From Nitrospirota bacterium (GTDB lineage Bacteria; Nitrospirota; UBA9217), in the NCBI GenBank assembly GCA_963796285.1, contig CAWCKW010000012.1, positions 768,001-832,000 on the forward strand: 64,000 nt of DNA, given 5' to 3'. Position numbers and translations under genes: made by a program. The notes beneath the pieces were generated by a model, which searched no databases, was not told where the DNA came from, and was given only the letters and a program-made list of their open reading frames with translations. Every line of letters begins with the position of its first letter. The first letter of the stretch is position 1. Shown one piece after another: positions 1 to 64,000 of the stretch.

Positions 1-279
1 TGGCGCGGCAAGGACAGTACCACGGACGTCCTGTCGTTCCCGCTGCGCGAGGGGAGGTTCCCCCATATCCAGCCTGAAATGCTCGGTGATATCGTGATCT
101 CCCTCCCGGTCGCTGCGCGCCAGGCCGCTGAAGCAGGACATCCTCTGAACGTTGAGCTCGAACGACTGCTCGTTCATGGGCTGCTCCATTTGCTCGGCTA
201 CGATCATGAACAAGGCCTCTTGGAAGCGCGTCGCATGAAGCGGAAGGAGCAGCGGCTCCTGAAGTCGCTTGCCGCATGA
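1..279 (+). CDS. ybeY: rRNA maturation RNase YbeY (5' truncated by window edge)
   Basis: Frame 1 reads WRGKDSTTDVLSFP...LGDIVIS...HGLLHLLGYDH (HxxxHxxxxDH zinc motif). Confidence 0.95.
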   Translation, partial: WRGKDSTTDVLSFPLREGRFPHIQPEMLGDIVISLPVAARQAAEAGHPLNVELERLLVHGLLHLLGYDHEQGLLEARRMKRKEQRLLKSLAA

Positions 280-977
280 AGCCAAAGAACTGGGTGCAGC
301 GCGCAAATGTGGCGATCGAAGGGATCATTTATGCCGTCAAGACCCAGCGGCATATGCGCTACCATCTCTTTGCAGCGCTGGCTGCTCTCATCCTTGGTCT
401 TGTCCTGAACATATCCCGAAGCGAATTTATCCTGCTCTGCATGTCGATCGTGCTCGTCCTCGTCACCGAGATGCTGAACACTGCCATCGAGACGACGGTG
501 GACATGATCTCCGAGAAATATCATCCCCTGGCGAAGAATGCCAAGGACATCGCCGCCGGTGTGGTGCTCATTGCCTCCATCGGGGCTCTGATGCTCGCGT
601 ATCTTATTCTGTACCCGGCGCTCAAGGCAGCGGTCGCGGCGGAGCACTGGCAAATACGAAAGACGCCGAACGACGTTGTGGCCTTCGTTGCACTCGCTGT
701 CGTCATCATTCTGGTCATCATCCTCAAGGCTTTTCTCGGCAAGGGGGAGCCGCTCCGGGGCGGAATGCCGAGCGGTCATGCCGCGGTCTCCTTTTCCCTA
801 TGGATCGCTGCGTTGTATCTGACGAACTCGCTCCCGATCGTTATCCTGACCTTCCTGCTTGCCGTCCTGGTGAGCTGGAGCAGGTGGTCGTCCGGCATTC
901 ACCGGCCCATCGAGGTGATTGCCGGCGCTCTGCTCGGTGCAGGGGTGACTTTTCTTTTTTTCCGGATGTTCAGTTGA
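276..977 (+). CDS. dgkA: Diacylglycerol/undecaprenol kinase fused to C-terminal PAP2-like phosphatase domain
   Basis: EMLNTAIE..VD and AKDIAAG DgkA motifs; C-terminal GMPSGHAA and SR...H PAP2 motifs; ATGA overlap with ybeY. Confidence 0.9.
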   Translation: MKPKNWVQRANVAIEGIIYAVKTQRHMRYHLFAALAALILGLVLNISRSEFILLCMSIVLVLVTEMLNTAIETTVDMISEKYHPLAKNAKDIAAGVVLIASIGALMLAYLILYPALKAAVAAEHWQIRKTPNDVVAFVALAVVIILVIILKAFLGKGEPLRGGMPSGHAAVSFSLWIAALYLTNSLPIVILTFLLAVLVSWSRWSSGIHRPIEVIAGALLGAGVTFLFFRMFS

Positions 978-1046
978 GAGGCGGGAGCGACAACGTTTCA
1001 GAAACGAGAGGTCGACACCCGAGACGATGTATCGCTGGAGGATTGT

Positions 1047-1400
1047 TTGATCAAACAGATATTGAACGACCTGGTAGCCGCGGTAAATGGGGCGAAGACA
1101 GCGATCTTTCTTGATGGCGAAGGGGAGACCATTTCACAGTCAGGAGACCACGACATCGATGTGCAGCTGATCGGCGCGTGGAAGGAGATCGAGCTCGACC
1201 GGATCAAGGATATCAGTAAACGTCTCAAACTGGGAGAAGTCCACGCGGTACTGTTCTCGCTGGACCAGTTGAACGAACTGGTGGTCCCGGTGGCGGATGA
1301 GTATTGCCTGCTGCTCCTGCTGTCGGCCTACGCCAGTATCCAGGACGCCATGACCGGTGTAAAGAACACCATCGAACGGTTGAAGATAGAGATCGGGTGA
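1047..1400 (+). CDS. Roadblock/LC7 (MglB-like) domain protein
   Basis: ILNDLVAAVNGAKTAIFLDGEGETI pattern, 117 aa, GGAGG upstream of TTG. Confidence 0.7.
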   Translation: MIKQILNDLVAAVNGAKTAIFLDGEGETISQSGDHDIDVQLIGAWKEIELDRIKDISKRLKLGEVHAVLFSLDQLNELVVPVADEYCLLLLLSAYASIQDAMTGVKNTIERLKIEIG

Positions 1401-1417
1401 CCCTTCTGCAGACACTG

Positions 1418-2398
1418 CTACAACTGATCGTACATCCCTAATTTTCTGAACTTCTCATATCTAAGCTTCACGAGCTCGTCAGAAGATGTGTTTTTTATCT
1501 CCGACAGGTTCCTTGTAATGGCTTCTTTGAGCAATTCCGCCGCTCTTCGCGCGTCACGGTGCGCCCCGCCGATCGGCTCCTCCACTACTTCATCGATCAC
1601 TTTCATATGGAAGAGGTCCTGCGCCGTGATCTTGAGCAGTTCTGCGGCCTCGCTCGCCTTGGCGCCGTTGTTCCAGAGGATGGCGGCACACCCTTCGGGG
1701 GAAATGACCGAGTAGGTAGCGTGTTCAAGCATGAGCACGCGGTCGGCAACTCCCAGGGCGAGCGCGCCACCGCTCCCGCCTTCGCCGATCACCACCGCAA
1801 CAATGGGGACCTTAAGCAGGGACATGACATACAGATTCCGGGCGATGGACTCACCCTGACCCCGTTCTTCCGCGCCAATACCCGGATAAGCGCCCTGGGT
1901 ATCGATGAACGTTATAATGGGTTTTTTGAACTTTTCCGCGAAACGCATCAGGCGCAATGCCTTTCGGTAGCCCTCGGGATTCGGCTGCCCGAAGTTGCGG
2001 TACACCCGTTCCTTGAGGGTCCTGCCTTTCTGGTGGCCGATGATCACGACCGGCATCCCGTCCAGTTTTGCCATCCCGCAGACGATGGCCGGGTCGTCGG
2101 CAAAGCCGCGGTCGCCATGCATTTCCGTGAAATCGGTGAGCATCGCTTCGATGTAGTCAAGGGTATAAGGGCGGTTCAGGTGGCGCGAGATCTGTACCTT
2201 CTGCCATGGCGACAGACGAGAATAGATCTCAGCCAGCAGCTGGTCGGATTTCTTTTGAAGCTTGAGGATCTCCTCTTCGAGGTCGATATTCCCATTCGAC
2301 GTGAAAAGCGTCAGTTCCTCGATCTTTTTTTCCAGGTCAGCGATCGGTTTTTCAAATTCGAGATATTCAGATGGCAAATCCTGCTCCTTAGCGTTCAC
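1418..2398 (-). CDS. accA: Acetyl-CoA carboxylase carboxyltransferase alpha subunit
   Basis: YLEFEKPI, HGDRGFADD, PEGYRKALRLM, GEGGSGGALA, YSVISPEGCAAILW. Confidence 0.98.
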   Translation of the reverse strand: MNAKEQDLPSEYLEFEKPIADLEKKIEELTLFTSNGNIDLEEEILKLQKKSDQLLAEIYSRLSPWQKVQISRHLNRPYTLDYIEAMLTDFTEMHGDRGFADDPAIVCGMAKLDGMPVVIIGHQKGRTLKERVYRNFGQPNPEGYRKALRLMRFAEKFKKPIITFIDTQGAYPGIGAEERGQGESIARNLYVMSLLKVPIVAVVIGEGGSGGALALGVADRVLMLEHATYSVISPEGCAAILWNNGAKASEAAELLKITAQDLFHMKVIDEVVEEPIGGAHRDARRAAELLKEAITRNLSEIKNTSSDELVKLRYEKFRKLGMYDQL

Positions 2399-2982
2399 TG
2401 AATGACTTTAAAAAGACATATGCCGCTCATGTTGACACGGCAAAAGGACTGATCACATTTTAATGGCGACTTATTATCGGATATTAAAGGGCCATTGTCA
2501 AGGGATTGTTAAATAACTCGATGTCAGTGGAGGAAACCATCTGTCTGAGCACCAAAACCTGACGCGATGATGGGTATCAAGACGACCACCGTCTGTGTCA
2601 GTGGGAAATCGAATGCTCGTACGTAGTTTTTAAGTTCAATTAGCAGGGACGAGGGAGCATACACAACGAACCTAGGTAGCACCCCGAAAGCCCATCTAAT
2701 TTCTTGCCTTTTAGCCTCTTTTATAGTAACTTCATCGGTGGCGGATACAGACACCATCAGACAGGTAAGGCATATGACAGATGTCAGTGGTCACCGCTCA
2801 AGCCGTGTATCAAGCCGCAGCAGCCGTTTACTTTTCGTTGTGCACTGCGACTCTACTGGTCTGTTCACAAACTCCAGAGGATACGCCTGTACCTGAGATA
2901 ATCAGAGCGGCATCTAACGAAAACGACCCTTGTCCCGTACACCATTCTGTCATGGATGATCTAACAGGAGGATAGTGCTCGC

Positions 2983-3315
2983 ATGGAACTAGATATACGT
3001 TTGGAGAAAGAATCACTGTCGATCACCATCGAAGACCCTTTTCGCATTGACTTTGATGCCCTTGTCGGGAAAATCGATGATTTTCTCGCTCCCAAGGGTG
3101 TGAAAATGGACAATCTGGACGTCCGCGGACTTTTGCCGCGCATGGTCAAGGGCATCGCAGGGTGCGAGGCCGGTTGTCCTTCTGATGCCAAGAGTGTTGT
3201 CAAAAAAGGATATAATAATTTCAAACTAGAATATATCGAAGGAGGCATTCTTTCCGCGACAGCGCATGTCGGGCAGGGGAAAACGATATCGCTAAAGCTA
3301 TTCCCGGATTTTTAA
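2983..3315 (+). CDS. Hypothetical protein with CxxxC (GCEAGCP) motif
   Basis: 110-aa ORF with strong AGGAGG RBS and protein-like composition. Confidence 0.75.
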   Translation: MELDIRLEKESLSITIEDPFRIDFDALVGKIDDFLAPKGVKMDNLDVRGLLPRMVKGIAGCEAGCPSDAKSVVKKGYNNFKLEYIEGGILSATAHVGQGKTISLKLFPDF

Positions 3316-3592
3316 AGTCTGAGTCTTCCGGGAACGAACAAGAAGAACGTTACATCCAGCCGACCGTATCCTCTATCTCGGTATTTCGTTGAGTTACAAT
3401 ATAGGCGTTCATTTCTTATCCTGATTGCTTTCCCTGCCGTTTTCCGACCTATGCAGTCCGGAAGCGGTCATAAGAACCAGGAAAACAACATGTTCCCGCG
3501 GACCACAATGGGCGCTTGAAGTTTGCATAAAACTTGTGATAAGATATACTGACGTCACAATTGAATTCTATCAACAGGAGGAAAACATTATT

Positions 3593-4591
3593 ATGGAAAA
3601 GGTATCATACAAGGATATCGGTCTCGTCACGACAACTGAGATGTTTGCGAAGGCGATGAAAGGTAAGTATGCCATTCCCGCGTATAACTTTAACAACATG
3701 GAGCAGCTTCAGGCAATCGTCATGGGATGCGTGGAATCGAAATCGCCATTCATCCTGCAGGTCTCGAGCGGGGCGAGGAAGTACGCAAACCAGACCCTCC
3801 TGCGGTTCCTGGCTATGGGCGCTGTAGGGATGATCAACGATGCCGGTTCACCGGTAAAATTTTCGCTGCACCTCGATCATGGCGACACGTTCGAGCTCTG
3901 CAAGTCCTGCATCGATACGGGCTTTTCATCGGTCATGATCGACGGGTCCCATCATTCGTACGACGATAACGTGAAGCTGACCAAACAGGTGGTCGAATAC
4001 GCCCACGCCAACAATGTCGTTGTTGAAGGAGAATTGGGCCAACTTGCGGGCATTGAGGACGCGGTTTCGGCAGAGAAGTCCACCTATACGAGACCGGAGG
4101 AGGTCGAGGACTTTGTGAAGAAGACGAACGTCGATTCCCTGGCCATCTCGATCGGCACCTCTCACGGCGCCATGAAGTTCAAACCAGCGCAGTGCACGCG
4201 CGACTCGCGGGGAGTCCTGGTCCCTCCGCCGCTCAGGTTCGACATTCTTGAAGAGATCGAGAAGCGTATCCCCGGTTTCCCGATCGTGCTGCACGGGGCA
4301 TCGTCGGTCATCCCCGAGTACGTCGAGATCATCAACAAGAACGGCGGGGCGTTGAAGGACGCCGTTGGAATCCCCGAGGAACAGCTCAGGAAGGCGGCGC
4401 GGAGCGCCGTGTGCAAGGTGAACATCGACAGTGACGGCCGCCTCGCGATGACGGCGATGATCCGAAAAACCCTGGCAGAAAAACCAGCGGAGTTCGATCC
4501 GAGAAAGTACCTGGGCCCTGCACGAGACGAGTTGATCAAAATGATCATCCATAAAAACAAGAATGTGCTGGGCTCGGCTGGGCAGGCGTAG
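3593..4591 (+). CDS. fba: Class II fructose-1,6-bisphosphate aldolase
   Basis: HLDHG, SVMIDGS, VEGELG, GTSHG, VLHGAS, KVNIDSD, FDPRKYL; AGGAGG before ATG 3593. Confidence 0.97.
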   Translation: MEKVSYKDIGLVTTTEMFAKAMKGKYAIPAYNFNNMEQLQAIVMGCVESKSPFILQVSSGARKYANQTLLRFLAMGAVGMINDAGSPVKFSLHLDHGDTFELCKSCIDTGFSSVMIDGSHHSYDDNVKLTKQVVEYAHANNVVVEGELGQLAGIEDAVSAEKSTYTRPEEVEDFVKKTNVDSLAISIGTSHGAMKFKPAQCTRDSRGVLVPPPLRFDILEEIEKRIPGFPIVLHGASSVIPEYVEIINKNGGALKDAVGIPEEQLRKAARSAVCKVNIDSDGRLAMTAMIRKTLAEKPAEFDPRKYLGPARDELIKMIIHKNKNVLGSAGQA

Positions 4592-4739
4592 TCTCCTGTC
4601 CGTGCAGAAATACATCACGATCAGCTGTTGAAAGGCAAGGTGCTTTTTAACGGCTGTCCTTTTTTCTGGAGCTAGGAATTGGTCGCGGAGCTTGCAGACC
4701 TCATCGAGTGGGAGGAACTAGGGAGAAAGGCCTTTTCTC

Positions 4740-5459
4740 GTGGAGAAACTCACCAAAAGAGATGTCCTCATGCTGGCCTCGTCAACCGGGGACGCTTCGA
4801 ACTGCGACCTCTCAGGAGTCAATCTGAACGGCATGGAACTCCTCGGACTTCGTTTCGATGGGTCGAATTTCAAGGGCGCGAGCTTGAGCAGTGCAAATAT
4901 GAGCGGGTCGAGCTTTAAAAACTGCGGCCTGTCCGGATGCAACCTGAGCAGCTCGAACTTCACCGGGGCTTTGTTCAACGGGGCGAATCTCGAACAGGCC
5001 GATCTCACGTTTTCCACCTTTGTGTCCGCTGATTTCTCTGAAGCGCGTCTCATGGGCGCCAATTTCACAAATTCGAAGCTCTCCGCTGCAATCTTCGAAA
5101 AGGCCGACCTCACCAATGCGAATCTCCAGATGACTGATGCCGGAAAGATCAGGTGCGGGGGTGCGGTGTTGGTGAAGATCCATGCACGCAGTTCAAGCAT
5201 GATCGGCGCTGATCTTTCGGGATGTAATATGCGGGGTGCGAACTTTCATGGGACGGACCTGAGTGTCGCAATCCTCGCTTCTGCTGATCTGAGGGATGCG
5301 GACATGCTTGATGCGACTCTCACGGCCGCTGATCTGACAAATGCGGACCTGCGCAACGCCCGCGTTAAACGGACTGACCTTACCCGCGCGATACTCAGAA
5401 ATTTACAGTATGATGAAGAATTGAAGGAATTGATATCAAGATATGACCGGAACAAATAA
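4740..5459 (+). CDS. Pentapeptide repeat protein
   Basis: About 40 tandem A(D/N)LxG-type pentapeptides. Confidence 0.9.
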   Translation: MEKLTKRDVLMLASSTGDASNCDLSGVNLNGMELLGLRFDGSNFKGASLSSANMSGSSFKNCGLSGCNLSSSNFTGALFNGANLEQADLTFSTFVSADFSEARLMGANFTNSKLSAAIFEKADLTNANLQMTDAGKIRCGGAVLVKIHARSSSMIGADLSGCNMRGANFHGTDLSVAILASADLRDADMLDATLTAADLTNADLRNARVKRTDLTRAILRNLQYDEELKELISRYDRNK

Positions 5460-5558
5460 TAAAGCCTGACTTCAGGGAACCTGCTGCGACGTATTGGATT
5501 GTCTCGATGTTTCACCGAACAGGACCTGCATTTGCGCACCAGCATCGAAACCGCTCTT

Positions 5559-6023
5559 TCAAGGTTTATTGTTCTGACTCCATGAGTTTGCGCCCTTTTC
5601 ACCACGGGGTACAATCATCCCTCTCCCTAAGCTTGTATCCTCTTTTATGTATTCGATCATCATTTTGACGATCTTTTCCAGGTCCTTGAGCGGTTCGCGA
5701 GGTCCGGATTGTGCAGCATGTTCGTCAACACTGAGTGCCGCATCATGGGGCAGGGGAACAAATCGAATGCCCGACCGGTATTGAGTCCCCACTTGTTTGC
5801 TCCAAAGCAACACACCGCTGTGTTGACCCCATATTCTGTCCTTGAACAACACAAAACCGGGTTCCATAGGCATATTCGATTCGATGCCTACTCCGCTCCT
5901 GCTTATGTCCACTATCTGACCATGATGATCAGTACGGTCAAGCTCTTTGAACTTGATAACGTCCATGGCACAGTCCCGCTTTACCAGGATCGGTTGTCTT
6001 TGTGAATGCCTATTGTCTTGCAT
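5559..6023 (-). CDS. PilZ-domain protein (putative c-di-GMP receptor)
   Basis: RHSQR (RxxxR) and DISRSG (DxSxxG) motifs, C-terminal GIRF; start taken at MQDN. Confidence 0.7.
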   Translation of the reverse strand: MQDNRHSQRQPILVKRDCAMDVIKFKELDRTDHHGQIVDISRSGVGIESNMPMEPGFVLFKDRIWGQHSGVLLWSKQVGTQYRSGIRFVPLPHDAALSVDEHAAQSGPREPLKDLEKIVKMMIEYIKEDTSLGRGMIVPRGEKGANSWSQNNKP

Positions 6024-6210
6024 TTTTTTATTATACAGAAAAACTCGATAAAGTGAAGCTAATTTATTCATCTCTTCGAAATATTTGCGATATAGAATAG
6101 TCATGACAACTGATGGATAATGTAGTAAAGTAAATAATGAAACCAAGGCGTTCTTCCAGATACTTTTGTCTTACCTATGCGCTGGTTCATGCGAAATGTA
6201 TGGAGATATC

Positions 6211-7719
6211 ATGAAAATCCTGCTCGTTTATCCGCAATACCCGGTGACGTTCTGGAGTTTTAAGTATGCCTTGAAGTTCATTTCAAAAAATGCGAGCCTT
6301 CCACCATTGGGGCTGCTGACCGTAGCAGCCATGCTGCCAGCAGAATGGGAGGTGCGTCTCGTTGACAAGAACGTGAAGACACTTTCGGACGCTGACCTTC
6401 GCTGGGCCGATTATGTTTTTTTAAGTGCCATGTCCATCCAGCGCGAATCAGCCGAGAGGATCATTCTCCGATGCAAGTCACTCGGCGTCAAAATGATCGC
6501 CGGCGGTCCTCTATTCACGTCTTTGCCGGAAGAGTTCAGCAATATTGACCATCTCATTCTGAACGAGGCGGAGATCACTCTCCCGCTTTTCCTCGCAGAC
6601 CTGAAGGAAGGAAGGGCGCGCCATATATATACGTCCCCCCTATGGGCGGACCTTGCTACCACGCCGGTACCAAGGTTCGACCTCCTGGACAAAAAAAGAT
6701 ACGCTTCCATGAACATCCAGTATTCGCGGGGCTGTCCTTTTGATTGCGACTTCTGCAATATCACCGTGCTTTACGGCCGTATGCCGCGTACCAAGACTGC
6801 CTCTCAGGTCATTACTGAGCTGGATGACCTCTATACCCGGGGATGGCGGGGAAGCGTGTTCATTGTCGACGACAATTTCATCGGTAACAAGGGGAAGCTC
6901 AAGAAGGAGGTCCTTCCGGCCATCATCGCCTGGATGGAGAAGCGAAAGCATCCTTTTGCGCTCTACACGGAAGCATCGATCAATCTTGCGGACGACGCGG
7001 AACTGATGAAGCTTATGGTCAGGGCCGGGTTTGATCAGGTTTTTATAGGCATTGAATCGCCTAATGATGAAAGCCTTGCCGAGTGCAGCAAGCTCCAGAA
7101 CCGCAACCGTGACCTCGTCGCCTGTGTCAGGAAGATTCAGCAGGCTGGAATGGAGGTCCAGGCGGGATTTATCGTTGGGTTTGACAAAGACCCGGCAATG
7201 ATATTCGAACGCTTGATCGAGTTCATTCAGGAGAGCGGGATCGTGACCGCGATGGTCGGCTTATTAAACGCACCGCACGGCACCAAACTCTACGATCGCA
7301 TGAAGGAGGAGGGGAGACTCGTGAAATCTCAGACCGGCGACAATACGGACTTCTCGATAAACTTCATCCCGAAGATGAGCCACGAAGCGCTTCTCGCCGG
7401 CTATAACTCAATCCTGAAAACGATCTATTCACCGAAACACTATTACGCGCGGATAAAAACATTTTTGAAGGGACACCATCCTGCACGGGCACGCTCAGGA
7501 AGTCTCCGGCTCAATTATGTCATGGCCGGCTTCAAGTCCGCGATACGGCTCGGCATCATCGGCAAGGAGCGGTACCAGTACTGGAAGCTGTTCTTCTGGT
7601 CCCTTTTCAGAAGGCCGAGGCTCTTTCCGCTCGCGATAACCCTCGCGATCTACGGATTCCACTTCCGGAAGGTATTCAGAGAGCACGAAAAAGCTTTCCG
7701 TGCGGGCATTGCGCGGTAG
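6211..7719 (+). CDS. B12-binding radical SAM protein (DUF4070-type)
   Basis: PPLGLLTVAAMLP cobalamin-binding start, SRGCPFDCDFC, IVDDNFIGN, C-terminal YWKLFFW region. Confidence 0.93.
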   Translation: MKILLVYPQYPVTFWSFKYALKFISKNASLPPLGLLTVAAMLPAEWEVRLVDKNVKTLSDADLRWADYVFLSAMSIQRESAERIILRCKSLGVKMIAGGPLFTSLPEEFSNIDHLILNEAEITLPLFLADLKEGRARHIYTSPLWADLATTPVPRFDLLDKKRYASMNIQYSRGCPFDCDFCNITVLYGRMPRTKTASQVITELDDLYTRGWRGSVFIVDDNFIGNKGKLKKEVLPAIIAWMEKRKHPFALYTEASINLADDAELMKLMVRAGFDQVFIGIESPNDESLAECSKLQNRNRDLVACVRKIQQAGMEVQAGFIVGFDKDPAMIFERLIEFIQESGIVTAMVGLLNAPHGTKLYDRMKEEGRLVKSQTGDNTDFSINFIPKMSHEALLAGYNSILKTIYSPKHYYARIKTFLKGHHPARARSGSLRLNYVMAGFKSAIRLGIIGKERYQYWKLFFWSLFRRPRLFPLAITLAIYGFHFRKVFREHEKAFRAGIAR

Positions 7720-8014
7720 TCAGGAGGTCTCTCTGCATCTTCGTAGATGACCATACCGAATGATCACCTAAGTGGATGCACCTCTACGCACCGGTACGCG
7801 AAGAATAAACCTACTCATGATTATTCGATGACGTCGAAGAGATTACAGCTGCGATGATGGCTTGTAGCTGTTGTATTCCTCTTAATTCTCCTCCCTCTCA
7901 TTCATTCCCTTTATCACTATTTATCACTACAATTATATGTTATAATCCTCTCACGAAAGAACGGGAACCCTGTAAAAACGGATGATTCTTCAGTCCCGTA
8001 CCTATTTGTAGAAT

Positions 8015-8305
8015 ATGCCAAAGACACTTCCTTTACCACAACCAGGAACAAGTGCTGAACAGCACGCTCTTCACATACCGTTGTACAAGGTGTTGCTTCA
8101 TAATGACGACCATACTACCATGGAGCATGTGATAAAAGCACTGATGGGGGTTTTTAAATTCGAGTTGAGTATGTGCGAGCGGATTATGATGGAGGCTCAT
8201 CAGAACGGCGTGGCGCTTTGTACGGTGGAGCCATTAGAAAAGGCTGAACATCATCGTGACCAACTGGTCTCATTTTCACTCATTTCTACTATCGAACCGG
8301 ATTAG
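8015..8305 (+). CDS. clpS: ATP-dependent Clp protease adaptor ClpS
   Basis: YKVLLHNDDHTTMEHV and MMEAHQNG motifs. Confidence 0.9.
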   Translation: MPKTLPLPQPGTSAEQHALHIPLYKVLLHNDDHTTMEHVIKALMGVFKFELSMCERIMMEAHQNGVALCTVEPLEKAEHHRDQLVSFSLISTIEPD

Positions 8306-8307
8306 CT

Positions 8308-8730
8308 ATGATCAAGGGCAAACACTTTTACAAGGATGGCATTCGTTTCGAATGTCAGGGAGAAGGCAAGTGCTGCGTAACACGCGGCAGCTACGGTTAT
8401 GTCTATCTGTCGTTCAGCGACAGGCGTCGCCTTGCTGCCCATTTCAGGATGTCTACAACGGAGTTCACCGCAACGTTCACCAAAAAAGTGGATGGGCTCT
8501 ATGAGTTGCGCTATGCCGGCAAGGATTGCCCTTTTCTTCAGGACAACCGGTGCCGGGTTTACGAAGCCCGTCCCTGGCAGTGCCGTACCTGGCCTTTCTG
8601 GCCGGAAAACATGAACAGCGCAGTGTGGGAGAAGGAAGTCTCTTCCTGGTGTCCCGGAGCGGGCAAGGGCAGATTGTATACCGCGGTAGAGATCGAAGAG
8701 ATCCTCGCAAAGAAAAAAGACGTATCATGA
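8308..8730 (+). CDS. YkgJ-family cysteine cluster (Zn/Fe-chelating) protein
   Basis: FECQGEGKCC...CPFL...CRVYEARPWQCRTWPFW...CPG. Confidence 0.9.
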   Translation: MIKGKHFYKDGIRFECQGEGKCCVTRGSYGYVYLSFSDRRRLAAHFRMSTTEFTATFTKKVDGLYELRYAGKDCPFLQDNRCRVYEARPWQCRTWPFWPENMNSAVWEKEVSSWCPGAGKGRLYTAVEIEEILAKKKDVS

Positions 8731-8841
8731 CGCGCGAGGACGAGTCCCCCTGAATCTACTGGTACTGAAAACCGTCCTTTGTTTAGATGCCAATGATCGG
8801 CGTGAAATGGCGTTGCCGTATTTTATCTCCGGGAGCCACTT

Positions 8842-9708
8842 TTGAAAAATAAAACCCAATTCATCGTCGTCGATGATAATGAGGCACTTCTCGATGTCCT
8901 AAAACGATTTCTCGTCATGCAAGGGCATGACTGCGAAGTTTTTTCCAGTGCCGAGGCCGCGCTGGACCATATCACCGATAAACCCTGCGATATTCTTATC
9001 ACCGACATCGTTATGCCTGGCATGAAAGGTTTGCAGCTCACGAAGGAAGTAAGACAATCGTGGCCGGATACGAATGTTATTGTGATGACGGGATTCATTG
9101 ATGATTTTTCCTATGACCAGGCAATCGAAGCCGGGGCTTCGGACTTCATAAAAAAACCGTTTACCATGCATGAAATGATGCTCCGCATCCAGCATGTTCA
9201 TCTGCAAGAGAAGCTGCGGGAGATGTCAAACTCTGATGAGCTTACCGGCCTCTACAATAGACGCGGGTTCTATGCTATCGCGCAACAGCAGTTGAAAATA
9301 GCGAACCGGGCAAAGGGGGAGGTGGCGCTCCTGTTTGCTGATATGGACAAGTTCAAGTCAATTAATGACCAGTGGGGTCACCAAAAGGGTGACGAGGCTT
9401 TATTAGCCATGGCGGACATCTTAAAAAAGACCTTCCGAGAATCTGATCTTATCGCCCGCATTAGCGGGGACGAGTTCGCATTGCTCCTTATTGACACGCC
9501 TGAAAAGAACTTGTCAATTGTCTCCAACCGGTTACAGAAGAACATTGATGCGTTTAATATCCATTCCGGAGTGATGTTCAACCTCTCGCTCAGCGTCGGC
9601 ATGGCTGTTTATGACCATGACAGGCCATGTTCCATAGATGAACTTCTGAAGCAGGCCGACAGGCGTATGTACGAACAAAAGCAGCGTAAGAAAAGCGTTC
9701 AAGCATAA
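8842..9708 (+). CDS. Response regulator receiver-GGDEF diguanylate cyclase
   Basis: REC motifs VVDD, TDIVMP, KPF; DELTGLYNRR, FKSINDQWGHQKGD, SGDEF, RxxD I-site (RESD). Confidence 0.93.
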   Translation: MKNKTQFIVVDDNEALLDVLKRFLVMQGHDCEVFSSAEAALDHITDKPCDILITDIVMPGMKGLQLTKEVRQSWPDTNVIVMTGFIDDFSYDQAIEAGASDFIKKPFTMHEMMLRIQHVHLQEKLREMSNSDELTGLYNRRGFYAIAQQQLKIANRAKGEVALLFADMDKFKSINDQWGHQKGDEALLAMADILKKTFRESDLIARISGDEFALLLIDTPEKNLSIVSNRLQKNIDAFNIHSGVMFNLSLSVGMAVYDHDRPCSIDELLKQADRRMYEQKQRKKSVQA

Positions 9709-9732
9709 CATGATCTGTTCTGGACATTTTTC

Positions 9733-9760
9733 TTGACAAAAAACGGTATTTCACTATTAT
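9733..9760 (+). promoter_or_regulatory. Sigma70-type promoter of tRNA-Leu
   Basis: TTGACA-N16-TATTAT about 20 bp upstream of the tRNA. Confidence 0.6.
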
Positions 9761-9779
9761 TCAGTCGTACTGGATTCAT

Positions 9780-9868
9780 GCCGCTGTGGCGGAATTGGCA
9801 GACGCAAGAGACTTAAAATCTCTCGACGGGCAACTGTCGTACCGGTTCGATCCCGGTCAGCGGCACCA
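9780..9868 (+). tRNA. tRNA-Leu(TAA)
   Basis: GCCGCTG/CAGCGGC acceptor stem, AGAGA-CTTAAAA-TCTCT anticodon arm, long variable arm, GGTTCGATCCC T-loop, encoded CCA. Confidence 0.97.
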
Positions 9869-10176
9869 CAATCTATGCACCTACAAAAGTAATAATCTCC
9901 GTCGGAAACAATGAAACACGCAGAAAGGAATGTTGCAGCCAATGGTTTCACTTTCTGTGGCCCTAAGCTTGAATCAGGTTTATTGAGTGATCATAGCCAT
10001 CATAAAACGCATTAGACCTTCCTTCGACGTTAGAATAAACCTCATTCCTCCTATAGAACCACTATGAATTGGTGACGTTATTCAGGCCTTGTGCGCTCCA
10101 GCTCTTGACGGAGAGGGTCGATTGTGGTAGTTTATCATAACAAGAAAAACGGTTTACAGGGAGGTAGAAACAACAC

Positions 10177-11028
10177 ATGAACACGGTAAAAACAGTCGGA
10201 TTGATGGTATTTATGACCCTGCTCCTGGTCTTCGTGGGAGCGGCGCTCGGCGGCAGGAGCGGTATGGTAATGGCCTTTGCCATGGCAGCAATAATGAACG
10301 TTGGAATGTACTGGTTCAGTGACAAGATAGTTCTCAGGATGTACAAGGCGCAGCCGGTGACCGAGGCCGAGGCTCCCGAACTCCATGGCATAGTGCGGAC
10401 ATTGGTCCAAAAGGCCGGTTTGCCCATGCCCAAGGTCTACATTATCCCCGACGAGACGCCGAATGCCTTTGCAACGGGCAGGAACCCCGAGCACGCGGTT
10501 GTTGCTGTAACCCAGGGGATCATGAGGATCCTCTCCCGCGAGGAACTCTCGGGCGTGATCGCCCACGAACTGGCGCATATCAAGCACCGTGATATGCTTA
10601 CAGGAACGATCGTGGCGACGATCGCCGGCGCGATCAGCATGCTTGCCCAGATGGCGCAATGGTCCATGATCTTTGGAGGCAGGAGAGATGATGACGAGGG
10701 CGGAAGCCCGATCGTGGCGCTGGTCATGATGATTGTGGCGCCAATTGCTGCAATGATTGTACAGATGGCCATCTCGCGCACCCGCGAGTTCGAAGCGGAT
10801 AAAGGAGGTGCGCAAATCGCCGGAAGCTCCTCGGGACTGGCAAACGCGCTCCTGAAGCTGGAAAAAGGCTCACAGCTCGTCCCCATGACGGATGCGAAAC
10901 CCGCCACGGCGCACATGTTCATCGTGAACCCGCTCACCGGCGGCGGTCTGATGAAACTGTTCAGCACCCATCCGCCGATCGCGGAACGCGTGGCGCGGCT
11001 GAATGAGATGGCACGGGGAAGAAGGTAA
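10177..11028 (+). CDS. htpX: Zinc metalloprotease HtpX
   Basis: [13 protein letters not shown] (HExxH), [15 protein letters not shown]. Confidence 0.97.
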
Positions 11029-11043
11029 ACGCATGATCGTCAC

Positions 11044-11075
11044 AAGGGTTTAAGGGTAGCCTTAAACCCTTTTTT
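11044..11075 (+). terminator. Rho-independent terminator of htpX
   Basis: AAGGGTTTAAGG-gtag-CCTTAAACCCTT hairpin followed by T run. Confidence 0.85.
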
Positions 11076-11254
11076 ATGTCATATGTTCAAATGTGATTAG
11101 TTGTTTGAGGATCTATCTACGCAGAACAATTTATTTTCAAGCGCTTTGGAAACTTATACTTTATCGGGGGAATGTATTTGTGTTTTGATTTTTGTTATAG
11201 GGATTGTGCAGATATTGAATCTTTGGTTGTTATGGCATGTGAGGAGACGGGTCG

Positions 11255-12217
11255 TCAGAAAGGAAGATCAGGATTTGCACGCTGGTCAGGAATGCCGGCT
11301 TCGCTGCCCGGGAAGCTTTGATACATAGTACGGTCACCTTTCCCCGCAAGGGTATCTCTTCTGACGAACCGGGCCAAGGGCTCGTGGGAGGCGGGTAATA
11401 AATGATCCAGCTTCCGATCCATGCCAATATCAGCAAGCGTCAGCGCACTTTTCCATAAACGGCTACGCGAAGGGGCTCCGAGAACGGCCGTAAAAATAAG
11501 CCCTTTCCCCGTATCCATTGCGCCTACGAAACAGTGCCTTGCATTGCAGGTAAACCCGGTCTTTCCGCCTACCATATTGCTTCGGGACCAAAGCAGATTA
11601 TCCGTACTCGACAGATATAATTCCCTTCCCGCCGCTGTCTTGACCATCCATTCTTTTTTCCCGAGGATCTCCCTGATAATCGGGTAGGTGAGTGCCTTTT
11701 TCAGAATGATTGTCAGATCGAGGGCCGTTGTATACTGTCTCCCTTTAGGCAGACCAGAGGCGGTCACAAAATGGGTATCGTTGGCTCCGAGCTTTTTTAC
11801 CTTCTGATTCATCATTGCAACAAATGCGTCCTCCGAGCCGCCCCCCGCTTCGGCCAGGGCCACTGCCGCGGAGTTGTTGGACCTCATGAGCGCCAGATGG
11901 AGAAGGTCTGAAACCGTCAATTCGTCGTTCGTCATGAGCCTGGGTTTGCCTGAGCGTGCCGCCCTCGCCCTGCTGCTCACGATCACTTTTGCTGCCGGAT
12001 CCAGGTTATCGAGGGCAACCATGGCGGTCACAAGTTTTACCGTGCTGGCTGGAGGAAGCTTGACCGATGGGTATTTTGAAGAAAGGACCGAGTCATTCTC
12101 GTCAATCACGATCCACGCCTTTGCCGCAATGGACTTGTGTGAAAATGAATAGACAGGCTGCACTGCAGACAGCAGCGAGAAGGTGAACATCAAGCAAATA
12201 AATATAATTTTTCTCAA
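11255..12217 (-). CDS. D-alanyl-D-alanine carboxypeptidase (peptidase S11)
   Basis: Signal peptide, PASTVK (SxxK), SNN, GKTG motifs; TTG start inferred. Confidence 0.9.
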   Translation of the reverse strand: MRKIIFICLMFTFSLLSAVQPVYSFSHKSIAAKAWIVIDENDSVLSSKYPSVKLPPASTVKLVTAMVALDNLDPAAKVIVSSRARAARSGKPRLMTNDELTVSDLLHLALMRSNNSAAVALAEAGGGSEDAFVAMMNQKVKKLGANDTHFVTASGLPKGRQYTTALDLTIILKKALTYPIIREILGKKEWMVKTAAGRELYLSSTDNLLWSRSNMVGGKTGFTCNARHCFVGAMDTGKGLIFTAVLGAPSRSRLWKSALTLADIGMDRKLDHLLPASHEPLARFVRRDTLAGKGDRTMYQSFPGSEAGIPDQRANPDLPF

Positions 12218-12605
12218 GAGGTCTTCCTGTTCCGGAAAACAATTGTATTCAATGCGGGCATTATACATGAATAAAACTAAAAAGTATTGTAAATTCTTCA
12301 TTTTTAATAAGAAATGTAGCCTGATTGACGCTGGTTATAATATCATCGTGATTATGACCTGATTGCCGTTTTAAAGCGAAACAGAGGAAGATATGGATAT
12401 CGGCTAATGGTTACTTCTTTATAGGGTAAGAGGTTTTAACCTGTAAGATCTTCAGACCCTATACTTCAAGAAAGACTATCGGAATTTTCCTTTTCTTTCT
12501 TTATGGGAACAGTTATAATTATCCATCTTAGATTTTTACAAAGCGGGTATGGCCGCACGCAATACCGATACGTTGCCTATTCATGCAAACAATGCAGGGG
12601 TTCTG

Positions 12606-12952
12606 ATGCCGCATTCCAGTACATCCCGGAATCGTTCTTTTATTGCAGTTGCATACCGTGATCATATGGCGTCCGCCAACGGGCATCTGCAAAAAAACAG
12701 GACACTTTTATTGTTGTGATCGTACTGGCAGAGGTTGAGACGATACGGCAGTCACGTTATTCAGAGACCTTCTCGCCGTGAAAGGGAAGCGGGAACTGCC
12801 GCTTACGGACATGAACGTCTATCATCTCAACCGGCATCAAGGACGACGACTTCAGACCTGAGGTTGATTTCCATACCCCGGTGAACCGCGGAAATGCGAA
12901 GGTGGACGAGATGAACAGACTGCTGATGATCATTCTCCAGAAGCTCGATTAA
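12606..12952 (+). pseudogene. Frameshifted Hsp20/alpha-crystallin remnant upstream of lon
   Basis: Joining frames gives WRPPT-IC-KK-QDTFIVVIVLAEV..DDTAVTLFRDLLAVKGKRE..GIKDDDFRPEVDFHTPVNR..NRLLMIILQKLD*; about 3 frameshifts. Confidence 0.6.
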
Positions 12953-13026
12953 CAGTTCAGGACGGCATCTTGAATATTCAGAAACGCTTCAAGGACCTAT
13001 TCGGCAAACAGACCAGGAGCGAAAAC

Positions 13027-15399
13027 ATGGAAATCGTAGAACCTGAGAAGGAAAAGACAACGCCCGTCCCGGATGAACTGCCCTTGCTGCCACTGAAAGA
13101 CACGATCGTGTATCCGCTCACGGTTTACCCTCTGGTGATCGGAAAGGAAAAATCGATCAGGCTTATCAATGAGGTCACAGCCGGCGACAAGATCCTCGCT
13201 TTGACCGCCCAGAAGAAGGTGGATATCGAAGTTGCTGGCATAGCCGATATTTATTCGGTCGGGACGATGGCGAGGATACTCCAGATGGTCAAGGTCCCCG
13301 ATGGCACACTTCGGGTCCTGGTCCAGGGGATCGAGCGGATCAGTATTGCGGAGTTATCCCAGACCGAACCGTATTTTAAGGCCAGGATCAAAGCATTGCA
13401 GGAAAAGGCCGAAAAGTCCGTTGAGCTTGAGGCGCTTATGCGCGGGGTCTCCGAGGTCTTTCAGAAAATGGTATCGCTCACGCCCAACATGCCGGAAGAG
13501 CTTTCAGGCGCCGTTCTCAACATTGAAGATCCGCGCCAGTTGGCCTATCTTATAGCAACAAACATCCGGCTGGAACTGGTGCAACGACAGGAGATTCTCG
13601 AAATCGAATCGGTACAGGACAAGCTCACGAAACTCATGCAGTACCTGAACCGCGAAGTCGAGGTCCTCGAACTTGGCAGGAAGATCCAGGGTCAGGCCAA
13701 GGACCAGATGCAGAAGGCCGAGCGGGAGTATCTGCTTCGGCAGCAGCTTGCGGCCATCCGCAAGGAACTCGGCGAGGAGGGCGATGATGGCGCGGAGATG
13801 AAGAACCTGCGAGAGAAGATCGAGCAGGCCAAATTGCCTCCCGAGGCGGATAAAGAGGCCAAGCGGGAACTCGGACGCATGGAAAAACTTTCACCCGCGT
13901 CACCTGAATATTCCGTTATTCGTACTTATCTCGAATGGATGACCAGCCTCCCCTGGAACAAGACCTCGGCCACGGCCATTGATATTGCCAAGGCCAAGGT
14001 CACGCTCGACGAAGATCACTATGATCTTGAAAAGATCAAAAATCGTATTTTGGAGTACCTATCCGTAAAAAAGCTCGGTGAAGAACGAAGCGCCGATGAG
14101 GGGATCAGGACACGCGAACCCATCCTTTGCCTCGTGGGCCCTCCGGGTGTTGGTAAAACATCGCTCGGACAGTCCATCGCTCGCGCACTGGGCAGAAAGT
14201 TCATGCGTCAGTCGTTAGGTGGCTTACATGATGAGTCCGAGATTCGTGGCCATCGCCGGACTTACATAGGAGCCATGCCGGGCAGGATCATCCAGGCACT
14301 CAAACGGGTAGAGACCAGGGACCCGGTGATCATGCTCGATGAGGTCGACAAAATCGGTTCTGACTGGAGAGGAGATCCATCATCAGCGCTCCTCGAGGTG
14401 CTTGATCCTGAGCAAAACAAAGATTTTCGGGACAACTATCTCGACGTACCGTTCGACCTGTCAAAGGTCATGTTCATCACCACGGCGAACCAGCTTGAAA
14501 CCATTCCGCCGCCGCTCCTGGACCGCATGGAAGTGCTCCAGTTGCCTGGGTATACAGAGCACGAGAAAATGAATATTGCTCAGAAATACCTGATCCCAAA
14601 AGAGATCAAGGCAAATGCGCTCCGGCCCGAAGAGATCGAGATCCAGGATATCGCGCTCCGCGCCATTATCAAGGATTATACGCGCGAGGCCGGCGTCAGG
14701 AACCTGGAGCGTGAGATAGCGAACGTCTGCCGCAAGGTAGCTAAGGCTGTTGCAGAGAAAAAACCAACGCCTGTAACGATCAAGGCGGAGGAACTGCACG
14801 ATTACCTGGGAAGACCGAAATTTTTCGCCGAGACCTCTATCATGATCGACCGACCCGGCGTGGTCACGGGCCTTGCCTGGACACCCAGCGGAGGTGACAT
14901 ACTGTTTGTCGAGGCTTCACGGATGCCGGGGAGCAAGCAGCTGACCCTCACAGGCCAACTTGGTGATGTGATGAAAGAATCCGCCCAGGCAGCGCTCTCC
15001 TATGTGCGCTCGCAGGCGGAATCATTTGGGATCAACAAAGATTTTTTCGAGAAGAGCGATATACACATCCATGTGCCTGCAGGCGCGATCCCCAAAGACG
15101 GGCCGTCCGCCGGTGTTACCATGACCACGGCAATCGTTTCCATGCTCACGGGCAGGTTGGTAAAAAATGACCTGGCTATGACTGGCGAGATCACACTCCG
15201 CGGCAAGGTCATGCCGATTGGGGGGGTTAAGGAGAAAGTACTCGCTGCTAAGCGGGCGGGGATCAAAACGGTAATTCTTCCCCAGCAGAACAAGCATGAC
15301 ATCGAAGATGTGCCCGAGGACCTGCGCAAAGAGATGGAATTCATTTTCGTGGATACCATCGACCAGGTGATCGAGAACGCGCTTAAGGAAAAAAAATAG
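13027..15399 (+). CDS. lon: Endopeptidase La (Lon)
   Basis: LPLLPL N-domain, GPPGVGKTS Walker A, HRRTYIGAMPG, PKDGPSAG catalytic Ser, IGGVKEK. Confidence 0.98.
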   Translation: MEIVEPEKEKTTPVPDELPLLPLKDTIVYPLTVYPLVIGKEKSIRLINEVTAGDKILALTAQKKVDIEVAGIADIYSVGTMARILQMVKVPDGTLRVLVQGIERISIAELSQTEPYFKARIKALQEKAEKSVELEALMRGVSEVFQKMVSLTPNMPEELSGAVLNIEDPRQLAYLIATNIRLELVQRQEILEIESVQDKLTKLMQYLNREVEVLELGRKIQGQAKDQMQKAEREYLLRQQLAAIRKELGEEGDDGAEMKNLREKIEQAKLPPEADKEAKRELGRMEKLSPASPEYSVIRTYLEWMTSLPWNKTSATAIDIAKAKVTLDEDHYDLEKIKNRILEYLSVKKLGEERSADEGIRTREPILCLVGPPGVGKTSLGQSIARALGRKFMRQSLGGLHDESEIRGHRRTYIGAMPGRIIQALKRVETRDPVIMLDEVDKIGSDWRGDPSSALLEVLDPEQNKDFRDNYLDVPFDLSKVMFITTANQLETIPPPLLDRMEVLQLPGYTEHEKMNIAQKYLIPKEIKANALRPEEIEIQDIALRAIIKDYTREAGVRNLEREIANVCRKVAKAVAEKKPTPVTIKAEELHDYLGRPKFFAETSIMIDRPGVVTGLAWTPSGGDILFVEASRMPGSKQLTLTGQLGDVMKESAQAALSYVRSQAESFGINKDFFEKSDIHIHVPAGAIPKDGPSAGVTMTTAIVSMLTGRLVKNDLAMTGEITLRGKVMPIGGVKEKVLAAKRAGIKTVILPQQNKHDIEDVPEDLRKEMEFIFVDTIDQVIENALKEKK

Positions 15400-16283
15400 T
15401 GCGGGATACTTGTGACGATGCATCAGAACGCACCGGGAATGGCATTGCCACGAGGCAAAGACTGCCATCTTGGTTCAAGATCCGACTGGCAGCGAATGCA
15501 CGTTCGGCGCAGGTGCGCACTCTAATCAAAGGCAGCAGGCTCCATACGGTCTGCCAGAGCGCAGCCTGTCCGAACCAGATCGAATGCTGGAATGCCGGAA
15601 CGGTGACCTTTCTGATCTTAGGCAATGTCTGCACACGCGGCTGCCGATTCTGTAACGTGCCCAAGGGCGTACCGACTCAGGTCGATGACGATGAACCAGG
15701 TCGGGTTGCGCGGGTTGTGGCGGACCTCGGTCTCAAATACGCGGTCGTCACATCGGTTACACGCGATGACCTTGGCGACGGTGGGGCAGGCTCGTTTGCC
15801 GCTACGGTCCACGCAATCCGTTCAATCGCACCACATTCCACCATCGAAACGCTCATACCCGATTTTCAGGGGTCTGTTCCCGCACTATCAATAATGCTAA
15901 ATGCCAGGCCTGACGTGTTGAGCCACAATATTGAGACTGTCCCGTCCTTGTACGGTACGGTGAGACCGCAGGCGTCGTACAAACGGTCTCTCCAAGTGCT
16001 CGGATTCGCATCTGAGCGCGGATTCGTTACAAAGACTGGAATTATGCTCGGGCTGGGCGAGGGAACTAGTGAAGTTATTGAGGTCATGCATGATCTGAGA
16101 ACCGCTGGTTGTTCGGTTCTGACACTCGGACAATACCTGCAGCCAGGGAGACGATATCTGCCTGTCGTTGCATTCTACCATCCCGATGAGTTCGAACACC
16201 TTCGTGCAGTGGCATTATCCATGGGTTTTCGCAGGGTTGAATCTGGGCCACTGGTCAGAAGTTCGTATCGAGCGGGGTTGTGA
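15399..16283 (+). CDS. lipA: Lipoyl synthase
   Basis: CQSAACPNQIECW (CX4CX5C), CTRGCRFC, GQYLQP, VRSSY. Confidence 0.96.
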   Translation: MRDTCDDASERTGNGIATRQRLPSWFKIRLAANARSAQVRTLIKGSRLHTVCQSAACPNQIECWNAGTVTFLILGNVCTRGCRFCNVPKGVPTQVDDDEPGRVARVVADLGLKYAVVTSVTRDDLGDGGAGSFAATVHAIRSIAPHSTIETLIPDFQGSVPALSIMLNARPDVLSHNIETVPSLYGTVRPQASYKRSLQVLGFASERGFVTKTGIMLGLGEGTSEVIEVMHDLRTAGCSVLTLGQYLQPGRRYLPVVAFYHPDEFEHLRAVALSMGFRRVESGPLVRSSYRAGL

Positions 16284-16497
16284 AGAGTTACAGAACGATG
16301 GCCGGCAAGATATACCGGAGTTTTTATTGGTCGTGCACGCTTACCCATGTCAGATAAATATGTCCACCGGTTGAGTCCCACACGCAAACAATATCATAAG
16401 AGCTATATGCATATCGCCATATGAGCACCCAGGAAGGCAGACAGTAAAATTGCCATCAGGATACTCCAGATGCTCGGCAGGTGAGAAGGAATAAATC

Positions 16498-17607
16498 ATG
16501 AAGGTCTTGTATATTCTCAATGCCTCAAATTTTATCGGCATAGGCGGTATGGAATATCATCTGATCGATATTTCGAATTGGATGGAAGCGAACGGCGTCG
16601 AAACCGCATTGGCCATACGAAAAGACACCTTCGCTCATCGCACGCTGCTGAAAGATCGTCCGAATGTGCATGCATTATCATGGACGGGGATCAATAAAGT
16701 ATTTTCCTTCTTTCAGGTCGGCAAATTGATTCGCGATTTTTCGCCGGACATCATTTCGATCAACAGGGAGCGTGACATCATCCGGATATACTGCATCGCG
16801 AAATTTATGAGTATCTTTTCGAAGAAAAAACCGAAAATCATCGCATTTCTGCAAAATTCCGGGTGGAAAAGATTTTTTGTTTTGGGAAAGCTTGACGGGG
16901 TTATTTTCGCCACACAGTATATGAAGACTGGCTTTATCCCGAAGAACAGGTCCGCTGAAGGAAAATCAACGATTATCCATTATGGGATTCACCTACCCCA
17001 GGTCGATCTTGACGAAAAGCTCAGAGCCGACAGGGAGAGGCGGGTATTCAAAGGCAAACGTTTTCCTCTTATCGGCATGGTAGGAGAAATGAGAAAAAAC
17101 CAGACTGAGCTGATTGATGTCGCCTATCATTTGAAGAAGAGGATTCCCAATTTTACGATGGCATTCATAGGTAGGGGAAACGAGGACGAGATTGCCGCAT
17201 TACAGGAGAAAATTGATCGGTTGGGGTTAACGAATAATTTCATTTTTACTGGGAGAATCGATCGGGAACGAATCAACGACGTTTTTTTTGATCTCGATCT
17301 GTCGATCACGACACATCGGGGTGAAGCGTTCGGTATAGTCCACATTGAATCCCTTGCCTCTTATACACCGGTCGTTGCCTATAACTCCGGCGGACTGGTG
17401 GAAATACTCGAAAAAGGAGGGGGGATACTCGTCGATGGAGGCCCGGAGAAGATGGCGGATGCGGTCTCCTTGCTCATATCAGACCATGCCCTCAGAAAAT
17501 CCCTTGGAATAGAAGGAAGAATAGCAGCCGAGAAATATTTCAGTATCCAAGCGATGGGACAGCAAACCCTTGCTTTATATAATAAAATCATGGGAGAAAG
17601 GCGTTGA
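16498..17607 (+). CDS. Glycosyltransferase family 4
   Basis: GGME N-terminal motif, EAFGIVHIE (EX7E). Confidence 0.88.
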   Translation: MKVLYILNASNFIGIGGMEYHLIDISNWMEANGVETALAIRKDTFAHRTLLKDRPNVHALSWTGINKVFSFFQVGKLIRDFSPDIISINRERDIIRIYCIAKFMSIFSKKKPKIIAFLQNSGWKRFFVLGKLDGVIFATQYMKTGFIPKNRSAEGKSTIIHYGIHLPQVDLDEKLRADRERRVFKGKRFPLIGMVGEMRKNQTELIDVAYHLKKRIPNFTMAFIGRGNEDEIAALQEKIDRLGLTNNFIFTGRIDRERINDVFFDLDLSITTHRGEAFGIVHIESLASYTPVVAYNSGGLVEILEKGGGILVDGGPEKMADAVSLLISDHALRKSLGIEGRIAAEKYFSIQAMGQQTLALYNKIMGERR

Positions 17608-18629
17608 GTAGAACCTCGCTTTCTAATCAAAAAGATTCTAAGCCTCTTAGCGATCGAACTCACCTGATTGATGTGTCCGTGATCATTGTCAATTGGAATA
17701 CCCGGCAATTGCTTCTGGAATGCATCGCCTCTGTTTACGGCGTCTTGCAAAAGGGGTCCTTTGAATTAATCATTGTCGACAATGGAAGCAGCGATGACAG
17801 CGTTGAAGCTGTTCTGAAGTATTATCCGGAAGTACGACTGATCGTGAATCCTCAGAATTATGGATTTGCCAAGGCGAATAATATCGCATTAAAATTGATG
17901 CGCGGAAGATATGCATTGCTTTTGAACAGCGATACCACCTTAAGGAAAGGTGCGATTGACTTGATGCTCGACTTCATGGAACGCAGTCCTGATGTCGGAA
18001 TGTGTGGGCCGCAGCTTCTGAATGCCGACGGCACGAAACAGGCTTCCTTTGGGATATTTCCCACGATCCTGAACGCATTCTTGAGCAAAACGGTCGTACG
18101 TTTGTTGTTTCCCGGATATTTTAAAAGGACGGCAGCCATAAGTCAGGACGTCGGAACCGCACCCGCTGTCGTTGATTTTATCTATGGCGCCTGTATGCTG
18201 GTGCGGAGAGAAACCATGGATGATATCGGGTTGCTTGATGAAGATTACTTTTTTTTCTATGAAGAAACCGATTGGTGTTATCGGATGAAACGCGGCGGAT
18301 GGCAAGTTGTATATATCCCTGAGGCAGAAATCTACCATTACGGCGCTAAGAGTTCAAATCACATTAATACGCGGACCCGCATTGAATCATGGCGATCTCA
18401 GTATATATATTTTAATAAGAACTATCATTTATCGCGGCAAGGCCGTTTTTGCTTATACGTTTTGGGATTTCTGACAGTTTTAAAAAATTTTTTGGAGTAC
18501 AGTATATTGAACATTATTCTCGTCGGGAATCGAAAACGATCACGCATGCGATGGATCATGTATGCGAATCTTTTTATTTGGCACCTGAGAGGATTCCCTG
18601 AATCTATGGGATTGCCACGATCCAGATGA
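17604..18629 (+). CDS. Glycosyltransferase family 2
   Basis: VSVIIVNWN, VDNGS, GFAKANN, LLNSD, YEETDWCYR. Confidence 0.92.
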   Translation: MSRTSLSNQKDSKPLSDRTHLIDVSVIIVNWNTRQLLLECIASVYGVLQKGSFELIIVDNGSSDDSVEAVLKYYPEVRLIVNPQNYGFAKANNIALKLMRGRYALLLNSDTTLRKGAIDLMLDFMERSPDVGMCGPQLLNADGTKQASFGIFPTILNAFLSKTVVRLLFPGYFKRTAAISQDVGTAPAVVDFIYGACMLVRRETMDDIGLLDEDYFFFYEETDWCYRMKRGGWQVVYIPEAEIYHYGAKSSNHINTRTRIESWRSQYIYFNKNYHLSRQGRFCLYVLGFLTVLKNFLEYSILNIILVGNRKRSRMRWIMYANLFIWHLRGFPESMGLPRSR

Positions 18630-18710
18630 GAGAAAAAATGACGTAAAAGAAGCAGGGAATAGGCAGGAATTAACTCTTTAAAGACTACAGGGGAAAACCA
18701 TAATATTCCG

Positions 18711-18738
18711 AGTTTACATAATATACATTATCAGTCAT
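18711..18738 (-). other. dif site (XerCD chromosome dimer resolution)
   Basis: Minus strand ATGACTGATAA-TGTATA-TTATGTAAACT: 11-6-11 layout with canonical XerD arm, in AT-rich gap between convergent gene blocks. Confidence 0.88.
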
Positions 18739-18836
18739 TTTAAAATATGAAGTAATTAATTAGACTATTACTATAATATTATGATTTTATTGTATAAATA
18801 TAAAATGTGATCATTTGCATCTATTTTTTATCGCTG

Positions 18837-19697
18837 CTAGAACTTGACACTCATTAATCCTATGACCCGGCCTGAATTATCATAGCCCTCAATTTGTTTG
18901 TGCAGAGATTGCGTCCCAATCGTCAAGTTAAATTGTTCTGTTACCAGTCTCAGGCCATAGGTTAGTGCAGTGTAATCGCGTCCACTGAGGGTCATCGTGT
19001 CTTTATGTGTGATCAGGGAATACTCAATTAACATCTGGAGGTTCTTGTATTTACTGATCGGGAAAAGCAATCCCCCGTTAATAATCCCATACAGGTCCTT
19101 CAGCTTATCGTTCGTGAGGTCCTGACCCGCCATTTGACCATCGGCATAGATACCCAGCACATACTCCTTCCAGTTGATTTCGGTGCCAACAGTCATTCCT
19201 ATACGCATGCCCCAATGGGAAACCGAATTCATTTTTTTGTCGCTGTTATCTTCCGTCGGCATGATGCCGGTAACAATAAGCGCAACAGCAGGACGCAATG
19301 AAGCTTCCGGCTGATGAATGAAAGTCCATTTATAAGATAGCTCGATATCGCCGGTTTTTCTCGTGATCACGTTCGAACCGGTTGGACCTTCCGAAATGGT
19401 AAAGTAAGAGCTTTTGAACGCTAATTCTGAGCTATTCGAAATTCCAATGGTTGCAGTTAGCGGATATTCGGTGATGGTAAAATCGGGCTTGATACTGTTC
19501 TCAGATTGGATGGATGCCCCTATTTCGACTGTCCCCGGTGTAAGAGTAAATGGAGAGGTCGTAATAAGAAGCCCGGTGAGGCCGGACGTATTTACTGGAC
19601 GATTCACAATCTCCAGTTCTTCCGCCACTGCTACAGAAGGCCACAGAAACGGCAACGCGCACAAATTAAGCAATACGATGAATATGGTAGGTTTCAT
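18837..19697 (-). CDS. Exported protein, probable outer-membrane beta-barrel
   Basis: Signal peptide (..AVA-EE), alternating amphipathic strands, C-terminal Phe. Confidence 0.65.
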   Translation of the reverse strand: MKPTIFIVLLNLCALPFLWPSVAVAEELEIVNRPVNTSGLTGLLITTSPFTLTPGTVEIGASIQSENSIKPDFTITEYPLTATIGISNSSELAFKSSYFTISEGPTGSNVITRKTGDIELSYKWTFIHQPEASLRPAVALIVTGIMPTEDNSDKKMNSVSHWGMRIGMTVGTEINWKEYVLGIYADGQMAGQDLTNDKLKDLYGIINGGLLFPISKYKNLQMLIEYSLITHKDTMTLSGRDYTALTYGLRLVTEQFNLTIGTQSLHKQIEGYDNSGRVIGLMSVKF

Positions 19698-19714
19698 TAT
19701 TGTCAATTCAATCC

Positions 19715-20317
19715 TCACTTCTTGCCTATCTTAGGCTCTGTGCCTGAAAGGAGGCGCTTGATGTTCTCCCTGTGTCGATAGTAGCTCATACCGAAAATAA
19801 AGAGGGAAAGTAAGCCGTAGGGTTTTGGTAGGGATGAGTTCGCGAGGAAAGTTAAGCCAAGATAGCAAGCGAAAGCAACAAGCGCGGAGAGCGATGAGTA
19901 GCGCCAGACGTATGCGACAAGGACCCAGACGAGGAGACAGATGCACCCTATCCAGGGGGCAACCGCTAAGACCACACCGTAACTGGTTGCCACACCTTTT
20001 CCGCCCTTGAATTTAAGATAAACAGGAAAATTATGTCCGAGTATGGCTGCCCCGCCTGATAAAACAGTTATAACATCGTCCTGAAAAAGGAACTTCACAA
20101 TCAGCACGGGGATCAGGCCTTTCATGGTGTCCGCCAAAAGGGTCAGGATCGCGGCCTTTTTTCCCGCGACCCGCAGCACGTTGGTAGCGCCGATGTTGCC
20201 GCTCCCGACGGTTCGGATATCAACATCTGAAAAGAGCTTGCTGAAGAAGAGTCCGAAGGGAACAGCGCCGAGAAGATAGGATAAGAGGATTGCGATTATC
20301 TGGAAGAGAGTGTCCAT
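19715..20317 (-). CDS. plsY: Glycerol-3-phosphate 1-O-acyltransferase PlsY
   Basis: GSGNIGATN, GHNFP, FKGGKGVAT, RHRENIKRL. Confidence 0.97.
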   Translation of the reverse strand: MDTLFQIIAILLSYLLGAVPFGLFFSKLFSDVDIRTVGSGNIGATNVLRVAGKKAAILTLLADTMKGLIPVLIVKFLFQDDVITVLSGGAAILGHNFPVYLKFKGGKGVATSYGVVLAVAPWIGCICLLVWVLVAYVWRYSSLSALVAFACYLGLTFLANSSLPKPYGLLSLFIFGMSYYRHRENIKRLLSGTEPKIGKK

Positions 20318-20322
20318 AACGG

Positions 20323-20871
20323 TTAGTTCAGTTTTTTCCAGTAGGTCCTGAAGTACTGAAATGCCGAATACACGGAGAGGATTATCGCGATCCAGAGAGC
20401 GCACGACCCGAGCTCTCTCAGCCAGTCCCTGTTCAGATAATAGTCAAGAAGAAGGGAGAGAACAGCGGTGATTTGCGCTCCTACCTTGTATTTCCCGACG
20501 GTTTCCGCGGGGATTATAATTCCGTCGCTTGATGCTATAGCTCGGAGCCCCGTAACGGCAAACTCTCTCCCGATGATCAGAATAGCCATCCAGGAATGGA
20601 CAATGTCATGGCGTAATTCCACTAAAATCACCAGTGCGGACATGATTAAAATCTTGTCCGCGATAGGGTCGAGCAGCTTCCCCACTTTGGTCACCTGTCC
20701 CCACTTTCGTGCTAAATAGCCGTCGAGCCAGTCCGTGGCCGAGGCAAGCGAAAACACGATGCCCGCGGCGAGCGCCCGTAGCGGGCTCGGGTGGAGCATG
20801 AGGACGATGAAGATGGGCACCGAGAGTATCCTGCTGAGTGAAAGCAGGTTCGGCACGTTGAAGATAATCAC
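20323..20871 (-). CDS. pgsA: CDP-diacylglycerol--glycerol-3-phosphate 3-phosphatidyltransferase
   Basis: NVPNLLSLSR, TDWLDGYLAR...GKLLDPIADK, REFAVTGLR. Confidence 0.95.
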   Translation of the reverse strand: MIIFNVPNLLSLSRILSVPIFIVLMLHPSPLRALAAGIVFSLASATDWLDGYLARKWGQVTKVGKLLDPIADKILIMSALVILVELRHDIVHSWMAILIIGREFAVTGLRAIASSDGIIIPAETVGKYKVGAQITAVLSLLLDYYLNRDWLRELGSCALWIAIILSVYSAFQYFRTYWKKLN

Positions 20872-21769
20872 GGTTGTCTCCTCCAACGGCGGTGCATCCA
20901 GACCCACTGCGCCGGATTTTTTCGAATCGCGCTTTCTATCATCTTCGTAAGCATGGCAGTATTGGCGATGATATCTTTTTCGCTGTTGTCCGTGCGGACC
21001 AGTTTCAGCGGTCCTTCGACGGTCATGGTATGTCTGTTATTTCTATCTCGATGGACATAACCGAAGATCACCGGTGCTCCGAATTTTATGCGCCATTGAT
21101 GCCGCTGCCGTGGGGGTCCAGGCCGGCCGTCCCATGAAATCAACGAAAGTGCTCTCCACATCCGTGTCCTGGTCGATGAGTATCCCCATAATGCGGTTTT
21201 CCTTGAATACGCGGACCAATTCCCTGGATGCGCCCGGCCTGCCGCGCAGGATCGTCTTCACGCCCATTCCTGCACGCAAGGTCCACGATCATGTTGTTTA
21301 CCTGTTCGGGTTCGATGGGCGCTGCAATTACACTGAGGTTGTACCGGGCCGCCACGGCATGCCCCATAAGTTCCCAGTTACCGATATGACCGGTAACAAA
21401 GATCACGCCCTTTCCGGTACTGATCGCGGCGCGGAGGTTCTCCTCTCCCCGAAATTCAATGACCTTCTCAAGACGTCGAGGAGTCATGAGCATGATCTCA
21501 AGCAGACCCTTGCCGAGATGGATAAAGCAGCGTCTCGCCGTCTGGTGTATCCATGAAGCGCCTTTTTCAGAGAACACCTGCGTCAGGTGAGCTATTGCCC
21601 TGGTCCGTTCCCGGGGAAGCAGGTAGTATGCAACAAACCCAAGCACGCCCCCTGCCCATACCCCCACCCGGTACGGAACAATCAGGGAAAACACCTTGAT
21701 TATCCTAGTGATCAAAATCAGGGAGACACGGGTCACCCATTTTCTCGCCTTACGGACCCGCTCGTTCAT
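20868..21769 (-). CDS. Lipid A biosynthesis acyltransferase (LpxL/HtrB family), frameshifted
   Basis: GHIGNWE (HX4E), LIDQD, P.QWVWMHRRW spread over three frames. Confidence 0.85.
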
Positions 21770-22284
21770 GAGGTGTGCAGCTTGCCCTGGTGCTTCAGGA
21801 TGAGGTTGATGAATTCGCGCACTGCTCCCCTCCCGCCTGCTGCTTTGGTGACCATATCCACATAGGGCTTGACCGAAGGGTCTGCATCGGCAACGGTCAC
21901 AGCAAAACCCGCGCGCTTGAAAATATCCAGATCCACGACGTCGTCTCCCATGTACGCAACTGCCTCATCACGCAAACCGTATTTGAAAGGATCGAATCGT
22001 ACACCTCTATTTTATTGTGCGCGCCCTGGTGAACTTCCTGGATGCCAAGCTCCCGCGCACGGATGTTCACTGACCTCTGACTTTCTGCCGGTGATAATTC
22101 CAACGACAATGCCGGCCCGTTGGGCCATTTTGATCCCATGTCCGTCACGCACATGGAATGCTTTGAGCTCATTGCCCCGATTGTCGAGAATGATCCTGCC
22201 GTCGGTCAAGACGCCATCGACATCAAGCAGGAGAAGCTTGATCTTTTTCGCTTTTGCCTGAACGCTTGTATTAGTGTTTCTCAT
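21766..22284 (-). CDS. kdsC: KDO 8-phosphate phosphatase, frameshifted
   Basis: LLDVDGVLTDG, FHVRDGHG, AYMGDD, GGRGAVRE. Confidence 0.9.
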
Positions 22285-22327
22285 TTGTATTCTGTGTTCT
22301 GGCCACTGACTGCTGTTGACCGGCCTT

Positions 22328-23296
22328 CTACACCACCCCTGCCTTGAGCAGGTCATGAAGATGGATGACTCCTTCGGGTACAGCATTGCGATCTGCCACG
22401 ATAAGACAGGTAATGGAGTTTTTCTCCATGATGGACACGGCCTCTGCCGCAAGAGCGTCTTTATTGGCTACTTTCGGATTTTTTGTCATGATGTCTTTTG
22501 CTTCTTTTATGAGAAGATTCTCTCCCGTTTTTTCGGTTTTTTCCATCCAGCGCCGGAGATCGCCGTCGGAGATAACGCCGACCAGTTTTCCGGATGCGTT
22601 CACGACAGCGGTAACCCCCATCTTCTTTGACGATATTTCATAGATCGCGTCTTTGATCAGCGTCCCCTCAGAGACAATGGGAACGGCCTCGTCCGTATGC
22701 ATCAGGTCACGTACACGGAGCAATAGCTTCTTGCCAAGGGCGCCACCGGGATGGAAACAGGCAAAATCTTCTTCCTTGAAACCGCGCTGGTCCAGCAGCA
22801 CAACGGCAATGGCATCTCCCATCGCCAGTGTCGCTGTGGTGCTTGCCGTTGGCGCGAGTCCAAGAGGACAGGCCTCTTCCTTTACACCAACGTCGATAAC
22901 TACGTCGCTGTTCTTGGCCAGTGTTGACTCTGGATTGCCGGTAAGTGCGATGATACCGATCCCAAGCCGCTTGAGCGACGGCAGCATCCTTGACAGTTCA
23001 TCGGTTTCTCCGCTGTTGGAGAGCGCTATCACCGTGTCGCCTCTCATGACCATGCCAAGGTCTCCGTGGATGCCCTCGGCCGGATGCAGGAAGAGCGCGG
23101 GCGTGCCGGTGGAAGCGAGCGTGGCAGCGATTTTCTTGCCGATGAGGCCGGACTTACCCATGCCTGTTACGACAACACGGCCTTCGCAGTTCAGGATCAT
23201 CTTTACGGCCTGTTCGAATCGTTCGTCAATGCGGTCAATAAGCGCCTCAATTGCCTCAGCTTCTATTCTCAGAACCTTTTTCGCTCGTTCTATCAT
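22328..23296 (-). CDS. kdsD: Arabinose 5-phosphate isomerase (KpsF/GutQ)
   Basis: GMGKSG, HGDLG, EACPLGLAPTAST, FHPGG plus CBS pair. Confidence 0.96.
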   Translation of the reverse strand: MIERAKKVLRIEAEAIEALIDRIDERFEQAVKMILNCEGRVVVTGMGKSGLIGKKIAATLASTGTPALFLHPAEGIHGDLGMVMRGDTVIALSNSGETDELSRMLPSLKRLGIGIIALTGNPESTLAKNSDVVIDVGVKEEACPLGLAPTASTTATLAMGDAIAVVLLDQRGFKEEDFACFHPGGALGKKLLLRVRDLMHTDEAVPIVSEGTLIKDAIYEISSKKMGVTAVVNASGKLVGVISDGDLRRWMEKTEKTGENLLIKEAKDIMTKNPKVANKDALAAEAVSIMEKNSITCLIVADRNAVPEGVIHLHDLLKAGVV

Positions 23297-24116
23297 TGTT
23301 TTACGATCCTATCGATTTTCTGGGCCATGTTTGAGAAGCGCGGGAAGGTCATCCAGGCCCAGCATGTTCGGCCCGTCGCAGAGTGCCTTGTCCGGGCAGG
23401 CGTGCACTTCCAAGAACAGGGCATCTACGCCGACCGCGATTGCGGCCTTGGTGAGATGAGGGAACGAACATTCGGTCTCCCGATGATACTGCCCCCCCTG
23501 CCCCCGGTAGCTGCACCGAGTGGGTTGCATCGAATACCACCGGGTAACCGAAACCGCGTATGATGGGCAGCGAACGCATGTCCGCAACGAGGTTATTGTA
23601 CCCGAATGATACGCCCCGCTCGGTTATGATGATCTTGTCGTTGCCTGTGGATGCCGCCTTCTCAGCAGCGTTCTTGATGTCCCAGGGTGCGAGAAATTGC
23701 CCCTTTTTGATGTTTATGACTCTGCCGGTCTTTGCTGCGTCTATTATGAAATCGGTCTGTCTGCACAGGAATGCGGGTATCTGAAGGATGTCCAGTATCT
23801 CGGCAGCTGGACCGATCTCCTCAAATCGGTGGACGTCAGAGAGGAGCGGCAGGTCAAGTTCTCTGCCCACGCGACCGAGTATCCGGAGCCCTTCCTTTAT
23901 TCCAGGTCCCCGAAAAGATTTCGCCGAACTGCGGTTCGCCTTATCAAAGGATGATTTAAAGACAAAAGGGATGCCGAGGTCCGCGGTAATCTGTTTAAGC
24001 CGGGCGGCAGCTTCAAGGGTAGAGCGCTCTGACTCGATCACACAAGGCCCCGCGATCAGGACGAACGGATTTTGCCCGCCGATGAGGATGTTCCTTATCG
24101 ATATTTCGCGTGTCAC
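23293..24116 (-). CDS. kdsA: KDO 8-phosphate synthase, frameshifted near 3' end
   Basis: [40 protein letters not shown]. Confidence 0.95.
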
Positions 24117-24118
24117 GG

Positions 24119-26557
<2,439 letters not shown>

Positions 26558-26722
26558 GATAGGATTCAAGGGAAAAACCTATTTACCTAATATTATCATA
26601 AAGCTCAAACCTTAAATAAGTCCAATATCATAAGCGAAAAATACTCAACTGTTGGGTCATTGAAATCCAGCATTGCAACGTGGATGTAATTTGGATAGTG
26701 ATGAATGGGACGTTTTTGTTAT

Positions 26723-27664
26723 TTATGTAGAAGATATAACCAGTTCCTTCCTGAAATATTCGATGGTCCTGGAAAGGCCATCAGTCACGGATACGTTTGG
26801 CTTCCATCCGAGTTTTTCTTTTGCAAGAGAGATATCAGGCTGACGTTGAGTGGGATCATCGGATGGCAGCGGCTTTTTGGTGATTTTTGACTTCGAACCG
26901 GTCATGGCAATGATCTTCTTCGCGAGGTCCAGGATCGTGTACTCCTCGGGATTCCCGATGTTAACCGGGCCGATGAAGTTCTCGCTGTTCATCAGTCGCA
27001 CCATTCCCTCTATGAGGTCATCCACATAACAAAAGGAACGCGTCTGGGAACCTTCGCCGTAAACCGTGATGTCCTCACCTTTGAGTGCCTGGACAATGAA
27101 GTTGCTCACCACACGGCCGTCGTCTGCCAGCATGCGGGGTCCATACGTATTGAAGATGCGCATGATCTTGATGTCCACGCGGTTCTGGCGATGGTAGTCC
27201 ATCATCAGCGTTTCGGCGGCGCGCTTGCCCTCATCGTAGCAGCTCCGGATGCCAATCGGGTTCACATTACCCCAGTAGCCCTCTTTTTGCGGGTGCACCG
27301 CGGGGTCGCCGTACACTTCCGACGTAGACGCCAGGAGTATTCTGGCATTGACCCGCTTTGCGATGCCGAGCATGTTGAGCGTGCCGATGATATTGGTCTT
27401 GATGGTCTTGACCGGATTGTACTGATAATGGATAGGCGAGGCCGGACATGCCAAATGGTAGATCCTGTCCACTTCCAGGAGAATGGGGAGTACAATGTCG
27501 TGCCGCACCAGCTCGAAAGCGGGATTTTTCAAGAACTCAGCAACGTTTGTCTTTCTGCCGGTATAGAAATTATCCAGGCAGAGCACTTCATGTCCTTCAT
27601 TCAGCAGTCGTTCGCACAGGTGAGACCCTAAAAAACCCGCGCCGCCGGTCACCAGTATTCTCAT
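26723..27664 (-). CDS. UDP-glucuronate decarboxylase (UDP-xylose synthase family)
   Basis: [38 protein letters not shown]. Confidence 0.95.
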
Positions 27665-27819
27665 TGATTAACTCCTATAGATTAACGTTTGGAAACAGAA
27701 TTATTTTGAAGGTAATGATTATGGGGCCCATTTCGGAAACAATGTTCATGGTTCGTTGAAGGACGGAACCGGTAATACAACAAGTTGATGCAGGCTTCGT
27801 CACCATTGCCGTTGCCGGC

Positions 27820-29160
27820 CTATGTTCTTCCGATGCTGTAATAGGTGAACCCCATTTTTCGTAGCTCTGCCTGATTATAGATGTTCCTGCCGTCGAAAAT
27901 GAGAGGTTTTTTCAAGAGCTTTTTAATTTTCTGGAAATCCGGGGTCCGGAATTCGCTCCATTCGGTCACGACTGCGAGCGCATCTGCACCCCTGAGCACT
28001 TCATAATCGTCTTCACTGAAGTGGACCCTGGTCTTGAATATCTTTCGCCCTTCGTTCATTGCCACCGGGTCATGCGCCTTTACGGTTGCACCAGCACGGA
28101 GAAGACGATTGATGATGACCACGGAAGGCGCCTCGCGCATATCATCAGTTCGAGGTTTGAACGAAAGGCCCCAGATAGCGATCGTTTTGCCTGCCAGGGG
28201 TTTTGCTTTCTTTGCCGTTGTGCCTTTTTTTGTCCCCTTCTCAGCAAAATGCGCAATGATCATGTTCGACAGCACTGTTTTCTGCTGTTCGTTCACCGCC
28301 TCCACGGATTTCAGGACCTTCGCATCCACGCCGTACTCTTGCGCGGTCTGGACCAGGGCCTTCACGTCTTTGGGAAAGCACGATCCTCCGTATCCTACAC
28401 CCGGGAACAGGAACTCAAAGCCGATGCGGCGGTCATAACCCATGCCCTTACGCACATTGTCGATGTCGGCGCCCATACTCGAGCAGATATTTGCCATTTC
28501 GTTTATAAATGATATCTTGGTCGCCAGCATGGCATTCGATGCGTATTTCGTCATTTCCGCACTCCTGATGTCCATGACAAGCGTGCGGTCTCCCTTACGA
28601 ACAAAGGGGGCATACAGCTCCTGCATGATTTCACTAGCCCGGGCGCTCTCTGCGCCGACCACTACACGGTCAGGCTTCATGAAGTCTTCGATGGCGGCCC
28701 CTTCTTTCAGAAATTCGGGATTGGACACAACATCAAATTTGAAACGGGTCTTGCCTGACACAGCGGCTTTGACCTTGTAAGCCGTACCGACAGGTACCGT
28801 GCTTTTATTGACGATAACCTTGTAGCCGTTCATGAATTTGCCGATCTGCCTGGCGGCACCGAGCACATAATTAAGGTCCGCGGAGCCATCTTCCCCGGGA
28901 GGCGTACCTACGGCAATGAAAATGATGTCTGAGCCTTTCACTGCCATGGACATATCAGTGGTAAAGGTTAAACGTCCGTGGGCCACGTTGCGCTTGATGA
29001 GCTCTTCCAGTCCCGGTTCGTATATGGGCACCATCCCGGAATTGAGCGCTGCGATCTTTTTTTCGTCGATGTCCATGCAGATAATGTCGTTGCCACTCTC
29101 GGCAAAACAGGTACCGGTTACCAGGCCAACATAACCTGTTCCGATTATTGAAATCTTCAT
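27820..29160 (-). CDS. ugd: UDP-glucose 6-dehydrogenase
   Basis: [37 protein letters not shown]. Confidence 0.96.
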
Positions 29161-29173
29161 AACGTACCTTCTT

Positions 29174-30310
29174 TCATTCTGTTCTTCTTGTGTAGTTCTG
29201 ATCGATCCATTTCCTGTACTCTCCACTTCTGATACTGTTTATCCATTCGGTGTTTTTAAGGTACCAGGTAATTGTATCCTTCAACCCGTTTTCAAAATCA
29301 TGCCGTTGTGTCCACCCGAGGTCACGCTTGATCTTGTCGCAGTTGATCGCATAGCGACGGTCATGACCTGGACGATCGCCTACAAAAGTGATGAGATCAC
29401 TATAACTGGATCTTCTTTCCGCCTGCTGGTTTTCCTTTATCGGATAGAGTTTTTCCAGCACATCGCAGATCTTTTTCACAATCTCGATATTCTGTTTTTC
29501 ACACTCACCGCCTATATTATACGTCTCACCTGTCTTCCCTCTATTCAAAATCATCCAAATGGCCTCGCAGTGGTCCTCAACATAGAGCCAGTCACGGACG
29601 TTCTTGCCGTCTCCATACACCGGAAGCGGTTTTCCCTCGATGGCATTCAGGATAATGAGCGGTATCAGTTTCTCAGGAAAATGATAGGCCCCATAATTGT
29701 TCGAGCAGTTCGAGATGGTGACCGGAAGTCCATAGGTGTGAAAATAAGCCCTCACCAGGTGGTCCGAGGCCGCTTTGGACGCGGAGTAAGGACTCCTCGG
29801 GTCGTAAGGCGTTGTTTCAAAGAAATAACCCGTTTCTCCCAGTGAGCCGTAAACCTCGTCGGTGCTGATATGGTGCAACCGTACGTCCGTTCTCCCCTTC
29901 CAGAGGTGGCGCGCGGTCTCAAGGAGGCTGAAGGTGCCGTTGATGTTCGTCTCAACGAAATCCTTGGGTCCGAAGATTGAGCGGTCAACATGGCTTTCGG
30001 CCGCAAAATGGACAATGATATTTATGTTGAATTTCTCGACGACATCTTTGACCTTCTCGTAATCCCTGATATCGCCCCGCTCAAAATAATATCTCTCTCC
30101 GCTGAACTTCTTTTCTATCTCGGTCAGATTAAGCAGGTTCCCGGCATAGGTCAGCTTGTCATAATTGACGATCGTACCGCTAAAGTCCGTTTTATCAAAA
30201 ACGTATCGAATAAAATTGGACCCGATGAAGCCTGCGCCGCCGGTCACCAGGATGTTCGCTGATACCGGAACCAGACATGCCTTCGTTTTAATAGTACAAT
30301 CGTTATTCAT
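29174..30310 (-). CDS. rfbB: dTDP-glucose 4,6-dehydratase
   Basis: [32 protein letters not shown]. Confidence 0.97.
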
Positions 30311-31160
30311 GAGAGGTTGTGTTCTCCAGCAAAAATAATTTTACTGATTCTTCCCAGGAGGGGATATTGATATTTAAACGATCTGCGAGTTTCCTGCTGC
30401 TCATGGCCGAATACTTCGGCCGTTTTGCCGGGAGATTGAACGTCTCCATGGTCACGGGTCTGATGAATTTATTCACTCCGACCGCGCTCAAGATCACCTT
30501 AGCCCATTCATAGCGGGAGCAGAAACCACTGTTCGTCAGATGATACCGGCCGGTCAACCCCTGTTCGAGCGCCTTGAGCGTAACATCGACCACCGTATCG
30601 GTATAGGTCGGTACCGAGAACTCATCGCAGGCGATCTTCAGGTATTCACTGCTTTTTGCCCATTCAATTAATTTGTAAATAAAATTCTGTTTTCCAGCTC
30701 CGAAAACCCAGCTCAGCCTCAGGACCAGGCATCGGTCCAGCTCTTTTAGAACATACTGTTCTCCCGAGAGTTTGCTTTTACCGTATTCGTTCAGCGGATT
30801 CACCGGATCTTCCTCGTTGTACAGGCCATTCTCCTTTAGCCCGTCGAAAACATAGTCCGATCCGAAATGAACGAGCATTGCGTTCTGTTTTGCAGCGGCC
30901 TGCGCAAGATTTTTCGGTCCTGTTGCATTTACTGAGAAAGCCTTATCCTTGTCCTGTTCAGCCTTGTCAACGAGGTTATATGCAGCGCAATTGATGATAA
31001 TATCCGGCTTATGTGCGACTATGGCATCTGACACGGCCTTTGGGTCGGTGATGTCGAGCTGTGCTTCATCAGGAGCGCTGAAGTCTGATGACCGCTCCTT
31101 AAATCGCTTGATGAACGCTTGTGCCAGCTGTCCATTTTTTCCTGTGATCAGATATTTCAT
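30303..31160 (-). CDS. rfbD: dTDP-4-dehydrorhamnose reductase
   Basis: GKNGQL, NCAAY..VD.AE, SDYVFDG, YGKSK. Confidence 0.95.
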
Positions 31161-31176
31161 GAGGAACGTTTATCTC

Positions 31177-31292
31177 CTAACCCGGACAAGCCGGAACCTA
31201 GAAAAGCCAAATCAAATTCTTTGACATGGATAAAATCGGATAAAATCTAAAATCATGGTACTTCGTATGTAATCAGTAAAAATCCGTCTCAA
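31177..31292. repeat. Short palindromic REP/MITE-like intergenic element
   Basis: CTAACCCGGACAAGCCGGAACC end, GGATAAAATC tandem, imperfect inverted repeat TTGACATGGAT / ATCCGTCTCAA. Confidence 0.4.
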
Positions 31293-31340
31293 AGAAGTTT
31301 ATATTTATTCTACCAGTTTAGATAATTTATTCTTAAGTAA

Positions 31341-31889
31341 TTAAAAATTGTTATCCGCGTCCTGGAGGGTCGGATGGATTTTGTCCTTGTCCGACAGAAC
31401 GGGGTCCTTGAGGGGCCAGGCAATATTGATGTCCGGGTCGTTCCAAATGATACCCCGGTCGTTGGCAGGCGAATATTCGTCCGTGCACTTGTACATCACT
31501 TCTGCAGTGTCACTCAAGACCTGAAAGCCGTGGGCGAACCCTGACGGCACAAAGAGCATCAGACGGTTCTCATCGGTGAGTTCCACACTGGTCCATTTAC
31601 CGTAATAGGGAGAACTTTTTCGAATATCCACGGCAATATCGCAGATCCTGCCCTGCATGCACATGACCAGTTTGCCCTGCGCTTTGGGGGCTTTCTGGTA
31701 GTGGAGTCCCCTGAGCACCCCTTTTGCTGATTTTGAATAGTTGTCCTGTACGAGGTGTTCCACGATGCCACCTCGTGCAAAATCCGAGTGCTTATACAGT
31801 TCAAAGAAAAAGCCCCGGCTATCGCCGAACACCCGTGGCTGGACAAGCACAAGGCCTGGTATCTCAAGCAGTTTGAACTCAAAGGGCAT
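31341..31889 (-). CDS. rfbC: dTDP-4-dehydrorhamnose 3,5-epimerase
   Basis: [25 protein letters not shown]. Confidence 0.96.
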
Positions 31890-32772
31890 TTGGCACCCCT
31901 TGCTCGGCAACCATCGTGAGATAATCACCATACGCATTCTTTTTGTGGGACTCGGCCGCCTTGAGCAGCTTCCCTTTATCGATATATCCCAGCTTGTATG
32001 CGATCTCCTCTATGCAGGCCATCTTGAGCCCCTGCCTTTTTTCGATGGTGGCAATGAACTCACCTGCCTCAAGAAGGCTTTCATGCGTTCCCGTATCAAG
32101 CCACGCATATCCCCTTCCCAGGAGTTCGACGCGGAGCTTGTTCTTTTCTAGATAGGTTTTAATGACATCAGCAATCTCGAGCTCTCCTCGCCATGATGGT
32201 TTGACGCTCTTGGCGATCGGGACCACTGTGTTGTCGAAGAAATACAGGCCCGTCACTGCATACTTCGATTTCGGCTGTTTTGGTTTCTCTTCTACAGAAA
32301 GTACCTTCCCCTGCTTGTCGAACTCCACAATGCCGTACCGTTCGGGGTCCTTTACATAATAGCCGAACACCGTGGCGCCGCCCGATGAATTCACGTCACT
32401 CACCGCTTTGCCCAGCATTTCCGTGAGACCGTGTCCAAAAAAGATATTATCTCCCAGCACGAGGCAGACAGTATCGTTACTGATAAAGTCTTCACCGATG
32501 ATGAATGCCTCAGCGAGGCCATTCGGCTGTAATTGTTCCTTGTACGAAAAGCGCAATCCGAGGTCGGTGCCGTTACCAAAAATATCTTTAAACCTCGGCA
32601 AGTCAATGGGCGTCGAAATGATCAAAATGTCCCGTATACCAGCAAGCATGAGCACTGAAAGCGGGTAATAGATCATGGGCTTGTCGTAGATCGGGAGAAG
32701 TTGTTTACAGACACCCCGGGTGAGGGGATAGAGCCGTGTCCCGCTGCCGCCTGCCAAGATGATGCCTTTCAT
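31879..32772 (-). CDS. rfbA: Glucose-1-phosphate thymidylyltransferase
   Basis: [28 protein letters not shown]. Confidence 0.97.
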
Positions 32773-32886
32773 GGGTCTGCTCCTCCTGAAAGTATGAAAT
32801 ACCAAAGTAAAGCGTTCGAAGTTTCATGTGAAAATTTAAAACCGTTTCAAGAGGGAAATGGATCATAGTCCCTTTGTCCTCCGGAC

Positions 32887-33885
32887 CTATGTACCTTGTA
32901 TTATTCTTTGTTTCAATTCTTCAGGTTTAACAGTGGACGTTCCTACAATTCCGACGACGATCCCCGCTGCATAATTTGAGATCCTGGCGGCATCCACCAT
33001 ACTTGCTCCTGATGCCATGGCGAGCGTGAGCGTACTGATGACTGTATCTCCGGCGCCGGTGACATCGAAGACCTCGCGTGCAACAGTCGGGATGTGGGTC
33101 ACCTTGCCTATGTGGTCAAAGAGGCTCATCCCCTGTTCTCCGCGGGTGATCAGTACGGCATCACACTTCAGCCGCTTGAGCAGAAGCTTACCAGCTTTGA
33201 GCAGGGATTGTTCATTGTCGATTTCTATTTTTGATCCGATGGAGGCTTCCGTGATATTCGGGGTAAGGATGGTAACGCCGCTGTACATGCCGAAGTGGCT
33301 TACTTTGGGGTCCACGGTCACAATTACCCTGTGTTTTTTTGCTAGCCTCACGATGTCCCGCACGAGGCCACTGGTGACCACGCCTTTGCAGTAATCCGAG
33401 AGCACAATTGCATCAAGTCCCTCGTTCAGCTGCTTTCCTACGTAATCAAATATCCGGCGATGGGTGTCCCGCTCAATCCGTTCCTTTGTCTCGCGGTCGA
33501 ATCTTACAACCTGCTGGCTATGCGCTATGACGCGTGTCTTGATCGTTGTAGGCCTTGCCGAATCAACGATGAGGCCTTCGGTGCGAATCCCCTGTTCATG
33601 CAGCAGATGAAGAAGCTGTTTACCGGCTGCATCTTGTCCGATCACACCGCAGACGCTCACAAAGCCGCCAAGCGAATGGATGTTGTTCACCACATTCGTC
33701 GCGCCACCCAGGAGCAAACTTTCCCGCGTGACATTCACAACGGGCACCGGCGCCTCAGGCGATATGCGTGAAACCTTTCCCCAGATATAATGGTCGAGGA
33801 CGACGTCTCCGACAACGAGAACCCGGGCAGCTGAAAAACGATCAACGTAATTTGTAAGACGCTTGATGTCCTTTTTAGAGATCAT
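32887..33885 (-). CDS. rfaE1: D-glycero-beta-D-manno-heptose-7-phosphate kinase
   Basis: RISPEAPVPVV, SDY.KG, DVTGAGDTV. Confidence 0.93.
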   Translation of the reverse strand: MISKKDIKRLTNYVDRFSAARVLVVGDVVLDHYIWGKVSRISPEAPVPVVNVTRESLLLGGATNVVNNIHSLGGFVSVCGVIGQDAAGKQLLHLLHEQGIRTEGLIVDSARPTTIKTRVIAHSQQVVRFDRETKERIERDTHRRIFDYVGKQLNEGLDAIVLSDYCKGVVTSGLVRDIVRLAKKHRVIVTVDPKVSHFGMYSGVTILTPNITEASIGSKIEIDNEQSLLKAGKLLLKRLKCDAVLITRGEQGMSLFDHIGKVTHIPTVAREVFDVTGAGDTVISTLTLAMASGASMVDAARISNYAAGIVVGIVGTSTVKPEELKQRIIQGT

Positions 33886-33952
33886 AGTTTGTCATTTTCC
33901 ATATTCACTCGCGGTACGCATGGCCAGAATGGACCGATGGATATCGTGTTCT

Positions 33953-34957
33953 TTAAGGGCATTTTTGCAGCACCTGTCCAACAGCCTTGAAAACCTCATC
34001 CACCGAAATATCCGCCATGCATGCTCGGGTGCCGATGGGACAGTTTTTTTCTTCGCAAGGAACGCAGGCGAGTCCCCTCCTAATGACCTGGTGTCCCTTG
34101 CCTATTGGTCCGGTGCGTCGGGGGTCGGTTGAACCGAAAAGCCCCACAACAGGTGTTTGCACCGCGGTCGCGAGATGCAGTGGACCGGTGTCGGCGCTTA
34201 CCAGACAGTTGCATCGGGCCAGCAATGCCGCAGAATCCGAAATAGAAAGATCACCTGCGGCGGAAACCGCCTTTTTTTTCATGTCCGCCATAACGTTCCG
34301 TACCAGTTCTCGGTCCTCGTTTCCACCTACAAAGATCACCTGTGCGTCGAGTTCATCAATCAGCCGGTCGGCCAGTGCCGCAAACCGCTCGGGAAACCAG
34401 TTGCGCGCCGGTCGTGCCGCGCCCACGCTGCAATTCAAAGCAATTAGTGGTCTCTTGTCGTCAATTCTACGCTCCGACAGGAATTGATCAATATTCTTGA
34501 GCGCAGCGGGAGTGACGGGAAGCTCGATATTATCAACAGAACCGTCAATGTCTAGCGAGCTCAACGTTTCAAGGAAATTTTCTGCTGCATGAAGCCGTCG
34601 CGCTACCGCCTTGGACCCCTTCTGTTTCCGATATACAAGGATATGTCGTGCACCGGACAGCAATCGAAGCACCATCGAGCGCAAAGACGGTTGCATATCA
34701 ATAAAAAGGTCATAGTGCTCGTCTCTGATCCGCACACCGAAGTCGATAAAGTCCATCAAATGCCTTTTAAACTTCGCTTTATCGAATACCAGGACACGGT
34801 CCGCGACAGGCGTTCCCTGAATGAGCGATTCTAATCCGGGAGAGACCACGACGGTGACATGCGCTGAAGGGAATTTCGTTCGTAATGCTTTCAGAGTCGG
34901 AAGCGTATGAAGTAGGTCTCCAATCGCTCCCGGTTTGAAAAAAAGCACTTTTTTCAT
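33953..34957 (-). CDS. LPS heptosyltransferase (GT9, WaaF-like)
   Basis: GAIGD, DTGPLHLA, LFGST, C.PC....C. Confidence 0.9.
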   Translation of the reverse strand: MKKVLFFKPGAIGDLLHTLPTLKALRTKFPSAHVTVVVSPGLESLIQGTPVADRVLVFDKAKFKRHLMDFIDFGVRIRDEHYDLFIDMQPSLRSMVLRLLSGARHILVYRKQKGSKAVARRLHAAENFLETLSSLDIDGSVDNIELPVTPAALKNIDQFLSERRIDDKRPLIALNCSVGAARPARNWFPERFAALADRLIDELDAQVIFVGGNEDRELVRNVMADMKKKAVSAAGDLSISDSAALLARCNCLVSADTGPLHLATAVQTPVVGLFGSTDPRRTGPIGKGHQVIRRGLACVPCEEKNCPIGTRACMADISVDEVFKAVGQVLQKCP

Positions 34958-35221
34958 TTCCATTTTCCACTCATTATATGTTAGTGCCCTGAATTTGTAA
35001 AGATATTTTTGGAAATCAGTAGACAGGGAGTGCTGGACCACAAGCTGTATGAGGCAAATCATATCGGTCTCAATGCGAATCGTTTATAAATATACTTGAA
35101 ATCATCGAGAAGAGCGAGTACTATTTAATCGGTTGAGCTGAGAGATCATCGCGAGAAACCCGAATGCGAACCCGGTTCGATCCTGTAATTATTATTTTTG
35201 CAAGAAAGGATGGATATACCT

Positions 35222-35404
35222 ATGGCTACTCCAAAAGTTGACATGGATCTTTGTATCGGGTGCGGACTTTGCTCTGATCTCTGCCCGAAGGTTTTCGAGC
35301 TCAGGGACGACAAGGCATGGGTCACAAATCCGAATGCCTGCGATACCTGCGATTGTCAGCAGGCCGTGGACAGCTGTCCCGTCACCGCAATTTCATTGGA
35401 ATAG
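35222..35404 (+). CDS. Small [4Fe-4S]/[3Fe-4S] ferredoxin
   Basis: CIGCGLC...CP and distal CPVTAI. Confidence 0.9.
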   Translation: MATPKVDMDLCIGCGLCSDLCPKVFELRDDKAWVTNPNACDTCDCQQAVDSCPVTAISLE

Positions 35405-35429
35405 TAATCAACTCTGTTGCATCCTCTTC

Positions 35430-35458
35430 GAGGGGCGGTCAAGCGCCCCTCTTTCTTT
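35430..35458 (+). terminator. Rho-independent terminator of ferredoxin gene
   Basis: GAGGGGCG-gtcaag-CGCCCCTC followed by TTTCTTT. Confidence 0.7.
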
Positions 35459-35536
35459 AGAATTGTCAATACCTCGTCCTCTGTCTTACATAGTGGCATA
35501 GGGGAGACGTTTTCATGACGTAATTCCAGAATAATA

Positions 35537-35565
35537 TTGACATTGCCATATATTTTTGTTATTCT
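35537..35565 (+). promoter_or_regulatory. Sigma70-type promoter of the GGDEF-lipoprotein pair
   Basis: TTGACA-N17-TATTCT, extended -10 TG. Confidence 0.6.
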
Positions 35566-35592
35566 AAAAATGTTTGCAATGGCTTATCAAAC

Positions 35593-36975
35593 ATGACTAT
35601 TCTGATCTCTCCTAAGATACTGGACAAGCTGGTCCCGACAGGCCTTTTTGCACGTCTCAACATCGCTAACAAAATGCTTTTGGGGTACATGACGCTTGTC
35701 GTGCTCACCGTTATTGTCGTTGCCTATGCCCTCATCAGCCTGCAGCGAATCAATACCTTGAACAGAAGCATTGTTAAAGTTGATATTATGGTGGAAGAAT
35801 CATCTGACAAGATGCTTGATGCCCTGCTCGGCCAGGACATGTACGAGAAGCGCTTTTTGATCCTCAAGAGCAAAGATATGATGGACCTCTTTGCGACACG
35901 GGGAAAGGAATTCAATACGTGGTTTACAATACTCAAGGGCCTTCCCGGCGCGTCCGGTCTTCCCATAGAAAAAACTGAGAAACTTTATCGAAAATACACG
36001 GACCTTTTTACCAAAGAGATCCAGTTGATACGATTAAAGAAGGTAGAGCAGGCATACGCTGTCTCGAATAAAGATCTGAGAAGCGTTACCGATAAGCTTA
36101 TCGAAACACTCAAGGCCATCTCCTCAACTGCCAAGGAAAACCAGGACTTGAAAATGAAACAGATATCCGCTATCGGCGGCAGTGCTTTCCAAACAACGGC
36201 GGTTCTCTGCCTGATAAGCATTATTGCAGGAGCTCTGGCTGTGCTTGTCGTTACCCATCACATTTCATCCTCGATCAATAAATTAAAGGAGGCGACCGAG
36301 CGTGTCTCTGAAGGAAACTTTGATTACGATCCAAAAATCACGACAGAAGATGAAATCGGTAATCTTTCCGATGCGTTTTTGGCCATGGGAAAACGGCTCA
36401 GGAAACTCGAGGAAATGTATCTGGATGCCAGCCCCCTGACCCGCCTGCCGGGTGGAATTGCCATCGAGACGGTTCTTAAAAAACGGATCGACTCCAAACA
36501 CCCGCTCGCCTTCTGTGTCCTCGACCTTGACAATTTTAAGGCATTCAACGACCGGTACGGCTATGCAAACGGCAGCGAGGTCATTAAAGAAACCGCAAAG
36601 ATCATCGATAACGTGGTAAAGACCAAAGGCTCTCCCGACGATTTTATCGGACATGTAGGCGGCGATGACTTTGTGGTCATCACTACGCCGGAATTTATGC
36701 GAGAGCTCTCCACCGAAATCATCAACCAATTCGACCGACGCATACCCGATTTCTACGACCGTGAGGAACGAGAGCGGGGCTATATCCTCGGGAAAACGAG
36801 GCAGGGTATAGAGATGGAATTTCCCATCATGAGCATCTCTATTGCAATTGTGACGAATGAACATCGGAAACTCACCAATCACCTGGAAGCTTCGGAGATC
36901 GCCGCCGAGTTGAAAGACTACGCTAAATCGATACCGAAAAGTGTTTTCGTTGTGGACAAAAGGAGGAATGCGTGA
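35593..36975 (+). CDS. Membrane sensor (2 TM, periplasmic helical domain)-HAMP-GGDEF dinucleotide cyclase
   Basis: Two TM segments, HAMP (DEIGNLSDAF..M), LDLDNFKAFNDRYG, GHVGGDDF. Confidence 0.9.
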   Translation: MTILISPKILDKLVPTGLFARLNIANKMLLGYMTLVVLTVIVVAYALISLQRINTLNRSIVKVDIMVEESSDKMLDALLGQDMYEKRFLILKSKDMMDLFATRGKEFNTWFTILKGLPGASGLPIEKTEKLYRKYTDLFTKEIQLIRLKKVEQAYAVSNKDLRSVTDKLIETLKAISSTAKENQDLKMKQISAIGGSAFQTTAVLCLISIIAGALAVLVVTHHISSSINKLKEATERVSEGNFDYDPKITTEDEIGNLSDAFLAMGKRLRKLEEMYLDASPLTRLPGGIAIETVLKKRIDSKHPLAFCVLDLDNFKAFNDRYGYANGSEVIKETAKIIDNVVKTKGSPDDFIGHVGGDDFVVITTPEFMRELSTEIINQFDRRIPDFYDREERERGYILGKTRQGIEMEFPIMSISIAIVTNEHRKLTNHLEASEIAAELKDYAKSIPKSVFVVDKRRNA

Positions 36976-37415
36976 AGAAGGTTATTGTACTGCTTGCAGT
37001 AATCTGGTTTGCCGGCTGTGCCACAAAGAGCGTCGTGACCGTGACCGGACCGGAAAAGCAGTTTCAGGATGCGGCCGTCTCCGTGAAAGAAAAACGATTC
37101 AAAGAGGCTGCCGCGGCTTGTAATCAAATCATGGCCGACGCCCCTGACTCCCCACTGGCCGCTGACGCACTGTTCGAGCTTGCCCTCATCAACGCATATC
37201 ATGATAATCCCCAACGGGACTATGCACAGGCAACTCGTACATTTTCGGAATTCCTCAAACGCTATCCTAATAACAGACGAGCGGACGAAGCACAGACCTG
37301 GATTTCAGTACTCAGAACAATCCAGGAGTTAAAAAAACAGAATGAACGTCTCAATGAGAGCATTGAGGAATTAAAACAACTTGATATCAGGCATGAGGAG
37401 AGACGAAGAAAATAG
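36972..37415 (+). CDS. TPR lipoprotein with C-terminal coiled coil (QseG/YfhG-like)
   Basis: Lipobox FAGC, TPR-like A..ALFEL...F..YP, heptad tail ending LKQLDIRHEERR; 4-bp overlap with upstream gene. Confidence 0.8.
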   Translation: MKKVIVLLAVIWFAGCATKSVVTVTGPEKQFQDAAVSVKEKRFKEAAAACNQIMADAPDSPLAADALFELALINAYHDNPQRDYAQATRTFSEFLKRYPNNRRADEAQTWISVLRTIQELKKQNERLNESIEELKQLDIRHEERRRK

Positions 37416-37417
37416 GC

Positions 37418-38302
37418 TCACTTACGTATTCTTTTTTGTTGTGGTGAGAGATAGGGTTCTAATTCTGCACTGGCCGTGCTTCTCACCTTGCCACCTTCAG
37501 CAAGATAATACGTCCCGCCGTATGGATCCCGTGGTAACTGGCTAATGATATTTTTGTTCACTAACGCATCAATACTTGTTGGGATTTTTCCGTATTTCTT
37601 TTTAAATTCTGTTACCGCGCTTTCAAGATAAAGAATTGACCTCAGCGCCTGGATGCGGGTCTCAAAGCGCTCCTTTATGCTTCTATCGTCGGAATTTTTA
37701 GAAGTCTGTTCTAAAAAATAAATTGCGGTTTCTATGCGATTTTCTTTATAGGCAAGTCGGGCGGCAATGCTTGCTAGCATCGGATCTCCACCGGGCCTGC
37801 GCGACGCTTCCATCAGAAATTCAGCAGATTCGCTGTCATCATTTAGAAAATAAAATTTATTAAACCCGATGAAAAACGGAAGCATCCAGTCCCAGTCCCG
37901 ATAACGGCTCCCCTTTGCCAAGAGAAGGTTCGTCTCTTTTACCATGCCCGCATCCCAAGGCAGGAAAGCGTTCGCATAATAATAGGGATCAAAAAAATAG
38001 GGGTCTAAGTCAGTCGCTGTATCGAGAACCTTCAAAAGCCATTGCCATTCCCATTCTTTAACCGGGTTTTTCCCCTTTCTTTGCTGTGTCGTACCAATGA
38101 AGACCATTGAATTAAGAAAATAAACGTCTGACGCAAGACCGCGGAACTCAAGAGCGGCTATTTTTATCAACGACGAAGGCAAAACAACTGACTGATCTGT
38201 TTCTTGAGGTAGTATTTTATATGAGTCAGACGCTTTACTGAGCGAGGTGATATGAAGAAATACAGCAAAGATTAGGAACAGAACAGTGGTCAGCGTGCGC
38301 AT
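37418..38302 (-). CDS. Pilin-locus accessory membrane-anchored protein (TPR-like, GspG-like C-terminal motif)
   Basis: N-terminal TM, ATDLDPYF, C-terminal FKKKYGKIP..L.....PRDPYGG.Y; coupled to ABC permease. Confidence 0.75.
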   Translation of the reverse strand: MRTLTTVLFLIFAVFLHITSLSKASDSYKILPQETDQSVVLPSSLIKIAALEFRGLASDVYFLNSMVFIGTTQQRKGKNPVKEWEWQWLLKVLDTATDLDPYFFDPYYYANAFLPWDAGMVKETNLLLAKGSRYRDWDWMLPFFIGFNKFYFLNDDSESAEFLMEASRRPGGDPMLASIAARLAYKENRIETAIYFLEQTSKNSDDRSIKERFETRIQALRSILYLESAVTEFKKKYGKIPTSIDALVNKNIISQLPRDPYGGTYYLAEGGKVRSTASAELEPYLSPQQKRIRK

Positions 38303-39114
38303 TACGGGAACTCCTTCTTCCCGAAGATAAGCGCTGCCAGAGTGATCGATAATGTTATGTAGACGATGCCATATACCGTAGTCCACAAAACAAAAGACGG
38401 GGTAACCGTGAGGGCGTGGGCAGCCTGAAGTTTAATGTCGAAGAGGGAAAGGTTGGGAAAGACATAATATGCCGCCTTGACCATATTCAAGGTCACGGGA
38501 GAAACGGTAAAGCCTATTGCCTGGGGCGAGGATTCCACAAGTGCCTTGACGCCGCTTATAGATTGGCCGATGATATACGTAATTATTGTCAGGACCAGCG
38601 TGACAAACGAAGATGTCGTAAAAGAGGCGAAGAAAAAACTGATGGCAGACAGCAGGATCAGCATGAGCATGTTGAATAATATGGCAAGCGTAATAAGAGA
38701 CAATGAAAATCTCGCAAAATATTCGGCATGCGTGGATTTTAAAAGAACGATATCTGCCATTGCCATTAAGCTCAAGGCGCTCATGGTTACGATGATCAGG
38801 AGGGCCATACCGAGAAATTTGCCGAATATGTATTGGGAACGCGAAATCGGCCTTGATAAGACCGTATAAATCGTGCGCTTATCGAGATCCTTTGCCATGA
38901 GGTTGATCCCCACAAAAAAGACAAGGAGCAATCCGGTAAATGATATCGTAGAAAGAGCCATGTCGACGGTCACTTTGCCTACTTCTCTCGGGATCATGGT
39001 TGCGATCAATGCCGTTGCACCAAAAAGTATGAGCGCGATGAGCGTAATTCCATACAAGGCCTTGTTTCTGATGCCTTCTTTGAAGGTAATGAGCGCTATG
39101 GGCCAGAGAGTCAT
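38302..39114 (-). CDS. ABC transporter permease (PilI-like)
   Basis: IA..TFKEGIR, KRTIYTVLSRPISR...GKFLG, FPNL, ends F.KKEF. Confidence 0.88.
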   Translation of the reverse strand: MTLWPIALITFKEGIRNKALYGITLIALILFGATALIATMIPREVGKVTVDMALSTISFTGLLLVFFVGINLMAKDLDKRTIYTVLSRPISRSQYIFGKFLGMALLIIVTMSALSLMAMADIVLLKSTHAEYFARFSLSLITLAILFNMLMLILLSAISFFFASFTTSSFVTLVLTIITYIIGQSISGVKALVESSPQAIGFTVSPVTLNMVKAAYYVFPNLSLFDIKLQAAHALTVTPSFVLWTTVYGIVYITLSITLAALIFGKKEFP

Positions 39115-39854
39115 AATGAAGTCTCTTTTCCCGATGCCGCGACTTCCCTCATGAACACCGCTTCCAGATTTTTTCCATCAGACAGCAAATTGCTCAGCGT
39201 ATCGACAAGTCTGAGCTTACCGCCGATGATGATTCCTGCACGGTCGCTGAACCGTTCTATATCATTCAGAATGTGAGAGGAGAAAAAAACAGTCTTTCCC
39301 TGTCCTTTCAACTCAACCAGGAGATCACCTACCATCTTCCTGCCGATGGGGTCGAGTCCGCTCATGGGCTCATCAAGAATAATTACATCAGGATTATGGA
39401 CCAGTGCCAAAGCCAATCCCGCCCTCTGCAGCATTCCTTTTGAATAAGTTCTTAACGGCCTCTTCCTGGCGTTCTGCAGACCGACTTTCTTGATGAGCAA
39501 ATCAGACTGTTCCCGGATACTCTTCGAATCCATACCGGATGTTTTTCCGCCAAACCACAACAGCTCGTCTGCGGTCAGATAATCATAGAAATAAGGGTTT
39601 TCGGGAAGATATCCAACCAGTCTGCGGGCTTCTGTATCACGCACGTCTTTGCCCCTGATTTCCGCCTTGCCGGTATCAGAAAAAATAAGATTCATCAGTA
39701 TCTTGATGGTCGTTGATTTACCCGCGCCGTTCGGACCAAGAAATCCGAACACCTCTCCGTGCTTAATCTCAAGATCAAGTCCCTCCAGCGCCCTTATTTT
39801 TTTCCCGGTAATGCCTTCTTTGAATTCTTTTGATATTCCTTGAATATTGATCAT
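39111..39854 (-). CDS. ABC transporter ATP-binding protein (PilH-like)
   Basis: GPNGAGKST, GYLPENPYFY, YSKGM, LDEPMSGLDP. Confidence 0.93.
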   Translation of the reverse strand: MINIQGISKEFKEGITGKKIRALEGLDLEIKHGEVFGFLGPNGAGKSTTIKILMNLIFSDTGKAEIRGKDVRDTEARRLVGYLPENPYFYDYLTADELLWFGGKTSGMDSKSIREQSDLLIKKVGLQNARKRPLRTYSKGMLQRAGLALALVHNPDVIILDEPMSGLDPIGRKMVGDLLVELKGQGKTVFFSSHILNDIERFSDRAGIIIGGKLRLVDTLSNLLSDGKNLEAVFMREVAASGKETSL

Positions 39855-39960
39855 GAGCGGTTATCCGTAGTTTTAAGATTAGAAAATAGAAATGAAATCC
39901 GGGGAATAGCAAACTATCGCTGTTAGACTTTGTATTATATATTATGAGGAACATGCTGTC

Positions 39961-39990
39961 AAGAAAAAGGCCGGGGGATTCCCGGCCTTT
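39961..39990 (-). terminator. Rho-independent terminator of pilin gene
   Basis: Minus strand AAAGGCCGGG-aatcc-CCCGGCCTTT followed by TTCTT. Confidence 0.8.
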
Positions 39991-40028
39991 AGTAATAAAC
40001 AAAACTTAAACATCTTTTATTACAACTC

Positions 40029-40636
40029 TTACAATGCACCCCAAATTTTGAGACCCGAACCGTCTGCCAGCCCGTTGCAGACATCTGAACCACCTATACC
40101 AAGAAAATCGCTGGTGGTAGCGGAAGCGACAGGGGCAGGCACAGCAGCATTAGTAAAGGTTCCTGCAACTGCGCCATTGATCCAATAAATGGGGGTAAAG
40201 TCGGAATCAGCACCGAAGCATCTGTCACCGCTCGAGTTTTTCGATACCATGGTAAATGTTCCCCCGTTAGCAGAGGTGGCTATTACGAGATTCACGTTCT
40301 GAGAAATGCCGGTATTAAATGTTGTATCTGCGCTCGGAGCAGTCGCTGAAATTGTGTTTTTTACGACAGTGGCCTGTGGGTTCGCGGAAGTATTCGAGAG
40401 AACAAGCGCCAACTACCAGGAGTACCATCAGCCTTACTCGAGGAATATACCTGCCAGTCAGAGAAGAACGACTCCATAGCTGTGCGCGCATTACGCAAGT
40501 CAGCAGTAGCAGCCGCGTTGTAACCTTTAATACGATAAGCGCTGAACTGCGGGATGGCGATGGCCGCCAAAATGGCGATGATGGCCACCACGATCAGGAG
40601 TTCGATAAGGGTAAAACCTTTTTTATTCATCTTCAT
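40029..40636 (-). CDS. pilA: Type IVa major pilin, one frameshift near 40410
   Basis: KKG/FTLIELLIVVAIIAILAAIAIPQF prepilin motif with E5; C-terminal globular part with two Cys in a second frame. Confidence 0.9.
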
Positions 40637-40781
40637 TGTATTACCTCCCATAAAAAAATAGTTTAACTTCCATTTACTGTTGTTTGTCACAAATATAATT
40701 CAACTTAAGGCCTCTTATGGGATGTCTCACCTCCTTTCAAAGGACTCAAGTTTTTATCCATCGGATTTCGCTATTATGATT

Positions 40782-40798
40782 TGCAGATTGTATGCCAT
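40782..40798 (-). promoter_or_regulatory. Sigma54 (-24/-12) promoter of pilA
   Basis: Minus strand TGGCATACAATCTGCA = GG-N10-GC. Confidence 0.75.
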
Positions 40799-40940
40799 AA
40801 TATATCCTTGTATTATTCAATTAGGTTTGAACAATTTACGACAATAATGACCATAATTGTCACAACTAATGACAATAATATGTCAGTGTGTGGACTATTG
40901 ACAATAGATCCATGGATGGTAGCATCAGTCGCAGCCTATC

Positions 40941-42181
40941 ATGATATTTACCTGTTCAAAATTGATCACATTGCAGACCCCGGGCCCCATTGATAGAGAA
41001 TGGCGCAGATAGCGATTAATAATAAGGGGACCATTCTGGCAGTCGGCACATGCAGACAATATAATAAAAAGATTTTCCAGCCACCGCATTATCAGCGCTT
41101 GCACAACGCGGTTCTTCATGCCCGGCCTGATCAACCTCCATTCCCATCTCGAACTCCCTCCCCTGCTCGAAAGTGTTCGCGCTAAAACTTTCCCTGATTG
41201 GATTATTAATCTCATTCGAGCAAAGAAAGACCTGAGCAAGCAGGATTATCAGAGTGCGACAAGGATAAATATCAACACGCTCATCCAAACCGGCACAACC
41301 ACGGTTGGCGAGATCTGCACCCATGGTGTAAGCCCTGCCCTGCTAAAACAGGCGGACTGCGGGCTGTGGTATACCATGAGATCATTTCAATGAATCCTGT
41401 CCAGGGCGACCACTGGGTGCCGCCCCCAGGGCTCCCATCTCGGTCCATCGTCACTTATACAAAACGGCTATCTCCCCCACGCTCCCTATACAGTTTCAGC
41501 AAGCGGCATTGCGTGCGATCAGCCGACTCTCGCAGAAAAAGGATATCCGCATTGCCATGCATATTGCGGAATCAAAAGAAGAGATGCAGCTGCTCCAAGG
41601 AAAGAAAAGCGGTTTGGAAGAGCTTTATCGTCTTGCTGGATGGGACCTTGGCTGGGCGCCTCATGGCGATTCATCAATCGAATATCTCAAGCGCAATTGG
41701 TTTTCTCTCTCCCAATCTATTGGCTGTACATGCTGTTCAGGTTACGGAAAAAGACATCGAGATTATCAGAAAGTCAAAAGTATCAATTGCGCACTGCCCT
41801 CGGAGCAACAAGGAAACGGGGGTCGGGAAAATGCCGCTCAAGAAGTTTCTTGACGCCGGCGTCATTGTTGGTCTTGGCACGGACAGCCTTGCGAGTTCGC
41901 CGACCCTGAACATGTGGGATGAGATGCGTTATGCATACCAGATACACCGGCGGAGTGGCGTTTCAGCAGAAGACATCTTCAGACTCGCGACCATCAACGG
42001 TGCAAAGGCCCTCGGTTTGGATAAAGAGATCGGCGCTCTTGAACCGGGCAAAAAGGCGGACATCATAGCTGTTCCTCTTCCCGTGAAAAATACGGGTGAC
42101 ATCTATTCCGACTTGCTCAGAGAAACGAAATCATGTATTATGACCATGGTCAACGGGAAAATTCTGCACAGATCATTATAA
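40941..42181 (+). CDS. Amidohydrolase, probable aminodeoxyfutalosine deaminase, frameshifted
   Basis: PGLINLHSHLE, HIAES, AVHAV, HCPRSN, LGTDSLAS, GKKADII; directly upstream of mqnE-mqnC. Confidence 0.8.
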
Positions 42182-42211
42182 TTCTACCCTCCCCGATCGA
42201 CACTACAGAAT

Positions 42212-43285
42212 ATGAGCATTAACTCTATTAAAGAAAAAGTTATTACCGCCCGCCGCCTCACGCGCAAAGATGGGATCGAACTATATAAATCGAACGACCT
42301 GCTTGCACTCGGGCGCATGGCGACCCATGTCGCACAGCACAAGAACGGCAACCGGGCCTATTTCGTCCAGAATATGCATATCAATCCCACAAACATCTGC
42401 GTGAATCGCTGCAAATTCTGTGCGTTCAGCAGGAGCAAGGGCGAGCCGGGCGCATACGAGATGAGCATCGATGATATACTGAACAAGGCGCGCAGCGCGG
42501 GAAAAGGAGTTCGTGAGCTCCATATCGTATCCGGCCTCCACCCGGATCTGCCTTTTACATGGTATCTTGACATGCTCAGCGCCTTGAAACAATCATTTCC
42601 GAAGTTACACCTCAAAGCATTTACTGCCGTGGAGATCGATTATCTGGCGAAACTATCCGGTCTGAGCATCATTGATACGTTAAAGCAACTCCGCGATGCC
42701 GGACTCGGTTCTCTCCCCGGCGGTGGTGCCGAGATATTCAATACCGCTGTGCGCAACACCCTATGCGCAGAAAAGATCAGCGGCGATCGGTGGCTTGAAG
42801 TGATCGAAACAGCCCACAGGATCGGCCTCAAATCGAACGCCACCATGCTCTATGGACATATCGAGACCTATGAGCACCGGATAGACCATCTGATCAGGCT
42901 CAGAGAGCTTCAGGACCGGACAGGTGGGTTCCAGGCCTTCATCCCCCTGAGTTTCCATTCGCAGAACACGGAGATCAAAAAAACCGCCTACACAACGGGC
43001 TTTGACGATCTCAAGACCCTTGCGATCTCGCGGTTGATGCTGGACAACTTCGACCATATCAAGGCATACTGGGTCATGCTGGGAGAAAAGATCGCCCAGG
43101 TTTCACTCAACTTCGGCGTCGATGATCTTGACGGTACCGTGGTGGAAGAGCGGATCACCAAAGCAGCGGGCGGGACCACGGACGGGAGCATGACGAGGGA
43201 CGACATTGTGCATCTCATAAAGCAGGCGGGACGTACGCCGGTGGAGCGGGATACAGTTTATAATGTCGTGAAGGTATGGAAATAA
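42212..43285 (+). CDS. mqnE: Aminofutalosine synthase MqnE
   Basis: HINPTNICVNRCKFCAF, PGGGAEI, NATMLYGHIE, HIKAYWVM, FGVDDLDGT. Confidence 0.93.
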   Translation: MSINSIKEKVITARRLTRKDGIELYKSNDLLALGRMATHVAQHKNGNRAYFVQNMHINPTNICVNRCKFCAFSRSKGEPGAYEMSIDDILNKARSAGKGVRELHIVSGLHPDLPFTWYLDMLSALKQSFPKLHLKAFTAVEIDYLAKLSGLSIIDTLKQLRDAGLGSLPGGGAEIFNTAVRNTLCAEKISGDRWLEVIETAHRIGLKSNATMLYGHIETYEHRIDHLIRLRELQDRTGGFQAFIPLSFHSQNTEIKKTAYTTGFDDLKTLAISRLMLDNFDHIKAYWVMLGEKIAQVSLNFGVDDLDGTVVEERITKAAGGTTDGSMTRDDIVHLIKQAGRTPVERDTVYNVVKVWK

Positions 43286-43361
43286 TTTACCACTGCAGCG
43301 GCTTTAGGAATGTGGACTAGAGACTAAACGCCATGAAGCTCCTTACCACGGATACACATAG

Positions 43362-44445
43362 ATGAACGCAGATTTAAAAAAAATAGTTACTCAAAGCTTC
43401 AAAGGCAAAACGACTTGACGCGAATGAAGGTCTTGCCTTGTTCAAGCACGCCGACCTTCTGACCCTCGGGGAACTCGCAAATGGTGTAAGAAAACGCCTT
43501 CATCCCGAACGGCTGGTGACCTTCGTCGTAGACCGGAACATCAATTATACTAATATCTGCGTGAACAAATGCAAATTCTGCGCGTTCTATCGCGAGGCTG
43601 ACAGTCCCGATGCCTACATCCTGTCAAGAGAAGAAATTTTTACAAAAATCGAGGAAACGCTCGCACAGGGTGGTACGCAGATCCTTATGCAGGGTGGTGT
43701 TCATCCAGATCTTGGAATAGATTATTTCGAGGATCTGTTCCGATCAATCAAGGCATTCTACACTATTCAGATCCATTCGCTCTCGCCTTCCGAAATATCG
43801 TATGTCGCAAATAAGGCTGGCTTAAGTATTAAAGATGCGCTTACTCGCCTCAAAGCTTCGGGCCTCGATTCGATCCCAGGCGGAGGGGCAGAGATCCTTG
43901 TTGACCGCGTCAGGAAAAAAGTGAGCCCGAACAAGATCAGGTGGCGTCAGTGGGCGGATGTTATGAGAACAGCGCATAATCTCGGCATGCCGACGACTGC
44001 CACCATGATGTTCGGCAGTGTCGAAACACATAAAGAGATCATGGAGCACCTGCTTAGACTCAGGGATATCCAGGACGAAACTGGAGGGTTTACCGCATTC
44101 ATACCCTGGACCTATCAGCCCGGCAACACCGAGCTCGGAGGCCGATCGGCAACTGCGGTTGAATATCTCAAAGTACTCGCTCTTTCGCGCATTATGCTCG
44201 ACAATTTTGACAACATTCAGGCCTCATGGGTGACACAAGGCGCGAAAATCGCGCAGGTTGCACTAGAGTTCGGAGCGAATGATTTCGGCAGCACGATGAT
44301 CGAGGAGAATGTTGTTGCTGCGGCAGGAATTGCCTTCAGAATGACAAAACAGGAGATCGTAAACATCATAAAAGATGCGGGCTATGCTCCTGCTCAACGT
44401 GACACAAGGTACAACATTCTGAAGAGAGAAGACATAAAATTATAA
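43362..44445 (+). CDS. mqnC: Cyclic dehypoxanthine futalosine synthase MqnC (N-terminus frameshifted)
   Basis: DRNINYTNIC...CKFCAF, ILMQGG, TATMMFG, NIQASWVTQG, MIEENVV. Confidence 0.95.
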
Positions 44446-44586
44446 TTGTGAGAAGGGAATAAACACAGCAAACTATTTTTTTTGCGCAGCATTTTCCGAT
44501 GAAAAATAAATAACGGATAGCTTGATACGTCGTATCAGATCTGAAGTGAAACTGAAAAACTTTATTAAACTAACGAGTTACATTTC

Positions 44587-44632
44587 CTTTGCACAATACA
44601 TGTGGACAACCTGTTATTAAGTCTGTGAATAT
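44587..44632. promoter_or_regulatory. Cluster of DnaA-box-like 9-mers
   Basis: CTTTGCACA-5bp-TGTGGACAA-2bp-TGTTATTAA-3bp-TGTGAATAT in AT-rich convergent intergenic region. Confidence 0.45.
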
Positions 44633-44713
44633 CTTTTTTTGGAACGCTGTCATAGCACGGCAAATGCAAATTGCATATTAAATGGGCACGCAAAGTTTAA
44701 ATAAAATGAATAC

Positions 44714-45989
44714 TTAGGAGAATGATCCAAAATTATCTTGATCTTTTACTTCGTTAATCTTTATGTTGATTTTTTTACCGATATCCCCTGTTTTTGCCCC
44801 ATAAATCTTCACCCGAATGTAATTATCCGTTAGACCTGTCAGTAGGCCTGTATCAGGATCGACCTTGTCTTCGACGACAACCTTGAGCTCTGATCCCAGG
44901 TGCATTTTTCTGAACAAAAGGTTTTTTCCCATCCCAAGTGTGCGGAGAGCGGCATTGCGTTCCTTTTTGATCATTTCCGGGACCTGGTCCTTCATCTCAG
45001 CCGCAGGCGTGCCAGGACGAGGAGAGTAACTGAATACATGCAAGTGCGTCAAAGGAGACATTTCCACGAGCCGCATGGTATTCTGAAACTCTTTTTCACC
45101 CTCTCCGGGGTATCCTACGATAATATCCGCTCCCAGTGCGATGCCGGGAACCTGTTTCGCAATATTTTCAATCAATTCCTGATAGAAACGAGAAGTATAT
45201 CTCCTTTTCATGGATGCTAAAATTGCATCGTCGCCGCTCTGAAGCGGGATGTGCAAGTGTCTGCAGAGTCCCTGGCCGAGATGCGTGATCATCTCCTGCG
45301 TGACCTCATTCGGTTCGATCGAACTCAAGCGCAACCGAGTAGAGTCCCTTGACAGGATAAGAGTCTTGAGCATGTTCCGTGAGATTGATACCATACCCGA
45401 GATCAGACCCGTAGGTTCCTATATGAACCCCGGTCAGTACCACCTCAGGACATCCATTGCTTACAAGACGTTCGAATTCATGAAGGACATCGCTTGGTGC
45501 GGCGCTTCGGGAATTACCTCTTGCGAAGGGAACTATGCAGTAGGAGCATCGGTTGTCACAGCCATCCTGTATCTTCAGGAAGCCACGTGTTCTCGAGTGC
45601 AGGGCCTTTATCGGCACATTTGAAGCAGGCCGTCTGTCGGAGCCAGAAGCGGTGGCCATCGACATAATATGATCAGTGATCACGCCCTTATCGCGGTTCC
45701 CGATCACCAGAACTACCCCCGGTATCTTTTTTATCTCGTCCGGGCTTGTTTCGGCATAGCAGCCTGTAACGACTACTTTTGCACCATTTCCGCGTCTTAC
45801 TGCCGAACGGACCATTCTCCTGCACTCATAGTCACTTTTTGAGGTCACTGTGCAGGTATTGATGACATAGACATCAGCCTCAGCGTCAAAGGGCACGACA
45901 GTGTTCCCGCGCGAGAGAAGATCCTGTTGCATAACGTCTGTCTCAAACTGGTTGATTTTACATCCGAGGGTCGTAAACGCTATTCGCAT
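44714..45989 (-). CDS. mtaB: tRNA t6A37 methylthiotransferase MtaB, one frameshift
   Basis: TLGCKINQFE, INTCTVT, KIQDGCDNRCSYC, RLRLSSIEP, HVFSYSPRPGT. Confidence 0.93.
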
Positions 45990-47293
45990 AACTGTCCGGT
46001 TAGAGAATTCATACCTGCCGCGGTGATCCTGACCATGGCGAGTGATCCGATGAGGGCGGCGGGCGCGTTGAAGTTCACTGCCTTGTTCCCCCTGGTCCTT
46101 CCACTCAGCGTTCCGCCTTTTTTGCTCAACCCGTCAACAAGGACCTCCTGAAGTGAATTGACGAGTTTATTGATTGTTCCGCGATGTTAATTCCCTTTGA
46201 AGTTCCAGCACCTGAGCAAGTCTCTTTTCCTTTATGTCATCAGTCAGGTGACCGTCATGCTTGAGCGCGGCCGTACCCGGCCGTTTCGAGTACTTGAATG
46301 CAAAGATGCCGTCATACTGCACTTCTTCAAGGAGGTCCATAGTCAGTGCAAAATCCCGTTCTTGTTCTCCCGGGAACCCGACGATGATGTCCGTGGTGAG
46401 TGTAATATAAGGCAAAGCCTCCCGCAATCTCTTGATCTTTCCAAGATATTCCTCACGGGTATAGCGTCTATTCATGGCACTCAGAATGTCATTAGAACCG
46501 CTCTGGACCGGCAGATGCAGGGACTCGCAGACCTTGGGAAGGTCGCGTAGTGTTGAAATCAGGTCGTCAGAGAGATCCCGGGGATGGGAGGTTACAAATC
46601 GTATCCGCTCGATAGCAGGAACATCGTTGACCATTCTCAGAAGAGAAGGGAAATTCGCGTGCCCTTCCAGTCCCTTGCCGTACGAGTTCACGTTCTGACC
46701 CAGCAGGGTTACTTCCTTGTAGCCTTTCTCGGGCGAGCTCGCGCACTTCGCTAACGATTTCGGAAGGTAGCCGTGAACGTTCCCTGCCGCGCAGATACGG
46801 CACTACGCAATAGGTACAAAAGTTATTGCACCCGTACATAATGGATACCCAGGCTTTTAATCTGTCTGTCCGGGTGGTTGGGATACGTTTTCGGTGATAG
46901 TCAGGGTCTCCCGCAATATCGACTACCGGAAGGGACCAGGAACGCTTTCTTTCGATCAGTGCAGGGAGTCGCGAGATGTCCGAAGGGCCGAATACCATGT
47001 CCACATAGGGTGCACGGGAGAGGATATTCGCCCCTTCCTGCTGCGCAATACAGCCGGCCACCGCGATCTTGAGGCCCGGTCTCTCGTCTTTGATCTTTTT
47101 CAGCCGCCCCAACTCGCTGTAGAATTTCTGTTCTGCTTTTTCACGGATACTGCACGTGTTCAGGATGACCATGTCCGCATGTCTCTGCAAGTGACGAGGA
47201 GGTGAATCCCTGTTCTTCGAGAATGCCCGTCATGCGTTCGGAATCGTGCTCATTCATCTGGCAGCCAAAGGTGATAATATGAAACGATTTCAT
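45980..47293 (-). CDS. miaB: tRNA i6A37 methylthiotransferase MiaB, frameshifted
   Basis: [44 protein letters not shown]-like C-terminus. Confidence 0.94.
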
Positions 47294-47366
47294 GCTCATG
47301 AGGTCATTATAATACGCCGGTAAGTGTTAAACAAGAGGTATCTGAATATAGCGCAGGAGCGGGTCG

Positions 47367-48171
47367 TTAGCGGGAAACCATAAGTCGGACAGTTTCTCCT
47401 CGTTTGACTGACAGTGCTGTTCTGGCGTTTTGCTTGTACATGAATATTTCGAGCGACACCTGAGCTATTGATTATGGCGCCCGCCTCTCCCGGTGCGGCC
47501 TCGGCATAAAATTTCTTTAGTCCCTTGATCGATTTGCCGGCGAAACTGACTGATGTTGCGCCCAGGTCCACACCCTCCGGAGAAAGCAACTGGATCTCCT
47601 TATAGGTGATATTCGTAATGATATTGCCGAACCGGTCTATGTGGACGACATGCCCCTCGATGCCGTTCGGCGTTATTTTTGGTGCGGGGATGTTCAACTT
47701 CACATAGTCCGTGATTTCATCGCCAAAGTTCGCTGAGGCGATGCCTTTTGAAAGCCAGCCCGCGACCGGGGCAAAGATATCTCTTCCGTGGAACGTCGGC
47801 CCCGGGTTGGGGAGAAAATAGTGGGTCGAAGTGATATGATGCACCCTGATGCGCTCCGCTTCCTGGTAGATCAGGGTAAAGAGACCATTATCAGGGCCGA
47901 CGAAGTAGTAACTTTCGGTCACGACAATGATCGGTCTTCTGCCGCTGCCCACACCGGGATCCACAACGGCGAGGTGCACCGTGCCCTTCGGGAAGTGACT
48001 GTATGCGGACCTCAGCGTATACGCAGCTTCCCAGATATCCTGAGGATTGATCTCGTTGGATATATCGATGATCTGCGTTTGGGGATTGATCTTAAGAATG
48101 ACACCCTTCATGCTGGCTGCAAAGGCATCTTTTCCGCCGAAATCGGTTGTCAGTGTTATAATGGCGGACAT
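47367..48171 (-). CDS. SAM hydroxide adenosyltransferase / chlorinase-fluorinase family (DUF62), 3' frameshift
   Basis: ITLTTDFG, VVDPGVG, GPDNG, TFHGRDIFAP, IDRFGN. Confidence 0.92.
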
Positions 48172-48306
48172 ATATCCCCCGGTCAAATGCATAACGGTGT
48201 CTGATCGATTGAAAATGAATATATCAGGCTGAATTTGCTTTGTCAATCCAAAGATATGATCATAGGCGACCACTGCTCGCGAAATAGTGTTTATTGTATG
48301 AATCCG

Positions 48307-48963
48307 TTAAGCACGTCGTCGAATTTGCGGGAGCCGTGAGGGTATGATTCCCACTATCCGTATACCGGATATTTTTTCTATCACTGCCGGACTTGTCTTT
48401 TCCGCCAATCCAGGTTTCCAGTCCAGAGCATAATTGATCACAATACCGGCAATCGCTATATTATGACCCTTGAGCGCTGCGATAGAGAGCAAGGTGTGAT
48501 TGATCGTCCCCAGACCCGGTCTTGCCACGATCAGGACGGGAAGACCCATGGTATATGCAAGATCAAGATAGGTATATTGTCCGGACAACGGCACCATGAT
48601 GCCTCCTGCCCCTTCTACGATCATGAATTCATGTCTTTCACGCAGAGCGTATTAAAGGCAACGATTAGTTTCTCAGGATCGATCTTTTTGCCCTCTCGTG
48701 CAGCGGCAACTGAAGGAGCTAGCGGTTTTCTGAATCGATAAGGGTTTACGAGTGAAAGCGCGTCCTTCACACCCGCGGATTTCATCAGGCGGAGCGCGTC
48801 CTTGGGCATCAGCCGACCAGCGCGTATACGGCATCCGGTTTCGGCGGGCTTCATTACTCCTACGTTCACGCCCCGGAGTTTGAGTAGCTGTTGCAATTCC
48901 CGCGGACACATACGTCTTCCCTACGCCGGTATCGGTTCCGGTAACGAATAATCCTGAGGTCAT
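48307..48963 (-). CDS. bioD: Dethiobiotin synthase, frameshifted
   Basis: TGTDTGVGKT, KPAETG, VEGAGG, LGTINHTLL. Confidence 0.93.
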
Positions 48964-48972
48964 AATGTTCCA

Positions 48973-49714
48973 TTACAGTATCCTGCTGTCCAGATTGAAC
49001 ACCTGTCCAGACACATTGTGCGTTAACGAGAGTTGATAAATGAGTTCGGCTACTTCATCGGCATCGGATGCCTCTGCCAAGCGTGTTTTCCCGCAATATG
49101 CGATTATGAATCTCATTCGATATTGTCGCACCCATTTCTGTCGTCAAATATCCGGGCAGCACGGCATTGACCTGGATATTAAATAAACCAAGCTCCTTTG
49201 CGGCAGCTTTGGTCAGTCCGATAAGGCCGGCCTTTGCAGCTGAATAGTTCGCCTGCCCTTCCCTGCCCTGCTAACCCGACGATGGATGAAATGTTGATAA
49301 TATGGCCGCTTAGCCGTTTTATCATATGGTCAGCTGCAGCCCGAATGCAGTGGAATGGTCCACTGAGATTGGCATCGGACACATCGTCCCAGTCTTCCTC
49401 GCTCATACGAAGCATGATCCTGTCTTTCGTGATTGCAGCATTGTTTATCAAAACATCGACAGCACCCCACCGTTCAAGTGTGTAGTTGACCATCGTGTTC
49501 AATTTCGACCAGTATTCTTGACATCGGCCCGTAAAGAATTGCTTCTCCGCCATTCTGAGATATTTCATCTGCCACGGCCCTCGCTGCCCGTTCATTTGAT
49601 AAAAATTCACGACTACCCGTTCACCTGCCCTGCCGAAACGGAGGGCCATCGCTCTGCCGAGGCCTCGAGAAGCGCCGGTAATGATGATAACCCGTTTTTA
49701 TCGGACCCCGCCAT
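48973..49714 (-). CDS. FabG-like short-chain dehydrogenase, frameshifted
   Basis: TGASRGLG, NNAAI.KD, NISSIVG, NYSAAK (YxxxK), VSGQVFNLD. Confidence 0.85.
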
Positions 49715-50873
49715 TTAAATATAGCCTTCTTTTTTAACATGCTGAAAATATCGAGCGCAGAATCAATATCTGCGTCCGAATGCGCCGCCGTAACGGTTGT
49801 CCTTATCCGTGCGGCATCTGCCGGCACGGTAGGCGGACGGATCGCAGTTGCGTAAATGCCGTATTCGAACAGTTTCTCTGCTGCCTTCAGTGCCCGTCCC
49901 GAATCGCCGATGATAACGGGAATGATGGGCGTTTCAGAGGTTCCTGTGCTGATCCCGATCGATCTCAGTCCATTGACAAATTTGTTCCTGTTATTCCAGA
50001 GCCTGTCCCTTCGTTCCGGATCCTGTTCGAGAACATCGATCGCCGCAAGAGATGCTGCACAGACAGATGGCGGCAGACGCGGTGCTGAAGATAAAACTTC
50101 TTGCACAATTGATCAGCATGTCGATGAGTTCCTTGCTCCCGGCAACATAGGCGCCGAATGATCCAAACGCCTTTCCGAGTGTCCCCATCTGGATATGTAC
50201 GCGGCCCAAGAGTCCGAAATGCTCGACCGTCCCTTTGCCTGTTTTGCCGAGCACCCCGGTGCCATGGGCATCATCAACCATGAGTATCGCGTCGTATTTC
50301 TCGGCAAGAGAACGAGGTCCGGGAGAGGCGCGATGTCGCCGTCCATACTGAAGACGCCATCAGTGACGATCAGTTTTCGCTTGGCGTTCAGGTTGTTTTT
50401 CAATAGTGTTTCGACCTGCACCGAATCCTTGTGACGGTATACCATTACCTGCGCCTTGCTCAGGCGGCAGCCGTCAATGATGCTCGCATGGTTCAGGCTG
50501 TCGCTCAGGATCAGGTCTCCGGTGCCAACGATTGCGGGGATAATACCGGTATTAGCTGCATATCCCGAGTTGAAAACAAGCGCCGCCTCCGTGCCTTTGA
50601 AGCGGGCAATGCCTGTTCTCAAGAGCCTGGTGCAATGCGCTCGTTCCTGAAATGAGTCTTGACGCGCCGGCTCCAAAGCCGTAACGTTCCATCGCATGCA
50701 AAGCGGCCTGACGGAGCGCAAGGATGATTTGCAAGGCCAAGATAGTCGTTCGAGCACAGAAGCAGCATCTCCCTGTCTTTCATCGTAACCGGGAACCGTT
50801 ATAAGAGTCAACGACCCGGAGACGCCGTAGAAGGTGTCTGTTCATCTAATTTGGATAGCTCGTTTTCAAACAT
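49715..50873 (-). CDS. bioF: 8-amino-7-oxononanoate synthase, frameshifted
   Basis: [45 protein letters not shown]. Confidence 0.93.
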
Positions 50874-50999
50874 GGATTTTCCTTGTTATCATAGAAAACA
50901 CAGCGGACTCAGATCTGTTACCACGGATAAACGCGAGTCACCCATTAAGTACCATGGAAATAATCACCAGGTTCAATCGCAGGCCTGCACATGCTGCTG

Positions 51000-51767
51000 T
51001 CAGAGATCAATACGGCTTCGGTTTGAAGATAGTTGATGAATCTGCACATATCCAGGTCGTTCCTGTTGACAAAGAATGCCCTGCCGCCTCTCGAGTCGTC
51101 CTGCAATTTCAATATCGGGAAACGAACATAACCGATGCTTTCGAGGAAGCCACGTATCCAGCGGTATAGTCAGGTTCATCGGACCAGCAAAGCTCGGCAA
51201 CCATGCCGGGCGCATGCGCGACCTTGGTGGCAAGCGCTAATGCCTCACGGGTGCGGAAGTGTGTAAGACCGATCGCGGACAGCTTCCTGGTAATTGCATC
51301 AAGCGCTTCATCGGTCCAGTCGAATCTTGATGCTCGGACGCCCCGCTCCTGATCGGGTTCCAGCCGTATGCCGGTCTGCGCATCAATGATCATGGCGCCG
51401 CGCATGTTCCGGCCAGAAGGCGCTGCGCCGTTGCAAAGATGATTGATCGCAGCCATGGCAGCCTGTTCCGATATTTCCAGTGAGTGTAAGATCCTTGAAG
51501 CAGCTGAGCGAGCCCGTGGTCATATCGGGTGTATTGACGGTAACGACATCAAGTGCGGTCAGCATCCGGATCGGAGCATGTTCCCGAGATTCTCAATTTT
51601 TATCACGATCTGTTCAGGCGTGAACTTCTTTCCCCGGGCTCGTGGTAATAAGCGACTGCACGGTATCATCTATCTTTTCCGATGAGACGATCCGTTCAGC
51701 GCCTGAGAGATGTTGGTTCCCGGCGGATGCCCGCATGCGGATGCTGTAGAGAGAGGCACTGGTCCAT
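51000..51767 (-). CDS. bioW: 6-carboxyhexanoate (pimelate)-CoA ligase, frameshifted
   Basis: YSIRMRAS..HLSGAERIV, MRGAM, EALALATKV, ELCWSDEPDYTAGYVAS. Confidence 0.88.
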
Positions 51768-51771
51768 GTGA

Positions 51772-52758
51772 TCAGAGCGTGAGACCCAGATCCCGGACCA
51801 TCTTGAGATCTTCTTCCGGGTCAAGCCCCGAGGTCGTGAGATAATTGCCGATCATGAAATCCGTCCGCGCCGGCTGCGAAGATGAGCGGATGGAGCTGGC
51901 CAAGCGTTGTTCCCCTGCCCGCACAAACGCGTATCTCCTTTTCGGGCAGGACCAGACGGAACAAGGCAAGTGAATGAAGCGCCTCAAGCGGCGTAATGGG
52001 AGTCACGTCCTCAAGCGGGGTACCCATGATAGGCATCAGGAAGTTGATCGGCACCGAATCAACATCGAGCTCGCGCAGGGTAAAGGCCATCTTGATTCGG
52101 TCCTCCATTGCTCTCACCCATGCCGAGAATGCCGCCGCTGCAGGCGGAAAGCCCAACAGAACGTGCATTTTGGAGCACTTCAATCCGTTCATCGAAGCTA
52201 TGGGTGGTACATATTCGCGAAAAGTATTCACGGAGGTCTCGATATTATGATGATAGCGCTGGAGGCCGGCGCTCTTTCAGGTAGGAAAGCTGGTCTTTCG
52301 TGAGCGTGCCGAGCGTGGCGCAGGGAGAAAGGCCGATGTCGCGGACCTTCCGTATCCCCTCAGCGATGGTCTCAAGATCCGTCACGTGAATCAATGCCGC
52401 GTCCGCTCGTGACGATGCAGAAACGCTTGGCGCCGTTCCTTTTTGAGCTAATCGCGGCCTCTGTCATGCTGATCGACAGAGATGAGCGGATAGACCGGCG
52501 CACCGGTGGCATGATGCACCGATTGCGCGCAATAGGAGCAATTTTCACTGCAGGCCCCGGACTTGGCGTTTACAATTGAGCAGATATCCACTGTTTCGCC
52601 CCGGAAATGTCCGCGCACCCTTCCCGCTGCAGCGAACAAGTCCCAGAGGTCAGCGCCTTTGGCCTGCGAGAGCTCACAGACTACGTCATATCGATACTCG
52701 TGCCATTCAAGACTGTATCAAGAATAAAGGAAATGTTTTGTTTCATCGCTCGGTTCAT
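51772..52758 (-). CDS. bioB: Biotin synthase, frameshifted
   Basis: [40 protein letters not shown]. Confidence 0.93.
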
Positions 52759-52787
52759 GGTTAACTTTTTACCTGATATATGATCAA

Positions 52788-52820
52788 TTGTCAACCAATT
52801 TAAGTTTACATGGTTAACAA
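52788..52820. promoter_or_regulatory. BirA biotin operator
   Basis: TTGTCAACC-N15-GGTTAACAA palindrome 30 bp upstream of bioB. Confidence 0.85.
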
Positions 52821-52966
52821 ATACAGGTACATCGCTGTGGACCAGATGAAAGCTTATTAATGCAGCAGCCTGTCCGAAGACAGAGATGCAAATGGGGCTG
52901 GAAGTAGAGTGAATATGAAATAAGTTCAGTATGAGATATAGAGGAAGGGTGAGTGATCGACGGAGG

Positions 52967-54426
52967 TTATTTCAGACTGGCGACTATGGCATTCACTTGC
53001 TGTTCCATCATTGATCTGATGAATCCAGGGATGCTGGGTCGTTTGCCTCAAATCGCATGACCAGGACGGGCTGCGTGTTCGAGGCACGGATAAGGCCCCA
53101 ACCCTTTTCAAAAATTGCACGCACCCCATCCACGGTTATTACCTCGCGAGGCCTTTGCGGGAGACTGTTTCCGTTGAGAAATGCCTCTTTTGCCTTCTCT
53201 ACGACCTTAAATTTGATCTTATCAGGACAGTCAAAACGGATCTCGGGGGTGTTAAAGGTTTTGGGCAGGTCGGCAAGCAATCAAGCTGAGTGACGCATTG
53301 TTGCCCTTCGCAGACTTAAGGTTTTGAGTATTTCAACGATGCGGCAGGCGGCATAGATGGCGTCATCGTAACCGAAATACCGGTCGGCAAAGAACAGATG
53401 CCCGCTCATTTCACCCGCCATGGCGGCATGGAGCTCTTTCATCTTGGCCTTGATCAGGGAATGCCCTGTTTTCCACATGACGGCATTGCCGCCATGCGCC
53501 CGGATGTCATCGTACATGATCTGTGAGCATTTGACCTCTGACACGAACGTGGCACCCGGTCGTTCGCGCAAGATATCGCGGGAGAAGATGACCATGAGCT
53601 GGTCTCCCCAAAGGATGTTCCCTTTCTCATCTACTACACCTATCCTGTCCGAATCTCCGTCGAATGCAATACCCGCATCGGCCTTCTGGGTGCCGACCGT
53701 ATCGATCAAGGCGGCAAGATTATCCGGGGATCGTCGGGTCCGGATGGTGGTTGGGAAATTTGCCGTCCGGCTCGGAAAAGAGCTCGATCACCTCGCAGTT
53801 CATGCTGCGGATGATATCAGGAGCGGCAAGCCCTGCGGTGCCGTTGCCTGAATCGAGAACTATCTTTGAGCCTGGTCTCTTGGCTGGAATTGAACTAGTT
53901 TTCGATGAAGTCGTATATAATCAGGAAGGATGGGCAAATGCTTTACTGCCCCGTTCTTGGTTATTCCGACACTTTCCTTTTCTCCTGATCCCTGACGCCT
54001 GACCCCTGGCTTCGTGCTTTTCGGCTCGTTCCATGATCTGCCGGATCTTCTGGATCTCTTCACCGTAGATGGTTTCCTTGCCCACGCAAAGCTTGAACCC
54101 ATTGAACTCCGATGGATTGTGGCTCCCGGTGATCATCACCCCCGCGCCCTGATTCAGGTGATAGAGTGAAAAGTAGAGCGCCGGAGTCGGGCAGAGACCG
54201 AGTACCGTAACGTCCACTCCGGCCATGGTAAGGCCTCGCACGATGTCATCGCAGAGCCGGGGAGAGCTTATGCGTGCATCGTAGCCCACGATCACGGTGC
54301 TTGATCCCTTTGGGTTTTAGATAAGCCGCAAAGGCCTTTCCCAGCGTTCTCGATAACCGGCGAGGTAAGATCGCGATCCGCGATGCCGCGGATATCATAT
54401 TCTCGGAATATTTCCGTATTGACCAT
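52967..54426 (-). CDS. Phosphomannomutase/phosphoglucomutase, frameshifted
   Basis: IFREYDIRG, ITGSHNP, FDGDSDR, GEMSGH, RASNTQP. Confidence 0.93.
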
Positions 54427-55930
54427 AATAATGCCGAGATCCTTTTATTCGTAAATTATTTACTGCTGTATGATAGATCGGGAGGGATTTTCTTATTTTG
54501 TTTTCGTGCCGGTTGTAGTCATCATCAAATCGGACGATATCGTCCTCTTCAAGATATTCGCCATTCTGCACTTCGATGATCTGAAGCGGTATCTTGCCTG
54601 GATTTTCGAGCCGGTGCTTTGTGGACATGGGGATATAAGTGCTTTCGTTCGGGTGCACATCGTAGACATTTTCGCCATTGGTCACTCTCGCAGTCCCGGA
54701 GACAACGACCCAGTGCTCGCTCCGGTGGTTGTGAAGCTGATGGGACAGCTTCGTTCCCGGATTGATGACCAGATCGTTTGATCTTGTAACGGTCGCCTTC
54801 TTCCAGAATAGTATAGGAACCCCAGGGCCGGTGGACGGTGAGTGTGGATCAGATGCTCGCCCGATTTGACGCTTTTTGAGTTCCTCAACTACTTTTTTAA
54901 CATCCTGTGCCCGGTCCTTGCTGCAGACCAGCGTGGCGTCCGGCGTATCCACGATAACAACATTCTTCAGGCCGATCGTCGCGACCAGACGTTTTTCTGC
55001 ATAAATGATGGAGTCGTGGCTGTCTATATCGATGACATTTCCGGCAATGACGTTTCCTGATGTGTCGCGGTCCGAAACATCGTCCAACGCAGTCCAGCTA
55101 CCCACGTCCGACCAGCCGATGTCAGCTGGAATGACAGCGGCCCGATCGGTCTTTTCCATAACAGCGTAATCGATGGAGATGGATTCAAGTCGTTTAAAGA
55201 CCTGCGTGATCACTTCGGTTTCCTTGTCTGTGCCGATGTTCTTCTGGATCTCCATCAACCCTTTATAGAGAGCTGGCGCATGCTTTTCGATCTCCTGAAG
55301 GAGTGCGCGTATTTTCCAGATGAAGATGCCGCTGTTCCAGTAATAGTTACCCTGTCTGACGTATTCTCTGGCCGTATCAATATTCGGTTTCTCAACAAAG
55401 GCTTCGACCTTGCAAACACCGCTGTGATCATCTGCCGGTGAACAGGGTACACCGGCCTTGATGTAACCGTAGCCCGTCTCCGGGCGGTCAGGTTTTATCC
55501 CGAGAGTGACCAGATAGTTGTCTGTAGCCGCATCCCCTGCCATACGGAGCAAACCAAGGAATTCATCGGTTTTGCGAATCAAATGATCTGCTGAAAATAC
55601 GGCCATGATTCCGTCAGGATCGATCCTGTTCAAATGGAGCGCAGCGAGTCCCAATGCTGGAGCGGTGTTCTTTGCCTCGGGCTCAAGGATGAAGTTTATG
55701 TTCCAGGTATCGCCGAATTTAGCGGAAAGCTGGGTGTTTATGGCATCCGACAAACCATGATTTGTTACAACGAAGATATCCTCCCGCTTGATTATCGGCA
55801 GGATACGTTTTACCGTCTCCTGAATGAGCGTGTCCTCGGCGCCGATCTTGAGCAACTGTTTCGGCATTTTCTCGCGCGAAAGCGGCCAGAACCGTGTACC
55901 GGAACCACCTGCCATAATAACAGCAAACAT
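54395..55930 (-). CDS. manC: Mannose-1-phosphate guanylyltransferase / mannose-6-phosphate isomerase
   Basis: AGGSGTRFWPLSR, FVEKP, WNSG, WSDVGSW, cupin HRSEHW..EDDIVR; local compensating frameshifts near 54780-54870. Confidence 0.95.
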   Translation of the reverse strand: MFAVIMAGGSGTRFWPLSREKMPKQLLKIGAEDTLIQETVKRILPIIKREDIFVVTNHGLSDAINTQLSAKFGDTWNINFILEPEAKNTAPALGLAALHLNRIDPDGIMAVFSADHLIRKTDEFLGLLRMAGDAATDNYLVTLGIKPDRPETGYGYIKAGVPCSPADDHSGVCKVEAFVEKPNIDTAREYVRQGNYYWNSGIFIWKIRALLQEIEKHAPALYKGLMEIQKNIGTDKETEVITQVFKRLESISIDYAVMEKTDRAAVIPADIGWSDVGSWTALDDVSDRDTSGNVIAGNVIDIDSHDSIIYAEKRLVATIGLKNVVIVDTPDATLVCSKDRAQDVKKVVEELKKRQIGRASDPHSPSTGPGVPILFWKKATVTRSNDLVINPGTKLSHQLHNHRSEHWVVVSGTARVTNGENVYDVHPNESTYIPMSTKHRLENPGKIPLQIIEVQNGEYLEEDDIVRFDDDYNRHENKIRKSLPIYHTAVNNLRIKGSRHYYGQYGNIPRI

Positions 55931-56173
55931 GCGATATCTCTGATTGTTCAAAAAATTGCTCCTTTAAATCAAGGTATATTTTTATCAGGCATGGCTACAA
56001 ACAATTGTTTACATAATAATCTATATGCAGATTATTGTCAACCTCGTGAAAATACATTACAAAGATACTTCGTGAAGATTAATGGTGGCAAATGATACCG
56101 AAGCAGGAAAATTAGGATCCTGTTTTTTACAGAATGTTCAACGAACAGAACCAGCAAAACTGGCGTCCAGCGA

Positions 56174-57328
56174 CTAATCGTGGAAATGATGGTTCATCAC
56201 GGCTCTTTCAACAAAACTCTTATATTCATGCTGAAAGCGTTTTCTTCCAAATCGTTCTGCATTGTTTCGCAACAGTATCGGAGAAAAATTCCTGCCAATT
56301 TGTTCAAATTTATCGACAGCATTCTGAATATCCGCGGACGTCTGTTCAAAGAAAAAGATGCCGGTCTCACCTTCAATAACGGTTTCCAATGCGCCTCCCC
56401 TGCCGAAGGCGATAACAGGCGTTCCACATGCCTGCGATTCGACGGGCAAAATGCCGAAATCTTCCTCAGCAGCAAAAATAAAAGCTTTCGCTCTTTGAAG
56501 ATACTTGATAAGAACATCCTGAGATTGATACCCGAGCAATACTATATTTGAACTTGCCGTCGATTTAATCTCGTTAAAACCGGGACCGTCTCCTATTACG
56601 ACAAGCTGTCGGTCGGGCATATGAGCAAAGGCTTCAACGATCAGATTGATCCTTTTGTAGGGGACGATTCGAGAGGCTGCCAGATAGTAATCATCCTTCT
56701 CAGTGCACAGGCCAAATCGCTCAACATCGACGGGAGGATAGATGACCGTGGATTCTCTCTCGTAGGCCCGTTTGATACGATCGGCGATATACCGGGAGTT
56801 GGCGATGAAATGGTCCACGCCCTCAGCCGTCCTGGCGTCCCATGCCTGCAGACGATCCAGAATGCGTCTCGCCGCGTATCCTCGTATGCCCTTGTCAAGT
56901 CGGGCTTCCCGTAGATACTGTTCCTTCAAATCCCATGCGTACCGCATGGGAGTGTGACAGTAACAGATATGGAGTTGTCCGCTTCGTTTTCGGACCCCTT
57001 TGGCAACAGCGTGAGATGAAGACAGAATAATGTCATATTTCGACAGATCAAAGCGTTCCACAGCGTATGGCATGAACGGAAGATAGGAGCGGTATTTCGA
57101 CCTCGCACAAGGAAGATACTGGATGAAGGAGGTATAGGCCTTTTTACCGAGAAGCGCACCCCGGTCAGCTTCCGGTAAAAAATCGACCAGACTGTACAGA
57201 TCTGCGTCTGGATAAAGGGTCAGAATCTGCTCAACGACGCTCTCTGATCCGGCGAATGTAATCAGCCACTCATGAACAACTGCAATCGTGTTGATAGCGG
57301 CCTGAGAATGGATCACTCCTCCAACCAT
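56174..57328 (-). CDS. Glycosyltransferase family 4 (WbaZ-like mannosyltransferase)
   Basis: VHEWL..AGSE, YCHTPMRYAWD, EDFGILPVESQACG. Confidence 0.9.
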   Translation of the reverse strand: MVGGVIHSQAAINTIAVVHEWLITFAGSESVVEQILTLYPDADLYSLVDFLPEADRGALLGKKAYTSFIQYLPCARSKYRSYLPFMPYAVERFDLSKYDIILSSSHAVAKGVRKRSGQLHICYCHTPMRYAWDLKEQYLREARLDKGIRGYAARRILDRLQAWDARTAEGVDHFIANSRYIADRIKRAYERESTVIYPPVDVERFGLCTEKDDYYLAASRIVPYKRINLIVEAFAHMPDRQLVVIGDGPGFNEIKSTASSNIVLLGYQSQDVLIKYLQRAKAFIFAAEEDFGILPVESQACGTPVIAFGRGGALETVIEGETGIFFFEQTSADIQNAVDKFEQIGRNFSPILLRNNAERFGRKRFQHEYKSFVERAVMNHHFHD

Positions 57329-57452
57329 TTGAATGTATCCCTTCCTTTAAGAAAGACATGAATCTGGGCGTCGCAGTTTTATGGAAAAGGTTGCGAAGAA
57401 AGCCGCAATGCGCGCCCAATAGGATGAAGAGCTTCTCTGCATGCCTGCGTCA

Positions 57453-58883
57453 TCATGGCCGGATGAAGGCTTCCTTTAATTGTTTCAGATCCTGAATCGA
57501 AAGTATTTTTGTCGCAAGGATGAGGAGCACATATGAGGCAACGGCTGTCGGCAAAATTATTATAAGTCCAGAGCCCTTGATTGCAAGTAATACGAGAGCC
57601 AATAACGCGCCGCACAAGAGCGGCTTCAATCCGTCAACCAAAAAACGCGAACTTGTAAAATATTTTACCGCAAAGGTGGCAGTCATCGCAAAAAATATCA
57701 TGTCCGTCACTACGGTCGCTATGCTTGATCCAATATATCCATACCGGGGTATGAAGAATAAATTCAATACAACGTTCAGGATCAAACACAAAAAAGCGAA
57801 TATCGCATTTAACATCTGTTTGTTCGCAATCACGATTAAATTCAAAAAAAGAACGTTCGGGAATATAAAAAGAGACGTCCAAATAATGATGTTCAAAGCA
57901 ACGGTACTGTCTGAATATTCAGCGCCGTAAATAATTTGAATGATTGCCTGAGATGATGTGACCGTTACGACGACGATGAATATCACAATAAGAAGAAGAA
58001 CTTGGAATGACTTCCTGAATGTCGACTCAAGCTCTAACTTCCGATTTTTTGATAAGTCCGCGAGGATGGGGAACAGTCCGCCGACTAATATTGCCGGGAT
58101 CACATTCAAGACCTCGATAAGCCTGATTGCTGCCGAGTATATGCCGATATCAGAATTGCTGCTGCCGAACATTGACAGCATGACAACATCCACCTTGAAG
58201 TAAACCAGAGCGAAAATAGAAGTTAAAGCCATGGGGAGTGCTTTGTAAAGCATTGATCTCAATGCCTTCCAATCCAGTTCAAGCTCGATGCGTATGACTC
58301 CTTTTTTTATATAATAATACGATATGAATACCGCTATGAACGAAGCAAGTATCATGCAACTCATCATAGGTATGATCCTGCCGACGACGAGAAGCGCCGT
58401 CAAGCCTAACAATGACACGAGCACTTTATTGGTTACTTTGATAGCCGCATCTATATCCATGCGCTCATAGGCATTTGAGAGAGCGATAAAAAAATCAAAG
58501 TAACAGTTAAGTATCAAATAGATGCCCATGACCAGAACAACTGTTATCGTGTGTTGATCGTATCCGAAAAGTAGTAGGGCGTTCCAAAGAAGTAAAAAGG
58601 TGATAATGGAGAGCAGCATTTTGACAGTAAAGATATTGTTGCTGTATTTTTGGGCCAGTGACCTGTCTCTTGCAACATCTCTCGTCAGCAATATATTCAA
58701 GCCAGGATCAACAAGAAGGACGAATATCCCGGCAAAAGAAAAAGCAAAGGAAAAAAGACCGAAATCGGAGGCCCCGAGATGTCTGGCCATGTAAATGAAA
58801 AAGAACAAGTATACGAACCGAGAAAGGATCTCCGCTATTGCTTTATAGAAAATGTTTTTTCCTGCCCTTCTCAGGTTGCTCAA
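57453..58883 (-). CDS. Wzx-type oligosaccharide flippase
   Basis: 12-14 TM segments, ARHLG..DFG, D.GL...R.VA, D.VML, G.YSAA, IP.YG..G. Confidence 0.9.
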   Translation of the reverse strand: MSNLRRAGKNIFYKAIAEILSRFVYLFFFIYMARHLGASDFGLFSFAFSFAGIFVLLVDPGLNILLTRDVARDRSLAQKYSNNIFTVKMLLSIITFLLLWNALLLFGYDQHTITVVLVMGIYLILNCYFDFFIALSNAYERMDIDAAIKVTNKVLVSLLGLTALLVVGRIIPMMSCMILASFIAVFISYYYIKKGVIRIELELDWKALRSMLYKALPMALTSIFALVYFKVDVVMLSMFGSSNSDIGIYSAAIRLIEVLNVIPAILVGGLFPILADLSKNRKLELESTFRKSFQVLLLIVIFIVVVTVTSSQAIIQIIYGAEYSDSTVALNIIIWTSLFIFPNVLFLNLIVIANKQMLNAIFAFLCLILNVVLNLFFIPRYGYIGSSIATVVTDMIFFAMTATFAVKYFTSSRFLVDGLKPLLCGALLALVLLAIKGSGLIIILPTAVASYVLLILATKILSIQDLKQLKEAFIRP

Positions 58884-58965
58884 GGTGAGCTCTCTTTCAT
58901 AAAATGACGTTTTCCTGCCACAACATGCGGGAGCATGGCATGCACCCACCCACGCTCAGCTGAAT

Positions 58966-59813
58966 CTAACTAAATAAAAGCTTCTTGATCAGCCGGGGAA
59001 GCGATCCCAACCATGCCTGCGGTCCAAGTTGGTCAATCATGAATCGGTGATTGAACAAATAGTCCTTGAACCATTGGGACTTTCCCGCCCGGCTGCCTCC
59101 GGAAGAAACTTCATGATGGATGACGATGGCATCTCCCCGGTATTGACCGAATTTGCCTTTCTTCGCCATTCGAATACCGAACTCGGATTCGAATAAATAG
59201 GCATTTCCGCGAAAGCGGTCATTGAAACCACCCAGATCGGTGAAGGATGAGCGCCTGACAGCCATGTTACAACCCCGTGCCGAATTGATCACACAGAACC
59301 CCGGCTGATCTACATTGCCGAATATCAGCCCGATTTTGTTCGTCCAGGCAACTATGCGTCCATTCAGTTTTTTATCCCGGGCTACGAATAAGCCGAAAAA
59401 ACATTCAACCATGATCCGGATCCAGTCTGAAAAAGAAGTTGTTCCCTTTGCTATACGGACTTCTCGGCCCGTGGTATACGTTAATTCAGGATCCTGGGAG
59501 AATGCGTCAAGATGCGATTCAAGCCATCCGAAATGGGGTACCGCATCGTCATCCAAAATAAGCACGATGTCAGCTTGAGAGCTGAAGATGCAGCGATTTA
59601 GCGTCGGTGTCGTACCGGGCGAGGACAACATAATGATACGCAATCGAGGGTCCTGCTCCATTTGTTTTACGAAAACCTCAGGCACAATCCCCTGGAGTCC
59701 AAGGCAGATTGGATATCCGGATAAATCATCCTGATCTCTTTCAGCGTTATTCGCAGGGTGTCTATTCTGTTATAGCTCGGGATAACCAGTTCCGCGGTCA
59801 AGTTTTGCTTCAA
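58966..59813 (-). CDS. Glycosyltransferase family 2, frameshift near 5' end
   Basis: VIPSYNR, LDDD, GCNMAVRR, GGF; AGGAGG RBS before TTG. Confidence 0.8.
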
Positions 59814-59871
59814 AATTAACGTTCCTCCTTAGACCTGACCATAGAAGGCCGTCAATCGTCGGCGTACGGCA

Positions 59872-60711
59872 TCAGATCTTATGAGATATTCTTCTTGAGA
59901 CATTATTATACAGGAGCTTTAGACGCGCTAGAACGCTTATGCTGACGGTTTTTTCCAATACTCTCTTTACGAATGTAACGATAATGCTTTTCAACAGGCG
60001 GATGAAGACGAACATCCATAAATATCTGCTGAAAAGGCCAAAACGTCGCTTTAGGACAAGTAATATTTCACGATACGATGCGAGAACGTGCGTGTAGGTT
60101 GCTCCCGTATTTCCGAATGTTACAAAAAACCTGCCAGTCGGAATGAATTGTACCCCGCTGCGAATCGCATCCACTAAAAAAGCGTAATCTGCGGCAAATT
60201 TCAACGATGTATCGTAGAGCAATGGTATTCGATAGATATCCCGTGAGACAAACATCGCCTGATGACAGATGCTCATCCCTCTCCAGAATTTCAAATCGGA
60301 CCGAAATTCAGTCCTCACCTGCATGCGGTCATCAAGGATATAATATTCTCCGTATATAATAGCTCTTTCCTTGGTCCCAGAATTCCGGTATGTCTCGGCA
60401 ACGCACGCCAGAGCGCCCTGCTCGTAATAATCATCACTGTTCAGCAGGGCGATGAGGTCGCCTGTTGCTATTGCGATTCCCTTGTTCATCGCATCATAGA
60501 TGCCTTTGTCCGGCTCGCTGATCCAGTATGCGATCTTGTCTACATTTTTTTGGACAATTTCCAGAGTGCCGTCGGTCGATCCACCGTCAATGATGATATA
60601 TTCGATTTTCTCATAGGATTGATCGAGAACACTTTTCATAGCGCGTTCGAGAGTTTGTTCTCCATTTCGGACGACGGTAATGACGCTGATTAACGGGTCT
60701 TTTGAATGCAT
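59872..60711 (-). CDS. Glycosyltransferase family 2
   Basis: ISVITVV.N, IDGGSTDGT, GIYDAMNKG, LNSDD, HQA. Confidence 0.9.
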   Translation of the reverse strand: MHSKDPLISVITVVRNGEQTLERAMKSVLDQSYEKIEYIIIDGGSTDGTLEIVQKNVDKIAYWISEPDKGIYDAMNKGIAIATGDLIALLNSDDYYEQGALACVAETYRNSGTKERAIIYGEYYILDDRMQVRTEFRSDLKFWRGMSICHQAMFVSRDIYRIPLLYDTSLKFAADYAFLVDAIRSGVQFIPTGRFFVTFGNTGATYTHVLASYREILLVLKRRFGLFSRYLWMFVFIRLLKSIIVTFVKRVLEKTVSISVLARLKLLYNNVSRRISHKI

Positions 60712-60845
60712 CCGAGGAGGCACGCCTTCCTGAAAGAGATACCCTCCGTGAGGCGATACTACGTTATCAGGAATTATGGACGGGGTTTTCCCCATATGGT
60801 TAAAGATCAGCTCCATTTCTTCTGGCTGTGTTCAAATCGAACAGA

Positions 60846-62083
60846 CTACGAGGTACTTCTCTTTTTTGAATTTTGCCATGGATCAAATAGTAATATACTA
60901 TCAATGTACTGTATAACTGTTTCGGGTAAGATATCATGAATGGTATAAGGCGATGCGTATCGAAACAGAAGAGCGTTCTCTCGACTGCGTTCTGTCGACA
61001 AATCGATTTGAGGCGGATAGAGAGAGACAAATTTATACTGGATCTGTTCTGGATAGGGAGCAAATCTTCCGAAGTGCTGTCCCGTAAAAAAGGAGATCAC
61101 CGGGACTCCAGAACATGCACACATGTGAGCTGCTCCGGTATCACTGCCGATATATAATGAAGACTGAAACAGCAAATAAAGTAAATCAACCAGGTTCAAC
61201 GTTCCTGTTACATTCGTTATGCGCTTATGAGGAAATTCTACGTATTGCAATATGGCCGCAGCGTGCTTGACGTCTTGCTTGCTTCCCGCAATATAAATGT
61301 GATGATGGTGATTGTCAAGCAAATGGTTTAAGACCTTGCCGTACGATTCATAATCCCAGACTTTAAAGGACTGCCCTCCTCCCGGGAAGACAACAACGTA
61401 TTTCTCATTTTGGCCTGATGATAATATACTCGGCTTTCTATCGATATTTAATGATAATGACGGCCTCGATATTTCTAATTGTTCGCCGAGCAGTTGGCTG
61501 AAGAAATCTTTATTCCTGTAGAACTCAAAAATGGGCGTGCCCACAGAAGGAGCAATAAATGCTGAATAGATATTATCACCCTTCCCCAACTGGTCTTCGT
61601 TTATATTTGCCGTATCTCCGCGATATCCTATTTTCTGTGCGGCATTCAATGCTTTCATAATGGAATCATCGACAAAATCGCGTGAGTAAGCGGGACCACG
61701 GCAATTTCAACCGCGAAGAATCTCAGCCGAATAAAGATATAATAGCGATAAATTGGATTGCGCAAGAAATGTTTTTTGTTTATCCAAATCGCTTTGTGAA
61801 AATACTGCCCATCTAAAAACAACGATAAGTCTTTCCATAAACTGTTCCCGACAAAATATATCTTATTATCCCTGTAAACAGTGCTTTCGATCAGACATGA
61901 AATAAAATTCCGAAACAGAATATAATCCCCTATCCCGTCTACACGAACGAGAGCGATGGTCTTTCGTTGAATAGATACAGGCACGAACCATAATATTCTA
62001 TATGCGAATAAGTCGACATAAGACTTGATTCTTCTGAATATGGAACGCAATGCACCCGTCTGATTTGGATTTTTGTTGTTCAA
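60846..62083 (-). CDS. Glycosyltransferase family 9, one frameshift
   Basis: RVDGIGDYILFRNF, GSDTGAAH, FAPYP. Confidence 0.82.
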
Positions 62084-62850
62084 TCTGTACCAGCTTTGAG
62101 CAGATAATTACGAATTTTAACCAGAAATGGACGAACATAAAGAAAATAGGCGTATTGAAATGAGGAAAGATTATTATGACGCACGGCTAGCCATTCATAC
62201 ACCAGCATGTCGCGATTGTCCGGATTTGCCGTGAAACCATTCATATCATAGTATGCGATGGTTTCTGGAACATGTTTATAAGATACTTTGTGCCCGACAA
62301 TGCATCTCCATAAGAATTCGTAATCCGCAACGAATTTATAGCGTTCATCAAAATATCCATATTTGTCGAAAAGCACTTTTCTCACAAAGGTAGCCTGGTG
62401 ACATATCATGTTGCTGAGTAAATACTTGATCGAGATCGTATCCGAATAATTCTTTTGGACCTTTCTGTCTCCATAATCCTCAATAATATTCCCGAAGACA
62501 ATATCTTCAGTTCTTTCATCATCGTTAAATACTCGCCTCAGAGTATCCAGTTCGCATAGTTTATCTCCGGCATTTAAAAAATACACGTATTCCCCATCGG
62601 CAAGTGATATGCCTTTATTCATCGCATGCCAGATGCCCCTGTCATTTTCTGAAACGTATTTTGTTATCGAATCCCGATACGATTCTATGATTTCCAACGT
62701 CCCATCGACGGAGCCACCGTCTACCACGATATACTCATACCTGTCGAACGTTTGCTTGACAACGCTTTCAATCGTTTTCGCAATGTTGGCCGCTTCATTT
62801 TTACACGTGGTAATGATCGATAATTTCAGTTTCCGGGTCTTGATGTTCAT
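62080..62850 (-). CDS. Glycosyltransferase family 2
   Basis: LSIIT, VDGGS.DGT, AMNKG, LNAGD, HQATF. Confidence 0.9.
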   Translation of the reverse strand: MNIKTRKLKLSIITTCKNEAANIAKTIESVVKQTFDRYEYIVVDGGSVDGTLEIIESYRDSITKYVSENDRGIWHAMNKGISLADGEYVYFLNAGDKLCELDTLRRVFNDDERTEDIVFGNIIEDYGDRKVQKNYSDTISIKYLLSNMICHQATFVRKVLFDKYGYFDERYKFVADYEFLWRCIVGHKVSYKHVPETIAYYDMNGFTANPDNRDMLVYEWLAVRHNNLSSFQYAYFLYVRPFLVKIRNYLLKAGTD

Positions 62851-62883
62851 CCAGAGATCTCTATCCTTCTTCGGGGATGCTCG

Positions 62884-63763
62884 TTATTTGCCCAAAATCA
62901 TCCTGAGTATGAAGCGAGGCACATATTTTTTTAAACGTAACGCTAACGTTAATATTTTATAGTTAGTAGCGCCCTCTTCATCTGCACAGATCAACGACAA
63001 TCTGTGTTTTAAAGAAGCGTTCTCCAGTCTTAACTTGAAAGCGGCACGTAATAACGTAACCATATTATCACCATAGAGTTTTTCATGATGACGTACAAGG
63101 AGTTCATAGGTCTGCTTCTCTCTGGACTCCTCTGCCCCTCTTGCGCTTCTCTGTTCATGATCATGTTTTCTGTAAAAAAAAGAACCTCGGGTATTTGATA
63201 TACTTCGACGTCAAGTTCTAGGAGCGACAACCATAAATCCCAGTCCTCGCCGGCATAGAGATAATCTGTCTTATATTTGCCGGCTGCCATCCAGTCCTTT
63301 TTTCTGAATACAGCGGAAGTGAAAATTACATTCCGATAAAGCATCTCCTCTTTGGAAAAAGGCGGCCAATACCAGTCGCCGGACTCGCTGCCGAACATAT
63401 TTAATTTACAGTAAACAATGCCGATCCGCGGATTCCTGTCTAGCAGTTCCACGGCTTTTTGAAGATAGGTGGCTCCAATCTTATCGTCCGGATCCAGCGT
63501 AGGATGTAATCGCCAGCAGAACGTTCAATGCCAAAGTTTCTCGCTGCCGAAACACCTTGGTTCTTCGTTTGGAATATGCGAGTTTTCGGGCGCTGATAAT
63601 CCGCTAACAAGTTGTTTGTGTAGTCATCCGTAGAACCGTCGTTCACGATAATAATTTCGAAATTGCTGAAACTCTGATTCAAAACCGAATCGACAGCCTC
63701 GTCTATAAATTCCCCATAATTGTAACAAGGAATAATTATTGATACTCTAGGGTTTTTACCCAT
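62884..63763 (-). CDS. Glycosyltransferase family 2, frameshifted
   Basis: VSIIIPCYN, VNDGSTD, AARN.G, EDWDLW. Confidence 0.85.
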
Positions 63764-64000
63764 GTATATGACTCCTCTTAAGGATACTCTTGATATTCTT
63801 GAGAACATATATTGATTTCAGTATTAACCGTAATAATAAAGTAACAATCGTGCTACTCTTTTGTCCTCGAGTGCTCATCATCGCTTCGAGTAATGCCTTG
63901 AATGATCTCATGATACGATGCACGACGCTGATGCGACCTGTTCCGATAAATTCTTGCTTTTTAAGCGAAAGTACAAATGATTTAAATAAGACTTTATTAT
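63756..64000 (-). CDS. 3' end of an upstream glycan-cluster gene (truncated by window edge)
   Basis: Open frame ending ...LKRSHIHG* overlapping the next start. Confidence 0.35.
   Translation of the reverse strand, partial: NKVLFKSFVLSLKKQEFIGTGRISVVHRIMRSFKALLEAMMSTRGQKSSTIVTLLLRLILKSIYVLKNIKSILKRSHIHG

Follow-up and report, generated by a model that had tools for sequence, protein, structure and literature searches.

A putative membrane-bound GGDDF cyclase of the GSU1937 type in Nitrospirota, with 3',3'-cGAMP as its predicted main product

The cyclase gene and its domains

The window, i.e. the whole stretch of 64,000 nucleotides that has been analysed, contains an open reading frame at positions 35593..36975 that encodes a putative cyclase of 460 amino acids (this and all features below lie on the + strand, unless indicated otherwise), with a transmembrane helix, a sensor, a second transmembrane helix, a HAMP domain and a GGDDF domain, in this order. 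The original prediction had been given for positions 36400-36975, which comprise the C-terminal domain only; its proposal of a transmembrane, periplasm-sensing protein agrees with Pfam, the structure model and hydropathy, where two transmembrane helices flank a helical periplasmic sensor and are followed by HAMP and, at the C-terminus, by a GGDEF fold. The protein has neither an EAL nor an HD-GYP domain.

The first transmembrane helix (approximately residues 28-50, 35674..35742) is indicated by hydropathy windows above 1.6 that start at residues 24-36, and is located inside the model helix 24-91; the second (approximately residues 197-221, 36181..36255) is indicated by windows above 1.6 that start at residues 193-210. 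The periplasmic sensor between them (approximately residues 51-196, 35743..36180) is all-helical in the structure model and resembles a four-helix bundle; the region is covered by model helices 24-91, 94-116, 125-147 and 151-239, with block pLDDT of 89-97, and the Pfam family 4HB_MCP_1 matches it at E 0.16, under the family cut-off. The HAMP domain (residues 220-270, 36250..36402) is matched by PF00672 at E 2.2e-11, with 44.3 bits against a cut-off of 25.

The cyclase domain (residues 278-458, 36424..36966), recognised by Pfam, the structure model and Foldseek, belongs to a subfamily with the signature GH[IV]GGDD[F/Y]. The Pfam GGDEF profile (PF00990) matches it at E 5.5e-14 (52.7 bits, cut-off 23.8), over profile positions 5-89 of 161 only, and TIGR00254 matches it with 54.9 bits (cut-off 37.4). 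The match to only the first half of the profile speaks for a degenerate, non-catalytic GGDEF domain that would serve as a nucleotide receptor or scaffold, as does the motif GGDDF in place of GG[DE]EF; we consider this explanation quite improbable, and the whole GGDEF fold, which is present in the structure model with high confidence, argues against it. An extra β-hairpin that is specific to the subfamily is found at residues 397-411 (36781..36825; model strands 397-401 and 407-411) and carries Arg403, an invariant residue with a putative role.

The Foldseek TM-scores against the isolated GGDEF domains 4zve, 3i5b and 5euh are 0.73-0.79; PleD, WspR and DosC (PF00990) share the fold within this range of TM-scores, as well as the metal-binding Asp and the phosphate-binding Lys, but they differ from the window protein in their guanine-binding Asp, their RxxD site and their NRR arginines, all of which it lacks, and in its motif, GGDDF.

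A candidate promoter of the sigma-70 type is located at 35537..35565, 28 nucleotides upstream of the start codon of the cyclase; it consists of TTGACA, a spacer of 17 nucleotides and TATTCT, with TG before the second hexamer, and agrees with the consensus at 10 of 12 positions. Eight such sites occur in the region, where 3.3 are expected, so that we treat it as a consensus match only. The Rfam scan of the window has returned no family at threshold near the cyclase gene, its sole match being the tRNA at 9780-9865.

The original prediction had also placed the cyclase next to a Geobacter-type pilin locus. One pilin-like reading frame, with the N-terminal GFTLIEL, does occur within the open frame 40361-40699 of the - strand, but it is 3.4 kb off, past four genes; as no link with the cyclase was found, the pilin has been rejected as a part of the feature.

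The downstream lipoprotein gene

The cyclase gene is followed by a gene for a TPR/coiled-coil lipoprotein of 147 amino acids (36972..37415; lipobox FAGC; Pfam YfiO, E 1.1e-6), the GTG start of which overlaps the stop codon of the cyclase. The lipoprotein gene is located downstream in all 13 related loci that have been searched with tblastn, and in 23 of 30 Geobacter-family loci according to an open reading frame rule, where the overlap of the start is also shared; judged by gene order, the lipoprotein is a conserved putative partner of the cyclase, which is new here. The complex prediction for the periplasmic domain (residues 48-198) and the mature lipoprotein (residues 17-147) has given a score of 0.07 against a mark of 0.32, to which we attach no weight in either direction as regards binding. 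A metatranscriptome contig (run X20, 36865-37114, 10 differences) spans the boundary between the cyclase and lipoprotein genes; we have not used it as evidence of a transcript, because contigs cannot show a transcript and the library may contain DNA.

A comparable arrangement is known from YfiN/TpbB (DgcN), which is also a membrane cyclase with a periplasmic sensor and HAMP, and with a lipoprotein gene in its operon; by the logic of the YfiBNR system, a lipoprotein of the same operon suggests an envelope-stress input. The periplasmic domain of YfiN is PAS-like and its cyclase domain has the canonical Asp, whereas the window protein has a helical sensor and Ser; similarly, the lipoprotein of YfiBNR is OmpA-like, whereas that of the window is of the TPR/coiled-coil type. 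The NCBIfam model for DgcN (NF007423) scores 47.9 bits against an equivalog cut-off of 325, so that the window protein is not a member of DgcN.

Ser328 and the residues of the active site

Ser328, located within FNDRYGYANGSEV, is encoded by the AGC codon at 36574..36576 and occupies the place of the Asp that specifies guanine (Ser348 in GacA). The proposed replacement of Asp by Ser is confirmed by alignment: the four printed alignments (5euh, 8c05, 6eib and 4urs) all set Ser328 opposite the Asp in the GH..GD helix, and GacA reads GH..GS at the equivalent place. The residue is Ser in 17/17 aligned homologues of 72-100% identity and in the best matches from related genomes (17 of 17), and an independent contig from a sediment metagenome (run X4) spans 36417-36683 with 0 differences, among the matches listed; Ser328 is thus not a sequencing error.

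The active-site motif, GGDDF, occupies residues 356-360 (36658..36672), as had been read originally, and it is preceded by SPDDFIGHV, so that the RxxD inhibitory site is absent, in agreement with the same reading; the other GGDEF domain of the window (9229-9693) likewise has the GHQKGD that had been attributed to it, together with SGDEF. The third residue of the motif is Asp358, which conforms to the "Goldilocks" rule that Ser enzymes require Asp at this position, as stated in eLife 2019. The fourth residue is Asp359, at the place where the definition of Hypr enzymes from GacA has Glu as the general base; this departure has been counted against the reading as a cGAMP synthase, and is shared by GSU1937, of which one fusion is active (PMC8835794). 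With Ser328 and GGDDF, the protein has neither the guanine-reading Asp nor the GG[DE]EF motif of canonical diguanylate cyclases. The sugar-face Asn (N319) is kept. The cross-dimer Arg is absent, G287-G288-I289 being the aligned counterpart of NRR in 4urs and of NYR in GacA; the cross-dimer residue here is Gly, which is outside the experimentally tested set of Tyr, Ser, Ala and Gln, and this has been counted against the reading as a cGAMP synthase.

GacA (GSU1658; 5VS9/6D9M), the founding Hypr GGDEF enzyme, shares with the window protein a Ser at the Watson-Crick-face position, the Asp at position 3 of the motif, the sugar-face Asn and a cross-dimer site other than Arg. The two differ in that GacA is cytoplasmic with a REC input, whereas the window protein is a membrane protein with HAMP; the motif is GGDEF in GacA and GGDDF in the window protein, the general base is Glu in the former and Asp359 in the latter, and the cross-dimer site is occupied by Tyr304 and Gly, respectively; and both the extra hairpin and the GH[IV]GGDD[F/Y] signature are unlike GacA.

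Ser alone is not sufficient for Hypr activity, since the Asp-to-Ser mutant of GSU3350 has remained a pure diguanylate cyclase, according to eLife 2019. This mutant argues for an alternative in which the window enzyme would act in vivo as an ordinary diguanylate cyclase, i.e. its Ser variant would still take GTP and feed the c-di-GMP pool; the absence of the cross-dimer Arg, which favours guanine, argues against this alternative, which we hold to be unlikely. A different product, for example c-di-AMP, a linear dinucleotide or one derived from some other purine NTP, has also been considered: a cross-dimer Gly together with Asp as the general base is a combination without experimental precedent, and GacA itself can form each of the three dinucleotides in vitro and can use further purine NTPs as substrates. 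There is no direct hint of such a product, and we give it the smallest probability of the explanations considered here.

Conservation of the domain and the Ser and Asn lines

The conservation of the domain has been tabulated for the query and its 150 nearest clusters at 50% identity, i.e. for 151 sequences. D311, K316, D320, H354, G357, D358, D359 and R403 are kept in 151/151 and K445 in 150/151. Within the GGDDF columns, the two Asp residues at positions 3-4 and the second Gly are found in all 151 sequences, the first Gly in 146/151, and the fifth residue is Phe in 144 and Tyr in 7. The domain is almost invariant in homologues of 72-96% identity, and these alignments indicate purifying selection. 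The retention of the metal-, phosphate- and base-binding residues in 150-151 of 151 sequences argues further against a degenerate domain.

The claim of a separate GGDEF subfamily has been upheld: the comparison with the sequence of the GacA structure gives 19.4 bits at E 0.0045, and GGDD[F/Y] is found in 151/151. In the Asp-type branch of the GGDDF subfamily, EAL and HD-GYP domains are found fused to the cyclase domain; this is a typical c-di-GMP setting, which adds to the case for an ordinary diguanylate cyclase. Against the latter stands the fixation of Ser in every orthologue that has been read (17/17 and 17/17 as above, and 28/28 in the Geobacter family), which would be hard to explain if Asp served equally well.

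The gene of the window enzyme is matched at E<=1e-40 in 56/64 related genomes, all of which belong to the same taxonomic order. The best matches that have been read in related Nitrospirota genomes all have Ser (17/17), and the second matches all have Asn (16/16 read); Ser occurs in 33 and Asn in 29 of the nearest 150 clusters. A sister paralogue line that is fixed on Asn instead of Ser is new here. This line shows that the pocket residue is being tuned, which is a further point in favour of a different product.

We have also considered a broader scheme for the HAMP-GGDDF clade, which we regard as doubtful. The Ser and Asn lines would be two fixed base-reading states that coexist as paralogues in many Nitrospirota, where the Ser line would make cGAMP and the Asn line would have an undescribed specificity (adenine-only or another mixed product); the gating of both lines from the envelope would be the task of a dedicated TPR/coiled-coil lipoprotein, whose gene would be translationally coupled to that of the cyclase and would have travelled with it across phyla, and the whole would form a full Geobacter-like cGAMP circuit, with two synthases, A20 riboswitches and RxxQ HD-GYP enzymes.

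The GSU1937 precedent in Geobacter

The combination of features that is found in the window protein, i.e. N-terminal transmembrane helices and HAMP, no EAL or HD-GYP domain, and Ser together with GGDDF, has already been published for GSU1937 of G. sulfurreducens, the second Hypr GGDEF enzyme of this species and a transmembrane HAMP protein with the diagnostic Ser and GGDDF and without EAL or HD-GYP (PMC8835794, 2022); the novelty of the window enzyme had thus been overrated originally. GSU1937 comes from Desulfuromonadota and the window gene from Nitrospirota; both have Ser at the position of Ser348 of GacA.

The window cyclase aligns with a homologue from a Geobacter-family genome (Geobacter sp. 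MAG) over residues 21-458, with 34% identity and E 6e-93. Such a match is found in 78 of the 81 Geobacter-family genomes sampled, exactly one in 75/78, and Ser together with GGDDF is present in all 28 loci that could be parsed from the 30 taken. In the window protein, the pocket helix has the sequence GYANGS and the cross-dimer site is Gly. The Geobacter-family loci that have been read differ in having Asn at this site and, for the most part, GYIKAS in the helix. The putative orthology with GSU1937 is drawn from these MAG homologues, at only 34% identity, and from the shared lipoprotein gene, which adds support; by sequence, the window enzyme extends the putative GSU1937-type cyclases to Nitrospirota, and this extension is new here.

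In the published work, deletion of GSU1937 cuts a cGAMP reporter by approximately 25% on fumarate and 70% on Fe(III) citrate (PMC8835794), and the lowering of this cGAMP-specific reporter is a further argument against an ordinary diguanylate cyclase. In E. coli, one REC::GGDDF fusion of GSU1937 yields both cGAMP and c-di-GMP, and a GADDF mutant is dead (PMC8835794), which argues against a degenerate domain; these two products are also the only ones reported for the GSU1937 type in the experimental data of this source, which argues against a different product. The same fusion makes c-di-GMP at a level comparable to that of GacA (PMC8835794), in favour of an ordinary diguanylate cyclase. Wild-type GSU1937 and 3/4 fusions are inactive in E. 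coli (PMC8835794), which we have counted against the reading as a cGAMP synthase; the inactive wild type speaks for a degenerate domain, as does PA3258, a GGDDF/EAL protein with no cyclase phenotype (cited in PMC8835794).

Riboswitches, HD-GYP domains and a second candidate synthase

The original prediction had called for a scan and typing of GEMM-I riboswitches. The genome-wide scan has revealed seven GEMM-I aptamers, four of which have the cGAMP-type A at the column of G20, while three have G, the latter being a point in favour of an ordinary diguanylate cyclase; the A20 aptamers include L003, L006 and L007, of which L007 nearly matches the Geobacter class, three aptamers of the genome are located at G000:C3:340423-340499 (-), C12:950536-950624 and C3:246488-246567, and the control genome of Geobacter sp. 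has A at the position-20 column in 15/19 aptamers. The A20 riboswitches lie upstream of genes for surface lipoproteins and multihaem cytochromes. The Rfam model c-di-GMP-I-GGC has outscored its parent model for L001 and L002; since the variant position is A rather than G in both of them, they have not been counted as GGC variants. Two of the 13 HD-GYP domains of the genome have RxxQ where PmGH has RxxK, and RxxQ is described as the signature of the cGAMP type in bioRxiv 600031. No SMODS-type CD-NTase has been found in the genome, which is 96% complete.

Among the 64 related genomes, 12 have the strict Geobacter-type GEMM-Ib pattern. Two of these, G030 (97% complete) and G010 (74% complete), are without the cyclase gene, which has been counted against our reading, and a third, G061, has an N-terminal fragment of the cyclase only, at the end of a contig. 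The cyclase and the pattern show no enrichment for co-occurrence, with a substantial match in 9/12 of the pattern genomes against 56/64 overall; because these are related genomes and the pattern is a narrow one, this result is given little weight either way. Four bearers of the Ser type outside both lineages (G147, G148, G155 and G156) have only G20, in the 7/10 aptamers with a placeable column, and no GEMM-I has been found in two others (G149 and G150), which has likewise been counted against our reading.

The same genome encodes a GacA-like GAF-GGDEF protein, also a Ser variant, with the motif GGEEF (G000:C12:1973325-1974467), which is a candidate rival source of cGAMP. In this alternative, which we consider improbable, the cGAMP of the A20 riboswitches would come mainly from the GAF-GGDEF protein, and the window enzyme would be real and serve another output. 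The best solved relative of the GAF-GGDEF protein is GacA (E 5.9e-32), with NYR (the position of Tyr304) and GH..GS kept; it is matched at E<=1e-30 in 64/64 related genomes, its signature is kept in all 20 loci read, and G030 has the GEMM-Ib pattern without the window gene. Its GGEEF motif argues against this source, as mutants of GacA and WspR that combine Ser with GGEEF are inactive, and this combination is reported as absent among natural Ser/Thr enzymes (eLife 2019). The two synthases need not exclude each other, because GacA and GSU1937 both contribute to cGAMP in Geobacter (PMC8835794).

Proposed mechanism and implications

The reading as a transmembrane synthase of cGAMP or of a mixed dinucleotide is supported, all in silico tests being in agreement with it. 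In its fuller form, to which we assign a probability of roughly 55%, the protein encoded by the window gene would be a GSU1937-type dinucleotide cyclase that senses the envelope and makes mainly 3',3'-cGAMP, which would be read by A20 riboswitches and removed by RxxQ HD-GYP enzymes.

According to this mechanism, the signal would be received by the helical periplasmic domain between the two membrane helices, possibly through the co-translated TPR/coiled-coil lipoprotein of the next gene, and HAMP would transmit it through a shift in dimer register. In the cytoplasm, one purine NTP would be bound by each of the two GGDDF domains, and the two nucleotides would then be joined. Each half-site should take ATP as well as GTP, given that Ser328 replaces the guanine-specific Asp, that the short Asp358 is expected to hold Mg, and that a base-stacking Arg from the partner subunit is absent; 3',3'-cGAMP would be the main product, and some c-di-GMP would probably be made as well. 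The cGAMP may then be read by the A20 GEMM-I riboswitches upstream of the surface lipoprotein and multihaem cytochrome genes, and the two RxxQ HD-GYP enzymes would remove it.

To our knowledge, Hypr GGDEF enzymes are the only GGDEF-family route to a second messenger other than c-di-GMP, and we know of experimental work on them in Geobacter, Myxococcus and Bdellovibrio only; our literature search has found one review, and no study of Hypr enzymes in Nitrospirota. With a GSU1937-type enzyme and a GacA-like one, an aptamer close to the GEMM-Ib class of Geobacter, and RxxQ HD-GYP domains in a single genome, it can be proposed in directly testable form that Nitrospirota of sediment and peat signal with cGAMP; the signal would be tied to genes for surface lipoproteins and multihaem cytochromes, as it is in Geobacter. 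The split of the Ser and Asn paralogues offers a handle on the pocket residue, and the lipoprotein partner is a candidate input. Separately, the GAF-GGDEF protein, as a conserved natural enzyme with Ser and GGEEF, bears on the published specificity rule.

The specificity site and the architecture of the cyclase

The candidate Hypr GGDEF enzyme is encoded by the forward-strand open reading frame 35593..36975 (460 aa), the C-terminal domain of which corresponds to the span 36400-36975 of the original prediction, where a serine had been proposed at the guanine-specificity site. This serine is real: the codon AGC at 36574-36576 encodes Ser328, within FNDRYGYANGSEV, and in all four alignments to solved structures that were listed residue by residue, Ser328 lies opposite the Asp of the GH..GD helix. 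The serine is invariant in 17/17 aligned homologues (72-100% identity) and is found in each of the 17 top matches that were read in related genomes, while an independent sediment-metagenome contig spans 36417-36683 with 0 differences among the variants listed, 163 lesser ones existing besides. The metagenome and metatranscriptome runs compared against the window were X1, X4, X5 and X20; the runs that contain the stretch are peat, sediment, wetland and soil metagenomes. As originally described, the active-site motif is GGDDF (residues 356-360), preceded by SPDDFIGHV, without an RxxD, and the other GGDEF domain of the window, located at 9229-9693, reads GHQKGD and SGDEF.

The transmembrane HAMP architecture that had been proposed is borne out: hydropathy places two membrane helices at about residues 28-50 and 197-221, residues 220-270 match HAMP in Pfam (E 2.2e-11), and the AlphaFold2 model (mean pLDDT 88.4, 51-row alignment) consists of an all-helical domain that is flanked by both membrane helices, followed by HAMP and then by a GGDEF fold. 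The Pfam GGDEF match, at residues 281-365 (E 5.5e-14), covers only profile positions 5-89 of 161; in the model, the GGDEF fold is complete (residues 306-454) and includes an additional hairpin (397-411). Foldseek aligns the domain with the isolated GGDEF structures 4zve, 3i5b and 5euh at TM-scores of 0.73-0.79, the fusion structure 6d9m of GacA, the founding REC-type Hypr GGDEF, being the match at rank 30.

Upstream, a 530-bp intergenic region (35063-35592) separates the cyclase gene from a divergent heptosyltransferase gene; it contains a terminator-like hairpin at 35430-35451 (+), ahead of which there is no annotated gene or Rfam family.

Published precedent

Enzymes of this type have already been described, and the cyclase is therefore of a known kind. 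In the available text of the relevant study (Int J Mol Sci 2022, PMC8835794), GSU1937 of Geobacter sulfurreducens is the sole GGDEF protein besides GacA that has the Ser diagnostic of Hypr enzymes; it combines transmembrane HAMP domains with a GGDDF motif, lacks EAL and HD-GYP, and has “many homologues within Deltaproteobacteria”. According to the same text, loss of the gene reduced the signal of a cGAMP riboswitch reporter by ~25% on fumarate and by ~70% on Fe(III) citrate; of four REC::GGDDF fusions, one produced both cGAMP and c-di-GMP in E. coli, and a GADDF change in the active fusion left no activity. This precedent for cGAMP synthesis is partial.

The accessible part of the structural work on GacA (eLife 2019, PMC6456294) states that the base is contacted on its Watson-Crick face by Ser348 and on its sugar face by Asn339, that the Ser is functional only together with Asp at the third position of the motif, and that cGAMP-making enzymes have another residue in place of the cross-dimer Arg found in diguanylate cyclases. 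The cyclase of the window has the corresponding Ser328, Asp358 and Asn319. At the cross-dimer site, 4urs has NRR and GacA has NYR, whereas the cyclase has G287-G288-I289; the presumed general base is Asp, not Glu, in both GSU1937 and the cyclase. The best-supported reading is the one originally put forward, i.e. a candidate transmembrane synthase of cGAMP or mixed dinucleotides. What is new is the extension of this enzyme type to Nitrospirota, accompanied by a complete complement of candidate cGAMP components.

Geobacter homologues and the downstream lipoprotein gene

Full-length homologues among the 80 loci listed by a contig scan occur in MAGs labelled Geobacter, Geomonas, Geobacteraceae and Desulfuromonadales (one of which, among the matches listed, carries the title 'uncultured delta proteobacterium'), and also in Syntrophales, Smithella, Syntrophus and other Nitrospirota. 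The cyclase aligns with a protein of a Geobacter sp. MAG over residues 21-458, sensor domain included (34% identity, E 6e-93). In the family of that MAG, a match is present in 78/81 sampled genomes, with exactly one copy in 75 of the 78, and Ser with GGDDF occurs in all 28 parsable loci of the 30 taken. Since G. sulfurreducens has only one such protein according to the consulted portion of PMC8835794, we infer that this orthologue group is probably the GSU1937 group, the comparison having been made through MAG homologues.

Synteny supports this assignment: the cyclase gene is followed by a lipoprotein gene (36972-37415; 147 aa, with TPR-like and coiled-coil parts), the GTG start of which overlaps the cyclase stop codon. 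A tblastn search found a lipoprotein homologue 3' of the cyclase in 13/13 related Nitrospirota loci; by an ORF rule, the lipoprotein is downstream in 11 of those 13, in 23/30 loci of the Geobacter family and in one additional locus, and its start overlaps the cyclase stop in 33 of the 35 loci that meet the rule. The lipoproteins of the two groups align with common motifs (pairwise 27% identity, E 4e-6). The cyclase-lipoprotein gene pair, newly recognized here, is kept across phyla.

In one Geobacter sp. MAG (L043:5947-8361), an 804-aa protein with a C-terminal HD-GYP domain is encoded directly 3' of the pair.

The 'Geobacter-type pilin locus' that had been placed next to the enzyme is reduced to a single pilin-like ORF, located four genes away, with no link found; its type IV prepilin N-terminus, GFTLIEL, lies inside the open frame 40361-40699 (-). 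This ORF overlaps a 127-aa ORF (40029-40412) in a different frame, and therefore the pilin-like gene may be frameshifted or short.

Ser and Asn paralogues in the subfamily

With the cyclase domain as query, 843 clusters were retrieved at E<=1e-30 from 1.84 billion representatives, and the query and the best 150 of them (151 sequences) were tabulated. Positions 3-4 of the motif GH[IV]GGDD[F/Y] are DD in 151/151 tabulated sequences, and the specificity residue in the best 150 of the 843 clusters is Asp in 87, Ser in 33, Asn in 29 and Lys in 1. On the tree, the Ser types group together with the Asn types, and in most full-length members of this group the domain begins ~240-295 residues in; those scanned against Pfam contain HAMP. 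In Asp types, the fusion partners are REC, EAL, HD-GYP and histidine-kinase modules.

Within the order of the window's genome, the cyclase is matched at E<=1e-40 in 56/64 genomes (27/32 high-quality genomes), many of which have a second copy. The 17 best matches read, all with Ser, are 61-84% identical to the cyclase, and the second matches read (e.g. loci L125-L140) have Asn in 16/16, at 48-65% identity. The Asn-type paralogue often shares a genome with the Ser copy (in genome G023, two are in tandem); the window's genome has the Ser type only. The Ser and Asn paralogue lines, each fixed among the matches read, are newly recognized here. The portions of the Hypr GGDEF literature that were consulted, in searches aimed at other matters, do not mention the Asn state.

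A second candidate synthase and other GGDEF proteins

A possible rival source of cGAMP lies outside the window: a 382-aa GGDEF protein with the specificity-site Ser, encoded at G000:C12:1973325-1974467 (-) in the window's own genome (locus L020:1432-2580), would be a second candidate cGAMP synthase. Its closest solved relative is GacA (E 5.9e-32), with which it has NYR and GH..GS in common, but its motif is GGEEF; by analogy, its N-terminal part is taken as a putative GAF domain. A natural Ser/GGEEF combination is reported as absent, and mutants as inactive, in the accessible part of the GacA study (eLife 2019, PMC6456294), so that the protein would be inactive if this rule holds; conservation argues otherwise, since a match at E<=1e-30 is present in 64/64 related genomes and the signature is intact in 20/20 orthologous loci read. 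It would thus represent a new, natural and conserved Ser/GGEEF enzyme.

Two other GGDEF genes were noted. A multi-pass membrane protein of the canonical subfamily (G000:C12:1400419-1400889 (-), locus L016:1465-2622) carries Asn as its specificity residue (GHEKGN), NYA for NRR, and GGEEF; the gene at G000:C12:319244-319681 (+) is matched as three pieces in different frames and is therefore probably frameshifted.

Candidate phosphodiesterases and riboswitches

Thirteen HD-GYP domains were examined out of 16 matches in the window's genome. RxxQ, where PmGH has RxxK, occurs in two of them, which belong to neighbouring paralogues at G000:C12:716800-717222 and 720904-721377 (+), ~50 kb upstream of the window, and which read RRSYQ versus DRPYK in the solved PmGH; we infer that RPYK of PmGH occupies the RxxK motif position. 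The remaining 11 have RxxK or RxxR (10) or RxxY (1). In the available text of bioRxiv 600031, RxxQ is proposed to mark cGAMP-specific phosphodiesterases. A SMODS-type synthase was searched for in the window's genome (96% complete) and was not found.

The same genome contains 7 GEMM-I aptamers above threshold. The column that we take to be Vc2 G20, i.e. the last unpaired base ahead of the two-pair helix, holds A in four of them and G in the other three; in a control Geobacter sp. genome, it holds A in 15/19. The change of G20 to A marks cGAMP riboswitches in the consulted part of PMC6140456. The four A20 aptamers are identical twins 2.1 kb apart (L003 and L004; C12:950536-950624 and 952655-952743, +), located 5' of paralogous Ig-like-repeat lipoproteins, one (L006) at C3:246488-246567 (+), preceding ORFs with many CxxCH haem motifs that are apparently split into several frames, and one (L007) at G000:C3:340423-340499 (-), nearly identical to the Geobacter GEMM-Ib class. 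The downstream genes encode Ig-like-repeat lipoproteins, a CxxCH-rich ORF cluster and Cys-rich lipoproteins.

The strict Geobacter-class GEMM-Ib pattern is present, at times in tandem, in 12 of the order's 64 genomes, against 0 matches in reversed controls. Two genomes with the pattern, G030 (97% complete) and G010 (74% complete), lack a cyclase-domain match, and a third, G061, has only an N-terminal cyclase fragment; conversely, of six other genomes that encode Ser-type homologues, four show G alone at position 20 in those aptamers to which the rule could be applied, and GEMM-I is missing from the other two. The Ser enzyme and the A20 riboswitch thus do not generally go together. One Desulfuromonadales MAG has A at position 20 in a sub-threshold aptamer match.

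Two aptamers, L001 (G000:C12:1341586-1341665) and L002 (C13:270679-270757), score best with the Rfam model c-di-GMP-I-GGC (69.8 and 64.8 bits), although the base after which the GGC variant is named is A in both, not G; other shared features seem to be what the model recognizes in them.
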